Shown: positions 1 through 64,000 of the stretch, in pieces
Layout: each line of letters begins with the position of its first letter
How positions within the stretch are numbered: position 1 is the stretch's first letter
Virus record (IMG/VR): IMGVR_UViG_3300023296_000994
DNA from: a virus
DNA: 64,000 nt
Reading direction: 5' to 3' (one strand)
Program-made: the position numbers and the translations under genes
Notes under the pieces: generated by a model
The model's database searches: none
The model's input: the letters and a program-made list of their open reading frames with translations, nothing else
What the model was told of the DNA's origin: nothing

Positions 1-594
1 TGCTGTTGAAAAAATAAAACGTTTTGGGTCGCCCCAGAAGGCGCCTTCTGCATAATTTATAGCTTCAATAATTTTATTCATTTGGCCGATGAAATCAGTC
101 CAAATAATAAATTCATATGTTAAAGTTACATAATCAGGAACAACAACTCTATGTAATTCCCTTACTGGAATTCTACCAATTAACCTATCTATGTCATCAT
201 ACTTATTAACCGGTGAACGTTGGTTTGTTATGTACTGATGAATTTGAGGATTATTTGCATCTACATTACGTGATAAACTTCTATCCTTTTCAATGGATGT
301 GCGCTTATACATGATAAGAGGTACTTGTGTCTTTCCTTCTTTATCTCTATAGAATGTAGTTTTTTGTACTGATTTCCATCTTTCTGGGCTGCCATAGATA
401 ACAGGCACCATTGATGATTCGTTATTACTATCAACTACATGTGGCTTTATATGATTATCTATATAATACTTCACGGCTTCATCATGCTCGTAAAGTCCTA
501 CGGTAATATTTGCAACGTCATCATTTCTTCTAATAACATTGGCTCTATTTACCGTTTCTTGTTTAGACTTGTTTGCAGTTGGTTTCTTTGCCAT
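1..594 (-). CDS. T4 gp15-like tail terminator/sheath stabiliser, truncated by window edge
   Basis: Not in the ORF track. ATG at 594 overlaps the upstream stop (TAATG); reads MAKKPTANK...MVPVIYGSPERWK...VPDYVTLTYEFIIWT and stays open to position 1; lies after neck genes. Confidence 0.6.
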   Translation of the reverse strand, partial: MAKKPTANKSKQETVNRANVIRRNDDVANITVGLYEHDEAVKYYIDNHIKPHVVDSNNESSMVPVIYGSPERWKSVQKTTFYRDKEGKTQVPLIMYKRTSIEKDRSLSRNVDANNPQIHQYITNQRSPVNKYDDIDRLIGRIPVRELHRVVVPDYVTLTYEFIIWTDFIGQMNKIIEAINYAEGAFWGDPKRFIFSTA

Positions 595-1112
595 TAGCTG
601 TAATATAGATTATCTGGATTTCCAGTGTTTGTTCTTTCAATTGAAAGATTTGAACGTCTTGTTAAATGAGCACTACATATGATTGAATGATTGCCACCAA
701 ATGTACCACCAACATGATCAGTATCAGGATTCTTTCCTACCACAAATTGATTTTCAATAATCCCACCTACTTCCCAGAAATTTTCATTCCATTTTATAAT
801 ATCACCTATTTCCATAACAATGTCCGCGTCATCTTTTAACGTGTCACGTAAAAATGCAAATGTCATGGATTGGTTTACATCTGACCCGAAGTCATCTGAA
901 TTCCATTGTTGATCATCTCTACCAATTAAACATGGTATTCTAACAGGCTGCTTATATACTTTATTTATAGCTTCATCATATAGACTTTCTTGTACATCTG
1001 TGATGGATAGCTTAAATACATCTACAGTAACATCGATGATGTTATTGATAAGTTCTTTATTTAAATGTCTGAAAAGAGAGATATCCCTTTCGCCACCATA
1101 CATTGCACACAT
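594..1112 (-). CDS. neck/head-closure protein (gp14-like)
   Basis: ESLYDEA..KVY and EIGDIIKW..NFWEV pattern; synteny between gp13-like and gp15-like genes. Confidence 0.55.
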   Translation of the reverse strand: MCAMYGGERDISLFRHLNKELINNIIDVTVDVFKLSITDVQESLYDEAINKVYKQPVRIPCLIGRDDQQWNSDDFGSDVNQSMTFAFLRDTLKDDADIVMEIGDIIKWNENFWEVGGIIENQFVVGKNPDTDHVGGTFGGNHSIICSAHLTRRSNLSIERTNTGNPDNLYYS

Positions 1113-1119
1113 TATAATT

Positions 1120-2277
1120 TTATCCTAAGTATATACCAAGTGGAATTCGACCTAAAGTATCTTGTTGAAATTCAGATATATCTTTTTGCTGTTCCATTGT
1201 ATTTCTACTTGAAGCAGCTTCTAAATCTTCTCTCAATTGAGCTACAAGATTTTCCTTTTCAGTTGCGCCTTCTGTACGAAGTGTATCACCGTCAAGCGTT
1301 ACATCAGCCCCTGGAATAGGAATAGAACTATACTTACTTCTTATGTTACCTAATAATTCTTTAACTAACGCAACTGTATACTTACGTATCCATTGTTTTC
1401 CAGGGTCATTTATTTGAGAGTATACCATGTTATCATATGGCACATTCGAATAGTCTGATATTTCACCTTGACCGCCTGTTGGTCCGAATGGATTTGACCG
1501 GTCACTGTTAACTATATAATGGAACCAAAGATCGTAATTTGATGTACTTGTTGGTCGCGGGAATATAGTTACTTGATTATTTTTTATATTGAAACTAAAA
1601 GCAGATCGTCTAATTGTATCATTAAATTCAATAGACTGCATTCTTAGTAAGTCATCATACATCGGCATCATTAAATAATTAACTGCGGGACTAAATTGCC
1701 CCCAACCGAATCCCGATAGCATTTGAGATGTTCCTTGGCCGGAGCCCATATATGGGTCAAAGAATCGTGTTATAGCAGGCGATGCTTCATGAAACACACG
1801 TTTAACTTCTATTCTATTTCCACTTTCCGATACATCGGCCCAAAGTGCCTGTAGGTCATAGGTCTGTTTACCACCCACCACGTTGATTGAGCCGCTCTTA
1901 TACGTGACATCTCCCCCAGAACCACCTTCACTACCATAAGTTTTACTAATGTCTATAATACGTGACAGGTTAGGTGTTATGTTTCTATGAGTTAGATTGG
2001 AACCGGTTGATGCACCCTTTAAATTCAATAGGTTTTCACGTATATTAAATTGATTGACTTGAGCACCATATTCATTTACAGCTTCCTCGAAGACAGCATA
2101 AAATGAACACGCCTGTAATTCAATATCTACTATAGGATATCCAAGACGTTTTGCAGCCCAAACGGCCACGGCTTCGGCATCACATTGAAACGTAGTGTCA
2201 CTATCATATAATCCAAACGGAGTATCTCCTGGATAAAATGATGAACTACCTGGCCAAATTGGAATTGATACACTCAC
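1120..2277 (-). CDS. neck protein (gp13-like)
   Basis: RLGYPIVDIEL, WIRKYTVALVKELLG, RSKYSSIPIPGADVTLDG motifs typical of gp13-type neck proteins. Confidence 0.75.
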   Translation of the reverse strand: MSVSIPIWPGSSSFYPGDTPFGLYDSDTTFQCDAEAVAVWAAKRLGYPIVDIELQACSFYAVFEEAVNEYGAQVNQFNIRENLLNLKGASTGSNLTHRNITPNLSRIIDISKTYGSEGGSGGDVTYKSGSINVVGGKQTYDLQALWADVSESGNRIEVKRVFHEASPAITRFFDPYMGSGQGTSQMLSGFGWGQFSPAVNYLMMPMYDDLLRMQSIEFNDTIRRSAFSFNIKNNQVTIFPRPTSTSNYDLWFHYIVNSDRSNPFGPTGGQGEISDYSNVPYDNMVYSQINDPGKQWIRKYTVALVKELLGNIRSKYSSIPIPGADVTLDGDTLRTEGATEKENLVAQLREDLEAASSRNTMEQQKDISEFQQDTLGRIPLGIYLG

Positions 2278-2504
2278 TTACTTAGTTCCTTATTAATTTT
2301 TTTGAGAATTGAATTTATTTGTTTAATCGATTTTCCGCGTTTCACCGGAATAATGGTATTCGATGTTATATTTTTTTGTGCATTAAGATAGGATGATGCA
2401 TTTCTTTTTTTAATAATACTGGACCTATCATTTACACGGAGCCAATGACCCCGACACCAGGTACTATTTGTAGTACCACCACAACCACATTTACAAACAT
2501 TCAT
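2274..2504 (-). CDS. small CxCGCG zinc-motif protein, possible homing endonuclease remnant
   Basis: MNVCKCGCGG..WCRGH N-terminus with no nuclease domain after it. Confidence 0.4.
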   Translation of the reverse strand: MNVCKCGCGGTTNSTWCRGHWLRVNDRSSIIKKRNASSYLNAQKNITSNTIIPVKRGKSIKQINSILKKINKELSK

Positions 2505-2902
2505 TAATACGTTACCTCTTTGGATAGTTTTATTTTTCCTTCTAATATTCTGGATACATATTCACAATTACCAGACCCACTATATATTTCTATATCATAG
2601 TATGCTCTATCGAACGTGAATTGACTGGATGAATACGCCGATATATATACACCTATACTACCAGATGTTTTAGGTAATGTTGCTGATGCTGATGTAGGGG
2701 TTAAATTTAATCCCGTACCACATGTAGTTAAAGAAGATGATAAACTTGCGTACAAGTTCGAACCTTTCTTAGAATCTCTGATTTGCATCCTAGCTTCATA
2801 GTCAGTAAGGTCAATAGCGGACCCTGTTGAATCTTTGTAATCGATTCTAAAGTCTACTGTAGTACCTTGTTCTATTATGAATGTATAGTTTCCTGCTGCC
2901 AT
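2504..2902 (-). CDS. virion structural protein (beta-sandwich, BppU-N-like)
   Basis: IEQGTT..DLTDYEARMQIR..YYDIEI..RILEG pattern; has its own late promoter. Confidence 0.55.
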   Translation of the reverse strand: MAAGNYTFIIEQGTTVDFRIDYKDSTGSAIDLTDYEARMQIRDSKKGSNLYASLSSSLTTCGTGLNLTPTSASATLPKTSGSIGVYISAYSSSQFTFDRAYYDIEIYSGSGNCEYVSRILEGKIKLSKEVTY

Positions 2903-2936
2903 ATTATTTCCCTATTATAAATATCAAATTAGGTAC

Positions 2937-2967
2937 AAAAAAAGGAGAACCGAAGTTCTCCCTTTTT
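2937..2967 (-). terminator. rho-independent terminator after major capsid gene
   Basis: Minus strand GGAGAAC-TTCG-GTTCTCC followed by a T run. Confidence 0.9.
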
Positions 2968-2993
2968 ATTTTCATATTTTAATCGGGTTAGGA

Positions 2994-4652
2994 TTAAACA
3001 GTATCTAAGCCACCGATATATATTTTCCCAAAAAATTCCGGACGGACTACCTTTTTCGCGTAACGTGTCATAACCCCTTTACGTGGTGTAAAGTTAGTTG
3101 GGTCATATACAAGAGGAGTCATAATCAATGGAATATATGGAGCATAAACTGCACCTGTTTCCAAGAATTGTGCACCACGGAATCCCATTAATAGAACATT
3201 GTCTAAGAAATATGGATTCTTGTATACAGTGAATCTATTGGCCAACGAACCAACCTTAGTAACACCCATTGCGTATGTTGTAGCTGTACCATCTGTAGTA
3301 GCTGCATATCCAGGAATAGATTCCAAGATAGTTGATACTTCAGGTGAAACTACAATAAAGTTAGCGTTTCCTCTCATGGTAGACTGGTAAATCTTGTTAC
3401 TAATCTTCTGTACTTTAGTACCAAGAGTTTGATACCATGTTTGTTGTGTGTAAGCCGCTGCTGCCCCAACCGAAGTTGCTGCTGCCGATGCGCCTGTACC
3501 ACTTAGAGTGAAACCTAAATCTGCTGACCATTGGTCGATGTGCAATGCTGCTTGTTCAATCATTGACAAGATTTCCAAGTCAATTTCCATAGCAACATAT
3601 TCTGAAAGCATTGAAGTTAATTCAGCTTCAGCATCGATACTGTGATAAGCGTTAAGGTCTTGAGCGAATTCTGGTGACCAAACAACTTTCAACTTACGTG
3701 TCTTAGCTATGATAGCTTCTTGACGTAGTTCAACGTTGATTTCTGGAATGTTTAAGTTCGTACCAGATGTTGGACCTTGAATTGGATCAGAATCTTCGAA
3801 ATCGCCACGTGAGTAAGCGTTACGAGTATCGTTGAAATAAGTAACAGTTACCGAACTTGCTTGAACAGCGGCACCGAGTGCTTGTGTAGTGAAGAACGAT
3901 GCAGACACAGCGTTAGCTTGGTTGTATGTTCTATTTCCACTTGCGTCAGTAACGAAGTTATAAGTAGGTAAGTTTGTTGAATCAACGATGATTGACCCAC
4001 TAACAACAACGAAGTGTTGTACAGCGTTCACATCTACATCGGTGCTAAGCGCACTTAGAGGAAGTGAAATCTTAGCGATAAGTCCACCGGCTACTGATGC
4101 TGACAATGCAGCGTCAAACCCAACTTCATCCCATGATGCAGATGCAGCGGTAGTAACGGTTACAGCACTAGCGGTTACAGCCTTAAGCGAATAACCACCT
4201 TTACCTTTTCCATACAAACCACCTGAAGGCGTTGATGATGCACTGGTGTTACCCATGATATCAGCACCTTGTGTGAATCTACTACCGTCTTGTGTAGTAC
4301 CGTATTTGAAATCCAAATAGAAAATTAGACCTGAAGGCAAGTTCATCGGTTGAACCGAAACGAATTCTTTAGCACTAATTTGGCCGAAAATACGTCTAAC
4401 AAGCGGAAGGGCTACACCATTCCAATCTTCTTTAGAGTTACTTTCACCTGCATTAGTAGTAGATGCTTCATACATCAACTGACGGGCCTGGTTTTCTAAT
4501 AGAATAGCGGTATTATGCTTTTCATATTCAGCATCGATACCTTCCAATAGACCCGATTGAGCCCATTTGTCAACGTATGCACGTGTTTGTTCACGTTGAG
4601 CGCGAAACGTTTTGTTTGAGTCTTGTAAGAGCTCTGAAATATTCTTATTCAT
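2994..4652 (-). CDS. gp23: major capsid protein (T4 gp23 family)
   Basis: AILLENQ, LPLVRR, VSVQPMNLPSGLIFYLDF, TRKLK..WSPEFAQDL.AYHSIDAEAEL, YAPYIPL, P.KGVMTRYA. Confidence 0.97.
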   Translation of the reverse strand: MNKNISELLQDSNKTFRAQREQTRAYVDKWAQSGLLEGIDAEYEKHNTAILLENQARQLMYEASTTNAGESNSKEDWNGVALPLVRRIFGQISAKEFVSVQPMNLPSGLIFYLDFKYGTTQDGSRFTQGADIMGNTSASSTPSGGLYGKGKGGYSLKAVTASAVTVTTAASASWDEVGFDAALSASVAGGLIAKISLPLSALSTDVDVNAVQHFVVVSGSIIVDSTNLPTYNFVTDASGNRTYNQANAVSASFFTTQALGAAVQASSVTVTYFNDTRNAYSRGDFEDSDPIQGPTSGTNLNIPEINVELRQEAIIAKTRKLKVVWSPEFAQDLNAYHSIDAEAELTSMLSEYVAMEIDLEILSMIEQAALHIDQWSADLGFTLSGTGASAAATSVGAAAAYTQQTWYQTLGTKVQKISNKIYQSTMRGNANFIVVSPEVSTILESIPGYAATTDGTATTYAMGVTKVGSLANRFTVYKNPYFLDNVLLMGFRGAQFLETGAVYAPYIPLIMTPLVYDPTNFTPRKGVMTRYAKKVVRPEFFGKIYIGGLDTV

Positions 4653-4673
4653 TATGAATAATTCTCCTGTTTT

Positions 4674-5510
4674 TTAGATTAGACCTGCAAGCTTTTTCAT
4701 GCGGTCTGAAAAATCGTTACTTTCTGTAATGATTTCTTTTGGTTTTGTTGAGGCAATCGGCTTAGACGCGAGGCCTTCAGCGATTTTAACTTTCTTTGAT
4801 GGTGCTTTGGACATCGATTGAGATAGTGTTTTGTACACCAACTTAATTTCTTTAAGTGTATCAGCGTCATCAAAGTTTTCGATTATTCTCATCTTTTGAC
4901 TTTCATCAAGATTATGTAATCTAAACAACTTATTAGAGAACAATAATTTAGCATTTAGAATGTTTACTTCGTTAAGTGTATCTTTCAATGTTCTGATTGT
5001 GTCGTATGCTTCTTGCAAGTCAGTTTCCATCGTCGCAGTTTCATTACTTTCATCTACAGAATCATCTTCGGCCAATTCGCGAAGGATTTCATCTAAATCC
5101 AATTCATCGTCTTCGTCATCGCTTTCTTCATCAGCATCATCTTCAACGTCAGATTCATGTACTGTGGCTACATCTTCAGCTTCTTCAAGCTCACGGATAA
5201 TAGATTCAAGTTCTAAATCAGAATCGTCATCGTCTTCTGCTGGCTTTGAATCTTCCTTTTCATCATCTTCGTCATCAGATTCATTTACTTCGGTAACATC
5301 TTCTGCTACTTCTGTAGTTTCATCTAATTCAAGATCATCATCTTCTAAATCTTCTACATCATCATCATCCATTTCGTTCAAATGTGCTGAAATCATGTCT
5401 TTGATTTTTGGTGAAAAAGTTTCTTCTAATACTAATTTTGCGTTTGCGATTGCAGTTTCTCTAACAGCTTTAGCGTCAGCAATTGCTTCTTTTAAAAGGT
5501 CTTTTGACAT
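4674..5510 (-). CDS. prohead core/scaffold protein (gp22-like)
   Basis: Highly acidic, many I/L-x-E sites, ends RMKKLAGLI; directly upstream of the capsid gene. Confidence 0.8.
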   Translation of the reverse strand: MSKDLLKEAIADAKAVRETAIANAKLVLEETFSPKIKDMISAHLNEMDDDDVEDLEDDDLELDETTEVAEDVTEVNESDDEDDEKEDSKPAEDDDDSDLELESIIRELEEAEDVATVHESDVEDDADEESDDEDDELDLDEILRELAEDDSVDESNETATMETDLQEAYDTIRTLKDTLNEVNILNAKLLFSNKLFRLHNLDESQKMRIIENFDDADTLKEIKLVYKTLSQSMSKAPSKKVKIAEGLASKPIASTKPKEIITESNDFSDRMKKLAGLI

Positions 5511-5647
5511 TTTAAATTCTCCTTAATTTAATTTGGAAATATAGCTATTGAGAGCTACAATGGGATAAAAACTGCGATTGATATTATATAAAAAAATAAT
5601 ATATTTTACGCAGTGTACATATAAGTATACAGTATTTCTACAAACCC

Positions 5648-5932
5648 TTAATCATTGGCAAGTAATACAATATACGAATCAGACCAGCAAGTAGACTTTT
5701 TTCTGTCTAATTTAATGCGGTCAGCGTCACATTTCTGATAGAATACTGCTCTATTGTTTCGTTCCCTTTTAGATGCAGATTTCTTTTCATAGTATGACTT
5801 CTTTTTTAATTTTGTAAATATGTCGCTTTCTTTTGAATTGCGCTTCCATATTTTTAATGCGGTATCTAATCCGCCGGTTGGTACACCAACTGAGTTGGAA
5901 TTACCATATGTGTTATAACTTTTGTATTTCAT
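5648..5932 (-). CDS. rpsU: phage-encoded ribosomal protein bS21 homolog
   Basis: LDTALKIWKRNSKESDIFTKLKKKSYYEKKSASKR matches the bS21 pattern (ALK.FKR...YEKPS..R); head-gene context as known for bS21 phages; likely start ATG 5932 rather than 6013. Confidence 0.75.
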   Translation of the reverse strand: MKYKSYNTYGNSNSVGVPTGGLDTALKIWKRNSKESDIFTKLKKKSYYEKKSASKRERNNRAVFYQKCDADRIKLDRKKSTCWSDSYIVLLAND

Positions 5933-5960
5933 ATTTTTATACTTTTTGTATTTTATTATT

Positions 5961-6965
5961 TTAAAATCCGACTGATATACTATCTTCTTTGCCGTCAACC
6001 CAACGTATACCAATACTAAGTAATGATTTTAAATCGCTGGATGCCAGGCGGCCACCTCTTATACCGGTATCGATGACTACAATATGTCCGTGAATACCAT
6101 CAAATAAATCAAAATCTTTATTGTTGTAAAATAGCTTTACTATTTTTTTAGCTTTTGTTTGTGCTTTTGCTGGTAATTCATTAAGAGATACTTGGGATGC
6201 TTCATTAAGTATATCCTTAAGAGTTGGTAATAATTTATCCATAGATTCAACGGTTATGTTCTTATCTTTTAAATGTTTCATTAGTTCTATCTTCGTATGT
6301 TTATTTCTAAGTTCCATGTAATCACCTTCGTAATCTACAAAATAAAGCTTTTGGGATGCTCTATCCCACCAAATATAATCATTACCAGGCATATACATTT
6401 TTGAAAATGACTTTTCTAGTTTGATTTTTTGCATTCCCTTTAAAAACTTCTTAGTATCTGATGTGGGAGTGGCTTCGATTAAATTGGCCAACAAAATATT
6501 ATTTGATTCCTTAATTGGCGTCCATACACCTTTATTTACATCAAAATCTACTTTTGGAAAAAATGTAGTTTTAGTTATTAGCTTTTTACCTCTTGGTTCT
6601 GTTTGCTTAACCTTATACCCTTTATTGGTAAAATCTAAAATTTCAGCAGAATAGCCATCCAAATGCTTATGCTTAAATTTATCACCTATATCTATTTCTG
6701 ATAAATTGGATTTTTTATTAATAGATTCTTTTAACTTAAACTTAGATATAAATTCACGCTCATATTCATTTCCTGGTTTACCAGACAACGCCGATGAAAA
6801 ATCCATTTTGGCCATAGCTCTTCCCTTTTTGTGAGGTCCGTTTACTATATAGCTAAATAGTGCTTCAGCATCCAGATTATTATCAACTATAAATTTATTA
6901 ACAGCTGTAACTCTAGTTGCAGTCATATCAGCTATGTGTTTCACAAATCTACTATTAGGTTTCAT
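5961..6965 (-). CDS. modular head/internal protein with repeated L/I-x-E sites
   Basis: Short domains separated by LKES, LSEI, IKES, LIEA, ILNEA. Confidence 0.45.
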   Translation of the reverse strand: MKPNSRFVKHIADMTATRVTAVNKFIVDNNLDAEALFSYIVNGPHKKGRAMAKMDFSSALSGKPGNEYEREFISKFKLKESINKKSNLSEIDIGDKFKHKHLDGYSAEILDFTNKGYKVKQTEPRGKKLITKTTFFPKVDFDVNKGVWTPIKESNNILLANLIEATPTSDTKKFLKGMQKIKLEKSFSKMYMPGNDYIWWDRASQKLYFVDYEGDYMELRNKHTKIELMKHLKDKNITVESMDKLLPTLKDILNEASQVSLNELPAKAQTKAKKIVKLFYNNKDFDLFDGIHGHIVVIDTGIRGGRLASSDLKSLLSIGIRWVDGKEDSISVGF

Positions 6966-7600
6966 TATTTAGTACTCGTTGGTATTGAACATTGGCAAGT
7001 TAATTCACATAATATGTCTGACACCAATGTATTTATTTTTAAATATCGATCAGTTGCGGAAGATACTACAGATTCAGATATACCATTTGGTGCCATAAAT
7101 GCACCATGAGTAGATGGATTACTTACGAAATCCCAACACACAAGGTCAAAATCATCTTTAACAGTTACCGTATCTTGTCGGCCAGTAGCTTCAACCGAAC
7201 CCATTCCTCTGGAACTAATACCAAGTGCTACTTGACTTTTCAATAGTTCTCTTAAAATATTTCCGGATGGAGTTGACAGTACTTCAACTTTACCTATAAC
7301 ATCATTACCTTCCCACCATATATTTCTAAATATATGGGATACGTTTTTTAGATTAACTACCGATGATTCCGGATGGTCAAGTTCACCGAGTGCACGATTT
7401 TCTTTTATTTCTCTACCAATATATTTGATAACTTCACGCTCTAATATTCGCTTAGGATATACCCTACCGTTTTGGTTAGGAGCTTCAGCACGTTGGATTA
7501 CGCCAGTTACTATAACCTTACCATTATTTTTTTGCTCTGACTCCAACACCATTGCGGGAGATATTTCAAAGGTAGTATAATCAATTAATAAAGTTTTCAT
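6965..7600 (-). CDS. gp21: prohead protease (T4 gp21 family)
   Basis: NQNGRVYP, ALGELDHP, VSH, GISSRGMGS, DFVSNPS; start 7600 preferred because it overlaps the upstream stop (ATGA). Confidence 0.95.
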   Translation of the reverse strand: MKTLLIDYTTFEISPAMVLESEQKNNGKVIVTGVIQRAEAPNQNGRVYPKRILEREVIKYIGREIKENRALGELDHPESSVVNLKNVSHIFRNIWWEGNDVIGKVEVLSTPSGNILRELLKSQVALGISSRGMGSVEATGRQDTVTVKDDFDLVCWDFVSNPSTHGAFMAPNGISESVVSSATDRYLKINTLVSDILCELTCQCSIPTSTK

Positions 7601-7734
7601 GGTGTTTTCCATACAGATCGTTTTACATATAAATCAAAAAAAACTTCCGCTACTTCCTTTCGTATTATAGCTTGGATTCTTTTTATATCCTTACTTGTCA
7701 GTTCTTCTACAATATGAGTTTTCTTTGACTTCAT
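7597..7734 (-). CDS. 45-aa small protein missed by the ORF track
   Basis: MKSKKTHIVEELTSKDIKRIQAIIRKEVAEVFFDLYVKRSVWKTP; fills the gap exactly, translationally coupled to the protease. Confidence 0.6.
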   Translation of the reverse strand: MKSKKTHIVEELTSKDIKRIQAIIRKEVAEVFFDLYVKRSVWKTP

Positions 7735-7735
7735 A

Positions 7736-8545
7736 TTAGAATTTTCTTAGTTTTTCACTTATTCTATACATCTTTTCAGATATCTTTTTCAAGTTAGATC
7801 TAGTTGGCTTCCAATATCCATCTTTACCCACACCATCTTCCTTTTTTAACTTTAGATTCTGGTTAATGGTATGTTCTATTTCAAATAATTTTAGATTTAT
7901 TTCTTTGATTGCAATATTAACTTTTTGCTTTGATGATGTTGATTCATCAGATTTATAATCTTTGTATCTGGCTTCATTAACTACTGATTCACTTTTGAAT
8001 GGATTAAACAATCCCCTCTTAATTATTTCTTTTTTAGTAGATGGCGCTGCTTTAGCTTTTGATTGGTGGTTAAATTTAATTGGATTAAATTTTTCCAATT
8101 CATCTACATTTACATTACCGTCTGCATCGGTTTTTACTTCACCTGATTTATCATCTGCAAGTCTTACAATACCAATTGTCTTAGTTCTTTTGTTATAAAC
8201 TAAATCATCAACGCTGAATACGCCAGCGTATTCTTTAATAATTGATTTAGAATCAATATCATATAGTTCGGCCATCATTCTTTTGTACATTGTCATTGGT
8301 GATGTTTCATCATCTTTTCTAAGAGCGGTTTTTTCTTTTAGTTTTTTCACCTGCTTATATCCGGCAGATTCTATATCTTTTTTCTTAGCCTTACCAAAGG
8401 CCTTTGGAGTATTATATGCTCCAGCGCCAGCGGTTGTACTGATTTCTTCTACTGAATCTTCATCTTCAATATCTTCAACGTCATCAATATCGTCTGCTTC
8501 TAACAACAATTTAAATTTAGCGTCTAATGTTTCACTTAATTTCAT
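7736..8545 (-). CDS. head-associated hypothetical protein
   Basis: LLLEA, VEEISTTAGAGAYNTPKAF, VVNEA; inside head operon. Confidence 0.5.
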   Translation of the reverse strand: MKLSETLDAKFKLLLEADDIDDVEDIEDEDSVEEISTTAGAGAYNTPKAFGKAKKKDIESAGYKQVKKLKEKTALRKDDETSPMTMYKRMMAELYDIDSKSIIKEYAGVFSVDDLVYNKRTKTIGIVRLADDKSGEVKTDADGNVNVDELEKFNPIKFNHQSKAKAAPSTKKEIIKRGLFNPFKSESVVNEARYKDYKSDESTSSKQKVNIAIKEINLKLFEIEHTINQNLKLKKEDGVGKDGYWKPTRSNLKKISEKMYRISEKLRKF

Positions 8546-9383
8546 TATTCAGTTCCCTTAGTAATTCATACGAACACATTACAGATAAGATGTGCTTATC
8601 CCTAACAACGTCATCGTCTTTAATATTGTTAAATTGGTTTTTGACTTCAGATAATTTTATTTTTAATATATTATCGTCAACTTTATTTATATAATAATTT
8701 AGCTTTTTATTTACGTCATTGACGCAGCTATTAATATATGTTTTAAGCTTAGTAGTATTGGTTACATTATTAATGTATTCTCTTAAAATCGACTTTTGAT
8801 TTTCATCTAAATCACCATACTTATCATTAAACTTACTTACAAGTATTTTGTATGTTAGGGCCCGTAGGTCTTTATCCTGCTTATTATATTCTTCTATTAC
8901 AGCATCTTGTACATTATCACTTGCAGGTTGGGTACCTGTTATGGTTTCTACTAACGAATATCGAACGTTTATTTTATCCACAGGCGATGAAAACGTATTT
9001 TCGAACAGACGGTATGTAGATGCATTTACTTTGTAATTAGGTATTTTGGTTTTAAAAAATACAATTTCATCAAAGCTATTTCGTATTTCTTTAATTAAAT
9101 TGTATTTTTGGCGTCGTAACGTACTTTTGTTTAATTTACCATATTGTTCCAATACCGCATCGATAAACCGATTGGCTTTTTCTTCTGTATTGAAAGTAGC
9201 TTTCTGTAGTGCTTGGTACAATAAGAGTTCTTTTCTGAGTATATTATCAGATTTAAAGAATTCTCTAACTATACGTATGGCCGGAGAATTATCTACGTTA
9301 TCAAGTGTGTCATTGGTAATTTGTCTTACCAATAACTCAAATAAAATACCAGTATTTTTGTATTTTTTATGCTTTGTATTCAT
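8532..9383 (-). CDS. head morphogenesis region helical protein
   Basis: 283 aa between portal and protease, late promoter upstream. Confidence 0.5.
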   Translation of the reverse strand: MNTKHKKYKNTGILFELLVRQITNDTLDNVDNSPAIRIVREFFKSDNILRKELLLYQALQKATFNTEEKANRFIDAVLEQYGKLNKSTLRRQKYNLIKEIRNSFDEIVFFKTKIPNYKVNASTYRLFENTFSSPVDKINVRYSLVETITGTQPASDNVQDAVIEEYNKQDKDLRALTYKILVSKFNDKYGDLDENQKSILREYINNVTNTTKLKTYINSCVNDVNKKLNYYINKVDDNILKIKLSEVKNQFNNIKDDDVVRDKHILSVMCSYELLRELNNEIK

Positions 9384-9426
9384 GAAGGTCTACCTTATGT
9401 AAGTATACTCTGATATAAATATAGTG

Positions 9427-11199
9427 TTATACTTTTTCCAGTATATTGTCTTCGTTTAACATTCCACCTATTTTCTTGTCATCTGATTTTTTATTAAACA
9501 ATGATTTTGCTATATATCGTTTTTCAGCTTCACTTATAGAGCGGTCTTTGTTTTTTGCATCCCTTGCCCGTGTTTCATCACCCACTGGGTCTCTGCCACG
9601 CGCAGAATCTTGAGTGCCAAACTTAGGGCCTTCTTTTGGTCTACCACCGAAATCAGTATCATCATTAGGTGTATCGGTTGGGACCGGTGTGGCTGATGTG
9701 TCATCTTTAGAAGGATCCATGCCTTCATTTTCAATTGAAGTTAGTATAAACTTACGTTTTGTATCTTCAACTACATTGGCCTTTTCTTTGGTAATATCAT
9801 CATCTGATAATTTCCATATATTTTCATATATCCATTTTTCAGACAATAGTTTATTATCACGGAGCGATTGTGCCAAATCAGTTTTTTGTGACCACAATTC
9901 AATCATTTCTTGTTCGTGAATTGTAGATGAGTTTGTCAAATTCAATTCAAAGTCAACCAAATCAGCATCTTTGTATCCCTGAGAATACAAATGTACTATA
10001 GCAACTTTGGTTAATTCACTTACCATAATTCGTTGAATACGCTCGATGGTTCTTGCAAATCGAACATCCATTGCAGCTAAAGTTGCTTTACCGTCAACAC
10101 CTTCCTCATATCCAATAAATGCCTTTGGTATTTTAAGAGCCGCAAACATTTTTTCTTTTAGATAATTTATGTCATCAATACCACTCCATTCCATTCCAGG
10201 AAGAGTATCTATTTCGGTACCTGTTTGACCGCCACGTACTGGAAGATAATAGTCTTCCATCATATTTGATAAATTAAACTTAAGGTCGTATTGGCCTGTA
10301 TTTTTATCTATGTATGGGGCTTTCTTTGTTTGATTAATAATATTTTGCATGTGGGTATCCACTTCATTAGGAGGGATATTACCAATGTCAATTTTAAATA
10401 TTCGCTTTTCGGGAGCTCTCATAATTCTATGAATCATCATTGAATCTTCCATCAATGTGAGCTGCTTCCATATTTTTCTGGCCGGTTCTACCATAGATTT
10501 ACCATATGGTAAAAAATTGGCGTCTGATAGTAATCTAAAATGTGCTACTTCATAGTTTTCAAATCTACGTTGTGACTGTACAAGTGACCTACCCATACCG
10601 CCGCCGGCTTGGCCGCCAATAGTTGGGTCTTGTGTAAACCTAACATATTCAGGGTTATTTGGATCTAAGTCTTCTTCCCTAAGCATTTCATATGTTGAAA
10701 TTGGAATTACATTAATAATACCAAGTTCTTCTACTATTTCTAATTTCAAATAAAAATCACCATACTTACACATGTTTCTACACCAGGGATATAGATTGAA
10801 TTCAATATTCATTATATTATAAAATAGATTATTTAACGTTTCTTCTATTTTACTATTCGAACTTTTTATAGTTAGAATATCACCAAATTCATCTCTAAGT
10901 GTAGATTCTTCTGAATATATGTCAAGAGCCGATGATATGATAGGATCTTGATCCATAGTTTCATAGTCACTAAACAAAATTAATCGTTGTGTATGATAAT
11001 TAGATTTTTGATTATATCCAAGAGCCTGCGAACTTTGATGTAATCGATTATATCTGTCAACTAATCTATTGGTGGCTAGCTTATCGGTAGCCTGGACTTT
11101 ATTAATATCAACTACCTGGAGACCCTCTTTTCCTTTCACCACCAGAGTTGATGTTGAAAACATTGTTTCGAGCCTACCAAAAAAAGTTTTATCTACCAT
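9427..11199 (-). CDS. gp20: portal protein (T4 gp20 family)
   Basis: LMEDSMMIHRIMRAPEKRIFKIDIGNIP, EDYYLPVRGGQTGTEIDTLPG, ALKIPK. Confidence 0.95.
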   Translation of the reverse strand: MVDKTFFGRLETMFSTSTLVVKGKEGLQVVDINKVQATDKLATNRLVDRYNRLHQSSQALGYNQKSNYHTQRLILFSDYETMDQDPIISSALDIYSEESTLRDEFGDILTIKSSNSKIEETLNNLFYNIMNIEFNLYPWCRNMCKYGDFYLKLEIVEELGIINVIPISTYEMLREEDLDPNNPEYVRFTQDPTIGGQAGGGMGRSLVQSQRRFENYEVAHFRLLSDANFLPYGKSMVEPARKIWKQLTLMEDSMMIHRIMRAPEKRIFKIDIGNIPPNEVDTHMQNIINQTKKAPYIDKNTGQYDLKFNLSNMMEDYYLPVRGGQTGTEIDTLPGMEWSGIDDINYLKEKMFAALKIPKAFIGYEEGVDGKATLAAMDVRFARTIERIQRIMVSELTKVAIVHLYSQGYKDADLVDFELNLTNSSTIHEQEMIELWSQKTDLAQSLRDNKLLSEKWIYENIWKLSDDDITKEKANVVEDTKRKFILTSIENEGMDPSKDDTSATPVPTDTPNDDTDFGGRPKEGPKFGTQDSARGRDPVGDETRARDAKNKDRSISEAEKRYIAKSLFNKKSDDKKIGGMLNEDNILEKV

Positions 11200-11214
11200 G
11201 TTTTTATTTTTATT

Positions 11215-13236
11215 TTATAATAGCCACTTCAAGCTTTCTTCGTTTCCGTTCACATTCATATTCAATGAATTATGAGCATTTGCATTGTTGCCGGTGTAAA
11301 CGCCCGATGGGCCACCTACTTTCTGAAATAATCTAAGTGAATTTTTATTGAGTTCTATGCCGTCATTACGAAGTTTAAGTGCATAGTCTCTGATATATAA
11401 TCCTATTGACCATGCCATTGTTAGGTCATCATTATACCCACGTTGAGCTTCACATCTTGATCCTTTCCAAATAAACATGTACCATTCATCAACTAATCGT
11501 TGAGATTTGATAATACATGATTTTTCTCTACTATACATATCAAGTTTTGATATCAAAAGCGGGCGGGTTTTGCCGGACGTTGTAAATCCTGGCGTCATTT
11601 GCGCCTTATCTTTTATATCATATCCTTTTTCCAATTGTACCGCGGCGTCCGTAACTCCTTCGTGTCTGTACGTGTAATATAAATTATTATATTCTCTGTC
11701 GATTGCAGGTTGTATCGCTGCCCAACCAATATTTGCATTTTCAATAACCAAAAGCGCATTATTGTATTCGGTGGCCACGTTGACCATCATATTACCGAAT
11801 TCTTTTGTTCCAATTAGCCCCTTATATTCAGCTACCTGCTCACACGCTTCAACATCTACTACGTGAAACGCAGAATAATCTGATGCGTCACCCCTTGCAA
11901 CGTCAGCTACCAACATATAATCGCGTGAGTAATCGGGGTCTTTCCATACCCACAATTCACCGCCAGGACCTCTTTTTTCTTTTGGTTCGGAAACTTGGTT
12001 ATCTTCATACCACTTTATTAATTCACCACGTATAAGTGTGTTACCAGATGAAATAAAATCACAATTATGAGAAACCACACCATCCACATTAAAGATATTA
12101 CCATTATCTACTTCAACTATATCATATAATTCAATGGATTTATGTATCAATTGTATGTTTACTACGGTTACATATTGTGTATCCGGTACATCGGAATCAA
12201 TTAGAGATCCTACTTCCAATTTATTTGCTAATATTTCCGCGCCATTATACATAAATGGATGCGTAGTAGAACATTTTAAAACGATATTATTGGATAATGA
12301 TATAACGTAATGAGAAGCTTTTTCTAATTTACGGATACCAGTAAATGGCTGATATCCACTTGGCGTTGATATTTCATACTGTAAGTTCTGTTTAAATATC
12401 ATATTTGTATTATAAAGTTCCGATAATGTAATATAAAATTCTTCTTTGGTTTTAGAATCACGTACTTTAATTCGGCTTTCGCCCCACAAACAATCGCATT
12501 CTTGAGCTGCCGCTCTTTCACCTAATAATTCGTCTTGTTCGTCTCTCCAAGATTGGTCTCTATCTGGGTGTACTGACCAATGGAGTCTAAGTGAATTAAA
12601 CTGGGCTTTGGTTGAACCCTCTTCTGAGAACTTCCATTGCTTATGAAACCAATTACCAGTACCGTTTGGTGTTGATAATGCAATACACCTACCACCAGTA
12701 GCCAATGTTTGTTGCGCTGCAATCCAAATATCATCGATATAATCAATGAACGCTGCTTCATCAAAAATAAGAAGCGAAAGCGCTTCCGATCTTCCTGATT
12801 GCGGAGTCGATGAAATGGCTTTTATTTGAGACCCGTTTTTGAATCTAAGCGACAATTTATTATCTGTATCCGTTTGTTCTTTTAACCAAGATGGTAAATA
12901 GTCATACATGACACGAACTTTAGTAACCATGTTTTTTGCTACATCCCTTGATGTAGCAATTACAAGTACGTTAAAGTCTTCTTTGAATGTCATTTGGTGT
13001 AATGCGTATCCAGCAACAAGCGTAGATATACCAAGCTGCCTAGACTTTAATATAATTTCATATCTATGAGATTGAATATCATCTAATGCTTTTTCTTGAA
13101 ATGGATAAAGATTAAACAGCATTTTGCCCTGTGTTGGGTGCTGAATATGACAATACTTACGCATAAAGTATATTGGATCAGCTGCACACTTTTTGTACTC
13201 CGATGCTATAAGCTGTTTTAAATTAGGATTGCTCAT
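11215..13236 (-). CDS. gp17: terminase large subunit (gp17) with mini-intein
   Basis: LKSRQLGIST, LIFDEAAF, LSTPNG, ADVARG..DYSA, NDDLTMA. Confidence 0.96.
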   Translation of the reverse strand: MSNPNLKQLIASEYKKCAADPIYFMRKYCHIQHPTQGKMLFNLYPFQEKALDDIQSHRYEIILKSRQLGISTLVAGYALHQMTFKEDFNVLVIATSRDVAKNMVTKVRVMYDYLPSWLKEQTDTDNKLSLRFKNGSQIKAISSTPQSGRSEALSLLIFDEAAFIDYIDDIWIAAQQTLATGGRCIALSTPNGTGNWFHKQWKFSEEGSTKAQFNSLRLHWSVHPDRDQSWRDEQDELLGERAAAQECDCLWGESRIKVRDSKTKEEFYITLSELYNTNMIFKQNLQYEISTPSGYQPFTGIRKLEKASHYVISLSNNIVLKCSTTHPFMYNGAEILANKLEVGSLIDSDVPDTQYVTVVNIQLIHKSIELYDIVEVDNGNIFNVDGVVSHNCDFISSGNTLIRGELIKWYEDNQVSEPKEKRGPGGELWVWKDPDYSRDYMLVADVARGDASDYSAFHVVDVEACEQVAEYKGLIGTKEFGNMMVNVATEYNNALLVIENANIGWAAIQPAIDREYNNLYYTYRHEGVTDAAVQLEKGYDIKDKAQMTPGFTTSGKTRPLLISKLDMYSREKSCIIKSQRLVDEWYMFIWKGSRCEAQRGYNDDLTMAWSIGLYIRDYALKLRNDGIELNKNSLRLFQKVGGPSGVYTGNNANAHNSLNMNVNGNEESLKWLL
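12064..12492 (-). mobile_element. 143-aa cis mini-intein in terminase
   Basis: Starts CLWGES, block B STTHPF, block F YDIVEV, ends SHN followed by Cys; exteins rejoin as QECD|CDFISSG. Confidence 0.92.
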
Positions 13237-13244
13237 ATTTCTAT

Positions 13245-13757
13245 TTATTCAGCTGCTTCAGCTGCTCTGGCTGCTCTACGTCTACGTCTACGTGTTGGCT
13301 TTTTATTAAAATCTTCGTCTGTTAGTTCCATTTCCATATCTATTTTATCATACACAGACACGTTATTATTCACAGCGTGTGATTTTTCATAGGTTCTACC
13401 TGCAAAATATGCACCGTAGACTGTTAACAATAACGTTTGATATATTGGCTTATAAGCATCATCCAACGTAAATTGACCTACATTGCCGTCAAAAAACGTA
13501 ATGAATACAAATACAACCGTTAAGAAAATCAATGCAACGGGCCGTATGTTTTTTGATAGTTTGTTATCGGATGTCATATCGGCTTCCCAACGAGCAGTTA
13601 CGTTGTTGGCAGCTTGTGCCTCCGCATTCAATACCATCTTCTTAAATTCTGATTTGACTTGTAGTTTTTCTTCTTTAGTAGTAACTACATCGTCTATAAT
13701 ACCACCAACCTTTTCAATTAATTCTGAACCAGCTGAGGTTAAAAGTCCTCCTAACAT
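13245..13757 (-). CDS. holin (3TM/GTA-type)
   Basis: RWEADM.SD..LSKNIRP plus two hydrophobic helices and YFAGRTYEK. Confidence 0.7.
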   Translation of the reverse strand: MLGGLLTSAGSELIEKVGGIIDDVVTTKEEKLQVKSEFKKMVLNAEAQAANNVTARWEADMTSDNKLSKNIRPVALIFLTVVFVFITFFDGNVGQFTLDDAYKPIYQTLLLTVYGAYFAGRTYEKSHAVNNNVSVYDKIDMEMELTDEDFNKKPTRRRRRRAARAAEAAE

Positions 13758-13774
13758 ATCATATCTCCTATTTA

Positions 13775-13852
13775 TTATTGTTTCGTTTGAATGAATAATT
13801 CAATGATTACACTTATTATAACCATTACAAATATCCATCCAAGTGCATTCAT
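13775..13852 (-). CDS. 25-aa membrane peptide
   Basis: MNALGWIFVMVIISVIIELFIQTKQ fills the intergenic gap upstream of the holin. Confidence 0.35.
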   Translation of the reverse strand: MNALGWIFVMVIISVIIELFIQTKQ

Positions 13853-13854
13853 TA

Positions 13855-14211
13855 TTAAAACAAATCGTTTGCTATTTTAATAATCATACCTACTATAGCT
13901 GCATAAGCTACCCATAGTGCTTTTTGAACACTACCTTTCCATTCCGTTACATGGCCCATTTTACTTGTCAGTGTATCAACGGCTTTAAGCTTTTGTACGG
14001 TCGTTTCTATGTTCGATGTATTTTCATTCACCTTTACAATTATACCATCATCAGGATTTAGTAATCGCGTTTCTATCCGCTTTACATCAGATGAAAGAGA
14101 GGATAACGAGCGTTGAATGGTTGGGAAGTCATTTGCTTCCCATTCTCCATTTTCTTTTCTATTATTTATATCGTCATATAACGATTGAATCATTTCTTTT
14201 TGTGTAGGCAT
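13855..14211 (-). CDS. coiled-coil protein with C-terminal TM helix
   Basis: C-terminal ALWVAYAAIVGMII. Confidence 0.5.
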   Translation of the reverse strand: MPTQKEMIQSLYDDINNRKENGEWEANDFPTIQRSLSSLSSDVKRIETRLLNPDDGIIVKVNENTSNIETTVQKLKAVDTLTSKMGHVTEWKGSVQKALWVAYAAIVGMIIKIANDLF

Positions 14212-14762
14212 TATTCAGTTTCCATGTTTTTTAGTTTATCTTCAAAGTCCGTTAAATTTGACTGCTTGTTGGCCCATTTTTCAACGTGCCCTGCTTCGGA
14301 AATATATGACTTTGCTGACGTATCCAACCATTCGGAATACTCATCTTTAATTTCTGATAACCAAAAATCAAGGTTATCTTTTCTAGTTTGATTTACATAT
14401 TCATCCCACTTGCCGTCAATCTTAAGTTTAGTATGAAATTTGGATACACAACTACCACACATCTGTAGTACATTCCAATAATACTTAGAAATCTGATCAT
14501 TCATGGAGCCGGTACACTTAGGACATGATACTGGTCTTTGAATAATACTTCTGGCTTTACTTAATTTAGTAACTGTTTTCTTTATACCATTTTTAATAGT
14601 CCACTGCTTTCCTGCCTCGTCCCATACATCACCTTCAATTCTTGGTGTGTTCTGCCTAATGGCATTATACCCCGTTTGGATTTTAGTTTTGGTTGTATAT
14701 TTCCCCATAACGATATTTCTCATACGTTCTGCTTTGTGGGATGGAACTCCTTTAATTGCCAT
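14211..14762 (-). CDS. hypothetical zinc-binding protein
   Basis: CPKC...CGSC. Confidence 0.5.
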   Translation of the reverse strand: MAIKGVPSHKAERMRNIVMGKYTTKTKIQTGYNAIRQNTPRIEGDVWDEAGKQWTIKNGIKKTVTKLSKARSIIQRPVSCPKCTGSMNDQISKYYWNVLQMCGSCVSKFHTKLKIDGKWDEYVNQTRKDNLDFWLSEIKDEYSEWLDTSAKSYISEAGHVEKWANKQSNLTDFEDKLKNMETE

Positions 14763-14766
14763 AATT

Positions 14767-15306
14767 TTAAACTTTTGGTTTACCGAATACGGTTTCTTTT
14801 ATTTTTTTACCACCGGTTAATATACGAATATATTTTCTTCTATCACCGGTTAGCTTTAGATCTGATTTCGGAAATAATTTTTGTAGAAATGATTCGTCTT
14901 CTATATACGAAACACTTGATTTATATAATACATGTTCTAAGGCATCTGAGGCTTCTACCCAATAACCAGGCTTAGTTAATAACTTTTTAAGTTCAACTAA
15001 TACTTTATCAATTGCCTTACGAGATCCATCATGGCCGATACCTTGTATTTTACTTCCTTTCCACGGTTCACCTGATCTATGATTACGGTAAAATATAGTT
15101 GCATCTATATCAGGATCATTATCAATGTCAATTGAATGCCAGTCCGGTTCAGCCAAATCACGCTTGGTGTTAATAAAAGATACCTTTGGAGTTTTACTAT
15201 AAGCTGTTTGCACAACTGATATTAAATCATCCGAATATTTGTCGGAATCCACTTGCATCCATTTGTTCTTTGGAATTTCGTTTAATATGTCTATTAATTT
15301 AATCAA
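14767..15306 (-). CDS. hypothetical protein with N-terminal ILNE propeptide
   Basis: MIKLIDILNE|I. Confidence 0.5.
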   Translation of the reverse strand: MIKLIDILNEIPKNKWMQVDSDKYSDDLISVVQTAYSKTPKVSFINTKRDLAEPDWHSIDIDNDPDIDATIFYRNHRSGEPWKGSKIQGIGHDGSRKAIDKVLVELKKLLTKPGYWVEASDALEHVLYKSSVSYIEDESFLQKLFPKSDLKLTGDRRKYIRILTGGKKIKETVFGKPKV

Positions 15307-16471
15307 AATTCATTAATCCTGCTATTTGATTCACGGGGCCGAAGCTGCCGGTTAATTTATAAGTCTTACCATTGGATACAAATACCAATCCTTCGGATGG
15401 AATAATAGTATCAAATCCACCAATTGCTTTGATTCTAGCCAATTGCGTATCTATTCTTTTAAGTTTCTTTAAATCACCACCCTTTCGAACATCTGTAATT
15501 GCTTTGGCAACTTGATTGCGTATATTCTGTACAGCCTTATCTGGATTAACAGCGAGGAAACTCTCTACGTTTTTAAGTACGTCTACGCCGAGTTCAAAAA
15601 ACAATACTTCAAATGGAAACATATTTTTCTTTACTTGATCTGAATGTGACCCTTTATCAAATTCAATTGCTTTCGCAAGAACGGCTTCATCAGGTATATT
15701 TTGGCGATTTAACCTAAAACTTTTGTCAAAGAAGGCCCAGCGATTTACCAATCCTACTTTAATATTATTGTCAAGAGCACCAAATTTAGATTCTATGAAA
15801 GCTTCCCACCAAGCTTGATGATATTCAGCGAGGGTTGACGTATCTAACAATTTAAATTTCTTTCTGAGAGTATCTACTTTAGAAATATAATACGAACTCT
15901 TTTCGGCGAAGTCTTTATTTTTAAGAAGCTTCAGTACATTGGGACCAATGATAGCAAAGTTTTTTTGTAAATTCTTATTTACCTGCTTAATCATACCGGC
16001 CAACATACGAGCGCCATCCTTTACTTCGCCATTAGCTTGGCTACCAGAATACTGTAATACATTGTGGAATTGAAGATATGGTGCATCATATGAAATAACA
16101 TTTTCAGATGGTGGATAAATGATTTCCATGTTTACCCAATTACCACCGTTATCAAATATTTTCTGTCGTTGCTTATCATTTATGGATGATATGGCCGAAG
16201 ATAAATCTTTCATAGCAAGAGTAAAAGCTTTTTCTATATTACCACGTCCTGCGAATTTTGCAGCAATTGCTTTATAGTCCATACCACCACGTTTTAAGTC
16301 ACCGGTATTTCTTGCTGCCATTAACTTACCATTAGCCCAAGTAATAAATAAATTTTGACCATCAGTATTATGCACTAAAATACCATTAGCATAATAACAC
16401 TTGCGGCCTTCAACTTGAATATCATATCTAGTTTGTAGCTTATTTACTTTCGTGATAGATTTTATTTTCAT
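15299..16471 (-). CDS. split intein C-part (35 aa) fused to C-terminal half of a ligase-fold nucleotidyltransferase
   Basis: MKIKSITKV..RYDIQVEG..YYANGILVHN|TDGQNL; EGLV and YKLTG resemble ligase motifs IV and V. Confidence 0.85.
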   Translation of the reverse strand: MKIKSITKVNKLQTRYDIQVEGRKCYYANGILVHNTDGQNLFITWANGKLMAARNTGDLKRGGMDYKAIAAKFAGRGNIEKAFTLAMKDLSSAISSINDKQRQKIFDNGGNWVNMEIIYPPSENVISYDAPYLQFHNVLQYSGSQANGEVKDGARMLAGMIKQVNKNLQKNFAIIGPNVLKLLKNKDFAEKSSYYISKVDTLRKKFKLLDTSTLAEYHQAWWEAFIESKFGALDNNIKVGLVNRWAFFDKSFRLNRQNIPDEAVLAKAIEFDKGSHSDQVKKNMFPFEVLFFELGVDVLKNVESFLAVNPDKAVQNIRNQVAKAITDVRKGGDLKKLKRIDTQLARIKAIGGFDTIIPSEGLVFVSNGKTYKLTGSFGPVNQIAGLMNFD

Positions 16472-17294
16472 AATTAATCCGTATAAATTTACAATTCAAT
16501 TCATTCATTATAATATATTGACGTTGAATATTTTTATCTTTTAATTTACCGTTTCTGAAATGATATTTTTCATCATACTCAAAAACTGTATTAGTTTCTT
16601 TACTATACCCATCCACAAAATAGCCACAAATTTGAAATTCGCCGCCATTTTCAGCGTGTTGTATATCAGTTATTCCGAGTTCTTTAGCTTTGGCTTCAAG
16701 AATCGAAATTGAATTTTTGTTATAACAATATTGTTTACATTTATCCAATGTATTACGATATTTTATATTACTTTCTCTCATTTTCAGTTTGGTAACTGTT
16801 GAATGTTTATGTCCTAACGTAGAATGGCCGTTTTCGTCACGCCAAACTCGAAGTTTTTTCTTTATTTTATCAATAATCACAGGAGCCTTTCTAACATTAT
16901 CAACACCATATTTAGTTAATACTGTTTTGTTTTTCGTATGGTATGGTATAGTATTTTTACTTAATGGATTTACTGCCCCATACTTTTCTAAATTAGTAGA
17001 GTTTATTCGATCTCTATATAATTTCATATTATTAGATTCTTTAACCGATCTAGTTGGGATTTCAAATTTACATAGTGCTTTAATAATTGGGTTTACCCCA
17101 ATTCCGATTTCTTGTGAAATTTGATTAGCAGCCTTACCAACATTAACATATTCATTATACAGAAATTCTTTAGTTAAGATTCTATTTTTGTATAATTTAT
17201 ATTGATTACAGCTCTTATAATGATTTGATATTTGTTGTTTATTAATCACACCTATTTTTGCAGAACAATATGTACATTTCCAAAGTTTATTCAT
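16440..17294 (-). CDS. free-standing Vsr-like (EDxHD) homing endonuclease between split-intein halves
   Basis: GEFQI.GYFVDGY..FEYDEKYH..FIRI C-terminus; NUMOD3-like GHKHSTVTKLKM; KYG..N repeats. Confidence 0.8.
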   Translation of the reverse strand: MNKLWKCTYCSAKIGVINKQQISNHYKSCNQYKLYKNRILTKEFLYNEYVNVGKAANQISQEIGIGVNPIIKALCKFEIPTRSVKESNNMKLYRDRINSTNLEKYGAVNPLSKNTIPYHTKNKTVLTKYGVDNVRKAPVIIDKIKKKLRVWRDENGHSTLGHKHSTVTKLKMRESNIKYRNTLDKCKQYCYNKNSISILEAKAKELGITDIQHAENGGEFQICGYFVDGYSKETNTVFEYDEKYHFRNGKLKDKNIQRQYIIMNELNCKFIRINYENKIYHESK

Positions 17295-17333
17295 ATTATA
17301 TATAAATATCTAATTTCCGAAAAACGGATGGTA

Positions 17334-19646
17334 TCAAATAACAGTTAAATCATCTCCAAGTATTAATTCATCTGCTCGAACAAATCCTCTATTCTTTATA
17401 TATATTTTATGGTTAGGTGTTACTTGTATAATACTATCATCATCAAGTACAATTTCAAGCCATTCATCAGAATCACCGTTATTAAATTTATTAGTTACAG
17501 GTCTATACTCAATAGAATCTGTATCCGAGTCATATGATAATACATCATCTGTTATACCACTGTCAACAAAATCAGAAATCTTCATTCGGCCGTTGTTTTT
17601 CAACTGTAATATCGCGTCTGGATATATACATTTTTCAGTGGGCATTGTATTCATACTTAAATTACCTTGTAATGATGTAGTTATAATATGCTTCATATCA
17701 CCGAAGGTTAACTCTTTATCATCAAATGGGTGCGACATGTGTCCGTATGCTCCGCCACAAGTGAGTAATTGCTTGATATTACGAGATCCCATTGGATGAT
17801 TGGATGATTCTATATCAACAATCAATTCTCTTAATGATATTGTTGAATTACCCCCTTTACTTTCATTCAACCTACCACACATCATTTCAAAGTTTGTATA
17901 ATGAGAGATAATTTCAACTGGAATATTTTTATTAAAGCCATCATGTATTGATAACTTATGGTCTAAATGAAAATCTCTACTCCGCTTTTTAGCATTCGGT
18001 ATTTCATTGAAATATGTTTGATAGTTTTCATTAGATAAACGTCTAACTTTTTCTTGGTAACGTTCAAATGCTGGCTTATCTTCCAATAAAGTCCAATTTC
18101 GAGCTTTAGCTATTTTATCTTGTGTCTTACTATTACCAAATCCATATTTCTTACCAGTTATCGAACTCTTTTCTCTCAACGATGGTTCTTTCTCATATGA
18201 TTTCCGAACACCATCCGATACCTTTTTTTTGTTTTCAGAAGAATGCATCGAATTATTTTCAGACATTTTTTTCTTAGCTTCATCGCTTGCGATTCTGCCA
18301 GTAGAACCAATTCTTTGTTTTTTTCGGTATTCATCTGTGGTTACACTTTTTTTATGTGTTTCCCTAACAGTGGAATTAGCCATCGGATTTTTATTACCTG
18401 TGTTTTTAACGGAGTCTGCTATAAGTGGTGCATTTGGGTATTTATCTTTATATTCCACCATAGTCATATCATTATGGCTATATTTTAAATGTCTGTATTG
18501 AATTTGTTTCATCATACACCCACACACCATACACTGTACTTTTCCCTCATCATCATTGGGAAACTCGACAAGGAGCCCCTCAGATACCAAGTCATCGGTC
18601 TGAGTGTTTGGCTCCGAATAATCAGTTGACATTTCAGCGCCAAGGTAATCCAAAAATTGCATTCCCACTGATGACGCAATATTTTTTATATATTTTGCCC
18701 ATTCTGCAAATGCTTCTACAGATTCAAAGTCGTCCTGGTTAATTGTAGTTGTCTTTCCAGCTACACCTGCGGGGAAAAATGATGGTGATCTAGTTATATG
18801 TGAAAATCTAGATGATAAGTTATTAAGTGACATATCAGAATCTCCGGTTATGTAATTTATTACTTTCATTCCGAGCTTTTCTGCTACATGATTTGTTGCC
18901 GATTTATATGAATTGGTTGTACGATACCACATCTGCGGGCCATCATCCACATCACCCAATGATGATAAACTTGATAAACTTGCTTCGGTTATACTATCCG
19001 AGAAATCACTATTATTTATAAATTTTTCTAATAATTCATTTACACGTAATCTACTTGATATCATTTTATGGATAGAATGGTCGTGCCATCCCATAATACT
19101 TTTAAATGTTTTTTTAGCTTCGGGTGTATTCGGGTCTTGAGCCAAAGCTTGGCGAATTGTAGTACCCGACATTTCACCATAACCAGCAACGTTAAGAGAT
19201 ATATGCGGAGCAATTAATGTATACGCGCCTTTTCTATATCCTACCGATGCTACTCCCTTCCACGGGGAGAAAAACTTACTGCCAAGCCGTTCCTGATCTT
19301 TTTTTCCAACTATAAATACAGCAGCAGTTGTTTCTGGGTCGTATTTACTTAATAGCTCTGTAGCTTGATATGGATTTTTTACTTGTATAATTTTACGAAT
19401 ACCGTGCTTATTAAATATTTTCTTTTTTTCGTTAAAATTCATCGGCGACTTCGGCAACTGTACTTTGTCGCTGGTTACTACCCATGCTTCATCAAAAAGG
19501 GTTTCTACCCACTTGAATGTTTTAACGTGATGTTTACCAGCGGGTTGAAATCGGCCTGGGTATATAGCAACTATAGTCTTTATACCATTTGATTTTCTAT
19601 CCGCTTCAGATAAAATATTATGTGCTATCCATTCACCGTAATTCAT
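17334..19646 (-). CDS. polyprotein: cytidyltransferase-like domain, inserted HNH endonuclease, N-half of ligase-fold protein, split intein N-part (98 aa)
   Basis: YPGRFQP..KHH and MSGTTIR; HLDH..N..N.SK; GGAYGHMSHPFDD; TEK|CIYPDA..VTPNHKIY..ADEL..GDDL. Confidence 0.8.
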   Translation of the reverse strand: MNYGEWIAHNILSEADRKSNGIKTIVAIYPGRFQPAGKHHVKTFKWVETLFDEAWVVTSDKVQLPKSPMNFNEKKKIFNKHGIRKIIQVKNPYQATELLSKYDPETTAAVFIVGKKDQERLGSKFFSPWKGVASVGYRKGAYTLIAPHISLNVAGYGEMSGTTIRQALAQDPNTPEAKKTFKSIMGWHDHSIHKMISSRLRVNELLEKFINNSDFSDSITEASLSSLSSLGDVDDGPQMWYRTTNSYKSATNHVAEKLGMKVINYITGDSDMSLNNLSSRFSHITRSPSFFPAGVAGKTTTINQDDFESVEAFAEWAKYIKNIASSVGMQFLDYLGAEMSTDYSEPNTQTDDLVSEGLLVEFPNDDEGKVQCMVCGCMMKQIQYRHLKYSHNDMTMVEYKDKYPNAPLIADSVKNTGNKNPMANSTVRETHKKSVTTDEYRKKQRIGSTGRIASDEAKKKMSENNSMHSSENKKKVSDGVRKSYEKEPSLREKSSITGKKYGFGNSKTQDKIAKARNWTLLEDKPAFERYQEKVRRLSNENYQTYFNEIPNAKKRSRDFHLDHKLSIHDGFNKNIPVEIISHYTNFEMMCGRLNESKGGNSTISLRELIVDIESSNHPMGSRNIKQLLTCGGAYGHMSHPFDDKELTFGDMKHIITTSLQGNLSMNTMPTEKCIYPDAILQLKNNGRMKISDFVDSGITDDVLSYDSDTDSIEYRPVTNKFNNGDSDEWLEIVLDDDSIIQVTPNHKIYIKNRGFVRADELILGDDLTVI
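17757..18563 (-). mobile_element. in-frame HNH homing-endonuclease-like insert (about 269 aa), no intein motifs
   Basis: Zn finger CMVC..HLKYSH, basic NUMOD-like repeats, DFHLDHKLS..TN..LNESK; boundaries inferred. Confidence 0.65.
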
Positions 19647-20389
19647 TTTATATTTAGGCTCTTCAATTTTAATTCATTTTCAATCCATTGTCTACCTATA
19701 TTATTATCAATTGGTTTATTAACAAATTTAGTAGTCAATGATATCTTTCTTTTATGTATTTTATTAAAATCACCTATTTCGGTGTTATCAACTATGTACA
19801 TATATTTACCAAATAAAGTTTGGAACTTTCCAATATTAGCTTGCGTTTTTTTCCAATAAGCGGCGACCAGGTCATCTTTGATTACGCGTTCGCGCTGTCG
19901 GTTTCTTTGTAGTGCTGTCTTTAAATCTGTATTTACAAAAACCATAGCAGTATCATACCCAATTGATTCCAAGCGACTTTGTTCGTTAGCTATTTTATTA
20001 TAATCCTTACCCGTACCATCCAATACCATGCCCAATCTACCAAGTTCATAAATCTTTTTTAATTTAGTGACGGTTTCCTTTGCTTTGATGCGGGGTGATT
20101 CAGGTCGTGTTGTATAGTACTGAAATAATTTATCTGTCATTTGTCCTAATTTGGTTGGATCAATGTGTACCTTTTTAAGTAATCGTTCGAACTGTATGTC
20201 CGAATTTATTACTTTCAATCCGAGGGTACTTGTACCAGACATAATCGTATCAACACCGAATATTTTATCAGCAGCAAATGACTTTCCTGATACTGGACCT
20301 CCAGCCATAAAAACAGCCTTTAATACACCTTTGTCATTAACGCCTTCAAATAAGAAGTTATTCAATACATTTATGTCAGTTACAATCAC
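19643..20389 (-). CDS. P-loop kinase (zeta toxin/AAA_33-like)
   Basis: AVFMAGGPVSGKS, INSD..FE, VLDGTG, ALQRNRQRER. Confidence 0.75.
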   Translation of the reverse strand: MIVTDINVLNNFLFEGVNDKGVLKAVFMAGGPVSGKSFAADKIFGVDTIMSGTSTLGLKVINSDIQFERLLKKVHIDPTKLGQMTDKLFQYYTTRPESPRIKAKETVTKLKKIYELGRLGMVLDGTGKDYNKIANEQSRLESIGYDTAMVFVNTDLKTALQRNRQRERVIKDDLVAAYWKKTQANIGKFQTLFGKYMYIVDNTEIGDFNKIHKRKISLTTKFVNKPIDNNIGRQWIENELKLKSLNIK

Positions 20390-20433
20390 TTATCAATACT
20401 CCCGTTTAACTTTGTATATAAATATCAAAAAAA

Positions 20434-21303
20434 TTAAATAACATATTCTAGTAAGATAGTTCCCCTATTCGACCCGGTTGCGTCAAAATCGGTACTATCA
20501 AACGTTCCAGATGCTTTCCGGAAAATAGTTACATTTGTAGCATCATATGACACTACAGAAGCTTCAATATTACCATTAGATGTATTCAGATATGGGAGAC
20601 AATACCCAATTGTTTGTACATCATTAATTATGGACGCATTTGCTGTACGGATACTTGTCACTGCATTACCCAGACCATGTGGGATTGTTACACTTTGCGT
20701 CGCGTCCATGTCCCAAATACCAATCGGAATTTCTTTTGATGATATACCATTAATATCAAGTGATCCAGTTATACTTACTGACCCGCTGATTTGGTGAATA
20801 TCAGATATATCATTACCCAATTTAGTATTTGCCCTGAGCTGGACATTGCCCTTAAATGCGGAAGTTGACAACGGGTCCGATGCAAGAAACGCTGATGCTG
20901 ATACGAATGAATCGGCAGAGCTACTTGCGTTTGTTACTTGAAGACCGTTATTATTAAATGATAATCGTACGCCGTTTTGGCCGCCATCAGGATTTTCCCT
21001 ATCATCAGTAAATAGAATATCAAATGTGCCACCCGCGTACATCGTAAGAGGATATGTATCGCTGGGAACCGTTCCTATACCAATATGACCGGATGAACTC
21101 ATAACTAGCATCGGTGCCATTTCTCTATTACTTCCACTTATTGTATAAAATGAAACACTATCTGGTTCGGAACCATATAACATCATGACCGCGCTTGAGG
21201 TCTGGGGTACACCTGGCTTACCTGATTCGGTTTCATACGTAGTACTTCCATTACTACCGCTCGGTATGAAAAACATTTTATCGTCTGTAAATCTAATTGG
21301 CAT
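20434..21303 (-). CDS. virion/tail fibre-like protein
   Basis: GHIGIGT, DIHQISGSVSITGSL; S/G/T-rich. Confidence 0.5.
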   Translation of the reverse strand: MPIRFTDDKMFFIPSGSNGSTTYETESGKPGVPQTSSAVMMLYGSEPDSVSFYTISGSNREMAPMLVMSSSGHIGIGTVPSDTYPLTMYAGGTFDILFTDDRENPDGGQNGVRLSFNNNGLQVTNASSSADSFVSASAFLASDPLSTSAFKGNVQLRANTKLGNDISDIHQISGSVSITGSLDINGISSKEIPIGIWDMDATQSVTIPHGLGNAVTSIRTANASIINDVQTIGYCLPYLNTSNGNIEASVVSYDATNVTIFRKASGTFDSTDFDATGSNRGTILLEYVI

Positions 21304-21306
21304 TTA

Positions 21307-22980
21307 TTATAGTGTTGGTGGCGGAGTTGGTGGTAAGCTGGCACCTACCGTAATATCACTGAATGATGCGGTGGCGGCGGAACTAATTTCTCCGTCACCG
21401 TATTGAGCGTAATATGTGTTAGACCCTGATATTTGGAACATTAATTGATTTGTACCAGCTGCTGCTCCGTTCATAAATGAATCTATATTTCCAAGGTACA
21501 TATTACCTGCTAAAAAGTTATCCGGTCCGTTCATATAAACGTTCGACCCAGTAAAGAATAAACTAGAAGTAAGAAAAGATACATTTGATGGTTCTTTTGT
21601 GTTACCTAAAAATTCCAATTTAAAATCTATTCTATCGTTTTGTTGATATGACGGAATTCTAATTAATGATTTAAAATGGGTTGGGGTTCTACCATCTAAT
21701 GTATACGGTTTTATTGAAACATCGGAAATATACCACGTACCAGTGTTTAATCTAAATACAGGGGTTACATTTCCATCTTTATCAGCCTTAAACCTATACG
21801 CAAGAATGTTCTTTACATCCGTACCATTGACGGCGTTATTAGTAATATATGATGATTGACTTTGATTTAATGGATATGGGATAATCGCTGGATTATCTAC
21901 TGTATTATATTCAAATTGGTTTGTAAATATAATATTGTTACCATTGATTGATGCTGTCCCAAATGTAGCTGGGTTATATTCATCTATTATTCTACCGTAT
22001 GTACGGTTTGTATCTCTAATTGCCGAGCCGGATAACCAGAAGTCAAGCTTAGGCGATTTAATAATAGTGCCGTCCCAGTCATTAGCAGCATTAGCGGCTA
22101 ATTTAAAAGAAATAATGTATTCATTATCTTTATAAATGGCTATGGGATTAGTTGACGTTAATTTAGTAAATACGTCATTTCTGGCAGGCGTTGTAAGCGT
22201 AGGAACGGCCATACCAATTTTGTAAGAATTCAATATAATAGAATTATCGATACCATTACTCACATTCGATAGTCCGCCCATTACACTAGAAGTCCAATAA
22301 TAATTTGCATTGTTTGCGGAAATCATCTGCCCTACATTTACAAACTGATTATTACTTGATGTTAAATTAACAAATAATTCTTGGGTTGTTACTTCATCTT
22401 CAGATATAACATCGAAATTCCGAAGGCCAGTGGTTCTCATCGAAGTTCGTATATAAGATACATTTCCAATTACAGGAATCATATCAGCAATTTCAATATT
22501 TACATATGATTGAAAATTGAAAGAACCGGTGTTCGGTGATTCTATGATTGACCTATACGTTATTTCGTATGAACTTCCACTAAATTCCGATGGAAAGAAG
22601 TCATATTTTAAAGACGGAACCTGACCATTACTATTATATTCAACTTTAAATGTATACGGAGGTGATACTATGGCCAACCTATCATTCAAAATAGAAACAA
22701 TAGTAGCTTCATATTTTGTATCAAATCCATCACTAATAGTAGATGATCCGGTGTTGGGACGCATTTCTTGTGGTGAAGCAACAGTAATTCTACCGCCTAC
22801 ATAATTTCGGCCGAAAACCGAGTCGGATGATTCTATTATGGGTTGGCCGCCTATGACTCTATAAGCTACATTACCACCTGCTTGTTCGGTGATTTCCGAC
22901 ACGGTGGAAGCAGAATAATACTCAAGCCTTAGCTCGGATATATTTACTCGTGGTTGATGTGTAAAGGCTGGTCCTGGCAT
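21307..22980 (-). CDS. virion structural protein
   Basis: Beta-rich S/T/N composition; late promoter upstream. Confidence 0.5.
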   Translation of the reverse strand: MPGPAFTHQPRVNISELRLEYYSASTVSEITEQAGGNVAYRVIGGQPIIESSDSVFGRNYVGGRITVASPQEMRPNTGSSTISDGFDTKYEATIVSILNDRLAIVSPPYTFKVEYNSNGQVPSLKYDFFPSEFSGSSYEITYRSIIESPNTGSFNFQSYVNIEIADMIPVIGNVSYIRTSMRTTGLRNFDVISEDEVTTQELFVNLTSSNNQFVNVGQMISANNANYYWTSSVMGGLSNVSNGIDNSIILNSYKIGMAVPTLTTPARNDVFTKLTSTNPIAIYKDNEYIISFKLAANAANDWDGTIIKSPKLDFWLSGSAIRDTNRTYGRIIDEYNPATFGTASINGNNIIFTNQFEYNTVDNPAIIPYPLNQSQSSYITNNAVNGTDVKNILAYRFKADKDGNVTPVFRLNTGTWYISDVSIKPYTLDGRTPTHFKSLIRIPSYQQNDRIDFKLEFLGNTKEPSNVSFLTSSLFFTGSNVYMNGPDNFLAGNMYLGNIDSFMNGAAAGTNQLMFQISGSNTYYAQYGDGEISSAATASFSDITVGASLPPTPPPTL

Positions 22981-23001
22981 TGTATTTTCCAGATATAAGT
23001 A

Positions 23002-26000
23002 TCAATATATTACTTTACTAAATCCTTTTATCTTATCGATTTCAATTAAGTCATCTGTCATGTCACGCATTACATCAATATGAGATATAATGAATATAAA
23101 ATCAAATTGGACCTTCAAACAATCGAATAACGTATCCAATGATGATATGTTTTGTGAGTCCAAATTTCCAAATCCTTCATCAACGCAAAGAAAGTTAGGC
23201 CTTGGTAAGTTAGATATATTAATTAAGGCCACACGAATTGCTAATGACGCAACAAATTTTTCCATGCCGGACGTTAATTCAAGAGGCCATTTATCATCAC
23301 CATACGCAATATGAGTCAATATATTTTTTCCATCAACATTAAACTCAATTCTAAAATCAACTATCTGAGATAATATTTGATTTACTTCACTTTCAATGTG
23401 AGGTAATACATCAGATATTATTGTGTATGGTATACCATTACGCTTAACAGCATCGAGATAATATTCATACGCTTTTAATTTCAATTCTAATTGGTGTGCT
23501 TGATTTATATGATTATTAATATCGCTTACCTTTGTAGTCGATACTTTCATATCACTTATTATATCTTGTAATTCTGAATTAATCTTATCATATGCTATAT
23601 CCAATAAATCAACATTACGTATACACTCATCAATCTTTAATTGAACACGTTGGTTATGTATGATTGATTTCTTATGTGTTTCATATAGAGTTATATCAGA
23701 TACAATTGATTGTATTTTGCTTTTTGATTTTACTATATTAGATTCTATAACAGAATAATTAGATTTTATATTCATCAGTACATTGGAATACTTACTTAAT
23801 TCTGATATTAAATTATTATAATCTTCTATATCAGAATATCTATTGGCGCATGTATCCAATTTAGACTTTAATATATCTCTGTCCGATAGTAGATTGGAAA
23901 CAATACCCTTATCATTATCCAAATCCTTTTTGATTTTGAATGCACTTTGAACAAACGGTGTATTTTTACAAAAATCACAATCGGGGTCGAATTGACCTAT
24001 GGCATTCAACTTATCTATTTTAGCTTTAACCGATACTTTTAAAAGTTCGATCTTTTGAATTACGGTATTATGACCTGTGTTATGTTGTTCCCATGCTTTA
24101 TGTTCGGTTTTTATTTTATCTATATCAATTAAATTCAGCTTATCATTGATAACTATTAACTTAGATTCAATGTTAACCTTACTTTCAATTTCGTCTGATA
24201 GATGTTCTTCTAATGTTATTAGATTTGCCTCTTCTAATGATTTATTTTCATTTAGACTATCTATGTCCAATTTAGAAGACAGATTAATAAGATCTTTATT
24301 TAAACTAGCTATGGTATCCGTAACAGACTTTATTTCATCTTTTTTTAATTTAAGCTTATCAGATACATCAATTTTATTAGATGCTAAAGATAAAAGTTTG
24401 GTTTCTTGATCTATTAATTGTTCATCATAATCTACGTTCTTAAATGTTTTCAGTAAAACCGAAACTTCCTTCACCTCATCGTTTGCAAGTTGATATAATT
24501 CCTCGAATATAGATATATCCAAAAACTGAGCAAGGAGATCTTTCTTTTCTGTTTGTGATTTATCAATAAATCCGGTACTATTATTTTGCACTGAAAGTGA
24601 TGTTAGTACAAAGTCATCGTATGTTCCAAGTAGTGATCTAATCGATCTATTAGTATCTCTACGTTGTTCACCATTTAAAGATATTATGTTACCGGATTCT
24701 ATTGTCCAGAAATTAACAAGTACCTTTACCGATCCATTTTTTTGCTTCTTTGCTTCTCTTTCTATGAAGTAGTCTTGGCCGGAAATTTCAAATGTAAATT
24801 TACACTGGAATGATGCCTTCCTATTGTTCATAATATCAAGAGCAGTACGACCTCTAGAGCACTTATCAAATATACAAAATGATAGTGAATCAAGTATAGA
24901 TGACTTGCCAGAATGATTGGATGCAAATAGCCCTACAATACCGTTAGCCTTCGTAAAGTCTATTTTGTTATTTCCTCCGTAACTAAACATGTTGGAAAAT
25001 TCAAATAGCTTTGCTTTCCAATTAACATTTCTAGTTATTTCGATACCGCTTAATCCAGTATTTAGATTTTTATTAATCTTATGAACTTCATCTATTACCG
25101 AGTCATCAACGTTGTGATTAGTATATATGTATTCATACAGTAATTCATTTTGATAATTAACATCTCTAATATTTCGTGATAATACCTGTGATGTTTTACT
25201 TGCGCCCAACGTAGATATTTTATCCATACGAATAGGAATAACATCGGTAGGTCTACATACAGTTCTAATTTCCTTTACTATTGTTTTTAGTTGGGCCTGC
25301 GTTGTATTTGAATGACGAATTCTTATACGTGGAAATTTCGGTATATCATTTATACTGGGTAATTTTCCATTGGATATTTCCAATGTATAAAATCCAAATT
25401 CATTTTTAATATTAGTGAATTTGGGTGTACGGGTTTCAACGTCCCATATTGTACAGCCATGATTTTCATATGATTCACCAAAATTCTGCTGTATAAGTGA
25501 CCCGGGCTGTAATATGGTACTATCATCATTATAAAATTGGCGCTTGTGAATGTCACCAAGCATAGACATATCATACCCATCAAACATTGATATTGGTAAA
25601 TCTTTATTGGACACTCTATATCCCGTATCAGTTACGGATTTGTCAACAGCGCCGTGAAATAAAGCTACCTTTGTGTCAGCCTCAAAGTCTTTTGATTTTA
25701 TAAAAGAAGATGGTGAATCAAATATACCAAACACAGTAAAGTGAACATTACCTATTTTATAAACGCCCGAATCCTTTAAATAATGTAAATTATCATTATC
25801 AATACGTTCTATGATTGGCGACAGTGCATCTAACCTTGATAAATTATTCAGGTTGGCATCGTGATTACCAGCGATGACTATAGTAGTTCTACGTGATGCC
25901 AGCGCATCCAAAAAATCAGATACAATTCTGATTAATTCCGGTGATATATCAGTCTTACTATGTACTATGTCACCACCGACATACACAATCGATTCAGGAG

Positions 26001-26142
26001 GTAATTTATCTATTATCGAATATAGCTTTTTAAAAATGCTTTTATATTCTTTATGGCGCTGATAGTTCCTAATATGAATATCTGCGATATGCAATATCTT
26101 ATTTACAGTATCAAAACTGTATGGTATTTTATTAATTTTCAA
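23002..26142 (-). CDS. fused Mre11/SbcD nuclease and Rad50/SbcC ATPase (gp47-gp46-like)
   Basis: HIADIH, GDIVH, GNHD, FHG, GDIH; then NHSGKSS, coiled coil with CDFC hook, TSGME, VDEGFG, ISH. Confidence 0.92.
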   Translation of the reverse strand: MKINKIPYSFDTVNKILHIADIHIRNYQRHKEYKSIFKKLYSIIDKLPPESIVYVGGDIVHSKTDISPELIRIVSDFLDALASRRTTIVIAGNHDANLNNLSRLDALSPIIERIDNDNLHYLKDSGVYKIGNVHFTVFGIFDSPSSFIKSKDFEADTKVALFHGAVDKSVTDTGYRVSNKDLPISMFDGYDMSMLGDIHKRQFYNDDSTILQPGSLIQQNFGESYENHGCTIWDVETRTPKFTNIKNEFGFYTLEISNGKLPSINDIPKFPRIRIRHSNTTQAQLKTIVKEIRTVCRPTDVIPIRMDKISTLGASKTSQVLSRNIRDVNYQNELLYEYIYTNHNVDDSVIDEVHKINKNLNTGLSGIEITRNVNWKAKLFEFSNMFSYGGNNKIDFTKANGIVGLFASNHSGKSSILDSLSFCIFDKCSRGRTALDIMNNRKASFQCKFTFEISGQDYFIEREAKKQKNGSVKVLVNFWTIESGNIISLNGEQRRDTNRSIRSLLGTYDDFVLTSLSVQNNSTGFIDKSQTEKKDLLAQFLDISIFEELYQLANDEVKEVSVLLKTFKNVDYDEQLIDQETKLLSLASNKIDVSDKLKLKKDEIKSVTDTIASLNKDLINLSSKLDIDSLNENKSLEEANLITLEEHLSDEIESKVNIESKLIVINDKLNLIDIDKIKTEHKAWEQHNTGHNTVIQKIELLKVSVKAKIDKLNAIGQFDPDCDFCKNTPFVQSAFKIKKDLDNDKGIVSNLLSDRDILKSKLDTCANRYSDIEDYNNLISELSKYSNVLMNIKSNYSVIESNIVKSKSKIQSIVSDITLYETHKKSIIHNQRVQLKIDECIRNVDLLDIAYDKINSELQDIISDMKVSTTKVSDINNHINQAHQLELKLKAYEYYLDAVKRNGIPYTIISDVLPHIESEVNQILSQIVDFRIEFNVDGKNILTHIAYGDDKWPLELTSGMEKFVASLAIRVALINISNLPRPNFLCVDEGFGNLDSQNISSLDTLFDCLKVQFDFIFIISHIDVMRDMTDDLIEIDKIKGFSKVIY

Positions 26143-27049
26143 TTTTTAATGTCATAATTTGATAGGAATCCGTTGGCGTGGATGACGTAATAATGTCAGC
26201 CATACCTTTCTTTCCAATTTCGTTTGGGTCTTTATCCCCAAGGCCAATTAGGTGGACGGATATTCCGTTGTTCATAAAATATTCAGAATGAGCAATAGAC
26301 CGTTTTATTGCATCGCCGTCAAGTATAATGTTTATTCTACTTACATTATTCTGTACTATTTTTAATTTCAATTCTGATAATATATTTGTACCGTATAGCG
26401 GTACTGTATTGTCTCCTGTAGATATAGCGTCTATAGGTGATTCCACTATGTTTATAGGTTCATTCCAATTAATAAGTAATTCGTTTCCTATTATATCCTT
26501 AGTTACATTGGGGAGTTTATGTTTAAACCCAGATTCATAATATGCCCTTCCTACAAAAAAATTAACTTTTCCATTTGAATCATATGATGGGAATATTATC
26601 ATATTCGAATATGCTCCTGTTTCACAATATCCTATATTATAACGTAGTATATCGTACTTAGTAATGTTACGTTTTTTTAAATATTTAACTGCATTTCTAT
26701 AGTTCATTGAATTGTATGACCCGGCGGTAATGGGTATAAATTCCAATGGGAGGGAAACCGTAGTATTGTTTTCTTTTTTATCACCGTCTATATTATAGGA
26801 CGTTTTAGGTACTAATTTAATCAGAGCTTTAAGATTCGAATCAGATGCTCCAAACTTATAAAACAACGTTGATAATCTGTTACCGGCTTGCGCGCATATC
26901 CAACAATGCCACTTATGACTCACAAGGTTAATTGCTAGCTTCTTTTTTCTATGGAAACAATACGGACAATGAACCATATATTCATCGGCCTTCGGTATTG
27001 ACGGTTCAATTACCGTTGACAATAAACTTACCAGTTTTTGTTGCAGCAT
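26132..27049 (-). CDS. DNA primase (Zn finger and TOPRIM)
   Basis: CPYC..HCWIC, IVESPIDA, LDGDA, KDPNE; ATG 27049 preferred because TTG 27055 lies inside the promoter. Confidence 0.85.
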   Translation of the reverse strand: MLQQKLVSLLSTVIEPSIPKADEYMVHCPYCFHRKKKLAINLVSHKWHCWICAQAGNRLSTLFYKFGASDSNLKALIKLVPKTSYNIDGDKKENNTTVSLPLEFIPITAGSYNSMNYRNAVKYLKKRNITKYDILRYNIGYCETGAYSNMIIFPSYDSNGKVNFFVGRAYYESGFKHKLPNVTKDIIGNELLINWNEPINIVESPIDAISTGDNTVPLYGTNILSELKLKIVQNNVSRINIILDGDAIKRSIAHSEYFMNNGISVHLIGLGDKDPNEIGKKGMADIITSSTPTDSYQIMTLKIEN

Positions 27050-27052
27050 ATA

Positions 27053-27084
27053 CAAATATAAGAAAAAAGAATCGATTATCCAAA
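27053..27084 (-). promoter_or_regulatory. canonical Bacteroidota sigma-A promoter for primase
   Basis: TTTG-N20-TATATTTG. Confidence 0.7.
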
Positions 27085-27543
27085 CATTTCTTTACTATTT
27101 TCAGAAATAATTGATTTTTCAGGTGAAGTGTGCTTAACACCAATAAATTTACGGCTACCTATACTTGAATTATAATATTCCCTCGTACCATTTGAAAGTA
27201 ATGACGTAAGTACATTTAATTTGTGCTGGTAGTTTTCTTCTAAATAATTAACTTCACCTTTACTAAATCCAATATGTAGTATTTGAAATGAAAACTTATC
27301 AATACCAATCGAATCAATATCAGCCTTAAGTTCATCGGACGATGATGTATATTCTTTCCAATTACTTTCAGACCAAGTAACGCGTTTTCTTTTTTTCCCT
27401 TTTAACGGTGGACGCGATAACTTCCGAGTAAAATACTTTCTACCTACGTATTTTCTATCGGTAATAGTATTTGTAATTAAATAAACAAACCCATGGGCTC
27501 CGGGCGGAACATCAGTAAATGCCGTACTATTAAACATCCACAT
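27076..27543 (-). CDS. GIY-YIG family nuclease
   Basis: GFVYLITN..RKYVGRK..EYYN. Confidence 0.7.
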   Translation of the reverse strand: MWMFNSTAFTDVPPGAHGFVYLITNTITDRKYVGRKYFTRKLSRPPLKGKKRKRVTWSESNWKEYTSSSDELKADIDSIGIDKFSFQILHIGFSKGEVNYLEENYQHKLNVLTSLLSNGTREYYNSSIGSRKFIGVKHTSPEKSIISENSKEMFG

Positions 27544-27546
27544 GTA

Positions 27547-28215
27547 TTATATTCCATTTAGTCTTTCTAATACATCATCAATTGCTTCGTGTCTGTGGTT
27601 ATCCAGTAGATGTACTATATTAATATATTCCGAACCTTTCAATTTAGCCAATTCATTTATAGCTGAATAGTTACGGTCTCTTAAGTCTACTTGTTGCTGG
27701 TCGCCTGTAAATATCATGTATGACCCTTTACCAAGTCTACCCAATACCATTGCTAATTGAGCTTTACTTAAGTTTTGAAATTCATCAATTATGCAAATTG
27801 CGTTTTCGAACGTTCTACCTCGGAAGTGGGCAAGTGATACAAGTTCAATGTCCTCGTTTACTTCCATTTTCTCAAGTACATCAGGCTTATTATACACCTT
27901 ACGCATGTTACTACGAATTGGTATAAGCCACGGCGCCATTTTTTCCTTTTCTGTTCCAGGAAGAAACCCATTATCTTCAGTTGATACCGTTGGTCGCGTA
28001 ATAATTATTTTATCTACTGTACGTTTGAAGAAACAATCAAGTGCAATTTGAACGGCAAGTAACGTCTTACCACTTCCAGCCTTACCAATAAGGAATGAAA
28101 ATGGATGGATTAATACACTGGCCTTTGCAATTTTTTGTTCGTCCGATAGCTGTAGTGAAAATTTAATGTTGCCTTTGGGCACACGTTTTTCAGAGTTTTG
28201 TTTTTTAGGTTCCAT
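27547..28215 (-). CDS. phoH: PhoH-like ATPase
   Basis: GKAGSGKT, ITRP, GFLPG, FRGRTF, IDEFQN, GDQQQVD, HRH. Confidence 0.92.
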   Translation of the reverse strand: MEPKKQNSEKRVPKGNIKFSLQLSDEQKIAKASVLIHPFSFLIGKAGSGKTLLAVQIALDCFFKRTVDKIIITRPTVSTEDNGFLPGTEKEKMAPWLIPIRSNMRKVYNKPDVLEKMEVNEDIELVSLAHFRGRTFENAICIIDEFQNLSKAQLAMVLGRLGKGSYMIFTGDQQQVDLRDRNYSAINELAKLKGSEYINIVHLLDNHRHEAIDDVLERLNGI

Positions 28216-28218
28216 AAT

Positions 28219-29997
28219 TTAAGTATCAAATCGTATCATAAATGTTATATCGTAATCAATTGGCTTTTTTACTGCCTGAGCCAATTTACCGATGGCTAAT
28301 AATTCATTTGAATCATTATATAGTCCTACCGTAGTGATGTACGGTGAAAATTCTTCTGAGTCAACAAACGATGAACTAATTATACCGAATGAAGATGATG
28401 CTGGGTCTAATGTAGTAGGATTTTGAGTTATTGAGAATTCAGAATCTAGCACCTGGCATAAATAAATATGCTCTGATATGTCATGACTTCCTTTGAATGA
28501 TAATTCAAATTCAGAATCCTTTATACTGTGATAATGGCCAGACGGAATAGAATTAATTGGTGGAGTGATGGTTGCTATACCATGTTCGTAAAACACATTA
28601 CCTACAATATTTGTTGCACTTTCGGATACATATAAACTTGATGTAGCCGTACTATCTATAGCAGAATCCCATAATCTAAATTGAGACATTTCGAATTGAC
28701 CCGGTCGTATTATGTTTCTGTTCTTTTTATATTCTACATGTTTTGCTAGCCCTGGATCGTAATAGTTATTTTTATATCCATATGGCCTTCCGCCAATATG
28801 TACATTGGTTGGTGTTGTTACCGATACGCCATCTGCGGGATCAGCTACTGTCGAGCTATAGACACCGCCCGTTGATTGTAATCCTATTGTTAAATTGGAT
28901 CCTGATTTTTGAAATAATACTGAATACCAAGTTGCAGACGATAATTTTAATGCCGCTGATTCAAACATTTCACCGTTGGTTCTACTCTTTCGCCTAAAAA
29001 TAATATCTCTATTAGTAGAACCGGATATAGCTATTTCAAACGGAATATGTTCGTTGTCAAATTCACGCTTAGTTACAATTATATTTTCTTCGTGTGGTAC
29101 TAATGTTCGTCTTGTAGCTGAGGGAGAACCAGCGGCGATGGCTTCGCCGGGCGGGTCTGTATCTATTTCGTATCCACCTTCATAACTTTCTTCGGTTGGT
29201 TGGAATATAGGAATTCTAATCATAAACGAAACGGCGAAGTCTCTATCAAATATAAAGTCCTTTGAATTTTCTATTTCTATAAATTGATTATCAGTTGGGT
29301 CTTCAATTGTACCCGGACCGTATGACCCTGTGCCACCAAAGAAAGCGTAGCTTCTACTTAATTCAGAACTTAAAGAGTCATCTTTGAATTGAATTCTATA
29401 CGCAGATGGAACTACTTTATACTTAGATACATAATCAACGGGTGTTACATTAACCTGATTATCATTATTATATAAATACCCCTCGTTGAATCCAATATAC
29501 AAAGATAAATCATCTATACTTTGGTAAGTAGACGGTGAAGTTGAATCATATAGATTTCCATTACCATCATCTTTAATTACAGTTGAACCGGATGTTATAC
29601 TAAATGTATTCGGTTGTATGGAATTACCAAAAATACCCGACGGAATAGACATAACGGTTATGTCTCTATTTAATTCTTTGTATTGGCCAACACGGGAGCA
29701 AAACGTTTTGGGTGGATTATCATATGGATAATCAACGTCCTTTGGAGACTGATAATATAGGTTATTAATGGACCTATGAATCAAGTGCTTATATTGACCA
29801 TTTGATGTTGTTTCTTCAATGGGTGTGTCGCCCAGTGAAGTATCAATTGTGTTAAAAGACCCTGTTATATATTTCCCTTCATAGAAAACAATCCCATAAC
29901 TACCAGTTTCTTCGTTTTGAATTACCCAATTTTTATGGGCCGTATGGTTAGTTATGTTCTTAGTTTCAGGAAGGAGTGTTTTGAAAACTAGAGACAT
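28219..29997 (-). CDS. tail/baseplate protein with LamG-like domain
   Basis: DDGNGNL, VGNVFYEHG, C-terminal PYITTVGLYNDSNELLAIGKL. Confidence 0.6.
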   Translation of the reverse strand: MSLVFKTLLPETKNITNHTAHKNWVIQNEETGSYGIVFYEGKYITGSFNTIDTSLGDTPIEETTSNGQYKHLIHRSINNLYYQSPKDVDYPYDNPPKTFCSRVGQYKELNRDITVMSIPSGIFGNSIQPNTFSITSGSTVIKDDGNGNLYDSTSPSTYQSIDDLSLYIGFNEGYLYNNDNQVNVTPVDYVSKYKVVPSAYRIQFKDDSLSSELSRSYAFFGGTGSYGPGTIEDPTDNQFIEIENSKDFIFDRDFAVSFMIRIPIFQPTEESYEGGYEIDTDPPGEAIAAGSPSATRRTLVPHEENIIVTKREFDNEHIPFEIAISGSTNRDIIFRRKSRTNGEMFESAALKLSSATWYSVLFQKSGSNLTIGLQSTGGVYSSTVADPADGVSVTTPTNVHIGGRPYGYKNNYYDPGLAKHVEYKKNRNIIRPGQFEMSQFRLWDSAIDSTATSSLYVSESATNIVGNVFYEHGIATITPPINSIPSGHYHSIKDSEFELSFKGSHDISEHIYLCQVLDSEFSITQNPTTLDPASSSFGIISSSFVDSEEFSPYITTVGLYNDSNELLAIGKLAQAVKKPIDYDITFMIRFDT

Positions 29998-30059
29998 AAA
30001 GTGTGTACCTTATTTAGTATAAATATATCAGTGTCTAGTTAAACACCAATTGTTAATTA

Positions 30060-31130
30060 TCAAAACAAGCCGGCCATGCCGTGCAGTAATCCTTGCAACG
30101 TAACGCTGGCAACTGCAAATAGAGCCCAAACGAAATCGAGCTTCACCCTAACGGTTGTTTCACGTTCGAAATTCTTAAGAAACGGCTTACTTAATTTAGC
30201 TACCGCTAATAATTCATTTGAGTCATTATATAGCCCAACTGTAGTAATGTATACCTCGGGGTCATCATCCATAAATGAATATCGTAAGTATCCGCCAGAA
30301 CCGGTAATGAACGTAGGATTATTAGAATAATTTAGTTCACTATTTCTAAGCCTTACAAAATAATGTGTTGACGAAACATCTTCCTGTGACCTTCCTGTGA
30401 AGGAATTACCACCTGTAACAGCCGTCCATATTTTATTTATATTATCACCACTTGCGTTACTTCCTGTTTCAAATGTAGAAGCAATACCAGACTGTGACAA
30501 TAGCGTAGTTGGCATTGCCAATACACCAATTTCAGGATAAAATACTCCATATTTTGTAGATACCGTGCCGTATACACCGTCAGTAATAGAACCACTTACA
30601 ATATTATATACGCTTGACCCATTTACAGAATCAGCAGTTACCCTAGATGATTCATCTATTAATGTAATTGGTGGTAATGTATCTACCGATGCGGACAATG
30701 TTAATTCCCACCCGCCAGGGTTCATTTGTTCTTTGAATCTGGCGCGGTTGACTGATATAAACGCCATATCATTATAATCTGCTCCGTCTACTGTAAATAC
30801 GCCGTCTGTGGGATTTAATAATAGATTGGCAAACTGACTATAAACAGCCTTTGATGGTGTAATACCATCGGTTGCACCTGTCCATTTTGCTGAACCGGAA
30901 CCAAGCCTATGACCCCAGGCTACGCTGTATTGTACAGCGGCAGTTGTATCCGTGTCCGGGTGACCATCGTATACAAACCACTGATAGTTTCCTGAATCGG
31001 ACCCAGTTTGAGTTGATGATGTATATGCGGCCATAAGTGTACTTACTGTACCAGACCACAAATTAGATGTTAGGTCTCTGGATACAAATCCTTCCACTAT
31101 ATCGTCGCTATCAAATGTTTTAAATGACAT
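30060..31130 (-). CDS. tail/baseplate protein, C-terminal domain paralogous to 28219..29997
   Basis: Shared YITTVGLYNDSNELLA..KL. Confidence 0.6.
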   Translation of the reverse strand: MSFKTFDSDDIVEGFVSRDLTSNLWSGTVSTLMAAYTSSTQTGSDSGNYQWFVYDGHPDTDTTAAVQYSVAWGHRLGSGSAKWTGATDGITPSKAVYSQFANLLLNPTDGVFTVDGADYNDMAFISVNRARFKEQMNPGGWELTLSASVDTLPPITLIDESSRVTADSVNGSSVYNIVSGSITDGVYGTVSTKYGVFYPEIGVLAMPTTLLSQSGIASTFETGSNASGDNINKIWTAVTGGNSFTGRSQEDVSSTHYFVRLRNSELNYSNNPTFITGSGGYLRYSFMDDDPEVYITTVGLYNDSNELLAVAKLSKPFLKNFERETTVRVKLDFVWALFAVASVTLQGLLHGMAGLF

Positions 31131-31152
31131 ATTCTTTCAAGTTTATTTTATA

Positions 31153-31908
31153 TTATGCGGTTGCCGTAGAACCAGGACCCGTATCAGTACCAATCGATAC
31201 ACCTTCAATTAAACTATCCACATTTACAGTTATAGGAATTGTTACCGAACCTCCGGTTTCATTTCCGAAAATAGTAATTGTAGATGTTGTAGTTCTTAGT
31301 AATGATTTTCCGGTTATGGTGAATGTTGCGCCGAATTTAGTAACCGATATTCTTTCATCACTTGGGTCGCCTGATGTCCCGCCGGTTTCAATTACAGACA
31401 AACCACGGTCACCCGAAGAGAATCGGCCGGTTCCGTCGCCGCCAGTACGTGTTGCGGGGAAAGCAGCGGAAGCGTCGCTAAGAGTAACACCCGATGGGGT
31501 AATAGTAGCTATTTTTGAATTATCAAGTGTAATGGTATATGATTGTCTAATTGTAGTATCATTTGTAACTCTTGGTGTTATAGTAATACTTTCACCTGTT
31601 GTTAGACTGATAGATGAAATACCAATACCAATGACAGGAAGACGTGTTGTACCGCGAGGAAGCGTAATTAGCTTATGTCTCATCATTTGAGTTTCATCTG
31701 CAAATGCTTCCAACATTGGTAATTTTTCAATGGCTTCACCATAATAGTTACTACCGTTTCCGTGTGACGGATCATACAATCTATAATCCACTTCGTCATC
31801 AGATATAGAAAACTTAGTTATATTCAGATTTCCTCTAGACAAAAGCTGGCGACCTCGTTTAGTCAATATCGCATCGATTGTTAGTGTTGTATTATCAAGA
31901 TATCCCAT
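31153..31908 (-). CDS. virion structural protein
   Basis: MGYLDN..IDAILTKRGRQLL..SDDEVDY; late-promoter variant upstream. Confidence 0.55.
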   Translation of the reverse strand: MGYLDNTTLTIDAILTKRGRQLLSRGNLNITKFSISDDEVDYRLYDPSHGNGSNYYGEAIEKLPMLEAFADETQMMRHKLITLPRGTTRLPVIGIGISSISLTTGESITITPRVTNDTTIRQSYTITLDNSKIATITPSGVTLSDASAAFPATRTGGDGTGRFSSGDRGLSVIETGGTSGDPSDERISVTKFGATFTITGKSLLRTTTSTITIFGNETGGSVTIPITVNVDSLIEGVSIGTDTGPGSTATA

Positions 31909-31962
31909 ATAAATTTCCTTTTAGTTATTAATAAATATACAGTATTTTTGTTTGTAGGTTTA

Positions 31963-34900
31963 TTATAATGGCGATGGTGGTGGTATAATACCAATTGCTA
32001 CGCTTCCAGATGTTAATGTATTCCATTCAACTACCGGGCCGCCGTCTATAGTATCAAAGCTATCAATATTGAAGTCCGCACTAGTTACTTTACTTCCTAT
32101 GTAAAATGAATTTGGATTATACGGATGAATTCTGGAAAGTTCCAATGAACTTGAAAATGAATCATCTCTTGACCTACTGTGTGAACTACTATAGAAGTAG
32201 TTTTTCTTATATAGAAATTCCGATTGTATTGATTCAGATATAAACGGCTGTATACCATCTATTGTACGTATATTCAATTTGAATTGAACCGGACCAAAGA
32301 AACTACCAGAACCTGCGACGAACCCGCTGGCGATAGATAATGAAGTCAATTCATCGTTAGGAGCGCTACCACTATGTACTATTATAGTATTGGCCCGGGG
32401 CGAATTCAATGTAGTAAATGAAACTTTAATATTGCCGCCTCCTAGTGACGAAGCAGATAAAGGAATTTCAATTAATTCGGAATTAGTATTTATTGCATCG
32501 CGGAGTGCATTGACCATTGCACCGGCGGTTCCGGTTGTATTATCAACGTGAATTAAATTTGATGTATCAGTACCGAAGTCGGCTGAACTAGTGTACAAAA
32601 ATTGTACATTACTACCAACAAAAAACAGTGAACCAATTGGGGCTACAGATGGAGCAGTAAATTCGAATATAACCGACGAAGTACCGTATAATGCAGTTGA
32701 TTCATCATACGTATATCTTGACCCAAATCTACGATCATAATCACCTATTTCCCACGTTGGAATTGTATCTGTCAACGTAGAAAATATAGAGCTTCCGCCG
32801 AAGCGATCTATGTATGTCATAGAATCTGAATCGTCGGCTGTTATGAATGTAGAATCGGAATATAAATCGATACTAGCCGAATACGTTGGCACTTCTAATG
32901 ATAACGATGCTTCTGTTACTATCTTAGGACGTTCGAGTACGGATGGTTTTATCAACACACCTACAATTTTATGGGCTCTAGCTGGCAACAATTGTTCAAT
33001 TTGCTTGAATATAGCAGAATTGAAAAGACCTATCAGCCTCAAAAATGCAAAGACGTTGTTTTCTTTGTTGAATTTTTTGAAATAGGTATCACGGAGTATT
33101 CTGAGAGAATTATATTCCGACTCAAATCTATCACGGGGGTCGCCCACAATATCATCCAATATGATGCCACCGAATTGATATGCAATATCCAAGTCAATAT
33201 TATCTTGTGGCGAAAATGCCACAGAAATCATATTAGAATCTAATGGATAGTTATCAAACGAGCTACTTTCATAGCTGTTAAATGGATCCAATACATTGTC
33301 ATTACTATTATCTTCTATTCTAATCTTAGATGATTGAGGTCTTAACCCAATTGAATTAGGAACATGTACATAATATGTGTCATCTACTGTATTCCAACTT
33401 GAAGTTGTATACCCATATGCCTTTGATAAATATGTAGGTGAACCTGCATATTGCATAATTTGACTTGGGTGGCTAGATGTCAAAATCAAACCGCTTTGTG
33501 ATATAGGAACTAAATTATTGTCCGTTCCAATTGGAATTCTGAATACTAAATTATCATATGATTCGCTGTACGTAGCTCCATAGTAACTTGTTGGGGCTTG
33601 TGTATGACCATCCAATACATGATTAGGAAGTTCGGTTCTCCATATTTTGAATTCCTGAATGGCGCCATTTAGTGATGTAGTATAATTGGTAATGTTGGCG
33701 AACACAGACCCGGATGAATGTACTTCACCTAAATGAATACCTTCTATAGATCCATTACCCCATGCGTCAATATACGATTGACTAACTGATGCCAATAAAT
33801 CGTCCGATTCTATTGATGCGCTGATTGCATGAGTGATTCTTCCCGAAGCGTGATTCGGGGCCTTCTTTACATCTAATTTCCAAACAACATTTGGACCATC
33901 TATAACCGTACCTGATACTTTTATTTTATTTTCTTGTCTAAGAAATACGCTCCAATAATCATTGTCATATATAGGAGAATAAGTAGTTGACGCTGATACA
34001 TACCCATCACTACCACTTAATGAAAAGTGCATGCGACCGTAATTCGAAGTAGCATTGGACGATGAATGTTCCATCCATATACCCCAATCTTCTTCTTTAC
34101 CAATAATACCCTGAGTAGATTTGGTATTTGTTCTAAATCTGAATTCTATGGTACGGGGTAAATATAAATTAGTTGTAAATAAAAAGCTACCATCGCCGGA
34201 AAATTCTATATTATTCCACGGTGCAGTTATATAACTGGCGCTGGTGATCAGTTCATTATTAGCAATTTCAATATATCTAAGTTGTGACCCAGATATTGAA
34301 TTAATGGGATCAGGGCCCCCAAATTCCTGTATTCTAAGAATACTGGTTGGTATTCCATAGCATGTAAGGAACGCTTTTATACTTCGTTCCGTACCTTTCG
34401 TTTTATAGATGTACGGCAGATTGTTAAATAGTCGTGAATATGGTTCGAGTTCTAAATCTCTGTACGATAGGGATTCCGTAGCGGCGTAATTTAGGGTTGC
34501 GCCGGTTGGATATTCAATAGATGATGTCGATTGATAACTACCACTACTATTGTACCCTAAAAAGTAAGACCAAAGTTCTTCTTTGTCCCATCCCGATACA
34601 GCTTCCCATCCCATCGATTTAAGTACACTGTATAGTAAATCTTTGGAAATACCAATATCTACGTTTTCATCTCGTTTATTTATTGATCCTAAATGGTCAA
34701 TATAATTATACAGTACATCAAAGTGCTGCGCTACCATATCCACAAACAATATAAATCCATTGTTTTGTGAATCAAGTCTAACGTGAAATGGTAATAAATC
34801 ACGTAGTATATTTTGATTTTTGCCATCATATAAAGATGCCACTTCTATTGCATCTGGATACCAATTAGTGACGGCCGATGATGATATACTTGCGTTCGTA

Positions 34901-36081
34901 TATGGCTTAATAGAAGTTTCCTTTGGCCATGTAGTCTGCGAGTAGTTGCCATACGTATCCGATTCAATTGAAGCTGAATCATAATAAAGATAATTTTCAT
35001 AACTATCGAAGTTACCAATTACTTCATCTACCTTTCTATCAAACACACTTTTATTATGAATATATTCGTATGATGATGTGGCTCCGGTACCCGATAGTCC
35101 GACTAAATCAATTGAAATTGCCTGTGATTGTGACGTATACAATTCAATTGACTTCATTTTAGAATAAAAATTTGTCAATCGTTGTTTGGCGGAACTAAAA
35201 TGTATGAAGTTACTGTAGTCACGGTAATCAATGTTTAATTCAGCGCCATTTGTATCAATGGAACCACTAAACATTTTATTTATTATTCGATTTCTTACAT
35301 CAGGAACAGCATTTAATATTAATTCTTCGGTTAATACCCCGGTGGCCTTGCCAACTCTACGATTTAAATCTATGTAAAAATCCGGCCCGCGTAGCGCATT
35401 ATAATCTTCACTTACTTCTACAACGGGCAGCGATATTCTTACACTAAAATTGAATGGATTTAAAACTTGGTCCCAGATTTCAATTTCATCCTTTGGTCTT
35501 ATATCTCTGGGGAAAGTTAATACATTATCGTGTGGTGTATGCTTAACTATAAGATATTTTTCTTCAGTGTATTTATCATTAACCCAATTAACAATTGGAT
35601 ATGATTTTTGTGTTGGGACGTGAAAGATATATAACGGAATTGGATCAGTACCCAATTCACGTAAATCAACCAACGAATTATTTATTTTAATTTCAGTTTT
35701 ATTTCGCGATATATCTATCACGGATAAATCTGATATCTTATCTATAATGAACCCTTGTACTTCAAACGTACCTGATGTTAATGATAATTCATTAACTATT
35801 ATTTCGTATATATCTAACTGTAATGAACCATCTGCATCAGATAAATATGATTTTGCAATACCTTCAAATGTATCAATTAACGTACCTTCGGAATAAAATT
35901 CCAAACGTAATACATCAGTATCTGCAATTGAAACCATTGGATATGATAATGCCGTATCACGAGTTCCGCCGGAAGTAATTCTACTTCTAGTTCCACTGAT
36001 ATCAAATCCTGTTGCACCAGATCTTACAATATCTACATTAGCTAATCCAACATCTTTTATATTATATACTACAGTTTCCAT
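31963..36081 (-). CDS. large baseplate wedge-like protein
   Basis: YIYKTKGTERSI motif, LamG-like middle, IEQLLPAR; baseplate context. Confidence 0.55.
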   Translation of the reverse strand: METVVYNIKDVGLANVDIVRSGATGFDISGTRSRITSGGTRDTALSYPMVSIADTDVLRLEFYSEGTLIDTFEGIAKSYLSDADGSLQLDIYEIIVNELSLTSGTFEVQGFIIDKISDLSVIDISRNKTEIKINNSLVDLRELGTDPIPLYIFHVPTQKSYPIVNWVNDKYTEEKYLIVKHTPHDNVLTFPRDIRPKDEIEIWDQVLNPFNFSVRISLPVVEVSEDYNALRGPDFYIDLNRRVGKATGVLTEELILNAVPDVRNRIINKMFSGSIDTNGAELNIDYRDYSNFIHFSSAKQRLTNFYSKMKSIELYTSQSQAISIDLVGLSGTGATSSYEYIHNKSVFDRKVDEVIGNFDSYENYLYYDSASIESDTYGNYSQTTWPKETSIKPYTNASISSSAVTNWYPDAIEVASLYDGKNQNILRDLLPFHVRLDSQNNGFILFVDMVAQHFDVLYNYIDHLGSINKRDENVDIGISKDLLYSVLKSMGWEAVSGWDKEELWSYFLGYNSSGSYQSTSSIEYPTGATLNYAATESLSYRDLELEPYSRLFNNLPYIYKTKGTERSIKAFLTCYGIPTSILRIQEFGGPDPINSISGSQLRYIEIANNELITSASYITAPWNNIEFSGDGSFLFTTNLYLPRTIEFRFRTNTKSTQGIIGKEEDWGIWMEHSSSNATSNYGRMHFSLSGSDGYVSASTTYSPIYDNDYWSVFLRQENKIKVSGTVIDGPNVVWKLDVKKAPNHASGRITHAISASIESDDLLASVSQSYIDAWGNGSIEGIHLGEVHSSGSVFANITNYTTSLNGAIQEFKIWRTELPNHVLDGHTQAPTSYYGATYSESYDNLVFRIPIGTDNNLVPISQSGLILTSSHPSQIMQYAGSPTYLSKAYGYTTSSWNTVDDTYYVHVPNSIGLRPQSSKIRIEDNSNDNVLDPFNSYESSSFDNYPLDSNMISVAFSPQDNIDLDIAYQFGGIILDDIVGDPRDRFESEYNSLRILRDTYFKKFNKENNVFAFLRLIGLFNSAIFKQIEQLLPARAHKIVGVLIKPSVLERPKIVTEASLSLEVPTYSASIDLYSDSTFITADDSDSMTYIDRFGGSSIFSTLTDTIPTWEIGDYDRRFGSRYTYDESTALYGTSSVIFEFTAPSVAPIGSLFFVGSNVQFLYTSSADFGTDTSNLIHVDNTTGTAGAMVNALRDAINTNSELIEIPLSASSLGGGNIKVSFTTLNSPRANTIIVHSGSAPNDELTSLSIASGFVAGSGSFFGPVQFKLNIRTIDGIQPFISESIQSEFLYKKNYFYSSSHSRSRDDSFSSSLELSRIHPYNPNSFYIGSKVTSADFNIDSFDTIDGGPVVEWNTLTSGSVAIGIIPPPSPL

Positions 36082-36084
36082 ATA

Positions 36085-36861
36085 TTAAAGTATAGGTCCA
36101 TCGGGCATTATTACATCTGTTAATGGCGATTGTCTAGCTGCTTCTGATAACGATTCATCGTTAAATACATTAACATCGAAATCAGTATACTGTCTCAGAG
36201 TTCGTCGTAAATTAGAATAATATATATTGTCTTCTACATTCTGTGTATTACGGCCGCCAGTGCGAGCAGTAAATCTACCATCACCCATACCCATAATGTC
36301 ATCACACTTGAAATAAGCGCTTTGACGAGTTTCCCGACCACGGACATCAGTAGCGATGCAGCTAACGTCTACGAGGTCGCCAAACCCTTCGTAGGCACCT
36401 TCTAATACATCAGGTGCATTATCATTAAATTCCGTGTCGATATATACATCAGGAGATAAATTATACAACATTAAAGATGGACCCGTACCCTTTTCCTCAC
36501 CATTAACTTCCCATTTATACGTAAATAGATTGCGCTCGGGCTTTAATGTCTTTACGTAAAATAAAGCATGTTCACCAGCCATAAATCCATAAAAGAAATT
36601 AGTTGGATTACCATCGGGAAAATAAGGATCTTCTAACCATCTATACGGATCATCGATGGTATTTGGATATTTACTATTTCCCCTTGTATCATATAATAAA
36701 TAATAATTAGCTGCCTGAATCCTTAATTCAGACGGAGCCGGTATAGTTAATAATTGTGATATATCTGTATCAATATTATCATAATATGATTCCGACGCAT
36801 AACTAGATCGTCGGGATACAATATCGATTCTATCACTTATGCTTGATATTACAAATGCCAT
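36085..36861 (-). CDS. virion protein with Ig-like segment
   Basis: FTYKWEVNG..VSCIATD. Confidence 0.4.
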   Translation of the reverse strand: MAFVISSISDRIDIVSRRSSYASESYYDNIDTDISQLLTIPAPSELRIQAANYYLLYDTRGNSKYPNTIDDPYRWLEDPYFPDGNPTNFFYGFMAGEHALFYVKTLKPERNLFTYKWEVNGEEKGTGPSLMLYNLSPDVYIDTEFNDNAPDVLEGAYEGFGDLVDVSCIATDVRGRETRQSAYFKCDDIMGMGDGRFTARTGGRNTQNVEDNIYYSNLRRTLRQYTDFDVNVFNDESLSEAARQSPLTDVIMPDGPIL

Positions 36862-36863
36862 AA

Positions 36864-37925
36864 TTATCTGATTACCTTAAATATGTGGTCATTGTCGAAA
36901 TATTCAACTTGACCAGTATAAATTCTATCTTCAATCTTAAATACTAATCTATAGTATCTTTCAGGTTGTAATCCGTCTAACCATAGATTAACATAGTTTC
37001 CGCTGGAATTGCAACTTACTTTAGTATAATTATCATCAAATGGGATAACTACGTCTTCGGTCAGCGCGTCTTTTACTGAATAGTATGATGATGATGGTAA
37101 GTACTTAATATCCAATTGTGCCGAACTTGTGGTATACGTTTTTACTGGATAAGTTTCCCTACCAACTACACCTATTTGAATTCTTGAATTTTCTCTGTAA
37201 ATACCAGCATTGTCCTTTAGATACAATATGATGTTACTGGCAGTTAATTCATCAAGACTTCCTGTATTATATACGGAATCGTCCCATAATACTTCTAATT
37301 TAGGAACATATATTGTATGTGTGTCTCTTGAAAAATACTTAAGGGAACCATATAAATTGGCGTCAGTTTCTTCGGACCCACTACGTAATAATAGGAAGCC
37401 ATTATTTTCAGTTGTATTTGAAAGCCAATCTGCAACGGACTGTGATACGCTCATTCTAATATCAGTCAAGTTATAATTAAATGACTGGGTATGTACATTA
37501 CCACTTGACCCTGTGGTGCCGCCAGGCGACAACCATTCCGTTGCGTCGATTTCACCGAATCTATATTTCCAACTTGCACCCTCAGTTGTAATTGGATTGT
37601 TTGTAGTTCTACCAACACCCATACCCCATGATTCTGATAACGGTATAGCCATAACACCATATTCCAATGGTATTGCTGTAGCTTCCGTTGTGTATAGATT
37701 AAGGTAGAATTGAATACCATTGGTTGAATCAATAGTTCCTGCTGCTAATGATTGTGATACTCCATCCAAATCAAATTGAATGGTAGCTCTGGTATTACTA
37801 ATACCCGGTTGTAAAGACGAAGATACTATCTTTTCAATGAATAGAATTTCATCAATACCTGTGTTCATACTTTCCGATACTTCGAATAAAGTAGAATCTT
37901 TCGTGGGGAAAATTGAATATATCAT
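36864..37925 (-). CDS. virion protein (DNRLRE-like domain)
   Basis: KDSTL..NTG.DE, RATIQFD, NNGFLL, YFSRDTH..PKLEV.WDD. Confidence 0.5.
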   Translation of the reverse strand: MIYSIFPTKDSTLFEVSESMNTGIDEILFIEKIVSSSLQPGISNTRATIQFDLDGVSQSLAAGTIDSTNGIQFYLNLYTTEATAIPLEYGVMAIPLSESWGMGVGRTTNNPITTEGASWKYRFGEIDATEWLSPGGTTGSSGNVHTQSFNYNLTDIRMSVSQSVADWLSNTTENNGFLLLRSGSEETDANLYGSLKYFSRDTHTIYVPKLEVLWDDSVYNTGSLDELTASNIILYLKDNAGIYRENSRIQIGVVGRETYPVKTYTTSSAQLDIKYLPSSSYYSVKDALTEDVVIPFDDNYTKVSCNSSGNYVNLWLDGLQPERYYRLVFKIEDRIYTGQVEYFDNDHIFKVIR

Positions 37926-37942
37926 AATACTTAACTTTTTAA

Positions 37943-38196
37943 TTAGGCATAACCGGCCGCTTTGATGTAGTCTAAAAAGTCGGCTACCAAGGCTTTGTAT
38001 GAATTAACACCACCTTCATCAAAATCCATAATATATTCGGAAACGGCGTTATCCCAATTGGATTCCAAATCTATTCCTTTTTTCTTTAATTGTGCGACAA
38101 CCTTTTTCATTTCTTTTTTAAGGACGGTGGCCTTAACGGTATCATTGCTGTTAAAAATTTATCAGAATATAATTCCGATATAAGGGATTTTAACAT
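37943..38196 (-). pseudogene. about 84-aa ORF with apparent 1-nt frameshift
   Basis: MLKSLISELYSDKF joins NSNDTVKATVLKKEMKK...AAGYA if the T5 run near 38155 were T6. Confidence 0.4.
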
Positions 38197-38252
38197 TATT
38201 TTCTTGGGGGTTTTAGTTTGATTTTTCATTTTGGGGTTTTTTAATTTATAGG

Positions 38253-40133
38253 TTAATAAGTTACTGCTTTACCTCGAATGTCACGTTCTGGGTATTTTAT
38301 TTCAAATACAGATGGGTCCAATGAAGGATATAATATGCCACTTCTGTTTGCAGCTGTTAGATTATATTTGTTACCTGAGTAGCCTTCACTTTCTCGCCAT
38401 TTGTTTAGTATTGTTACGTCTATAACAGATTGTACACCATCAGTACTAGCCAATGCCAACACAATATCTTTTGTAATTATTGGTTGACGGAACTGCATAT
38501 TTTCGATATTGAAAAATGCCTTTAATGTGTCGATACATCTTAATATGATTTCTCTCGAATTTCGTCCAGGAAGAACTACAACCTTAAAGTCAACGCCAAT
38601 ATTAATAATATATCCGTTTTTAATATTGACAGCATCGGTTAATAATCTATACTGTGATAGATAGTTTCTTAAGTTTTCTTTGGACGCGCGAGAAACGTTG
38701 GTTAAATTTTTACTTTGGTTATATCCGATTACATATAAATTCATAGCAAACGGATTTGCTACACTTAAACCGGTGGACGGTAGTACCTGTTGGTCTTGAG
38801 TTATATATGCTTTCGCGATTGACCCATACCTAGCAGGAAGTGAATATGTACGTACAATATAATCTTCTCTGGTTACCGCTCGATTTTGTGTTGAAAAATA
38901 AGCCAAAGCATTTTGACGAATTTCTTCTAATGTTTCGGTTGATTTTCCGCCGGTTGCCGGCGATGGATTATTTACTTGTAAGCTAGCTACAACTGTAGCT
39001 AATGTAGTTGAATTTAATAGTTCTTCTGTTGTCTGTTGTGTAGTTTTACTATTAATTACTACAATCGTATTAGATGGAACGTTACCATCAATACCATATC
39101 CAATTGTATAATTTATTGTTAATGTTGTTGATGACGGTACCTGACCATATGTTCTACTACGTAGGAAATTAGATGGGTCAAATGCTATATCCAATCCATC
39201 GATTGAAGCCGGTAAGTTTGATCCAACATTTTCTGGATTAGGTAAAATACTGATATCACTGTTCGTTGATATTCCGGAACCAAATTGTAATTCCATATTA
39301 TTATCCGGCGTAATTCGTGTTATAAATCGGCGGCCGGTTTTTCTTAATGAAAGTATATATGGTACTGCAACCGAATCAGGTGCAAGTAAAGGATCAAAAT
39401 CAAAGTTGTTAACTGTTTCTTCAAATATAGTATCTTGTGCCAAATATGGTACTTCGGTCCAGACATTTTCATCAGTATCCGTTACCGTTTCAATACCAAT
39501 GATATCATCATCGGTTATTTTTATTTTTAAATTCTTTTTTGGGTCGGTTACACTTATATTTAATGTTTTAAGTTCGCCGGAAGTTGCCGATACTGTTTTT
39601 TTAAGTAGATAGTATTCGGGAATTCCTGTAGTTAAATTAAGTTGATATACCGTTGTTTCGGTTGGGGATAACGAACTTGATTCTGCGAAATTAACATCTC
39701 TACTTGTACGAAATATAGTTCCTGTTTCGGTTTGTACTTCCATTCCACCTTCAACCAACAACGCATATCTATAATCTGGCTTTGAACTCGAACCATCACC
39801 ACCAGTATCAGTTGATGGTACTAATTGGTATACATCTATATCGGTGGATGAAGCTACCGATAGCTTTGGCTTATATCCAAATGACTGAGCAATATTAAGT
39901 AAATTTTTACGTTCACTTGCGTGCTGAATCATGTTTTCTTTTAACGTATAGTCTGTGTAAAATGAAAGTACGTCACCTACATAAGCAGCCATTTCGATAA
40001 ACATGGTACCCGGTGATGCATCGGTAAAATCATTATACGTATCGGGAAAATAATTCTTAGCATAATCAACAAGATTTTTCTTAAATTCAGGAAAAGTCTT
40101 ATTTAAATACTTTATTTCTTTTGTAGTAGCCAT
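38253..40133 (-). CDS. baseplate wedge subunit (gp6/J-like)
   Basis: YFPDTYNDF..SPG.MFIEM.AYVGDVLSFY, QFGSG, ATGG..ETLEEIR, QNRAVTREDY. Confidence 0.85.
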   Translation of the reverse strand: MATTKEIKYLNKTFPEFKKNLVDYAKNYFPDTYNDFTDASPGTMFIEMAAYVGDVLSFYTDYTLKENMIQHASERKNLLNIAQSFGYKPKLSVASSTDIDVYQLVPSTDTGGDGSSSKPDYRYALLVEGGMEVQTETGTIFRTSRDVNFAESSSLSPTETTVYQLNLTTGIPEYYLLKKTVSATSGELKTLNISVTDPKKNLKIKITDDDIIGIETVTDTDENVWTEVPYLAQDTIFEETVNNFDFDPLLAPDSVAVPYILSLRKTGRRFITRITPDNNMELQFGSGISTNSDISILPNPENVGSNLPASIDGLDIAFDPSNFLRSRTYGQVPSSTTLTINYTIGYGIDGNVPSNTIVVINSKTTQQTTEELLNSTTLATVVASLQVNNPSPATGGKSTETLEEIRQNALAYFSTQNRAVTREDYIVRTYSLPARYGSIAKAYITQDQQVLPSTGLSVANPFAMNLYVIGYNQSKNLTNVSRASKENLRNYLSQYRLLTDAVNIKNGYIINIGVDFKVVVLPGRNSREIILRCIDTLKAFFNIENMQFRQPIITKDIVLALASTDGVQSVIDVTILNKWRESEGYSGNKYNLTAANRSGILYPSLDPSVFEIKYPERDIRGKAVTY

Positions 40134-40135
40134 TA

Positions 40136-40540
40136 TTATCCTCGGTTAACATCTATGAGTAATATATCATCGAACCTAAAATCAGGCACAGAATATGAAA
40201 CATGTATAGACAATGAGTTTCCATTTTCAATTACAGATACATCTACAAGTGTAATATATGACATAAATTCAGCAATACTAGTTTTTATAGATGTTTGTAT
40301 TGAATTTACAAGCGCTGGTGTATTTGGTTCAAATATCTTTTTATATAAATCAGATCCAAATCTAGGATTAAATACTCGTTCACCTTTAATAGTTAATAGT
40401 AAATTTCGGAGATTATCTTTTACTTGTTCTTTTGTTTCATAGTTCAAATTAAAATTATTATTGGTGCCGAACGGCAGACCAATGCCGATTGCTACATCGG
40501 GTTCAAAATCAAGTCTATTTATTTTTCTAATTGTGCTCAT
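40136..40540 (-). CDS. baseplate gp25-like protein
   Basis: NLRNLLLTIKGERVFNPRFGSDL. Confidence 0.88.
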   Translation of the reverse strand: MSTIRKINRLDFEPDVAIGIGLPFGTNNNFNLNYETKEQVKDNLRNLLLTIKGERVFNPRFGSDLYKKIFEPNTPALVNSIQTSIKTSIAEFMSYITLVDVSVIENGNSLSIHVSYSVPDFRFDDILLIDVNRG

Positions 40541-40953
40541 TTAGGTTTATCCATAGCCTTTATCATGGATGAGTAGTCTTTCGTAAGCGCGGTTTGCAAG
40601 GTAGCCGGTAATGTATTTATATCAACCGGGCGACCATTTACATCCTGCATTGGCATCATAGCGACCGGAGTAGCTGTATCGATATCGGCATTATCATTTA
40701 AACTTCGGAAACTTGCATGTAAAGCAGAGCGCGCAGCCACAGCATCGGGTGATGTTACCGTCTTATTATTTAATGTGGGCCATTCTTCGGTTGTGGATTC
40801 TGATAGTGGGTTACTATCATAATCTTCAGTAAGTATAGACAATTGTAAATCTACCTGCCTCTTAACTTCCTCATTAATAACTTCACGTAATGAAGCTTTT
40901 ATTTCTTTTTTGATTACAACCTTAATCAATTTTACTAATTTGTCTATTTTCAT
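40537..40953 (-). CDS. hypothetical late protein
   Basis: INEE, ILTE, LSES sites; ends ALTKDYSSMIKAMD. Confidence 0.5.
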   Translation of the reverse strand: MKIDKLVKLIKVVIKKEIKASLREVINEEVKRQVDLQLSILTEDYDSNPLSESTTEEWPTLNNKTVTSPDAVAARSALHASFRSLNDNADIDTATPVAMMPMQDVNGRPVDINTLPATLQTALTKDYSSMIKAMDKPK

Positions 40954-40989
40954 ATCTGTAATGTTCTTATTGTAATAAATAGTATTATA

Positions 40990-41985
40990 TTAACTTTTCA
41001 TTCGTTCTAATGATGTCTTTAGGGATGAAATATTGGACTTTATTCTATTTGTTTGTGTAGAAATAGCCTTAAACGATCCGGCGTTTGTTGGTAAGCCGGA
41101 GGGTCCATTGGGTGTAGGTACTATTATCAGCGATGTATTTTCTGCTTGTTTTGATAGTTCACCGGCTACTGCATCTAATGCTTTAACCGTATCTAATATC
41201 ACATCCAATAATGTAGTTATATCTATATTCCATTTGTCAGTTTTTATACCAACGTCTCTCTTTGAAGACAATATTATATTATCGTCTTTACTATAAAATA
41301 CAATTCGGTCTGCTCCGATGACAGCCTGCGAACCTACATATCTGTCGGGTCGTTCATATGTACTATATGATTCATTTTCAATCGGTAATGATTGGTCTGA
41401 TGTTAAATATAAAAACGAATTATCGTTTGATAAACTTTCTTGGTCTCCCTTTCCGTTTCTAACACATATGATAGGAGTTCCATCGGCGCCGTCCAAATTC
41501 CATTCGTTACTATTTTCAGCATGCTTGGACCCTAACCTAATTGAATTACCAAATCTACCTTGCATTAATACATCGCCCTCGTATTTCTTTAACGATGGTA
41601 AGTCATTGGGTATATAGTTTGTTCCAAATGTAATATTACCAGATGCATCAATTATATTGATATCACCGGCTTTACTGTTGGATATGATAGATGTATTATT
41701 ACTAATTACATCTAAGTATACCCATCCTGTTTCTCGTTTCTGAACACATAATATATATTCATTAACGAGGGGTAATACAGTTATATTCTTAGCCGCAGGA
41801 TATACTTTAACGTTTCTTGCACGATCAGGAATATATGCAATGATTTCATCTACACTACCATCATCTTCATTAATGACAACTGAATTAACTATACCATATG
41901 ATATACTTAAATCAATTACTGGTAATGATTGATTTTGATTATTAGATAAGGGCGCCTTTATATTTTTATTATTCCAAAAGATCAC
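40990..41985 (-). CDS. baseplate hub/spike (gp5-like, no lysozyme domain)
   Basis: PLVNEYI, EGDVLMQGRFGNSIRLGS, ADRIVF, TPNGPSG.P.N. Confidence 0.55.
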   Translation of the reverse strand: MIFWNNKNIKAPLSNNQNQSLPVIDLSISYGIVNSVVINEDDGSVDEIIAYIPDRARNVKVYPAAKNITVLPLVNEYILCVQKRETGWVYLDVISNNTSIISNSKAGDINIIDASGNITFGTNYIPNDLPSLKKYEGDVLMQGRFGNSIRLGSKHAENSNEWNLDGADGTPIICVRNGKGDQESLSNDNSFLYLTSDQSLPIENESYSTYERPDRYVGSQAVIGADRIVFYSKDDNIILSSKRDVGIKTDKWNIDITTLLDVILDTVKALDAVAGELSKQAENTSLIIVPTPNGPSGLPTNAGSFKAISTQTNRIKSNISSLKTSLERMKS

Positions 41986-42317
41986 TTACTATTATCCTCC
42001 ATTTCATGTACCGTATCCAAAATCTGCTTTTTTTCTATATCACTTAACCCCGTTCCGGCATCTGGTCCTGATACAGCATTCATTGACCTCTGAACAATAG
42101 CCGCCATTTTTATTAAGTGTTCATCATTTTTAACAGCCACTTCCATATAATCTTTTATCAATGGTACAATTATAGTAGCATCTGATAACGTTTTTATCAA
42201 TGGCTTCAATTCAAGTATAAGAGATGATATTTGTAATTCTTTTTTCTTAGAATTAGAATATATATCTTTCATTAAACCTGAGAATGTTTTACCTTTAAAA
42301 ATTTCTTCTTGATCCAT
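41982..42317 (-). CDS. helical late protein, possibly terminase small subunit
   Basis: ATG 42317 just after a late promoter; function is a guess from size and helical pattern. Confidence 0.35.
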   Translation of the reverse strand: MDQEEIFKGKTFSGLMKDIYSNSKKKELQISSLILELKPLIKTLSDATIIVPLIKDYMEVAVKNDEHLIKMAAIVQRSMNAVSGPDAGTGLSDIEKKQILDTVHEMEDNSK

Positions 42318-42328
42318 ACATATAAGTA

Positions 42329-43120
42329 TCAATCATCCAAATTAGATAAAAATATATCATAATAATCATTGAAATCACGCTTGATAACATTAACCACGTT
42401 CGTTATGTATTCCGTTTTGGTATCGGTCATTTCACGTATCATTATATATAATGCCTTCTTATTATAGTTTTGAATATTTACCCTACTCTTGAAAAGGTCA
42501 AGGATGGAATACGCTATATTAATATCACGTTGACTTTGAAATTTATTTTCAACTTGGGATTCATATTCTTCTATGAATTTATCAACGAAAGCTTCCTTTA
42601 GTAATTCAAAACTTTCATCCAAATCAGTTTCAATTGTATCTGAATATCTACTATCAATGTAATTTGGGTCTATACCACTTAGGTGCGTTTTAATAAGACG
42701 CTCTTTATACTTTTTGGTATTATTTTGAATGAGATAATTTTTTGCAATTATACTGAAATATGAAAATGCTCTACCCTTTCCTTGTGAATATTTATTAAGT
42801 TTCTGTAGTATGAAACAAATAACTTCGTGTTGAATTTCCTGCGTGGTTCCATCCATGTATGGAAACTTAAACGTGTTAATTATATTTTCTGTCAACTTAA
42901 AAAGAGGATAGTATATATATTCATTAAATATTTTATTCTTTTTACTATCCGATTCTTCTTCGTTGTAAGCTACAATGGCGTGTTCCGTAATGGGAGTAAA
43001 ATACATTTTATTCTTTTTCGGTCTGCCTGGCTTCTTTTTATTGGGGTCCACTATAAGCGATTCTTCTAGGTCGCGTTGATACTGTGGTAAGTTAATATAA
43101 AATAAATCTACAGTACTCAT
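42329..43120 (-). CDS. late-transcription sigma factor (gp55-like)
   Basis: KLTENII..KF, KY..GKGRAFSYFSIIAKNYLI region-2 motif. Confidence 0.7.
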   Translation of the reverse strand: MSTVDLFYINLPQYQRDLEESLIVDPNKKKPGRPKKNKMYFTPITEHAIVAYNEEESDSKKNKIFNEYIYYPLFKLTENIINTFKFPYMDGTTQEIQHEVICFILQKLNKYSQGKGRAFSYFSIIAKNYLIQNNTKKYKERLIKTHLSGIDPNYIDSRYSDTIETDLDESFELLKEAFVDKFIEEYESQVENKFQSQRDINIAYSILDLFKSRVNIQNYNKKALYIMIREMTDTKTEYITNVVNVIKRDFNDYYDIFLSNLDD

Positions 43121-43422
43121 ATATTTGGTTTGTTTGAATTAAATTTAGTATTCAATCGAGTTATTAAATCTTTCAATGAATTAAAAATAACACCTACGTC
43201 ATCATCACTTTGAAACATTGCACGTTTATCAACATTAACCATTTGATTATATGTGGAATTCACCGATTCGATAACATCAGCCACAAATAATAAATATTCG
43301 CGGTTGGCTTCTTCGGCCTGATCCATAATGGATTCCGTTTTGAATAATAAATTTACTACTGAATATCCCAGACCAACTAATATAATGGCCACGGGTATTA
43401 GAATGTATAATGAAATGTACAT
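43117..43422 (-). CDS. membrane-anchored hypothetical protein
   Basis: N-terminal TM helix. Confidence 0.5.
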   Translation of the reverse strand: MYISLYILIPVAIILVGLGYSVVNLLFKTESIMDQAEEANREYLLFVADVIESVNSTYNQMVNVDKRAMFQSDDDVGVIFNSLKDLITRLNTKFNSNKPNI

Positions 43423-43428
43423 AAAATT

Positions 43429-44169
43429 TTATTTAAATAAATTATTAAAAATAGCTACGTTCTTAGAATCCGATGTACTCAATACTTTCTTAACATGCTT
43501 CGATGGTGGAGCCTTTACAGTGGTACTATCTTCTTTTTTCCAACGTTCAAATTCAATTCTACTAGCCATTAAATCAGCGTGATGTAAAACCAATGGCATG
43601 TTATTTTTGAAACCTCCATTTTTACTTTTGGATTTATAATAGAACCAATTACCTTCCACATACATTCCGTCATGAGTCATAATTGCAATGTATTCATTTT
43701 GTGTTACTTTAACACCATGTTCTTGTAACATCCACAGCCCTCTGTGTGGTACTTCCATTGTAACTATATCACTATTATAATCATAGATTTTGCCTTGATT
43801 TTTTCTGTGCCATTCCGATGTATTTGGCTCATAATATGGATTATCTATATCACCTACTTTTCCAAGGTCATGATTTATAGCAGCGAAGGCAAGTTCTTCA
43901 ATAGTATATCCGTCCATGTCAGCGCCCATTTCTCCCCATGTAGTATGTAACTTCATCGCGCATTTGTATACACGTAAAACATGGTCTACATACCCTCCAG
44001 GAAATGCGTTATGATAATGTTCGATGGCCGATCCAGGGGCAAACATTATACGTTCTTCCAAACCGGAATATAATTTAGTTAGTGATTCGCTTCGGGTAGA
44101 TAATACATTAGTAATTATATCACCAAGCTTTATCCAATTTTCACTTAATTGGTTGGCTGTAAGGTCCAT
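43429..44169 (-). CDS. HD-domain phosphohydrolase (YhaM-like)
   Basis: HYHNAFPGG..DH, NHDLGK, HDG, HHAD. Confidence 0.8.
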   Translation of the reverse strand: MDLTANQLSENWIKLGDIITNVLSTRSESLTKLYSGLEERIMFAPGSAIEHYHNAFPGGYVDHVLRVYKCAMKLHTTWGEMGADMDGYTIEELAFAAINHDLGKVGDIDNPYYEPNTSEWHRKNQGKIYDYNSDIVTMEVPHRGLWMLQEHGVKVTQNEYIAIMTHDGMYVEGNWFYYKSKSKNGGFKNNMPLVLHHADLMASRIEFERWKKEDSTTVKAPPSKHVKKVLSTSDSKNVAIFNNLFK

Positions 44170-44230
44170 CTTTTTGATTTTGTTTAAAACTATTAACTAT
44201 AGTAGTAAGTACTAATATAGTGAAAATATA

Positions 44231-44737
44231 TCACAATACATAATTATCAGGTATCTTTCCTGATATTATCTTATTGTACTTTTTGATTTCTCTGATAAAT
44301 AATGCTTTGTCTTTTTTAGTAGACGCCTTATTTAGTTTCTTTTTTAAAGCGTACGCTTTCTGAGATGCATCATCGATGATTTTCCGTTTTTGTGCTTTAG
44401 ACCGCTTTACCTTTTCTTTTATTTTAGTAGGAGAAAACTTATCTTTTAAATCAGGAAGCTCCTTACCCTTATTAAAAACATTACCATCCTTATCAACATA
44501 TTGTTCCATTAAATGCCAACCCCGAGGGCGGCCGGATGATACTTTCTGTTTAATAACTGGCGGATTACATTTTTCATTTATACATAAAAAACAAATAACG
44601 GATACTACAGAATCCGAGGTAGTGGTCATCTGCCCACATTCACTACATTCAAGATATCGGTATGATTTATCTGGATCTTGATTCCACTTAGTACCTAATC
44701 TGAATTCTTCTCTATACGTAACTATTTGCTTTGACAT
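44231..44737 (-). CDS. hypothetical basic zinc-binding protein
   Basis: CSEC..CFLC, GRPRGWH. Confidence 0.5.
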   Translation of the reverse strand: MSKQIVTYREEFRLGTKWNQDPDKSYRYLECSECGQMTTTSDSVVSVICFLCINEKCNPPVIKQKVSSGRPRGWHLMEQYVDKDGNVFNKGKELPDLKDKFSPTKIKEKVKRSKAQKRKIIDDASQKAYALKKKLNKASTKKDKALFIREIKKYNKIISGKIPDNYVL

Positions 44738-44743
44738 AATTGA

Positions 44744-45502
44744 TTATAGGATATCCGATAATTTATATAAAATAGTATGAATTACAATATCTTCGTTATT
44801 AACCTTTTTTCTATAATCATGTAATTTAATATTGGCATTAATCATTGTTGATTTTATGTAATTCAATTTAATAATGTCACTACAACTGATAGCTAATATT
44901 CCATTGAAAGAAGTGATGTTAATAAATTCAGTATTAGTAACACTATTCAATATACTTGTTATAAAATCCTGTGCATTAAACTGATATAATGGTTTATTAT
45001 TTTCTATTCGTAAAATAACATCCGCTAACTTATGTTCATCTAATTTATCAATCCACTGTACGAACGATTGTATCTTGTTATTGAACAAATAATGTCTATC
45101 AGATTCTTTTAATTTATCCCACAAAGCGGCCGTGTCTAAGCCCGCGGAGTTCGGTAATACTGAATTACCGTTTCCACTCGACAGATGTTTAAGAAAAGTA
45201 ATAATTTTATTTACGGAATCATCAGTATCAACCGGTACTTCTTTTACAATTAATTTATTTTCATAATCTAATTTAGATTCGGTTGGTACGTCTGCCGTAC
45301 TGATATTAGGTATGATCGATGTATCGTCAATATCAGGAAAAGACCACTTGTACATAGTCAGTCGTTGATTAGAATTCTTCAACTTGTTAATCTGAGCAAC
45401 TATGATATGTTCTTCCATATCTAAAAGAGAATCGCTTAACCACATATGGCTGTACCATTTATTAGTAGTTATCTTATTTTTGGCCTTACTCATATTATTC
45501 AC
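44744..45502 (-). CDS. hypothetical protein
   Basis: 252-aa ORF in operon. Confidence 0.5.
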   Translation of the reverse strand: MNNMSKAKNKITTNKWYSHMWLSDSLLDMEEHIIVAQINKLKNSNQRLTMYKWSFPDIDDTSIIPNISTADVPTESKLDYENKLIVKEVPVDTDDSVNKIITFLKHLSSGNGNSVLPNSAGLDTAALWDKLKESDRHYLFNNKIQSFVQWIDKLDEHKLADVILRIENNKPLYQFNAQDFITSILNSVTNTEFINITSFNGILAISCSDIIKLNYIKSTMINANIKLHDYRKKVNNEDIVIHTILYKLSDIL

Positions 45503-45794
45503 TCCATAAAAGTTTATCTAGCCAATCACTGTCATCTTTGACTAGAGTTAATAATTTAACTAATTCAGAACATTTTTCATATTGTTCCATTTCTTCAAAA
45601 TACAATATCAAATTACCCATGATTTCTTCTGCTGCTAATTTACTATCGAACGGGTCAAATAGTAATGCTAAAAAGTTATCGTTCTGACTGTACAGTTCAA
45701 TTATATTCTTTTTACCCGTTAATACATCGAACGTTTCATTAGCTGCTAAGCTAAGTAGTGAATCATCATCATCTTCGTTTAAATAGAATTTCAT
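45495..45794 (-). CDS. small protein with UVR-like motif
   Basis: YFEEMEQYEKCSEL. Confidence 0.5.
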   Translation of the reverse strand: MKFYLNEDDDDSLLSLAANETFDVLTGKKNIIELYSQNDNFLALLFDPFDSKLAAEEIMGNLILYFEEMEQYEKCSELVKLLTLVKDDSDWLDKLLWSE

Positions 45795-45818
45795 TACATA
45801 TAAATATAAAGTCAGAAT

Positions 45819-46022
45819 TTAATCCAATAACAACTCCGGCTGAATTGGTTTGGATTTATCAAGTCGTTCGGTTTCAATTAATCTAAACTGTAATAAATTA
45901 ATTACAATGTTCTTGTCAGTTATGGTACGTTTTAGTATATCCCGTTTGGCACTAATAAACGCAATTACCAGCAACAAAATTAATATTATTACCAATAATA
46001 ATATCATTATTAAATAATTCAT
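45819..46022 (-). CDS. small membrane protein
   Basis: Long hydrophobic N-terminus. Confidence 0.5.
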   Translation of the reverse strand: MNYLIMILLLVIILILLLVIAFISAKRDILKRTITDKNIVINLLQFRLIETERLDKSKPIQPELLLD

Positions 46023-46023
46023 T

Positions 46024-46302
46024 TCAATATTCTCTGTATGTACCGTTATTGGATTCTAATTGGCCAAGTGAACGTGCCACTTTATATTTATGCTTTCCAT
46101 CTTCCAATGTTTCACATATTCTATTAGCTTCTGATTCTGTAATTTCGAATCGTCTGTTACCTATAATCAAGAAACCAATCGTAGGCTTAACATCTTGATT
46201 TGGTCTTGAATCCGGGTCGCCTGTTTGCGGTAATTCGAAATCAATTGAATTCCAAAATTTGCCATATTTGGCTCCGTTGAAACTTTCACTACTTCTATTC
46301 AT
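46024..46302 (-). CDS. hypothetical protein
   Basis: 92-aa ORF with promoter-like elements upstream. Confidence 0.5.
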   Translation of the reverse strand: MNRSSESFNGAKYGKFWNSIDFELPQTGDPDSRPNQDVKPTIGFLIIGNRRFEITESEANRICETLEDGKHKYKVARSLGQLESNNGTYREY

Positions 46303-46446
46303 AATAACGTTTATTTTAAGTGTTATATAATATAAGTATTATTCTTTGGATAAACAAGTAAATCACCATGTTTATTATTCAAAATCAAAAATAAATATTG
46401 AAAACGTACCTGGTTTTAAATTACTGGACGATATGTATTAATACAC

Positions 46447-46541
46447 TGATCATGTGATTAATTGATCAATATTGATCATGATCAAATTTGATCATTATTA
46501 ATTAAGTTAATTAGATTAATAGATCAATAGATCTATAGATC
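46447..46541. repeat. AT-rich cluster of 8 GATC sites (five TGATCA)
   Basis: GATC at 46448, 46464, 46474, 46480, 46490, 46522, 46530, 46538. Confidence 0.85.
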
Positions 46542-47042
46542 TTTAACTCGGTTTAACGATAGTTCAACACGGTTCCAATATGATAAAGTCACGGTTTTTT
46601 TCATTCCTTTTGGACCTCCATTCCAACACCGGGCGATATCTTCGTAGCTATGAAGGTTATAATGATTTATATAAATTTTCAGCATTTCAATTGAGGATGT
46701 CCGGTTCCACCTATCCTCTAATTTATAGTTTATAGTTTTCAATATTCGGTTAATGTCTTTGACCATACATGGTCTTATTTGTAGACAACCAACAGCATTT
46801 TCTTTTTTACAGTAAGCAGAATCATTATTACTTGATTCTACCCATATTAATGCTTCAATTATATAATGTATTGAGTCAATAATATCAGCGCTATTATTAT
46901 ATAATAATTGGGTATCAGCTCGGCAGTTTATATTTTGGGTATCAGTTCTGACTGAAATCTGATGTATTGGTACTGTGAGAGGCTCTATACGTAGCGTTCC
47001 GCTCAGGGCCCACACTACCATTAGTATTACGTACTTAATCAT
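46533..47042 (-). CDS. lysozyme-fold hydrolase (transglycosylase/i-type-like) with N-terminal hydrophobic signal
   Basis: ALIWVES, AVGCLQI, ARCWNGGPKG. Confidence 0.7.
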   Translation of the reverse strand: MIKYVILMVVWALSGTLRIEPLTVPIHQISVRTDTQNINCRADTQLLYNNSADIIDSIHYIIEALIWVESSNNDSAYCKKENAVGCLQIRPCMVKDINRILKTINYKLEDRWNRTSSIEMLKIYINHYNLHSYEDIARCWNGGPKGMKKTVTLSYWNRVELSLNRVKDL

Positions 47043-47064
47043 GTTAGAATGGGTCTAGTTAGCT

Positions 47065-47097
47065 AAAATAAGAATGGGGAAGCCGAAGCCTCCCCAT
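47065..47097 (-). terminator. rho-independent terminator after tmRNA
   Basis: ATGGGGAGGC-TTCG-GCTTCCCCAT then TCTTATTTT. Confidence 0.85.
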
Positions 47098-47100
47098 AAT

Positions 47101-47313
47101 AACCTTTACCGGCGGTCATACCGGGAACCGTAACGTAATCCTTTCGGATCAGGCTGCGATTGCAAACTGAGTGTCGCTGTTTAAGCGTGTGTAACCTCAT
47201 AATGTCCGTTGTATGCTGTCAATACCGGTCTACCCCGTTTATCACTTACCTAGTGGAGTAGCCCGCATCCGAGAGCGGGGTCCAGACATATCGTATACAT
47301 TAATCATCGGTTG
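47101..47313 (-). ncRNA. ssrA: circularly permuted (two-piece) tmRNA
   Basis: Acceptor piece (GGAC-CCCGC-loop-GCGGG-CTACTCC-A, ends 47254) precedes coding piece (GGGGTAGACCGGTATTGACAGC, starts 47236); 7-bp acceptor stem with G3-U70; tag SDTQFAIAA-stop at 47178..47149; outer ends approximate. Confidence 0.85.
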
Positions 47314-47363
47314 CGTCTTATAAGTATACCCGTTTTGATATACTTATGTGTTTTTTATAGATA

Positions 47364-47579
47364 TTATACCACATCGGGCATAGTAACTAATTCAACGTCT
47401 TTAAATGACATTTGAAACATACCTCTGATACCAGGCATGGTGAAAAATCCGTTTCCATCATGCATGTCATACGTCAATACAACTGTGTCGCCTTTTGCTG
47501 GATGGCCAAAAGCACCAAACGGTGGAGTATGATTTTTAACTACGTAAGTTACATTAATAACTTCGCTTGAATCTTTCAT
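47364..47579 (-). CDS. hypothetical protein
   Basis: 71-aa ORF. Confidence 0.45.
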   Translation of the reverse strand: MKDSSEVINVTYVVKNHTPPFGAFGHPAKGDTVVLTYDMHDGNGFFTMPGIRGMFQMSFKDVELVTMPDVV

Positions 47580-48174
47580 TATTTTTGTTTTATGTTGTTA
47601 TCAAGTAAGTAGAAACTTACATTTGGTTTTCGTGCCTCATCGTCGTTATAATCAATTGGTAAACCAATTGCGTCATCTTTACTTTTGATGACTATTGTAT
47701 GCTTCAAATTAAATTCGGAAATTAATTCATCACTTCGCCCACCATAACTGGCGGTCAATACCAGATTATCTGGAATGTCATTAATTCTCTTAACCCAATA
47801 TTTCAAGCTTTTAGTATAAGCCCAGAATTCAACATTTGGATTATCTCTACATAATTGTAACCACATATCGAAATAAGCCTGAGAAAAAAGTCACCAGCTG
47901 AATGTATTCTAACTGATGTTGCTTTGTTAGGTATAGTTGGTATACCACCGTCTTTAGCAAATTCAAAGTTATTCCATCTGTGTTGTCTTACACCAGGAAA
48001 ACGTTCTGCACTTGCTGCGTAACATCGATAAGCTTTACTTTTGTTTTCAAACTTTCCTGTTATTCTATCTACCTTAACTAAACATTCATCGGCAAATGGA
48101 CATGTAAACCCAGTAGGTAAATTCCATTCGTATACGATTCCTGTATAGTAGGTTGTTTTCTTAACAAACTTCAC
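47579..48174 (-). pseudogene. GP88-like (radical-SAM-like) protein split by a 1-nt frameshift
   Basis: TCP..C..CYA, RIHSAGDFF then (SQAYFD)MWL..FWAYTKS; one more T in the T6 run at 47884-47889 restores one frame. Confidence 0.65.
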
Positions 48175-48463
48175 TACGAAATTCTTTAAGTTCTATACAT
48201 TTTTCGTAGTCTTCAATTCGTTCGAAATGAATGATAGCGTTATCTACCATATCAACCCAATCGCTTTTAAATAATTTTACATCATATGTATCTTCACTTC
48301 CGTTGTCAATAATGGCATAATGAATAACATCGATATCATTCGTAATATTTTCTTTGATTGCTGATATAATTTCATCAAATACGTTTGATTTGTTATCATC
48401 ATCATCTGTATCAAAATACGATTTCATATCGTCGATACTTTTAAAAGTAATTGTTTTAAACAT
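48161..48463 (-). CDS. small protein with UVR-like motif
   Basis: HFERIEDYEKCIELKE. Confidence 0.5.
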   Translation of the reverse strand: MFKTITFKSIDDMKSYFDTDDDDNKSNVFDEIISAIKENITNDIDVIHYAIIDNGSEDTYDVKLFKSDWVDMVDNAIIHFERIEDYEKCIELKEFRSEVC

Positions 48464-48656
48464 AGTATGCTAATTTAAGTGTTGTAATTATAAGTATAGG
48501 AATGAATAGCCAGAAGGCATGCCACATCCCACACACATTAAATTTAGTTGAAAATTTTGGCATATCCATATGGAGTAGCCAAAATCTTTTAGACCTATTA
48601 TAGTAAATGATAAGTAGACCTACGTATGGAATCCAAGGAAGGATTTTATGATTCAA
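48456..48656 (-). CDS. small membrane protein
   Basis: Two hydrophobic segments. Confidence 0.45.
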   Translation of the reverse strand: MNHKILPWIPYVGLLIIYYNRSKRFWLLHMDMPKFSTKFNVCGMWHAFWLFIPILIITTLKLAYYV

Positions 48657-49686
48657 CTTTATCCATTTCTTTAAAGAAAATTGTACGGGCTTGGTTAGAA
48701 ACCTCTTTTGCCACTTGTGTCCATTCTAATCCGTTGGCCCGTAACACATCAATTTCTTCTTTAATAATATCGTTGGCCACCCATCGGAGTACATCAGGTG
48801 TATTTCGTTTTTCAGTTGCACCCGTTTCATGGATAGCCTGTAATACACGATTGGACGTACATGCATATGAAACAAATTCATAAATAGAATTTAATACTTC
48901 TGGGTCAGCACTGGCCAGCTTCTTAACTTTAGACGTACTGTGCTTTTCACCTTTTACTTTGAAAATATATCGTTCGCCTTCCCAAAATGTTGTCCATACG
49001 ATACCTTCACCAATTCCGTTTTCAATTCCATGTGCTAACGTTACAGGACATTCAGCCTCAACAGCTTCAGTCAATTCAATCAACTTGTTTTGTGATAAGC
49101 CTGGCTTATTAAAGTCAATTTCGATTTTGAATGTTGGGAAACTATAGATACTGAAAACAGAATCATTAGGAGGAAAACAAATATCAGAAATATCTATCCA
49201 TGTAGTTTCATCGTTCATTGTATCAGCCACACGTAGCCCAAAGATATAAAATGCTTTTGGTACTTGAGAAATACCTACGCCTTTTTGTACACCTTCCCCG
49301 GCCCATTCACCGTATAGTGTAATATATTGTGTAGTAGCGATTGCCGGATTTGATGCTGTAACTGTATCCCAATACGTTGACATTAAATTTTCAAAGTAAA
49401 CACTATGCGTATAATTTACAAATTCATTAAATCCAAAATGGCCACCTTCAGACGGATTTAACGTATTACTACGTGACTGTGCTTGAAGTCCGATTTGAGG
49501 GCACCACCGAATACCAGCATTAGTACCATGTAATTTCACAGTACCAGTAAAAGTTAACGTAGGTTTAGTAGATGACTCGTAAATCGGGTCGCCATCGGCA
49601 TCCCTACCTTTGTAGTCAGCCCGTGACGTAATTGTTCGAACTACATCTTTGAATTGACCTGTGTCTCCGTATTTATTGAATTTCAT
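48646..49686 (-). CDS. RNA ligase (Rnl2 family)
   Basis: Motif I VKLHGTN, YGEW.G, FYIFG, GEGIVW, FKVK. Confidence 0.85.
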   Translation of the reverse strand: MKFNKYGDTGQFKDVVRTITSRADYKGRDADGDPIYESSTKPTLTFTGTVKLHGTNAGIRWCPQIGLQAQSRSNTLNPSEGGHFGFNEFVNYTHSVYFENLMSTYWDTVTASNPAIATTQYITLYGEWAGEGVQKGVGISQVPKAFYIFGLRVADTMNDETTWIDISDICFPPNDSVFSIYSFPTFKIEIDFNKPGLSQNKLIELTEAVEAECPVTLAHGIENGIGEGIVWTTFWEGERYIFKVKGEKHSTSKVKKLASADPEVLNSIYEFVSYACTSNRVLQAIHETGATEKRNTPDVLRWVANDIIKEEIDVLRANGLEWTQVAKEVSNQARTIFFKEMDKVES

Positions 49687-49707
49687 TATAGTTACGTATT
49701 AATTTTG

Positions 49708-49784
49708 TACTCCAGGTGGGACTCGAACCCACGTGTGACCAGCTACCCTTTCTACAAGATATAAGCTTGAGGGGATACAGGAGC
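49708..49784 (-). tRNA. atypical tRNA-like RNA, anticodon UAU (Ile), no canonical D-arm
   Basis: Acceptor GCTCCTG/CTGGAGT-A, perfect T-arm GTGGG-TTCGAGT-CCCAC, CAAG-CTTATAT-CTTG arm. Confidence 0.7.
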
Positions 49785-49808
49785 ATGTAATTTGTGTTAT
49801 CATCACCA

Positions 49809-49865
49809 ACAATACTAAGATACGTCATTGACCTGATATAGCCAAATTATTTGGTAACTTTAACA
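49809..49865 (-). promoter_or_regulatory. repeated early promoter, copy 1
   Basis: TGTTAAAGTT..TTTG-N20-TATCTTAG-TATTGT. Confidence 0.8.
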
Positions 49866-49871
49866 AATCTT

Positions 49872-50468
49872 TTATTTTATCAAATGAGCATTAGCTTCTC
49901 TGATACCTGAATTGGTTACATATACACAGTCGGGATAAAATTCTTCAATATTTGGTGCACCACAATATGATAGTGCAGATCGTAATCCATCCAATATATC
50001 ACTTATAATGTATTTAACTCCGCCCTTATATGGTATTAATGCTGATTCACCTTCTACGTTACGTACAACACCGCTGGTGGCTGTTTTAACTTCAGCGGAA
50101 GCCGAACCCCTATATCGCTTGTATAGTCCGGTGTCGGTCTGTACAATCGTCCCCGGTGATTCTTCGGTTCCGGCTAACATAGAACCTAACATAACACACT
50201 GAGCACCGACAGCGAGCGCCTTAGCTATGTCACCACTTGACCTAATGCCACCATCAGCCATAATTGGAACGCCGGGAGCCACCGTAGATATTTCATCTAT
50301 ACATGTTACGTTGGGTACTCCGAATCCGGTTTTGATTCTTGTTGTACATAAAGAATTATGGACAATCGTTCCATTTATGTTGTATGTAAAATTATCATCT
50401 ACTGCCAAATCAAAAACTTGTCCAGAATATGATTTTTTTTCAATTTTATTTATTCTTTTTAGTTTCAT
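49872..50468 (-). CDS. guaB: split intein C-part (38 aa) fused to IMPDH/GMP reductase C-half
   Basis: VFDLAV..YNINGTIVHN|SLCTTR; IMADGGI..SGDIAKALA.GA, YRGSAS. Confidence 0.92.
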   Translation of the reverse strand: MKLKRINKIEKKSYSGQVFDLAVDDNFTYNINGTIVHNSLCTTRIKTGFGVPNVTCIDEISTVAPGVPIMADGGIRSSGDIAKALAVGAQCVMLGSMLAGTEESPGTIVQTDTGLYKRYRGSASAEVKTATSGVVRNVEGESALIPYKGGVKYIISDILDGLRSALSYCGAPNIEEFYPDCVYVTNSGIREANAHLIK

Positions 50469-51319
50469 AAAGTTTTTAATTTGTTTTTGAATTTTCCATT
50501 ATTAATTTCGTCTTCCCATATTCTAATTAACTTAAACCCACGAGATATAGCCCATTCTTCTTTTTCTTTATCTCTTTTTTGTTTAGATAACTGTATTTCA
50601 TTGAGAACTTTCTTTCCACCCGAACCATCTAAGTTATACATATTCGGATTCCCGTGCCAATAATCACCATCAACTTCAATTAATATTCTTTTTTTTCTGA
50701 TGATAAAATCATACTGATATGATGCCAATATTGCTGAGTAATCAAAATGTATATTCAACGACTTTAGATAATCATATATAATAGTTTCTATCTTATTCAT
50801 CTTACAATTCATGAATTGTGACTTATGAGATTCCCTGGCTGCCTTTGCTTTTTCCCTACGATACCCAATTGGGTCTTTTTTCATTCTGTTTTTCTCTCTT
50901 ATAGATGCTCTTTTACTCCAATCGTCGCGAGTATTATCATCCATAGTTTCCCAATATACTCGGAGTTTTTCTTTAATAGTAATCATTGTTTTCTTTGTAT
51001 GAGTTTTTCCATAGAAACCATTATTTTCACCCGATACCAATTCACTCATATTTTTACGATATTCATCCGACTTCACAATACTATCATGCTTATCTTTAAC
51101 TTTTGGACTATACATTGGATTTTTATATTTCATTACACAATTTTTACATTCATACTTTTTTTCAAAAACCGATTTATCATACCATTTTCTTGAAATAAAT
51201 TTATTGCAAGAAATACACTTAATTTTGTACCCATCTTTAAGTGTATTTCTAGGCATGGCATCCGTAATTACTAAATCATTAACTAAAATTTCATTAATCA
51301 TATTTATACATTTTATCAA
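50465..51319 (-). CDS. free-standing Vsr/DUF559-like homing endonuclease
   Basis: YDF..ILIEVDGDYWHGNP..RDKEK..GFKLIRIWE; NUMOD3 FYGKTHTKKT; exact start uncertain. Confidence 0.85.
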   Translation of the reverse strand: MIKCINMINEILVNDLVITDAMPRNTLKDGYKIKCISCNKFISRKWYDKSVFEKKYECKNCVMKYKNPMYSPKVKDKHDSIVKSDEYRKNMSELVSGENNGFYGKTHTKKTMITIKEKLRVYWETMDDNTRDDWSKRASIREKNRMKKDPIGYRREKAKAARESHKSQFMNCKMNKIETIIYDYLKSLNIHFDYSAILASYQYDFIIRKKRILIEVDGDYWHGNPNMYNLDGSGGKKVLNEIQLSKQKRDKEKEEWAISRGFKLIRIWEDEINNGKFKNKLKTL

Positions 51320-51321
51320 AG

Positions 51322-51351
51322 GGAATCACCACCGATTCCTATATATAAATA
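51322..51351 (-). promoter_or_regulatory. late promoter and RNA hairpin ahead of endonuclease
   Basis: TATTTATA (51351..51344) then GGAATC-GGTGGT-GATTCC. Confidence 0.55.
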
Positions 51352-51366
51352 TCATATAAATAAATT

Positions 51367-52290
51367 TTAATCTAATTCTATCAAAAAATATTCACCCGTC
51401 AAATCTTCTGCTTTAACCCATTCGGCATAATCGTGAATGTTATCATCCGTAACTAAATCAGTTTTACTTTGATGAACAACATAGAATTTATGATTAGCAG
51501 TTGCTTCAATACCATCTATATCATATACTTCATCAAAATTACCATATTCAAATTTATTGATAACAGGTTTCAGTTCACCTGTATGAGTATATACTTCATC
51601 ACCTATTTCAACATCTTTAATTTTCTTCAATCCATCAGATGTTTTAACTTTCATATTAGGCGTAAAACAGCCTCCGCCGATACCAACTCGAATACCATCA
51701 ACTCCGTATTTAATAAGACGCTCGGCTGCTTGTGGTGTGGCAACATTACCAGCTATAACATCAACGTGCCCAAATTCATCTGTTTCTTTAATCCATTTAA
51801 TCATGGCATGTACCTTTACATGATCTCCGTGTGCAACGTCAATTAAAATGACATTTACGCCAGCAGCGATTAAATCTGATGTTCGTTTTTTATCATCAAT
51901 CGAAATACCAATAGCTGCCATTACCGGAGGCTTTATATCAATCATTTCACTGGATGGACCTGAAGTATAATGATTCGTGTATCTATGAAACCTCCAAATT
52001 TTAGATGGGTTATGTACTATGTAATCAACTACCTTTATTACTTCATTACATTGCTTTTCAATAGACATAAATCTATGAATACATCCAACACCACCAACTT
52101 TATATAATTCGATTGCCATAACTGAATCACATACTGTATCCATAGGTGACGCTACAATTGGAATTGCTAAATTATATCTCCGACTTAACTTGGTAGATAA
52201 ATCCACATCTTTCCTACTATTAATTTCCGAATACGATGGTACAAGTTGAATGTCATCGTATGTTAAATAAGGTGTTCTATTGATATCCAT
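51367..52290 (-). CDS. guaB: IMPDH/GMP reductase N-half (no CBS domains) with split intein N-part (100 aa)
   Basis: LTYDD, SPMDTV, IHRF, IDVAHG, AGNVAT, RVGIGGG|CFTPN..ATANHKFY..AEDL. Confidence 0.92.
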   Translation of the reverse strand: MDINRTPYLTYDDIQLVPSYSEINSRKDVDLSTKLSRRYNLAIPIVASPMDTVCDSVMAIELYKVGGVGCIHRFMSIEKQCNEVIKVVDYIVHNPSKIWRFHRYTNHYTSGPSSEMIDIKPPVMAAIGISIDDKKRTSDLIAAGVNVILIDVAHGDHVKVHAMIKWIKETDEFGHVDVIAGNVATPQAAERLIKYGVDGIRVGIGGGCFTPNMKVKTSDGLKKIKDVEIGDEVYTHTGELKPVINKFEYGNFDEVYDIDGIEATANHKFYVVHQSKTDLVTDDNIHDYAEWVKAEDLTGEYFLIELD

Positions 52291-52506
52291 TTAATAAAGT
52301 TTAAATCCTGATTTTGTATTACCTATCAATATTGCTATTAACAATCCAATCACACCCAATATACTGCCATATGCCATAGCAGCTATAACATCTTTTGTAT
52401 AATAATAATGCGCGCCACCAATATCTGAATTCTGCAAGTGTGCTAGATTAAATCCGTAGGATATAAATCCTCCGATTATATGTAATATGATGTATGCTAT
52501 TAACAT
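52291..52506 (-). CDS. small membrane protein
   Basis: Two hydrophobic helices. Confidence 0.45.
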   Translation of the reverse strand: MLIAYIILHIIGGFISYGFNLAHLQNSDIGGAHYYYTKDVIAAMAYGSILGVIGLLIAILIGNTKSGFKLY

Positions 52507-52721
52507 TTTAAGGTTTGATTGTTATTTCTAATACGTGTAGTTTCGTATTTACTTTTGATAACGCAGAACTTTTCAGAAATTTAGCCTTAGCCCTATCCAA
52601 TGAAATAGCTTTCAATGTAAGGATGGGATTTTTAAAAGTCTTTCCATTTCTTAACTTTTTTCTAAATTCGAATTTCAAAATTTTTTCTTTTTTGGTAACT
52701 TTAACATTCTTTAAATTTATG

Positions 52722-52807
52722 TACCCCAGACGGGATTCGAACCCGTACGGCCCTTACGGGCCAAGGGATTTTAAGTCCCTCATGGCTACCAGTTTCATCA
52801 CCGGGGC
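52722..52807 (-). tRNA. tRNA-Leu(UAA)
   Basis: GCCCCGG acceptor, AGGGA-CTTAAAA-TCCCT, long variable arm, GGTTCGAATCC. Confidence 0.93.
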
Positions 52808-52812
52808 AGCGA

Positions 52813-53154
52813 TTACTTTTCTATACTTGTCAAATATTCTTCATAGGTTCCGCCCTTTACACCACCATGACCATCTGAACGGGTTTGCCAATCTTGAAAG
52901 CTTGACTGATGGTTATTTAATCGTTCATAAAGATTAAGTTCATCCACTTCTATGGCGATAAAGCCAAAGTTAGTAGTCAAATTATCAAATGTAAAGTGAC
53001 TTCTAGCATTCGGCCGAAGGCCGTTGGAATCCACGATATTCCTTATAAGATAGGAACGATAGCAATTATTACTTTCGTCCACTTCAAAGATATGAAAGTC
53101 TCTTGTTCTAACTAAGTATTTAGACATATTATAATCATTCAATAACCTTGACAA
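52813..53154 (-). CDS. hypothetical protein
   Basis: 113-aa ORF; true start may be the MSKYL codon. Confidence 0.45.
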   Translation of the reverse strand: MSRLLNDYNMSKYLVRTRDFHIFEVDESNNCYRSYLIRNIVDSNGLRPNARSHFTFDNLTTNFGFIAIEVDELNLYERLNNHQSSFQDWQTRSDGHGGVKGGTYEEYLTSIEK

Positions 53155-53338
53155 TTCGAGTCGAAGCCGCTGATTTTACTTCCCATTCATGGGGATATGT
53201 TTCGAATTCCTTTGTAGTTTTTGCTTCCGCATCGGTAACAGATATAGCAGAAACAAGATATGATTCTACACCTGTTTTTACTTTTCCATTATCGGTTTCA
53301 AATTCTACTTTTACTTTCACTAAATAAAATGCTTCCAT
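53135..53338 (-). CDS. DUF4494-like protein (Bacteroidota family)
   Basis: YLVKVK..NGKVK..ESYLVSA.SVTDAEAK..I..V. Confidence 0.65.
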   Translation of the reverse strand: MEAFYLVKVKVEFETDNGKVKTGVESYLVSAISVTDAEAKTTKEFETYPHEWEVKSAASTRIVKVIE

Positions 53339-53366
53339 AGTTAATTGTTTTTATGGTTTAAATTAG

Positions 53367-53454
53367 CGGAGGGAGTGAGATTCGAACTCACGATACGCTG
53401 TTAACGTACTACTTGTTTTCAAGACAAGTCCCTCGGGCCATCCGGACCCCCTCC
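53367..53454 (-). tRNA. tRNA-Ser(UGA)
   Basis: GGAGGGG/TCCCTCC-G, CTTGT-CTTGAAA-ACAAG, long variable arm, TTCGAAT T-loop. Confidence 0.85.
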
Positions 53455-53467
53455 GTGTTTATTTGTT

Positions 53468-53983
53468 TTACTTCCCAATCATTGACTTGAGCTGTTCAAT
53501 CTGCGCGACCCCATTTTCTCCGCCCCCTGCTGCGGCCCCTGCTGCGACCCATGCTACGTCCCGTGCTCCGGGCCCGCATAAGGCCCCTGCCACGACCCCT
53601 GCTGCGACCCCTGCTGCGGCCCCTGCATCGGCCCCTGCTGCGCGTGCTACGCAACGTGCTGCGACCCGTGCTGCGTCCCCTGCAGCGGCCATCTCATCGG
53701 CTGTTGCTTCGCCGTTGGCGTAACGCTCTGCCACATCACACGCGCCGATGCTTCGCGGGTCTGGTTTGTCGACTAGCTTTAGTGCTTCGTGGAAGCACCA
53801 AACGGCGAACAGGCGGAGGGTTTTTGCGTCAATAAATTCCTCTCTTAGCACAACCCAGAGCCTATCGTTGGCGGGGCAACCGGCAATGTTTAGGATGTCA
53901 ACAACGGAGCCTTCCCAATCTTCGGGTAAGTATTTTCCGGGGTCATAACAAGGGGCGATGTCGCGGATGTCTTGGATAGTCAT
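53468..53983 (-). CDS. GC-rich protein with Ala-rich tetrapeptide repeats
   Basis: Start MTIQD at 53983 (the longer track ORF overlaps a tRNA); LRLFAVWC..DPRS..AERYANGEAT then AAG/AAR repeats. Confidence 0.7.
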   Translation of the reverse strand: MTIQDIRDIAPCYDPGKYLPEDWEGSVVDILNIAGCPANDRLWVVLREEFIDAKTLRLFAVWCFHEALKLVDKPDPRSIGACDVAERYANGEATADEMAAAGDAARVAARCVARAAGADAGAAAGVAAGVVAGALCGPGARDVAWVAAGAAAGGGENGVAQIEQLKSMIGK

Positions 53984-54015
53984 TGCTTTATGATTTTGTA
54001 TATTGATATTATCTG

Positions 54016-54101
54016 CGGAGGATATTGGATTCGAACCAATGGGCCCCTTTCGGGACCACAGTTTAGCAAACTGCTGCAATAGACCACTCTGCCAATCCTC
54101 C
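54016..54101 (-). tRNA. tRNA-Ser(GCU)
   Basis: GGAGGAT/ATCCTCC-G, GCAGT-TTGCTAA-ACTGT, variable arm, GGTTCGAATCC. Confidence 0.93.
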
Positions 54102-54143
54102 TGTTATGTACTATTCTTATTGTTATAAGTAGTGTGATTCTTA

Positions 54144-54530
54144 TTATTTGATGTTACTTTTGAAAATATCATTATAACATTCAATCCATTCCGATTCCTT
54201 TTTTCTTGCTGCCAATTCATACGGATTGTTCCAATACCCCACCAAATTATGATATCTGTAATACCATCCATGATTTTGTAGTGAGTGTGTATATTCGTGA
54301 ATTATGGCCGTAATTAATTTTTTTGGTGTATTCGATACGTTATACATTACTGTAATATTTCTATCAGTAAAGTCATATAGTGCGTAATCTTTTGTTTTTG
54401 GTTTTTTACAATAATCTATTTCAATTGATATGTCTGTAGTATATCCAGAATATGTCATCATACACCAATCTAATATTTGTGGTGCTAACATACATACCGT
54501 TTCTTTGTTGATACGTTTTGACGGTGCCAT
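54144..54530 (-). CDS. zincin-like metallopeptidase domain protein
   Basis: IIHEYTHSLQ..NPYELAAR. Confidence 0.65.
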   Translation of the reverse strand: MAPSKRINKETVCMLAPQILDWCMMTYSGYTTDISIEIDYCKKPKTKDYALYDFTDRNITVMYNVSNTPKKLITAIIHEYTHSLQNHGWYYRYHNLVGYWNNPYELAARKKESEWIECYNDIFKSNIK

Positions 54531-54539
54531 GTACGGTGT

Positions 54540-54737
54540 TTAATTAATGTGTTTTCGTGTATTTAGTTCATCTTTGATCGTAGCGCGGTGTTCACGTAGC
54601 TCATTCTGTAGACGATGAAATGTTGAATCCTTTCGTAATTCGAATTCAGATAAAATCTCCTTCGCACGAATGGCCTTATATAACGCCAGTAAACGTTTCG
54701 TATTTAACTTACGTAGTTCTTCGATTGTTTTTATCAT
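54540..54737 (-). CDS. small basic protein
   Basis: Likely start MIKTIEELRKLNTKRLLA at 54737. Confidence 0.45.
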   Translation of the reverse strand: MIKTIEELRKLNTKRLLALYKAIRAKEILSEFELRKDSTFHRLQNELREHRATIKDELNTRKHIN

Positions 54738-54738
54738 A

Positions 54739-55092
54739 CTATTTAACTTGTGTGTAAGGACGGTCCCACTTACCAATCGAAATCTGGATGTAATAGTTAG
54801 GGATATTTCCGTAATCACCATCAACACATACAGTGTAATTGTCTTTAGTAATAACGTCCTTGATTTTGTTCAAAACAGGAATCCATTCCGGGTGGTCACT
54901 GTAATTCGACTCGATATAATACGGATTAATTTGTTGCCCTTTGTGACTAGTCGGGTCATACAATGGACCATTCATGATAGAAACAGCAACCTGGCTGTAT
55001 CCTTCGGTTCGAACACTTAATTTCCAACCTGGAAACATCTTCTTAAGAGTTTGACGATATTCACGAACTTTATCAGTTGAAATGTAGGGCAT
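54739..55092 (-). CDS. LPD29-like (polyvalent-protein-associated) early protein
   Basis: R..LKK.FPGWKLSVR; first gene after an early promoter. Confidence 0.5.
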   Translation of the reverse strand: MPYISTDKVREYRQTLKKMFPGWKLSVRTEGYSQVAVSIMNGPLYDPTSHKGQQINPYYIESNYSDHPEWIPVLNKIKDVITKDNYTVCVDGDYGNIPNYYIQISIGKWDRPYTQVK

Positions 55093-55125
55093 CTTGGGTA
55101 TTGTTTGGTTGAATTATCACCGTCT

Positions 55126-55183
55126 TACAATACTAAGATACGGCGAAAACCTGATATCGCCAACTCTTTCTGAAACTTTAACA
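55126..55183 (-). promoter_or_regulatory. repeated early promoter, copy 2
   Basis: TGTTAAAGTTT-N8-GTTG-N20-TATCTTAG-TATTGT. Confidence 0.8.
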
Positions 55184-55204
55184 AATTTTTTTAACTATAC
55201 TTTA

Positions 55205-55615
55205 TTAAAAATCATTTTGTACGTCAAATGACGGACAAGCCTTATGGGAATCGAATTCGTTGTGGCCATGAACCTTAGCTGATGGATAGATGCCCATTAG
55301 ACCGTCTACAAGCGCTCTAAGAGCGATTATCTGTGACGGTGTACGTGTATCTTGGGCCTCACTTATATCGTCAGCGTCAGAGCCTCCTATATAGCATATA
55401 CCAATACTACCTGTATTGTGTCCTTTAACGTGGGCACCTGTCCTATCCAATGGACGCCCTACGTGTACCGAACCATCTAAGTATATTACATAGTGATATC
55501 CTATATCGGACCAACCTCTTTCGTTTACATGCCAGCTCCGAATTTCATCTACGGTTACATGTCTTCCAGCTGGCGTGGCCGAGCAATGGATGATTATTTT
55601 ACTTATATTTCTCAT
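55205..55615 (-). CDS. N-acetylmuramoyl-L-alanine amidase endolysin (T7 lysozyme-like)
   Basis: IIIHCSAT, GWSDIGYH, GAH..GHN..SIGICYIGG, GHNEF..KACP; late promoter at 55621-55628. Confidence 0.92.
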   Translation of the reverse strand: MRNISKIIIHCSATPAGRHVTVDEIRSWHVNERGWSDIGYHYVIYLDGSVHVGRPLDRTGAHVKGHNTGSIGICYIGGSDADDISEAQDTRTPSQIIALRALVDGLMGIYPSAKVHGHNEFDSHKACPSFDVQNDF

Positions 55616-55641
55616 ACAAGTATAAATATCACCAATGTAAT

Positions 55642-55932
55642 TTATCTACATCTATAGTGTCCCGCAACCCATCGTTGCCGTTGTAAATTCTTATGGCGGC
55701 CAGGAATCCACTTGTTACCGTATCGTGTACGGTTCCAATGGCCTGGTATCCAAATTTTCTTGATATGATAGTTGTAATGACCGGGAACCCACTTACAATT
55801 CTGATGCGTATTGTGTACGGGTTGGTGAGCCGGATTTGTTACAACCGCTCTGGTGGGCTGGGATGGTCGTTGGCCTGTGTATACAGTACATGAACTAACA
55901 GCCAAAACTAATGCTAATAATATGTATTTCAT
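55642..55932 (-). CDS. putative lipoprotein with WxxGHW repeats
   Basis: MKYILLALVLAVSSC signal; WVPGHY, WIPGHW, WIPGRH, WVAGHY. Confidence 0.55.
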   Translation of the reverse strand: MKYILLALVLAVSSCTVYTGQRPSQPTRAVVTNPAHQPVHNTHQNCKWVPGHYNYHIKKIWIPGHWNRTRYGNKWIPGRHKNLQRQRWVAGHYRCR

Positions 55933-55957
55933 AGTAGTATTTATTATACTTACTATA

Positions 55958-56182
55958 CTACAAACTTCGTACCACTTCATACGGAATGATAGCCACAATG
56001 TCATGGTCAATCATTGGATTACGCTTATTACGAAATGTATACCCATCATTGGTGCGTGATCCACGTCCCCGTATACCTTGTTCACCGGGCACCCATATAT
56101 ATTCTACTACGTGGTCCATATAATCCACTTCCGCCAGGCAATTGACGTATTTGAGCACGCCACCCAATGAGCTAATTAACAT
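55958..56182 (-). CDS. hypothetical early protein
   Basis: ORF after an early promoter; start may lie further upstream. Confidence 0.45.
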   Translation of the reverse strand: MLISSLGGVLKYVNCLAEVDYMDHVVEYIWVPGEQGIRGRGSRTNDGYTFRNKRNPMIDHDIVAIIPYEVVRSL

Positions 56183-56254
56183 ATCACCTGGTCGAGCGGT
56201 ATTTAAATCAATACGATTATAAAACTTGGTTCATGATATTCTATCAGTTTTTGC

Positions 56255-56313
56255 TACAGTACTAAGATACGCATAGTAATCCGTAAATACAAATTTCTTT
56301 CAAACTTTAACAT
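56255..56313 (-). promoter_or_regulatory. repeated early promoter, copy 3
   Basis: ATGTTAAAGTTT-N8-TTTG-N20-TATCTTAG-TACTGT. Confidence 0.8.
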
Positions 56314-56521
56314 ATAGAATTACTTGTATTAACAAGATATAGCTACTGATAATACTATCAGAACTATTAACATAACCATTTATACAATACATCATCAGAT
56401 ATATTACGCATCAGCCAAGATATGCCCCCCTTCCTTTGTGGTCATATAATTTGATTGAATGTCTAATAAATAAATTCATCTTTGTTGATTTGTATATAAA
56501 TATCAATTATATTATTTTTAT

Positions 56522-56553
56522 AAAAAAACCGGATGTAGTTTCCCACATCCGGC
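56522..56553 (-). terminator. rho-independent terminator
   Basis: CCGGATGT..ACATCCGG followed by T7. Confidence 0.85.
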
Positions 56554-56576
56554 TGTAACCCCAACATCATATATGA

Positions 56577-57035
56577 TTATTTTAGTAACCAGTCTGCTGC
56601 CTTACAAGCAACTTGTTCGTCTGGTTTAACCAAAACGCTGTATCCCATACCTTCACACCAACCTCGTGCTGATTTCACAAGACGATTACTTAGTGTGTTT
56701 TTAGTACCATTGAAATCAATTTCAAGGTGCTCAATTTTAAGAAATGGTAATGATTCTTTGATAAATTCAGCTAAGTCTACAGTCATTTCCACTTCTCGCC
56801 ATAAACGGCTCCAGTGGTCTCTTCCTGTTTGAATTTTATCTTTGGTATATACAAAGTGCACACCCTTAGCAGACCTACGGAATGCAACTACAGTAGCGTA
56901 GTGTGTCCATCGTCCGTAGTCCTGACTGTCAGTACCAACGTAGATTTTAGTATCTGGGTACTTGTGTAATCGTTCGCTGATGTAATCAATTAAGTTTACA
57001 CGAAGACCTTCTAATGTCGAAAATTTAGAAACCAT
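56577..57035 (-). CDS. RNase H-like YkuK/DUF458 family protein
   Basis: KIYVGTDSQ, RLWREV, KP..ACKAAD. Confidence 0.8.
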   Translation of the reverse strand: MVSKFSTLEGLRVNLIDYISERLHKYPDTKIYVGTDSQDYGRWTHYATVVAFRRSAKGVHFVYTKDKIQTGRDHWSRLWREVEMTVDLAEFIKESLPFLKIEHLEIDFNGTKNTLSNRLVKSARGWCEGMGYSVLVKPDEQVACKAADWLLK

Positions 57036-57050
57036 TGTTTGTGATTTTAG

Positions 57051-57245
57051 TTAATCAGCAAATTTGTTATTTTGAATATCAGCTTTTAACTGAATTATTA
57101 ATTCGTTTACCATCCACATTCGATGTTCCAATGCGCCGGCAACAGCTGGCCAATTCCGCGGAATTTCTTGTTTCGCTGTGATAATTCCAGCCGGATTAGA
57201 TAGCTTTTCAATACTATCTAATTCTTCAATTAATTTATCGCTCAT
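57051..57245 (-). CDS. hypothetical protein
   Basis: Tightly packed small ORF. Confidence 0.4.
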   Translation of the reverse strand: MSDKLIEELDSIEKLSNPAGIITAKQEIPRNWPAVAGALEHRMWMVNELIIQLKADIQNNKFAD

Positions 57246-57248
57246 ATT

Positions 57249-57476
57249 TTATTTGTATATGATATTAATTCCCTTGGGAATTTTATGCCCAATACCAACT
57301 ATTTTCCCAGTACACATTTCATAGTATACCGTTGATACTTCGCCTATTCTGTATACGTTAATATATCCACCATCGCTGGTAAATGCGTACGCTGAATTGG
57401 TACGTGTAGTGTATATAGGCTTTATGTCAGTTATAGTAACTTTTTTAGCTTCCATCGTATAAAGATAACTATACAT
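57249..57476 (-). CDS. hypothetical protein
   Basis: Tightly packed small ORF. Confidence 0.4.
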   Translation of the reverse strand: MYSYLYTMEAKKVTITDIKPIYTTRTNSAYAFTSDGGYINVYRIGEVSTVYYEMCTGKIVGIGHKIPKGINIIYK

Positions 57477-57512
57477 GAAAGCAATTTATCTGTTACTATA
57501 TGATGTGGCTAA

Positions 57513-57719
57513 TTATGCCGATCCGTAACGATAGGAGCACCAGGAATCGTATTCTTCATTCCAAAAGAAGCCTAATTTATCAAGTGTAGCTACATCCGTA
57601 TCACTTACGGATTCTTGTGCAACGTCCATTACCATAAGCATGTCATGTTCACAATGAGTAGGATAATCCACGTCAGCGTATTTGGAAAAAATGGTCAATG
57701 CTTCGATTAGCTTTTTCAT
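57513..57719 (-). CDS. hypothetical phage protein
   Basis: LIEALTIFSKY..PTHCEHD..LGF; A-rich leader. Confidence 0.5.
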   Translation of the reverse strand: MKKLIEALTIFSKYADVDYPTHCEHDMLMVMDVAQESVSDTDVATLDKLGFFWNEEYDSWCSYRYGSA

Positions 57720-57729
57720 TTTGTTTGTT

Positions 57730-57933
57730 TTACCACCCTATTTGCTTGCTGGCTGCGGTCCACGCCGCTGGGTCCGCGCCGCGCAGTCCAAACATACGAC
57801 TTGAAAAGTATTTACCGCGCTCCCCTTCAAAGTAGCTGGGGTCAGACGCACCGAAGCGCCACAAGCGTAGCATTTCCTCCAAGCCCATCGCGTCAATTGT
57901 TGCCTTTTCTTCTACAGTCAAATTATCAGTCAT
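57730..57933 (-). CDS. hypothetical phage protein
   Basis: LRLWRF..YF.GE.G.YF..ASKQIGW. Confidence 0.5.
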   Translation of the reverse strand: MTDNLTVEEKATIDAMGLEEMLRLWRFGASDPSYFEGERGKYFSSRMFGLRGADPAAWTAASKQIGW

Positions 57934-57951
57934 AATTCAGTTATTATTTTG

Positions 57952-58025
57952 TGGGCCCAGAGGGATTCGAACCCCCGGCCAACCGATTATGAGTCGGATG
58001 CTCTAACCAACTGAGCTATGGGCCC
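57952..58025 (-). tRNA. tRNA with CAU anticodon, Ile2 (lysidine) type
   Basis: GGGCCCA acceptor, canonical D and T arms, CCGA-CTCATAA-TCGG arm typical of Ile2 rather than Met. Confidence 0.85.
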
Positions 58026-58054
58026 GATTTTATTCATTTTAATCTTTAAATCAT

Positions 58055-58315
58055 TTACAGATTATAATCATTAATGTTAAAACGAATATGAATACTGTTA
58101 TTCATGAATCCATCTACGTACGCTTCACGTAATAGATTTTCAATTGAAGTTTTGTATAAATCCATACCTTTTGTTACACCTTTATTATAACCATTTATAT
58201 ACCCGTCAGAAAATCCCACACATTCATCCTGTGTGTGCTTATCACGGATATAGCTAGTTAGGTCAGTAGCCAATTCGTCGGTCATGTTTCTTTTCGGTTT
58301 CGTATCGGTAGTCAT
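58055..58315 (-). CDS. hypothetical protein
   Basis: 86-aa ORF. Confidence 0.45.
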   Translation of the reverse strand: MTTDTKPKRNMTDELATDLTSYIRDKHTQDECVGFSDGYINGYNKGVTKGMDLYKTSIENLLREAYVDGFMNNSIHIRFNINDYNL

Positions 58316-58317
58316 AA

Positions 58318-58710
58318 TTATAATTTTACTTCAAATTGATTTTTCATCTTGGTAATTGTTTCGGAAGGTACACCGTGAACGTTGGCACCTTCATGGCGAG
58401 TTTCAACAATCAACGAAGTAACTTTGTATCCGTACGTCTTAGCCAACGTGTAGTATGATTCCATTTCCCATTCACGGGTAAAGGTATTGGATACTACAAT
58501 CGTAGAAGCCTCATCCGTACCCATCCAATCGTTAACGCAATTCTTACACCATTCGTGAGCTTTTTGACTTAACGCCGGGTCAAATTTATACTGCCCTTGC
58601 CAGTCCAGAAAATAATGGTCGGCTTCAACATGGTACTCATCAGCTAGCAGTTTTGCTAATGTGGTTTTGCCTGACCCAGGCAATCCACGAATAAGAATTA
58701 ATTCTTTCAT
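58318..58710 (-). CDS. P-loop kinase (AAA_33, polynucleotide kinase-like)
   Basis: LIRGLPGSGKTT, EADHYF, VVSNTF, NVHGVP. Confidence 0.8.
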   Translation of the reverse strand: MKELILIRGLPGSGKTTLAKLLADEYHVEADHYFLDWQGQYKFDPALSQKAHEWCKNCVNDWMGTDEASTIVVSNTFTREWEMESYYTLAKTYGYKVTSLIVETRHEGANVHGVPSETITKMKNQFEVKL

Positions 58711-58720
58711 TTCTTTTTGT

Positions 58721-58779
58721 TACAATACTAAGATACAACATTCACCTGACTCAATCAAGCGATTGCTAAACTTTAACAT
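58721..58779 (-). promoter_or_regulatory. repeated early promoter, copy 4
   Basis: ATGTTAAAGTTT-N8-CTTG-N20-TATCTTAG-TATTGT. Confidence 0.8.
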
Positions 58780-58785
58780 ATAAAA

Positions 58786-59031
58786 TTATTTCGTAATAAA
58801 CAGTGTATCACCTATATTATATACCTCATTAGAATAAATGGTTGTAGTATATACCCAACCGGTATGTATATTATACTGGTATTTATAATTGTCTTGATTT
58901 GATTCCATCGCCGTATGTATAGTGGCTGTTTCATCATACATAATACTATGGCAGCTAGACACCGTTATCAGTGCCAGTAAAAGTAGTAATACATAGATTA
59001 CACGCTTATATTTAGTTTCTTGTTTCATCAT
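58786..59031 (-). CDS. putative lipoprotein
   Basis: Hydrophobic signal ending VSSC. Confidence 0.5.
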   Translation of the reverse strand: MMKQETKYKRVIYVLLLLLALITVSSCHSIMYDETATIHTAMESNQDNYKYQYNIHTGWVYTTTIYSNEVYNIGDTLFITK

Positions 59032-59056
59032 TTTGTTTATTTGTTTGTAATGTTAA

Positions 59057-59335
59057 TTAACATATCCAACCATCATCCTTTAGTAATTGTAAGTAACGGG
59101 GACTTTGTTCATACATGTAATGGTACCATTTGAAATAGTATATACTATGTTCCAATTTGTATACATAGTATCCATATTGTTCGGCTTGTTCATTTTCTCC
59201 TATTAGAAATCCATCCAATAGAAGTCTGAATAGCTGGAATACGTCATAATTCATAGCGTTTTCTTTGACCGAGATTTCGCTTAAAGCATATTGCCCGTTT
59301 AAGTATCCTTGTTTATCCATGTAAATATTTTTCAT
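59057..59335 (-). CDS. hypothetical protein
   Basis: 92-aa ORF. Confidence 0.4.
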   Translation of the reverse strand: MKNIYMDKQGYLNGQYALSEISVKENAMNYDVFQLFRLLLDGFLIGENEQAEQYGYYVYKLEHSIYYFKWYHYMYEQSPRYLQLLKDDGWIC

Positions 59336-59347
59336 TTATATTAATTA

Positions 59348-59485
59348 TTATACCCATTCTTCCCCACAATCGGGGCATGTATATAATAATATGTCAAAGT
59401 GCATTTCTAAAACACTGGTCATAGGCTTATCGCAGCAGGGGCTCTTAGGTTTGAACCAATTAGCTATATGCTTAAAGATACTCAT
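59348..59485 (-). CDS. 45-aa zinc-ribbon protein missed by the ORF track
   Basis: MSIFKHIANWFKPKSPCCDKPM...YTCPDCGEEWV. Confidence 0.5.
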   Translation of the reverse strand: MSIFKHIANWFKPKSPCCDKPMTSVLEMHFDILLYTCPDCGEEWV

Positions 59486-59490
59486 TAGAT

Positions 59491-60030
59491 TTATTTTCGG
59501 TTCCATTTAAAAGATTTATCCAAATCATCTTTATCAAATTCGGATAGCATGTTATCAGCTGCTCCCAAAAATTGCAATTTATCCCAACAAGCCATTTCTG
59601 TAAATGCTTGTTGCTTAGATGGCTTCATTTGTCCGAATTGATGAAAGCGCATGTGTTGGTTACACAACTGAGCTACCATTTCAACGTTAGCTCCACGATT
59701 AACAATCCATTCTTGAACGTCCTTATTAGTGGACACCAGTTTGGCAGCTTCATGGTCATGACCAGGACACGTAGGAAACCCCGTCTTAGGATTGATACGT
59801 ACTGTGTCAATCTTACAAATGTCATGCAACATACCTGCCATAATCAAATCTGGGTCATCTGTTGCCATGAGACGCTCTGTAACGATACGAATGTGTTCGA
59901 ATGTATTGGGCTCTGGATGGAAATCAGGCCGCTCTCTTAGCAGCTTAGAATTGTCCAATCTAGTCCATACAACGACCGGAGCCGAGTTAACCAGTTCAAA
60001 AAATACCTTACGTGTGTTCGTCTGTGTCAT
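59491..60030 (-). CDS. HD-domain phosphohydrolase (CCA/Pnkp-associated type)
   Basis: FHPE..TFEH, LHDICK, GHD, QHM, AD. Confidence 0.8.
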   Translation of the reverse strand: MTQTNTRKVFFELVNSAPVVVWTRLDNSKLLRERPDFHPEPNTFEHIRIVTERLMATDDPDLIMAGMLHDICKIDTVRINPKTGFPTCPGHDHEAAKLVSTNKDVQEWIVNRGANVEMVAQLCNQHMRFHQFGQMKPSKQQAFTEMACWDKLQFLGAADNMLSEFDKDDLDKSFKWNRK

Positions 60031-60088
60031 ACAATACTAAGATACAAAATGGCATTGGAATATCCAAATCTTGTTGAAACTTTAACAT
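60030..60088 (-). promoter_or_regulatory. repeated early promoter, copy 5
   Basis: ATGTTAAAGTTT-N8-TTTG-N20-TATCTTAG-TATTGT-ATG. Confidence 0.8.
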
Positions 60089-60094
60089 ATCGGA

Positions 60095-60355
60095 TTATTC
60101 CGTAATTATAGACATATTGGTAATTTCATACCAATCTAATCGCATACAACCTGAGCCATCATCTTCCCATCTGGGAAATAGTTCAAATTCATACCATTGA
60201 TCATGCTTTAAATCATCGGCATTCATATTTAATATAGAGTCAGTTATTAATTCTATATCATATGATACAATAAAATGATTAGGATGAATGTATGAAATAC
60301 GTATATCGCATAGCGTTCCATCATCATTATATGCTTCCGCTTTAACCATCACCAT
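60095..60355 (-). CDS. hypothetical acidic protein
   Basis: 86-aa ORF. Confidence 0.4.
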   Translation of the reverse strand: MVMVKAEAYNDDGTLCDIRISYIHPNHFIVSYDIELITDSILNMNADDLKHDQWYEFELFPRWEDDGSGCMRLDWYEITNMSIITE

Positions 60356-60759
60356 CCGGCGTTAATCCAACATTTATGAAAATTATCAAGTAATCCTCGG
60401 ATATTATCTGCTCCTACCGGATTTGCTGAATGTACGTAATATTTGGGTAATCCCAAACCAGAATCCATACAATAATTAACCAACCATTTCGCACATTGCA
60501 TTCCAGTTTTTTCGGTATACACCTGGGCATCTTGGTATTCTTTACTAGCATCATAATCATCCCAATATTCTTGTGGTGTATAGTGCTCATCTGCCAAATC
60601 ATGGTCAAATGAGATCATATCCGGCATTCCAAATCTGGTAATCCATTCTGTAAATTGGTCATAACTTACGACCCACTCGATGCTAGTGGCACCAGGCGGA
60701 ACTTTCTGTTCATTATCCAAAAATGGATTTCTGTAATCATCTAACCAAAGTAACTTCAT
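60349..60759 (-). CDS. cyclic-phosphate-processing receiver-like domain protein
   Basis: LWLDDYR.P, ISFDHDL, TG..CAKWL, VHSANPVG. Confidence 0.75.
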   Translation of the reverse strand: MKLLWLDDYRNPFLDNEQKVPPGATSIEWVVSYDQFTEWITRFGMPDMISFDHDLADEHYTPQEYWDDYDASKEYQDAQVYTEKTGMQCAKWLVNYCMDSGLGLPKYYVHSANPVGADNIRGLLDNFHKCWINAGW

Positions 60760-61784
60760 AATAATTTATTTTCTACGATTTTCCAAATCCCGGCTGAAAT
60801 ATCTTTGTTATCTAATAACCCAAATACAGAACCAGGATACTTTGAATCTTTTTTTATAAAGAATGCTTGTTCTTTACGTGTTGGTAACGACCTTGCTAAC
60901 ATACAGCTATGTAGAACATCAATATTAATCATGGTATATTCCTGCGTGAATTTATTTTCCCAATCACGAATTTCATCGAATAGTTCATCTGGAACATCCT
61001 TAAGGTCTGATGTTATCGGTGATCCAGCTGCTAATGCTCTAAGTATTTTCTTAGGAGTCATATCAGTCATAAGACTGTGCAACCGTACATATGTTTCGAA
61101 TTTAATTTTAACTCTGAAACCAGACTCAAATCGTATTACGAAACCTTCGGCATTATCCCAGTCAAGTGCTTTGATTGTATTATAGTCTTCGAAAAAACTA
61201 CGGCTAACTTCATTAAACGGAGTACGGTTTTCTAATTTGCTAAAAGGAATTTCGGCAAATGTCATATTATCAGTACGACGATATCCGGCTAATAAAATTA
61301 ATGTGCTCATTGGACCGTAATCCACAACTATACGATTTTCTGGAAAAATTATTTCTACCAAATATGTTACATTTGTATCTAATAAATTAGTATCCAGGCC
61401 AAGTAGCATTTTTTTGGCTTCTACAGCTTGGTCGCTTTCAAACGAACCACGAGTATTAACTCGCCACGTACCATCATAATAATATACTATACCGAGCGAA
61501 CCATCTACTTTGTGAAAAACCTCAAATGTTTCATTTGGTATTTCGTGTGATTCGTGCTCTTCTATATTAAAGAACTTTGGAAATGGGTAAGCGATAACAT
61601 TGCCCGTTGATATTTCAAATACAATACCCCGGGATTGCAACGTTACTGCATCCCAGCCGCGTGAAAATTGAGTTTCTTGTGAATAGTTAAACAGTACTAA
61701 CTTACCGTCTGATGAATATTGTGCATTAACTCTACCAGCTTTACCAGCTTCATAGAACTTACTTATATGTGGTATAGTGTTCAT
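60756..61784 (-). CDS. RNA ligase (T4 Rnl1 family)
   Basis: RGIVF, FPKFFN, KVDGSL, TRGSF.S.QA, EGFV, RVKIK..Y. Confidence 0.9.
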   Translation of the reverse strand: MNTIPHISKFYEAGKAGRVNAQYSSDGKLVLFNYSQETQFSRGWDAVTLQSRGIVFEISTGNVIAYPFPKFFNIEEHESHEIPNETFEVFHKVDGSLGIVYYYDGTWRVNTRGSFESDQAVEAKKMLLGLDTNLLDTNVTYLVEIIFPENRIVVDYGPMSTLILLAGYRRTDNMTFAEIPFSKLENRTPFNEVSRSFFEDYNTIKALDWDNAEGFVIRFESGFRVKIKFETYVRLHSLMTDMTPKKILRALAAGSPITSDLKDVPDELFDEIRDWENKFTQEYTMINIDVLHSCMLARSLPTRKEQAFFIKKDSKYPGSVFGLLDNKDISAGIWKIVENKLL

Positions 61785-61789
61785 ACTAA

Positions 61790-62077
61790 TTAGATTACCC
61801 GAGAAATAGCTTCGTTAGCAGTAGCATCATTCGAACGACGAACTGAATCCGGGCTCATTTCATTCATAGCGAACCAGAATGCCCGGCGGTTGTATCGCCC
61901 TACAATAGTACGATATACAGATTTTAAATCAGTATACGACATGACTGTAATCTCATTGGTATCAAGGTCAACTTGTGACGCTGTTACCCATTCATGAGTC
62001 TCACCAACGTATCCGACGAGGGAATATTCTCGGAAGACAATAATCTTGCTTTCTGAAATTTGATGTGATGTTATCAT
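61790..62077 (-). CDS. hypothetical early protein
   Basis: First ORF after an early promoter. Confidence 0.45.
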   Translation of the reverse strand: MITSHQISESKIIVFREYSLVGYVGETHEWVTASQVDLDTNEITVMSYTDLKSVYRTIVGRYNRRAFWFAMNEMSPDSVRRSNDATANEAISRVI

Positions 62078-62101
62078 GGTATTGTGTTTAAATCTATCGG
62101 T

Positions 62102-62160
62102 TACAGTACTAAGATACGCATACCAGTTGAGTATTCCAAATCTTTTTGAAACTTTAACAT
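62102..62160 (-). promoter_or_regulatory. repeated early promoter, copy 6
   Basis: ATGTTAAAGTTT-N8-TTTG-N20-TATCTTAG-TACTGT. Confidence 0.8.
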
Positions 62161-62179
62161 ATCTAGCATAATCAGTATG

Positions 62180-62428
62180 TTATACTTCCATTTTAATATC
62201 TGATATTATACTATTATCTATTTCTAAGCATTGTTCTTCATTAATTTGACTATATTCGGCCAGGAAGAACGCGGATGGGTTTGCCGCATCAGGTGAAATT
62301 TTACCGGTAAATGCACCTCCCGCCGGCCAACGACCAATGGTCTCGCGCTGGTGCTCAGTATATAAATCACTAATATTATCAATAATAATTTTAGTTAATT
62401 GTTTCTTTGTTATGCTATGTTTAGACAT
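62180..62428 (-). CDS. hypothetical protein
   Basis: 82-aa ORF coupled to the ligase stop. Confidence 0.4.
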   Translation of the reverse strand: MSKHSITKKQLTKIIIDNISDLYTEHQRETIGRWPAGGAFTGKISPDAANPSAFFLAEYSQINEEQCLEIDNSIISDIKMEV

Positions 62429-63525
62429 TACATATCTGATTTATCGCGGATACCAATAGCCACAGGAAATCTAGGAATACCATCATCAGTAAGTTCAAAG
62501 AATTTAACTTTTAACATTTCTCCTATATATTGGTCTGCATCAATTAGATATTGCTGTTTTTCACTCAACTGTCCATTTGCCAAACATCTAAATTCTTGGT
62601 TGTTTGTATTTGTACAAATCCAAATACAAGTACTATTTATTCCCCGGTCGAATCCGGTAATTTTAAATTCATCATCAAGAAACGTTTTGATTTTTAGTAA
62701 ACGCTTTGACCTACCTCTAAATTTATAATTAGAATTATCAAGCATTCGGGCAATACCACCTTCGTATCCTTGATCTAGCCATCCATTAACATATTTCATT
62801 ATATCGTTTTCGTTGTTACATGTTTTAGTTTCAACTAACGACACAGCTCCACCGTTGTATATAAATTCCTGTAAGTCTTTGTATCTTTCTTTTTGATTTT
62901 TGGGTTTACTTGGGTCAACGATGTAATCATATACATGGTATACTAATTTACTTGACGCTTCACGTTTCTTTTTGAAGGCAGATGTTATTTCCTGAAATGT
63001 CCATCCATGTACGTATAATTCACCATCGGCAACATGGCCGGGCAGCATGGTATCTTCTAACCAAGTTATAATATGCGGTACTGTGGGAATTTCTTTGCCC
63101 TGACGAGAATACAATGTTACATTTCCACTTTCATCACACTGAGCAATACAACGTATACCATCCAACTTAGGCTGTACGTAACATGGATATGTGTGGCCAT
63201 CAACTTTCTTTCCGGCACGAGATTCGAATGAAACGGCTAGCATTGGTAGTAGTCTATTTCCACCCAGAGCTTCATCTTTATTTTCGTAGTATTTACGAGC
63301 TAGTTTATTTTCCCACATAGCAGTGGCTTCCTTAATAGCTTGTTCTTCGGCTGTAGTTTCATTCGATTTTCCCACGTTCTTTGGATTCGCAGGTTTACTA
63401 CTTGTAGCTTTATCACCATCGATAGTACCATACTCGGTATGAATGATGGAACCATCTACCCATACTTCCCATGTATGCAATTTACCGGCACTACTTTTAT
63501 TGTATAGGATTTTAAATTTGGTCAT
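62428..63525 (-). CDS. ATP-dependent DNA ligase
   Basis: PMLA, QPKLDGIRC, DGELY, YHVYD, YEG, RSKRLLKIK, PRFP. Confidence 0.93.
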   Translation of the reverse strand: MTKFKILYNKSSAGKLHTWEVWVDGSIIHTEYGTIDGDKATSSKPANPKNVGKSNETTAEEQAIKEATAMWENKLARKYYENKDEALGGNRLLPMLAVSFESRAGKKVDGHTYPCYVQPKLDGIRCIAQCDESGNVTLYSRQGKEIPTVPHIITWLEDTMLPGHVADGELYVHGWTFQEITSAFKKKREASSKLVYHVYDYIVDPSKPKNQKERYKDLQEFIYNGGAVSLVETKTCNNENDIMKYVNGWLDQGYEGGIARMLDNSNYKFRGRSKRLLKIKTFLDDEFKITGFDRGINSTCIWICTNTNNQEFRCLANGQLSEKQQYLIDADQYIGEMLKVKFFELTDDGIPRFPVAIGIRDKSDM

Positions 63526-63992
63526 TATACGTTGAAATATTTAATATCAGTTATTAATACGTCGATTGCATCATTTAAATCGGTATGTAATTCGATTGCA
63601 TATTTGTCACACACCATTTCTACATTTCCTTTTCTCCAGAATCCTTCTGGACAACACACAATTAATTTATTATCCTTTGCATGGAGACCAAGTTCCAATA
63701 AAGAAATCGGCGATTTAGTTCCAGGTGAAAAATAGAGAAATATAATATCACTGATATCCAACTTGTCAAGTTCCCAAGAAACTTGTGCATTAAATTGTGG
63801 GTTATCGATTGATTGTTTCCAACTTGAATCCCAGTCATCACGTCTGGGATTATATAAAATTGCACGTTCCTTCGAATCTACAACTTTATTATATACTGTG
63901 TGTTGCCAGTCTACTGCTTTTCCCATTTCAATTGAACCCGCAAGAAAAATCTGGGGAGCTCCGTTGAGTTTAGGGTATTTGGTCATGTCCAC
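63525..63992 (-). CDS. nucleoside 2-deoxyribosyltransferase-like protein
   Basis: IFLAGSI, NPRRDDWD, QVSWE, SPISLLELG, FWRKGNV. Confidence 0.8.
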   Translation of the reverse strand: MDMTKYPKLNGAPQIFLAGSIEMGKAVDWQHTVYNKVVDSKERAILYNPRRDDWDSSWKQSIDNPQFNAQVSWELDKLDISDIIFLYFSPGTKSPISLLELGLHAKDNKLIVCCPEGFWRKGNVEMVCDKYAIELHTDLNDAIDVLITDIKYFNV

Positions 63993-64000
63993 TTCTTGCG

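Follow-up and report, generated by a model that had tools for sequence, protein, structure and literature searches.

tmRNA is the RNA that frees stalled ribosomes, and pseudoknot 1 is usually held to be the most important of its pseudoknots. Two-piece tmRNA is a textbook case of repeated gene permutation with three recognized bacterial lineages, and mitochondrial tmRNA genes are usually permuted too. The cellular permuted genes of Alphaproteobacteria, some Betaproteobacteria and Cyanobacteria are arranged as acceptor piece, spacer and coding piece, carry the G3.U70 pair, have their break downstream of the tag and join the two pieces through P2. Phages also carry two-piece tmRNAs. Such genes have been published for Methylophilales phage Melnitz, pelagimyophages and cyanophages, and 53 of 133 unique phage tmRNAs were called two-piece in one survey (PMC9004378). 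The genes of this Melnitz type are alphaproteobacterial or cyanobacterial in kind and are found by ARAGORN; the one in Melnitz ends in a glutamine riboswitch. The Rfam family RF04321 (tmRNA_permuted) was recently formed by merging the two-piece models of the alpha, beta and cyano types and is restricted to the tRNA-like domain (PMC11915505).

The locus described here lies in a stretch of 64,000 nucleotides from the IMG/VR virus record IMGVR_UViG_3300023296_000994, and this whole stretch is referred to as the window. A sequence-only reading had proposed that it contains a compact, circularly permuted two-piece tmRNA gene of a Bacteroidota phage. The background of that reading, which named bacterial lineages as the classical sources of two-piece tmRNAs, was incomplete, because phage-borne ones had already been published (PMC9004378). 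The phage is uncultured, marine and T4-like. Its genes in the window are all encoded on one strand, have a G+C content of ~34%, and include genes for a T4-type portal, capsid, baseplate wedge, terminase and an SbcCD-like nuclease. The closest relatives of the capsid, at 37–55% identity, are those of an uncultured jumbo phage, Flavobacterium phage immuto, Microcystis phage Mel-JY01 and Rhodothermus phage RM378. Based on these capsid relatives and on tags shaped like the SsrA tag of Bacteroides, a Bacteroidota host is plausible.

The element is a self-contained gene on the minus strand of the window (47326..47065), in which a promoter-like box is followed by the 3′ tRNA-like half, a 17-nt spacer, the 5′ half, the tag, a hairpin, a pseudoknot and a terminator (Table 1). 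Its neighbors on the same strand are a 71-codon ORF (47579..47364) and an SLT-like lysozyme gene (47042..46533), which lie 320 nt apart. An independent ENA assembly of the same phage contains an identical copy. All elements listed by the sequence-only reading were recovered in the sequence at the positions it had given, including the GAAA hairpin and the terminator behind the tag, both of which are also kept in the orthologues described below. The end that it had assigned (47101) was too short, since the terminator and a conserved arm of the pseudoknot extend beyond it; the gene reaches to approximately 47065, and the H-type pseudoknot was absent from that earlier description. A GP88-family gene (PF17338) at 47579-48174 on the minus strand consists of two overlapping ORFs of 123 and 95 codons, which could be due to a frameshift, to splitting of the gene or to the assembly.

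Table 1 Features of the permuted tmRNA gene in the window. All features are on the minus strand.
Feature	Position	Evidence
Promoter-like box TACTTATA, family TAYTTATA	47326..47319	Intergenic enrichment; orthologues
Acceptor piece (5′ end, ~47313, inferred from the box position)	47313..47254	RF04321 alignment; match to permuted-phage-tmRNA model; covariation
P2, 3′-side strands	47312..47309, 47302..47297, 47285..47283	Four compensatory pairs in P2
GGAC	47283..47280	
T-stem, 5 bp	47279..47275 with 47266..47262	Covariation, 5 of 5 pairs compensatory
T-loop, 8 nt	47274..47267	
Acceptor 3′ strand, 7 nt	47261..47255	Three acceptor pairs covary
Discriminator A	47254	
Intervening spacer, 17 nt, removal expected	47253..47237	
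5′ part of coding piece, without pseudoknot 1	47236..47179	
Acceptor 5′ strand, contains G3.U70	47236..47230	Pairs with 47261..47255
D-loop analogue, GAC at its end	GAC 47220..47218	
P2, 5′-side strands	47218..47216, 47205..47200, 47196..47193	
Resume context, single-stranded, 9 nt	47187..47179	
Tag frame, nine codons AGC..GCC (SDTQFAIAA)	47178..47152	
Stop codon UGA	47151..47149	
P5-like hairpin, GAAA loop, stop codon within 5′ strand	47151..47136	Helix 100% paired; one compensatory pair
H-type pseudoknot, S1	47124..47121 with 47112..47109	One compensatory pair
H-type pseudoknot, S2	Loop 47119..47114 with 47104..47099	
Intrinsic terminator region, 10-bp GC-rich hairpin and U tract	47097..47065	Strong terminator prediction at 47097..47074; two compensatory pairs

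The gene shares with the cellular permuted tmRNA genes the order of the pieces, the G3.U70 pair, the P2 connection and the position of the break. It differs from them in lacking an encoded CCA and pseudoknot 1, in having only one 3′ pseudoknot and in the size of the mature RNA, which would be ~234 nt. Like the genes of Melnitz, the pelagimyophages and the cyanophages, it is permuted, resides in a T4-like aquatic phage, is preceded by a likely promoter of its own and contains the full tag frame. The differences from this phage type are the absence of pseudoknot 1, a tag of the GE..YA.AA type, and the fact that the alpha, beta and cyano models match the lineage of the window gene in the tRNA core only. 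For the orthologues of the window gene, this match to beta_tmRNA spans model positions 80–163 and scores 33 bits versus a cut-off of 84.

Standard tools did not report the gene in the window. ARAGORN found three tRNAs and no tmRNA there, both at default settings and with thresholds relaxed down to 80%, and Rfam at gathering thresholds gave no tmRNA match in the window. When the scan was run without a threshold, RF04321 matched 47302..47149 with 43 bits (E = 3.9e-7 over 801 bases), which is below the gathering cut-off of 47 bits of this family; the lower score is explained by the additional base in the T-loop and the absence of the hairpin of pseudoknot 1. The separate lineage models for the alpha, beta and cyano types (RF01849, RF01850 and RF01851) had no match in the window up to an E-value of 10. 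The standard one-piece model RF00023, relative to which the order of the halves is reversed, had no match in the window. When a model was constructed from 14 further permuted phage tmRNAs, leaving out the window copy, its only hit was this element, with 61.7 bits (next best 12.4 bits), although this test is partly circular because the members had been fished with a pattern taken from the window. No match resulted when 50,697 deposited phage genomes were searched by blastn with the tmRNA genes of the window and of one orthologue (G002, see below). Thermodynamic predictions for the precursor and for the two pieces did not reproduce the tmRNA fold, and we therefore relied on comparative evidence.

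Orthologues were found through the capsid. Related capsids are encoded by 70 viral contigs, of which 39 were long enough for a tmRNA search. Among these 39, only the closest, IMGVR_UViG_3300005613_000042 (G002/L160; 73% capsid identity), carries a permuted tmRNA, which scores 56.2 bits with RF04321 and thus exceeds the cut-off of 47. One-piece tmRNAs are present in three more distant capsid relatives and in a contig reached via its RNA ligase gene. Two relatives are rated 100% complete; one has no tmRNA and the other is one of the three one-piece carriers. The named relatives immuto, RM378 and Mel-JY01 lack a tmRNA, whereas that of the jumbo phage is of the one-piece form. A third permuted copy, on IMGVR_UViG_3300025674_001021 (L166), was retrieved with a pattern derived from the region conserved between the window and G002 and scores 56.9 bits with RF04321. 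ARAGORN calls both orthologues as permuted tmRNAs, with the tags GEYSYAVAA (G002) and GEPMYAVAA (L166).

All three copies occupy the same site, directly upstream of the same SLT-like lysozyme gene and behind a TAYTTATA box, which in both orthologues reads TATTTATA and has the same distance as in the window. The permuted order of the halves is identical in both orthologues, their spacers are 17–18 nt long and A/U-rich with no conserved sequence, and they also encode no CCA. The discriminator is A in the window and in G002 and G in L166; in the latter (~12395) this G stands beside an otherwise intact alanine-type acceptor stem. Neither the GP88-family gene nor the 71-codon gene is present in the orthologous region of G002. 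Synteny with the SLT gene was also tried as a route to orthologues and was dropped, as the closer ones were reached through the capsid relatives. In SLT homologues at 52–65% identity, a 72-codon gene abuts the SLT gene and no tmRNA is found there. Since the small gene leaves no room for an RNA in these distant relatives, the cassette of promoter, tmRNA and terminator is apparently specific to the sub-lineage of the window, G002 and L166.

For counting base pairs, the proposed structure with its nine helices was mapped onto the three-way alignment of the window, G002 and L166. Standard pairs are formed in 97.3% of the cells across the three copies. In total, 16 of the 50 pairs changed on both sides, compared to 1–2 in controls with the 3′ partners slid by 1–3 columns; these counts come from three sequences, two of them close to each other, and from a structure first drawn on the window copy. 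In this copy, none of the nine helices is disrupted. In the 7-bp acceptor stem, G3.U70 is invariant across the three copies. The helices S1 and S2 of the H-type pseudoknot are paired in 100% of the cells, with two one-sided changes besides one compensatory pair. The P2-like helix that the sequence-only reading had drawn was partly borne out, as its CAG/CUG, 6-bp and 4-bp segments are kept with covariation, but its CAUA/UAUG segment is not conserved. The energy of the P2 duplex alone is modest (z = −1.4).

In all three copies, the last P2 helix is followed by just 13–14 unpaired nucleotides before the resume codon. Pseudoknot 1 is therefore absent from the whole lineage, in agreement with the earlier statement that the gene has no room for it. 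The extra P2 segment, which is formed with the leader of the acceptor piece, is predicted to occupy its place.

The tag reading frame provides a further line of evidence. Nine codons followed by UGA are conserved in the window (SDTQFAIAA), G002 and L166, and the resume codon AGC at 47178 is homologous to the codon that ARAGORN assigns in both orthologues, so that the start of the tag agrees with the earlier reading, and a lack of conservation of the tag frame, which would have refuted that reading, was not observed. Position 1 of the tag is S or G, position 2 is D or E, positions 3–4 vary freely, position 5 is F or Y, position 7 is I or V, and positions 8–9 are Ala in all three copies with synonymous changes. 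Hence, the C-terminal (F/Y)A(I/V)AA and the length of the tag are conserved, and this variation is what would be expected of an SsrA degron. The resume codon of the window copy encodes Ser, which is unusual. The native SsrA tag of Bacteroides is GETNYALAA (bioRxiv 10.1101/2025.03.18.644028); it has the same length as the tags of the orthologues and the same G-E-x-x-Y-A-x-A-A pattern. This likeness supports a Bacteroidota host and a tag that may be tuned to the proteases of the host.

A 45-codon ORF starting with ATG (47200..47063) overlaps the element and could indicate a small protein gene, with the similarity to tmRNA arising by chance. This ORF was not called by gene callers, and its frame is not kept in the orthologues, as a 1-nt indel shifts it between the copies, so that it is not the selected frame. 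The E-values of the covariance models and the covariation across helices likewise speak against a chance resemblance. A small protein gene or a chance match is thus extremely improbable, and the resemblance of the element to a permuted tmRNA is far beyond chance.

Taking together the RF04321 score of the window copy, the two syntenic orthologues with their higher scores, the covariation and the conserved tag frame, the element very probably represents a compact type of circularly permuted tmRNA gene that is encoded by the phage and functional, in line with what had been proposed. The sequence itself, the conserved structure with its covariation, the conserved tag frame and the synteny were observed directly.

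The strong reduction of this RNA and its lack of pseudoknot 1 would also fit a tRNA-like decoy, another role that the earlier reading had considered. Such an RNA would bind host SmpB, AlaRS or a nuclease and thereby block trans-translation, with no tagging. Phages can gain by blocking host quality control, and a tag-less tmRNA-like RNA of mycobacteriophage DS6A is reported, as cited in PMC11915505, to block host trans-translation. However, a pure decoy needs neither a nine-codon frame nor a degron-like C-terminus, a stop codon within P5 or a resume context, and all of these are kept in three of three copies. The conservation of the tag makes a decoy role very unlikely.

The window copy differs from both orthologues in its T-loop, which has 8 nt instead of the canonical 7 nt owing to one extra C, and in which a G replaces a conserved A. 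An insertion in the T-loop together with a Gly-to-Ser change of the resume codon could have crippled a once-functional permuted tmRNA, so that the window copy would be decaying or inactive; its lower RF04321 score (43 bits versus 56–57 bits in the orthologues) and the fact that ARAGORN finds both orthologues and not the window copy would be in line with such decay. The nine intact helices, the open tag frame and the canonical AIAA end speak against it, as does the use of the same loop in dozens of other tmRNA genes. Together with a proper T-stem and an acceptor strand, the same T-loop 8-mer is present in ~40 IMG/VR contigs (loci L042-L079), in seven contigs from JGI metagenomes (L027-L033) and in a few genomes of Chloroflexia (L036, L037, L040 and L041), and the genes concerned are of both the one-piece and the permuted kind. 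Because the identical loop was found with perfectly covarying stems in 17 permuted and 14 one-piece tmRNA genes, and the pairs of the tRNA-like domain show strong covariation in 14 permuted examples, the 8-nt loop is apparently a recurrent working variant rather than damage. Moreover, ARAGORN misses 25 of 28 tmRNA genes carrying the 8-nt loop, so its failure on the window copy reflects the finder and not the gene. The loop is not the sole obstacle for ARAGORN, since swapping in a 7-nt loop in silico did not restore detection and other features must also block it. Decay of the window copy is thus unlikely. Our literature search found no description of the 8-nt T-loop variant.

The 8-nt T-loop noted by the sequence-only reading is therefore present but not special, being shared with ~40 other viral contigs and missing from the orthologues. 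It was considered as a lineage marker linking the window gene to other permuted phage tmRNAs and was rejected, as both true orthologues have the canonical loop. The permuted phage tmRNAs with the 8-nt loop (L027, L034, L042, L055, L061 and others) share with the window gene the T-loop 8-mer and the permuted order; most have short spacers of 7–35 nt, and some lack an encoded CCA. They differ by retaining the pseudoknot-1 region (60–95 nt from GAC to the tag, versus 39 nt in the window) and by mostly AND-type tags, and in an Rfam scan of six of them, the match to the beta or alpha models covered a larger part of the gene in five. Because the window's own orthologues have a 7-nt loop, the shared T-loop would reflect convergence or an exchange of arms and not common descent. 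On the small metagenome contig of L027, which also has two tRNAs and the permuted tmRNA, a group I intron match (62.8 bits) was found at 1149-1366.

The absence of an encoded CCA, where A 47254 is followed by CUA, had been described correctly but is likewise not special, since none of the three tRNA genes of this phage encodes it, and the same holds for several tmRNAs of other phages. Given these tRNA genes, post-transcriptional addition of CCA is expected. The TAYTTATA motif occurs in 20 coding-strand copies in the window, and 16 of these 20 lie within the 11% of the window that is intergenic, a count that is inflated by the A/T-rich spacers. These intergenic copies are mostly located 4–44 nt before a start codon or a tRNA, including tRNA-Ser. 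It is thus likely a phage promoter box, and the behavior of the motif agrees with the promoter assignment of the sequence-only reading. Examples on the minus strand are at 54131, 51362, 48496, 46338, 30025, 23001, 20424, 9421, 5627 and 2923. The motif resembles the T4 late promoter.

For processing, charging, SmpB binding, tagging and expression timing, we draw on the established biology of the tmRNA family. One transcript would start a few bases past the TAYTTATA box, near 47313, and end at the terminator. RNase P would cleave 5′ of G 47236, the 3′ side of the acceptor piece would be trimmed to A 47254, and a host enzyme would add CCA, as it must for the phage's own CCA-less tRNAs, with the 17-nt spacer being discarded. 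The resulting acceptor piece (~63 nt with CCA) and coding piece (~171 nt) would be held together by the 7-bp acceptor stem and three P2 helices, and the extended P2 stack would stand in for pseudoknot 1. The G3.U70 pair would direct charging by alanyl-tRNA synthetase, and the charged RNA, together with SmpB and EF-Tu of the host, would enter stalled ribosomes. Resumption of translation at AGC 47178 would append (A)SDTQFAIAA, a degradation tag resembling that of the host.

Among all loci fetched, the resume context together with the first two codons is common to the window lineage and one other gene only, the one-piece tmRNA L071 on IMGVR_UViG_3300003885_000024. The tag of L071 (GESRFKMAA) is also of the GE type with nine residues, its 5′ motif UUGACAG is the same, and its T-loop is the 8-nt one of the window copy. 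Unlike the window gene, it has the standard one-piece order, a length of ~350 nt and a clear pseudoknot 1 (~45 nt) at the very position where the window lineage has its 13–14 unpaired nucleotides. L071 appears to be the best candidate for the ancestral form of the compact lineage.

An independent permutation event is plausible for this lineage. It is suggested by the lack of any lineage-model match beyond the tRNA core, by the GE-type tag and by the resume context in common with the one-piece, GE-tagged phage gene L071. On the other hand, the RNA is short and fast-evolving, and tags can converge on those of the host. That this was a fourth independent permutation, born in phages from a one-piece tmRNA of the Bacteroidota type and with the P2 extension replacing pseudoknot 1, is a tentative proposal that we regard as somewhat doubtful. 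Two-piece tmRNAs of phages as such were already known; particular to this lineage are the missing pseudoknot 1 and the Bacteroidota-style tag. Our literature search found no description of a pseudoknot-1-less two-piece lineage in Bacteroidota-type phages.

The results also bear on the annotation of tmRNA genes in phages. Gaps arise because ARAGORN overlooks most genes with the 8-nt loop and because RF04321 at its gathering score misses the window gene. Conversely, RF04321 and ARAGORN can both falsely call a permuted tmRNA where a tRNA gene adjoins another tRNA gene or a one-piece tmRNA gene. Such a case was IMGVR_UViG_3300009506_000002 (G001/L002), in which the region 465-888 scored 53.5 bits with RF04321 and was thus above the threshold. 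We rejected it as a permuted tmRNA; in this match, a tRNA-like gene contributes its 3′ end and the one-piece tmRNA behind it (RF00023, 143 bits) its 5′ end. Among the 'Permuted' entries in Table S1 of the phage survey are crAss-type phages and Cellulophaga phage phi4:1 (PMC9004378). The phi4:1 call (KC821632.1, 11919-12580; L172) is an ARAGORN artefact that joins halves of different tRNA genes in a cluster, with a 'tag' running through a tRNA gene, and RF04321 had no match in the phi4:1 genome. A different configuration was seen in jumbo phage LR756508.1, where a second tmRNA-model match of 112 nt (414804-414915, 58 bits; L086) occurs in addition to a one-piece tmRNA and may be a tag-less, tRNA-like mini-tmRNA.

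This phage lineage fits none of the three bacterial two-piece lineages and carries a Bacteroidota-like tag, and it may thus represent a further origin of the permuted gene. If it were indeed the product of a fourth permutation, its RNA would be one of the smallest tag-encoding tmRNAs. The tags would further indicate that phages tune the tag to their host. Finally, a natural tmRNA of ~234 nt that lacks pseudoknot 1 would, if it works, be a useful minimal model for the positioning of the resume codon.

What the first reader, a model, noticed from the sequence alone, without database searches (positions are those of the whole stretch)
49708..49784. tRNA-Ile(UAU)-like RNA with the D-loop motif 3' of the anticodon arm, directly upstream of an RNA ligase
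Seen: GCTCCTG TA TCCCCT CAAG CTTATAT CTTG TAGAAAGGG TAGCTGGTCACAC GTGGG TTCGAGT CCCAC CTGGAGT A. The T-arm is perfect and the acceptor stem near-normal (G-U at pair 1, one U-U mismatch). The anticodon loop has canonical C32/U33/A37, but there is no D-arm between acceptor and anticodon arm. Instead CCC pairs with GGG downstream of the anticodon arm, and a typical D-loop sequence (TAGCTGGT, with GG) sits where the variable region should be. Total length is a normal 77 nt. It is the first element after early promoter copy 1 and is followed by the Rnl2 ligase. Established: UAU anticodons are rare in bacteria. Inference: a rewired topology that may still give the L-shape, possibly evading tRNA-targeting defence nucleases or acting as a decoy.
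Basis: partly seen in the sequence, partly recalled or inferred. Interest (0 to 1): 0.8.

Follow-up and report, generated by a model that had tools for sequence, protein, structure and literature searches.

The report
Rewired phage isoleucine tRNA gene
This 77-base phage gene is a conserved transfer RNA, most likely for the isoleucine codon AUA, whose D-arm is wired in a different order from the textbook cloverleaf; hundreds of phages share the layout, gene finders miss it, and I found no paper that describes it.

Summary
The element exists as described, on the minus strand (49784 to 49708). ARAGORN misses it, and Rfam's tRNA model scores 26.9 bits, below its cut-off of 29.

It is not a decayed tRNA. 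Pattern scans found 268 copies (160 distinct sequences) in phage contigs, 77 cultured Streptomyces phages and a crAss-like phage. None was in an isolate bacterial genome.

All five proposed helices or pairs covary:
- The purine after "UA" in the D-loop motif covaries with the last base before the T-stem, like the canonical 15-48 pair.

The scaffold carries only isoleucine anticodons (UAU, GAU, CAU). It lies inside tRNA arrays on the tRNA strand and fills the isoleucine slot that the canonical tRNAs there leave empty. AUA makes up 41% of isoleucine codons in this 35% G+C T4-like phage.

Best reading (0.78): a working tRNA-Ile(UAU) in which the D-stem's 5' strand and the D-loop sit after the anticodon arm. 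Expression and charging are untested.

The RNA ligase neighbour is unique to this phage. Nothing here supports the decoy or nuclease-evasion ideas.

This scan has reported the same class before on other DNA. I found no published description.

The parts
49708..49784 (-). Whole rewired tRNA-Ile(UAU) gene, 77 nt. Alignment column i corresponds to window position 49785 - i.
   Evidence: The family covariance model R1 scores it at 87.3 bits; the window sequence was in the training alignment.
49778..49784 (-). Acceptor stem 5' strand, GCUCCUG.
   Evidence: Pairs with 49709-49715. All 7 pairs covary across the family.
49776..49777 (-). U8 A9. Both are invariant in 135 distinct members and were not fixed by the search patterns.
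49772..49775 (-). U + CCC. This is the first strand of the D-like helix and sits spatially where canonical 22-25 would (inference).
   Evidence: Columns 11-13 pair with columns 37-39 in every row of A2. A2 was drawn from copies filtered for these three pairs; 268 of 269 real copies have them. RNAalifold predicts the helix independently. Column 10 is U, or A in 4 members; A would pair with U40.
49755..49771 (-). C26-like base, a U-U pair, the anticodon stem CAAG/CUUG, and the loop CUUAUAU. The anticodon UAU is at 49761-49763.
   Evidence: All four stem pairs covary.
49749..49754 (-). U + AGAAA. This is the internal-loop strand joining the anticodon stem to the second D-helix strand. It has the length of a class I variable loop.
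   Evidence: Conservation here is partly forced by the search pattern T[AT]GAAA.
49745..49748 (-). GGG + U. This is the second strand of the D-like helix and sits spatially where canonical 10-13 would (inference).
49736..49744 (-). D-loop sequence AGCUGGUCA, corresponding to A14 R15 Y16 Y17 G18 G19 U20 N A21.
   Evidence: Partly fixed by the search pattern TARYYGGT.
49733..49735 (-). Linker CAC. C and A are near-invariant. The last base covaries with the R15-like base, like canonical Y48.
   Evidence: One search counts for column 42 against column 52: A-T 77, G-C 30, G-G 14, A-C 12, G-T 2. This is the highest mutual information of any pair outside the helices.
49716..49732 (-). T-arm GUGGG-UUCGAGU-CCCAC, with the canonical U54 U55 C56 R57 A58.
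   Evidence: The T-loop was not constrained by the search patterns, yet UUC is invariant or nearly so.
49708..49715 (-). Acceptor stem 3' strand CUGGAGU plus the discriminator A73. C74 follows in the DNA and CCA is not encoded.
   Evidence: A73 is invariant. The trailer starts with C in at least 173 of 177 distinct member-plus-trailer combinations.
49806..49845 (-). Promoter-like repeat (TTGGCnATATCAGGT ... CGTATCTTAGTATTGT), ending about 21 nt upstream of the gene.
   Evidence: No sigma-70 consensus was found. Function is inferred.

Best explanation
Window 49784-49708 (minus strand) encodes a working elongator tRNA-Ile with anticodon UAU. It supplies AUA decoding to an AT-rich T4-like phage.

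Its secondary structure is a three-way junction, not a cloverleaf. The acceptor stem and T-arm are canonical. The anticodon arm is nested inside a short helix (U-CCC with GGG-U), and a normal D-loop sequence (A14 R15 Y Y G18 G19 U N A21) follows that helix as an open strand running into the T-stem.

Read spatially (inference), this is a canonical tRNA in which positions 10-21 (the 5' strand of the D-stem plus the D-loop) sit in the variable region:
- The chain runs 7 - U8 A9 - [22-25] - 26 - anticodon arm - 44, 45, AAA - [10-13] - [14-21] - C A Y48 - T-arm.
- All core layers can then form as in an ordinary L-shaped tRNA: G10-C25, U8-A14, R15-Y48, and G18/G19 with psi55/C56.

Inferred steps, none shown here:
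- It is transcribed from the phage promoter-like repeat 25 nt upstream.
- Host RNase P and 3' processing cut it out, and the host enzyme adds CCA.
- Host IleRS charges it through the NAU anticodon, A37 and A73.
- It is used on the ribosome.
For: 1. Family. In all I collected 268 copies, 160 of them distinct. BLAST found it in 77 cultured Streptomyces phage records and a crAss-like Kehishuvirus, unannotated in nearly all.

2. Structure.
- 97.3% of cells are paired over 135 distinct sequences, and 18 of 20 pairs show double changes. Partners slid by 1-3 columns give only 36-45% paired.
- In the D-like helix, 11-39 is CG93/AU31/UA9/GC2 and 12-38 is CG77/UA40/GC11/AU5/UG2.
- RNAalifold returns the same structure unprompted.
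- The 14 highest mutual-information pairs all belong to the four helices. The 15-48-like pair (columns 42-52) is the highest-scoring pair between columns that are not in any stem.
- The rival D-hairpin is only 63.7% paired and does not covary.

3. tRNA hallmarks that the search patterns did not force: U8, A9, T-loop UUCRA, A73 and C74.

4. Identity.
- All real members carry UAU (136), GAU (114) or CAU (18).
- Scans for the same scaffold with any other anticodon found only three chance matches.

5. Genomic role.
- 252 of 253 nearest canonical tRNAs are on the same strand, and 115 lie within 10 nt.
- In 72 arrays with at least 12 canonical tRNAs, the rewired gene duplicates a canonical isoleucine anticodon in only 4. 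A rewired GAU goes with canonical UAU or none. A rewired UAU or CAU goes with canonical GAU or none.

6. Demand. The window is 35% G+C and AUA makes up 41% of Ile codons, 32.9 per 1000 codons.

7. Plausibility. The E. coli synthetase, EF-Tu and ribosome accept even a tRNA with no D-arm at all (PMC11551756).
Against: - No expression, processing or aminoacylation data.
- The L-shape and the mapping onto canonical positions are inferences. No 3D model could be made.
- Single-sequence folding does not favour the structure. The proposed fold lies on average 3.7 kcal/mol above the MFE, and only 18 of 135 MFE structures contain the D-like helix. For the window copy the values are -14.9 against -20.0 kcal/mol. 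The 3-bp helix must therefore rely on tertiary contacts.
- E. coli IleRS charges a UAU-anticodon tRNA poorly, and an unmodified UAU anticodon reads AUG as well on E. coli ribosomes (PMC3575796). Function therefore depends on the unknown host's IleRS or on a U34 modification.
- The window copy has G-U at 1-72 and a U-U mismatch at 6-67. Both occur in other members.
- Columns 13-15, 20-21, 25, 31-36 and 40-47 were fixed by my search patterns, so their invariance is by construction.
Confidence: 0.78

Rival explanations
1. It is a working tRNA-Ile, and the rewired core exists because it escapes a nuclease that recognises the canonical D-arm or core. That nuclease could be a host tRNA-targeting defence or the phage's own host-tRNA degradation. 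This concerns why the layout exists and is compatible with the best explanation.
For: - The class is confined to phages. Only 29 matching stretches were found in 185,579 species genomes, all on MAG contigs.
- The same layout appears in phage tRNAs with Arg and Tyr anticodons.
- In the window and in the Streptomyces phages the gene lies next to RNA-repair-type genes: an RNA ligase and a weak RlaP match at 23.1 bits.
Against: - No nuclease is identified.
- Known anticodon nucleases read the anticodon loop, which is canonical here.
- Most copies have no RNA-repair neighbour.
- Many carrier phages keep canonical tRNAs for all other amino acids.
Confidence: 0.2
2. It is an uncharged tRNA mimic: a decoy or sponge for a tRNA-binding defence or regulatory protein, or a processing signal for the downstream mRNA. 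It is not a decoder.
For: - Non-canonical core.
- Below Rfam's threshold.
- A poor substrate is expected for some IleRS enzymes with a UAU anticodon (PMC3575796).
- In the window it lies 21 nt upstream of the ligase start codon, with no terminator between them.
Against: - A decoy would not need its anticodon restricted to the three isoleucine anticodons.
- It would not complement the canonical isoleucine isoacceptors array by array.
- It would not need A37, A73, C74 and a covarying 7-bp acceptor stem.
Confidence: 0.07
3. It is a decayed or rearranged pseudo-tRNA without function.
For: - ARAGORN misses it.
- The window copy has one U-U mismatch and one G-U pair in the acceptor stem.
Against: There are 160 distinct sequences, from phages of Actinomycetota and Bacteroidota and from marine and gut contigs. 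Compensatory changes occur in every helix, and the length is fixed at 76-77 nt.
Confidence: 0.01
4. It is a precursor that is cut and rejoined, for example by the adjacent RNA ligase, into a canonical-order tRNA, as happens with permuted or split tRNA genes.
For: An Rnl2-type ligase gene starts 21 nt downstream.
Against: - The ligase occurs near none of the 268 other copies.
- Restoring canonical order would need two cuts and two joins.
- The covarying helix and the 15-48-like pair are explained by the RNA as encoded.
Confidence: 0.02
5. The D-loop motif closes on itself as a small D-arm hairpin (GGGU with ACAC) placed 3' of the anticodon arm. On this view the arms are swapped and the strands are not.
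For: In the window sequence 3 of 4 such pairs can form.
Against: Across 135 sequences this helix is 63.7% paired. Pair 38-51 is unpaired in 130 of them, and there is no compensatory change.
Confidence: 0.02

Closest known systems
Canonical bacterial and phage tRNA-Ile: GAU, lysidine-CAU (tRNA-Ile2), and the rare UAU form (Mycoplasma mobile, PMC3575796)
   Same: A 7-bp acceptor stem, A73, a T-arm with UUCRA, an anticodon loop with U33, NAU and A37, a D-loop sequence with G18 G19, a length of 77 nt, a place in tRNA arrays, and the same presumed job.
   Different: There is no D-arm hairpin between positions 9 and 26. One D-stem strand lies before the anticodon arm, and the other strand plus the D-loop lie after it. 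The secondary structure is a three-way junction. Standard finders fail.
D-arm-lacking mitochondrial tRNAs (for example mt tRNA-Ser(AGY)) and the synthetic 'mini HisT' (PMC7609411, PMC11551756)
   Same: No D-arm hairpin, and a three-helix secondary structure. Mini HisT shows that bacterial translation can tolerate a non-cloverleaf tRNA.
   Different: Those RNAs have lost the D-arm and with it the G18G19/T-loop elbow. Here the D-stem, the D-loop, the 15-48-like pair and the T-loop are all kept and only the connectivity changes. The length is normal, not reduced.
Permuted, split and multi-intron tRNA genes (Cyanidioschyzon merolae, PMC3728597; Nanoarchaeota)
   Same: The order of tRNA segments in the gene differs from the order in a canonical tRNA.
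   Different: Those genes are restored to a canonical tRNA by splicing and ligation of the RNA. Here the covariation fits the RNA as encoded, and no processing signals or conserved ligase go with it.
allo-tRNAs with 8/4 or 9/3 acceptor/T branches (PMC5389517)
   Same: Non-standard tRNA architecture found by mining metagenomes, including phages.
   Different: allo-tRNAs keep the cloverleaf order and only shift helix lengths. Here the helix lengths are standard and the strand order is changed.

Membership tests
Canonical cloverleaf tRNA (Rfam RF00005) | 7-bp acceptor stem closed by the 5' and 3' ends, plus a discriminator base. | tested here: met
   The window copy has 6 of 7 standard pairs. All 7 pairs covary across the family, and A73 is invariant.
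Canonical cloverleaf tRNA (Rfam RF00005) | T-arm with a 5-bp stem and a 7-nt loop carrying U54 U55 C56 R57 A58. | tested here: met
   GUGGG-UUCGAGU-CCCAC in the window. T-loop columns 58-62 are invariant or nearly so without being forced by the patterns.
Canonical cloverleaf tRNA (Rfam RF00005) | Anticodon arm with a 5-bp stem and a 7-nt loop carrying U33 and a purine at 37. | tested here: met
   Four Watson-Crick pairs plus a conserved U-U pair. The loop is CUUAUAU.
Canonical cloverleaf tRNA (Rfam RF00005) | D-arm hairpin between position 9 and position 26. | tested here: not met
   Only U-CCC-C lies between A9 and the anticodon stem. Rfam aligns 4 nt where the model has 15.
Canonical cloverleaf tRNA (Rfam RF00005) | Score at or above the curated gathering threshold, and detection by tRNA finders. 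| tested here: not met
   26.9 bits against 29. ARAGORN misses the window copy and calls only 4 of 268 members, each with a wrong length.
Canonical L-shaped tRNA core (tertiary pairs) | U8-A14, R15-Y48, G18-psi55 and G19-C56 can all form. | tested here: inconclusive
   The bases are present and conserved, and the 15-48-like columns covary (A-T 77, G-C 30; p 2e-16). No 3D structure or probing was possible.
tRNA-Ile (isoleucine identity) | Anticodon GAU, CAU (lysidine) or UAU, with A37 and A73. | tested here: met
   The window copy has UAU, A37 and A73. The family has UAU 136, GAU 114, CAU 18 and no other anticodon.
tRNA-Ile (isoleucine identity) | Aminoacylation by IleRS and decoding of AUA. 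| not testable with these tools
   Only indirect support: complementarity with the canonical isoleucine isoacceptors in 68 of 72 large arrays and high AUA use.
Rewired phage tRNA-Ile family (defined here by model R1) | A 76-77 nt gene with UAU-NNC-CU, the anticodon arm, U-W-GAAA, GNN, then U-A-R-Y-Y-G-G-U...C-A-Y and the T-arm. | tested here: met
   The window copy matches every element and scores 87.3 bits. Members score 81-98 bits and canonical tRNAs score 28 bits or less. The window sequence was in the training alignment.
D-arm-lacking (mitochondrial-type) tRNA | Loss of the D-stem, D-loop and the G18G19/T-loop interaction, giving a shortened molecule. | tested here: not met
   The D-stem-like helix, the full D-loop motif and a canonical T-loop are all present, and the length is 77 nt.
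Permuted or split tRNA gene | RNA processing signals and a ligation step that restore canonical order. | tested here: inconclusive
   The ligase neighbour is unique to the window, and the structure covaries as encoded. No RNA reads were available.

The most novel reading that the evidence does not exclude
Phages use a second natural tRNA topology in bacterial cytoplasmic translation. It is an L-shape assembled from a non-cloverleaf strand order, with positions 10-21 moved into the variable region. The layout is fixed in a large isoleucine family and is also present in arginine and tyrosine tRNAs. It would be the first non-cloverleaf tRNA class outside mitochondria, and it is invisible to current annotation.
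Probability: 0.65. Interest if true: 0.9.

Novelty: new variant of a known kind. Interest (0 to 1): 0.85.

Why it matters
[quoted passage not shown] A 2020 review of non-canonical tRNAs (PMC7609411) never uses the words 'phage' or 'viral'.

If this family is charged and used, several things follow:
- The cloverleaf order is not required for a full-size, elbow-forming tRNA. This gives a natural test of which contacts RNase P, the CCA-adding enzyme, IleRS, EF-Tu, modification enzymes and the ribosome really need.
- Phage tRNA sets are under-counted. Isoleucine looks 'missing' from many arrays only because finders skip this gene, and 75 of 77 Streptomyces phage records leave it unannotated.
- It offers a ready scaffold for orthogonal tRNA engineering.
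- It raises the question of why phages alone keep it.

Tried and rejected
- **Public sequencing runs.** I tried to find runs that would show expression.
- **Link to the RNA ligase.** tblastn of the window ligase against 269 loci found it only in L001, which lacks the element.
- **Recurring protein partner.** I clustered 1,786 ORFs lying within 1.5 kb of the element in 257 loci. Of the ten commonest clusters, nine had no Pfam family and one matched Cpn10. None was an RNA-repair family.
- **D-hairpin fold.** Rejected by pair counts.
- **Single-sequence thermodynamic folding.** Not informative. The window z-score is -0.10, and the proposed fold lies 3.7 kcal/mol above the MFE on average.
- **Same scaffold with non-isoleucine anticodons.** Only chance matches: L240, L129 and L206.
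- **Close relatives of the window phage among cultured phages.** None by DNA. By major capsid protein the nearest are Flavobacterium phages 'immuto', at 48% identity.
- **Sigma-70 promoter and terminator scan.** Nothing found.
- **Literature.** Seven full-text searches found no description. One search was badly designed and uninformative.
- **Rfam gathering-mode run on ten loci.** The list was cut at 150 rows, so it did not show whether other members pass the threshold.

Full report
**Observation**

On the minus strand it reads as follows:
- acceptor strand GCUCCUG
- U8 A9
- U-CCC, then CU
- stem CAAG, loop CUUAUAU, stem CUUG
- UAGAAA, then GGG
- UAGCUGGUCACAC
- T-arm GUGGG-UUCGAGU-CCCAC
- acceptor strand CUGGAGU and A73

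ARAGORN finds three ordinary tRNAs in the window (Leu-UAA, Ser-GCU, Met-CAU) but not this one. Rfam's tRNA model reaches 26.9 bits, just under its threshold of 29. It does so by deleting the D-arm and inserting 18 nt in the variable region.

**Setting**

- All large ORFs of the window lie on the minus strand. They include a gp23-like major capsid protein, portal, large terminase and baseplate wedge proteins.
- The capsid protein is closest to Flavobacterium phages 'immuto', at 48% identity. This is an uncultured T4-like myovirus, perhaps of Bacteroidota.
- No whole genome is held for the window.
- The element lies between the 3' piece of an intein-split IMPDH/GMP-reductase gene and an RNA ligase (PF09414, phrog_548). 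The ligase start codon is 21 nt downstream.
- A 14-mer, TATCTTAGTATTGT, lies 25 nt upstream. It is part of a roughly 40-nt repeat. It gives 8 matches at up to 2 mismatches, 7 of them on the minus strand between 49.8 and 62.1 kb, against 1.76 expected by chance. This is probably a phage promoter. No sigma-70 consensus is present.

**A large family**

- An exact 25-mer found two IMG/VR contigs. Their interior is nearly identical to the window copy, but the acceptor stem differs by compensatory changes, and a tRNA-Arg(UCU) follows directly.
- With a scan of 185,579 species genomes, I collected 268 copies, 160 of them distinct, in 257 loci.
- The genome scan gave only 29 stretches, all on MAG contigs and none in an isolate genome. 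One of them was a chance match.
- BLAST found the element in 77 Streptomyces phage records (cluster BE, Samistivirus and relatives) and in the crAss-like Kehishuvirus 'tikkala'.
- It is unannotated in nearly all of these records. In phage EGole it is annotated as 'tRNA-Leu, UUA'. Read from the sequence, that gene has a GAU anticodon.

**Structure**

On 135 distinct sequences (alignment A2):
- 97.3% of cells form standard pairs, against 63% after shuffling and 36-45% when partners are slid by 1-3 columns. Eighteen of 20 pairs show changes on both sides.
Pair 12-38 is CG 77, UA 40, GC 11, AU 5, UG 2. Pair 13-37 is always C-G.
- My filter required these three pairs, but it removed only one otherwise good member (L055). 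The true figure is therefore 268 of 269.
- RNAalifold returns exactly this three-way junction without being told.
- The alternative of a small D-hairpin 3' of the anticodon arm is 63.7% paired and shows no compensation.
- In a mutual-information scan of all column pairs, the top 14 pairs are all helix pairs. The strongest pair between unpaired columns links the purine after 'UA' in the D-loop motif to the last base before the T-stem: A-T 77, G-C 30, G-G 14, A-C 12, G-T 2 (Fisher p 2e-16). That is the signature of the canonical R15-Y48 tertiary pair.
- Several features were not constrained by my patterns yet are invariant or nearly so: U8, A9, the 'CA' before that last base, the T-loop UUCRA, A73 and a following C74.
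- The invariance of columns 13-15, 20-21, 25, 31-36 and 40-47 is by construction and carries no weight.

**Reading of the fold (inference)**

If the short helix stacks on the anticodon stem, its strands take the following places:
- U-NNC occupies the place of canonical 22-25 and continues through C26 into the anticodon stem, as in any tRNA.
- GNN-U occupies the place of 10-13 and continues into A14 R15 Y16 Y17 G18 G19 U20 N A21, as in any tRNA.

Three joins differ from the canonical chain:
- A9 runs into 22 instead of 10.
- A21 runs through 'CA' and Y48 into the T-stem instead of into 22.
- The anticodon stem runs through W44 G45 AAA into G10 instead of into the T-stem.

In known tRNA structures each of these pairs of positions is a close neighbour in the core. 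U8 stacks next to the 13-22 layer, 45 touches the 10-25 pair, and 21 and 48 lie in adjacent layers. An ordinary L-shape is therefore plausible, but I could not model it. Single-sequence folding does not favour the helix, so it must depend on tertiary contacts.

**Function**

- Every real member carries UAU (136), GAU (114) or CAU (18). Scans for the same scaffold with any other second or third anticodon base returned three chance matches.
- The nearest canonical tRNA is on the same strand in 252 of 253 cases and within 10 nt in 115.
- In 72 loci with at least 12 canonical tRNAs:
  - Rewired GAU goes with no canonical tRNA-Ile (27 loci) or with canonical UAU only (20).
  - Rewired UAU goes with canonical GAU (6) or none (5).
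  - Rewired CAU always goes with canonical GAU (6).
  - The same anticodon occurs in both forms in only 4 loci.
- The element therefore fills the isoleucine slot of phage tRNA sets.
- The window phage has 35% G+C and uses AUA for 41% of its isoleucine codons.
- I conclude that this is most likely a working tRNA-Ile(UAU).
- Caveats:
  - Nothing here shows expression or charging.
  - E. coli IleRS charges a UAU anticodon poorly, and unmodified UAU also reads AUG on E. coli ribosomes (PMC3575796).

**Rivals**

- The ligase neighbour is unique to this phage. No recurring protein partner was found.
- The Streptomyces copies do sit behind a weak RlaP-type nucleotidyltransferase.
- A decoy would not need isoleucine-only anticodons or complementarity with the canonical isoacceptors.
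- A pseudogene is excluded by the covariation.
- Whether the layout is kept because it escapes some nuclease remains open. The class is phage-only, which is suggestive but no more than that.

**Wider class**

The family model scores its members at 81-98 bits and canonical tRNAs at 28 bits or less. Between these lie other tRNA-like genes with the same nested layout but different linkers. These were seen in a handful of sequences each and were not tested for covariation. They include:
- further isoleucine variants
- genes with Arg anticodons (UCU, CCU, UCG, ACG)
- two 94-95 nt genes with the Tyr anticodon GUA

**Novelty**

Seven literature searches found no description. A 2020 review of non-canonical tRNAs never uses the words 'phage' or 'viral'. 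A 2024 paper states that all known bacterial tRNAs are cloverleaves.

This scan has reported the same class at least eight times on other genomes. Those notes agree with what I derived independently here, and they also found no paper.

I rate it a new variant of a known kind, of high interest.

Noticed in passing
window 49872-52290 (-): An IMPDH/GMP-reductase gene lies in three ORFs. The first is the N-terminal half plus the start of a Hint/intein (51367-52290). The second is a free-standing NUMOD3/DUF559/Vsr-like endonuclease ORF (50465-51319). The third is the intein C-terminal splicing region plus the C-terminal half (49872-50468). This is either an intein broken by frame changes or a split intein with its homing endonuclease.
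   Followed up: no
window 53368-53454 (-): An 87-nt tRNA-like gene that ARAGORN misses. Rfam's tRNA-Sec model gives 39.5 bits against a threshold of 47. It has an acceptor stem, a 6-bp anticodon stem with loop CUUGAAA (anticodon UGA, Ser), a long variable arm, a canonical T-arm, an odd D region and G at position 8. TCA is the commonest Ser codon of the phage.
   Followed up: partly
window 47149-47302 (-): A match to Rfam's permuted tmRNA model at 43 bits against a threshold of 47 (E 1.7e-7 in a local scan). It includes a T-arm-like hairpin and a CUCCAC end. It may be a phage-encoded two-piece tmRNA.
   Followed up: partly
window 49809-49822, 55127-55140, 56256-56269, 58722-58735, 60031-60044, 61902-61915, 62103-62116 (all -): The 14-mer TATCTTAGTATTGT recurs here, within a longer shared motif TTGGCnATATCAGGT...CGTATCTTAGTATTGT. 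It lies in front of small ORFs and of the rewired tRNA, and is probably a phage promoter class. There are 8 matches against 1.76 expected.
   Followed up: partly
L124:2058-2152 (Kehishuvirus 'tikkala' OQ198717, the gap between annotated tRNA-Lys and tRNA-Phe) and L209:9215-9308: These are 94-95 nt unannotated tRNA-like genes with anticodon GUA (Tyr) and the same nested layout: a 4-bp helix around the anticodon arm, then UAAUGG/UAGUGG. A possible extra helix (CUCC/GGAG in one, CUGC/GCAG in the other) would cross the nested helix and form a pseudoknot.
   Followed up: partly
L136:8849-8924, L201:9511-9585, L237:4361-4438, L238:4194-4273, L161:2702-2781, L171:35-113, L195:4872-4949, L215:1377-1456: tRNA-like genes with Arg anticodons (UCU, CCU, UCG, ACG) and the same nested, non-cloverleaf layout. 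ARAGORN misses all of them. Several lie next to a rewired tRNA-Ile.
   Followed up: partly
L125:295-371 (Streptomyces phage EGole MK494112, 75265-75341): The rewired gene is annotated as 'tRNA-Leu, codon recognized UUA'. Read from the sequence, its anticodon loop is CUGAUAA (GAU, Ile). In 75 other Streptomyces phage records the same gene is unannotated, and in phage Coruscant it lies under the FtsK-like CDS.
   Followed up: yes
L123:960-1481 (Streptomyces phage Jay2Jay gp110): The gene directly upstream of the rewired tRNA-Ile in the Streptomyces phages is a nucleotidyltransferase with a borderline match to RlaP, the RNA-repair-pathway pol-beta family (23.1 bits against a cut-off of 23). This is a second RNA-repair-type neighbour, besides the window's ligase.
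   Followed up: partly
L017:5760-6176 (-): A GOLLD RNA (277.9 bits) lies inside a 25-tRNA phage array that also holds a rewired tRNA-Ile(UAU).
   Followed up: no
L124:1495-1571 and seven near-identical crAss-like copies (L130, L193, L207 and others): The crAss-like copies of the rewired tRNA-Ile(GAU) keep two adjacent U-U mismatches in the acceptor stem, at pairs 5-68 and 6-67, on all these contigs.
   Followed up: no
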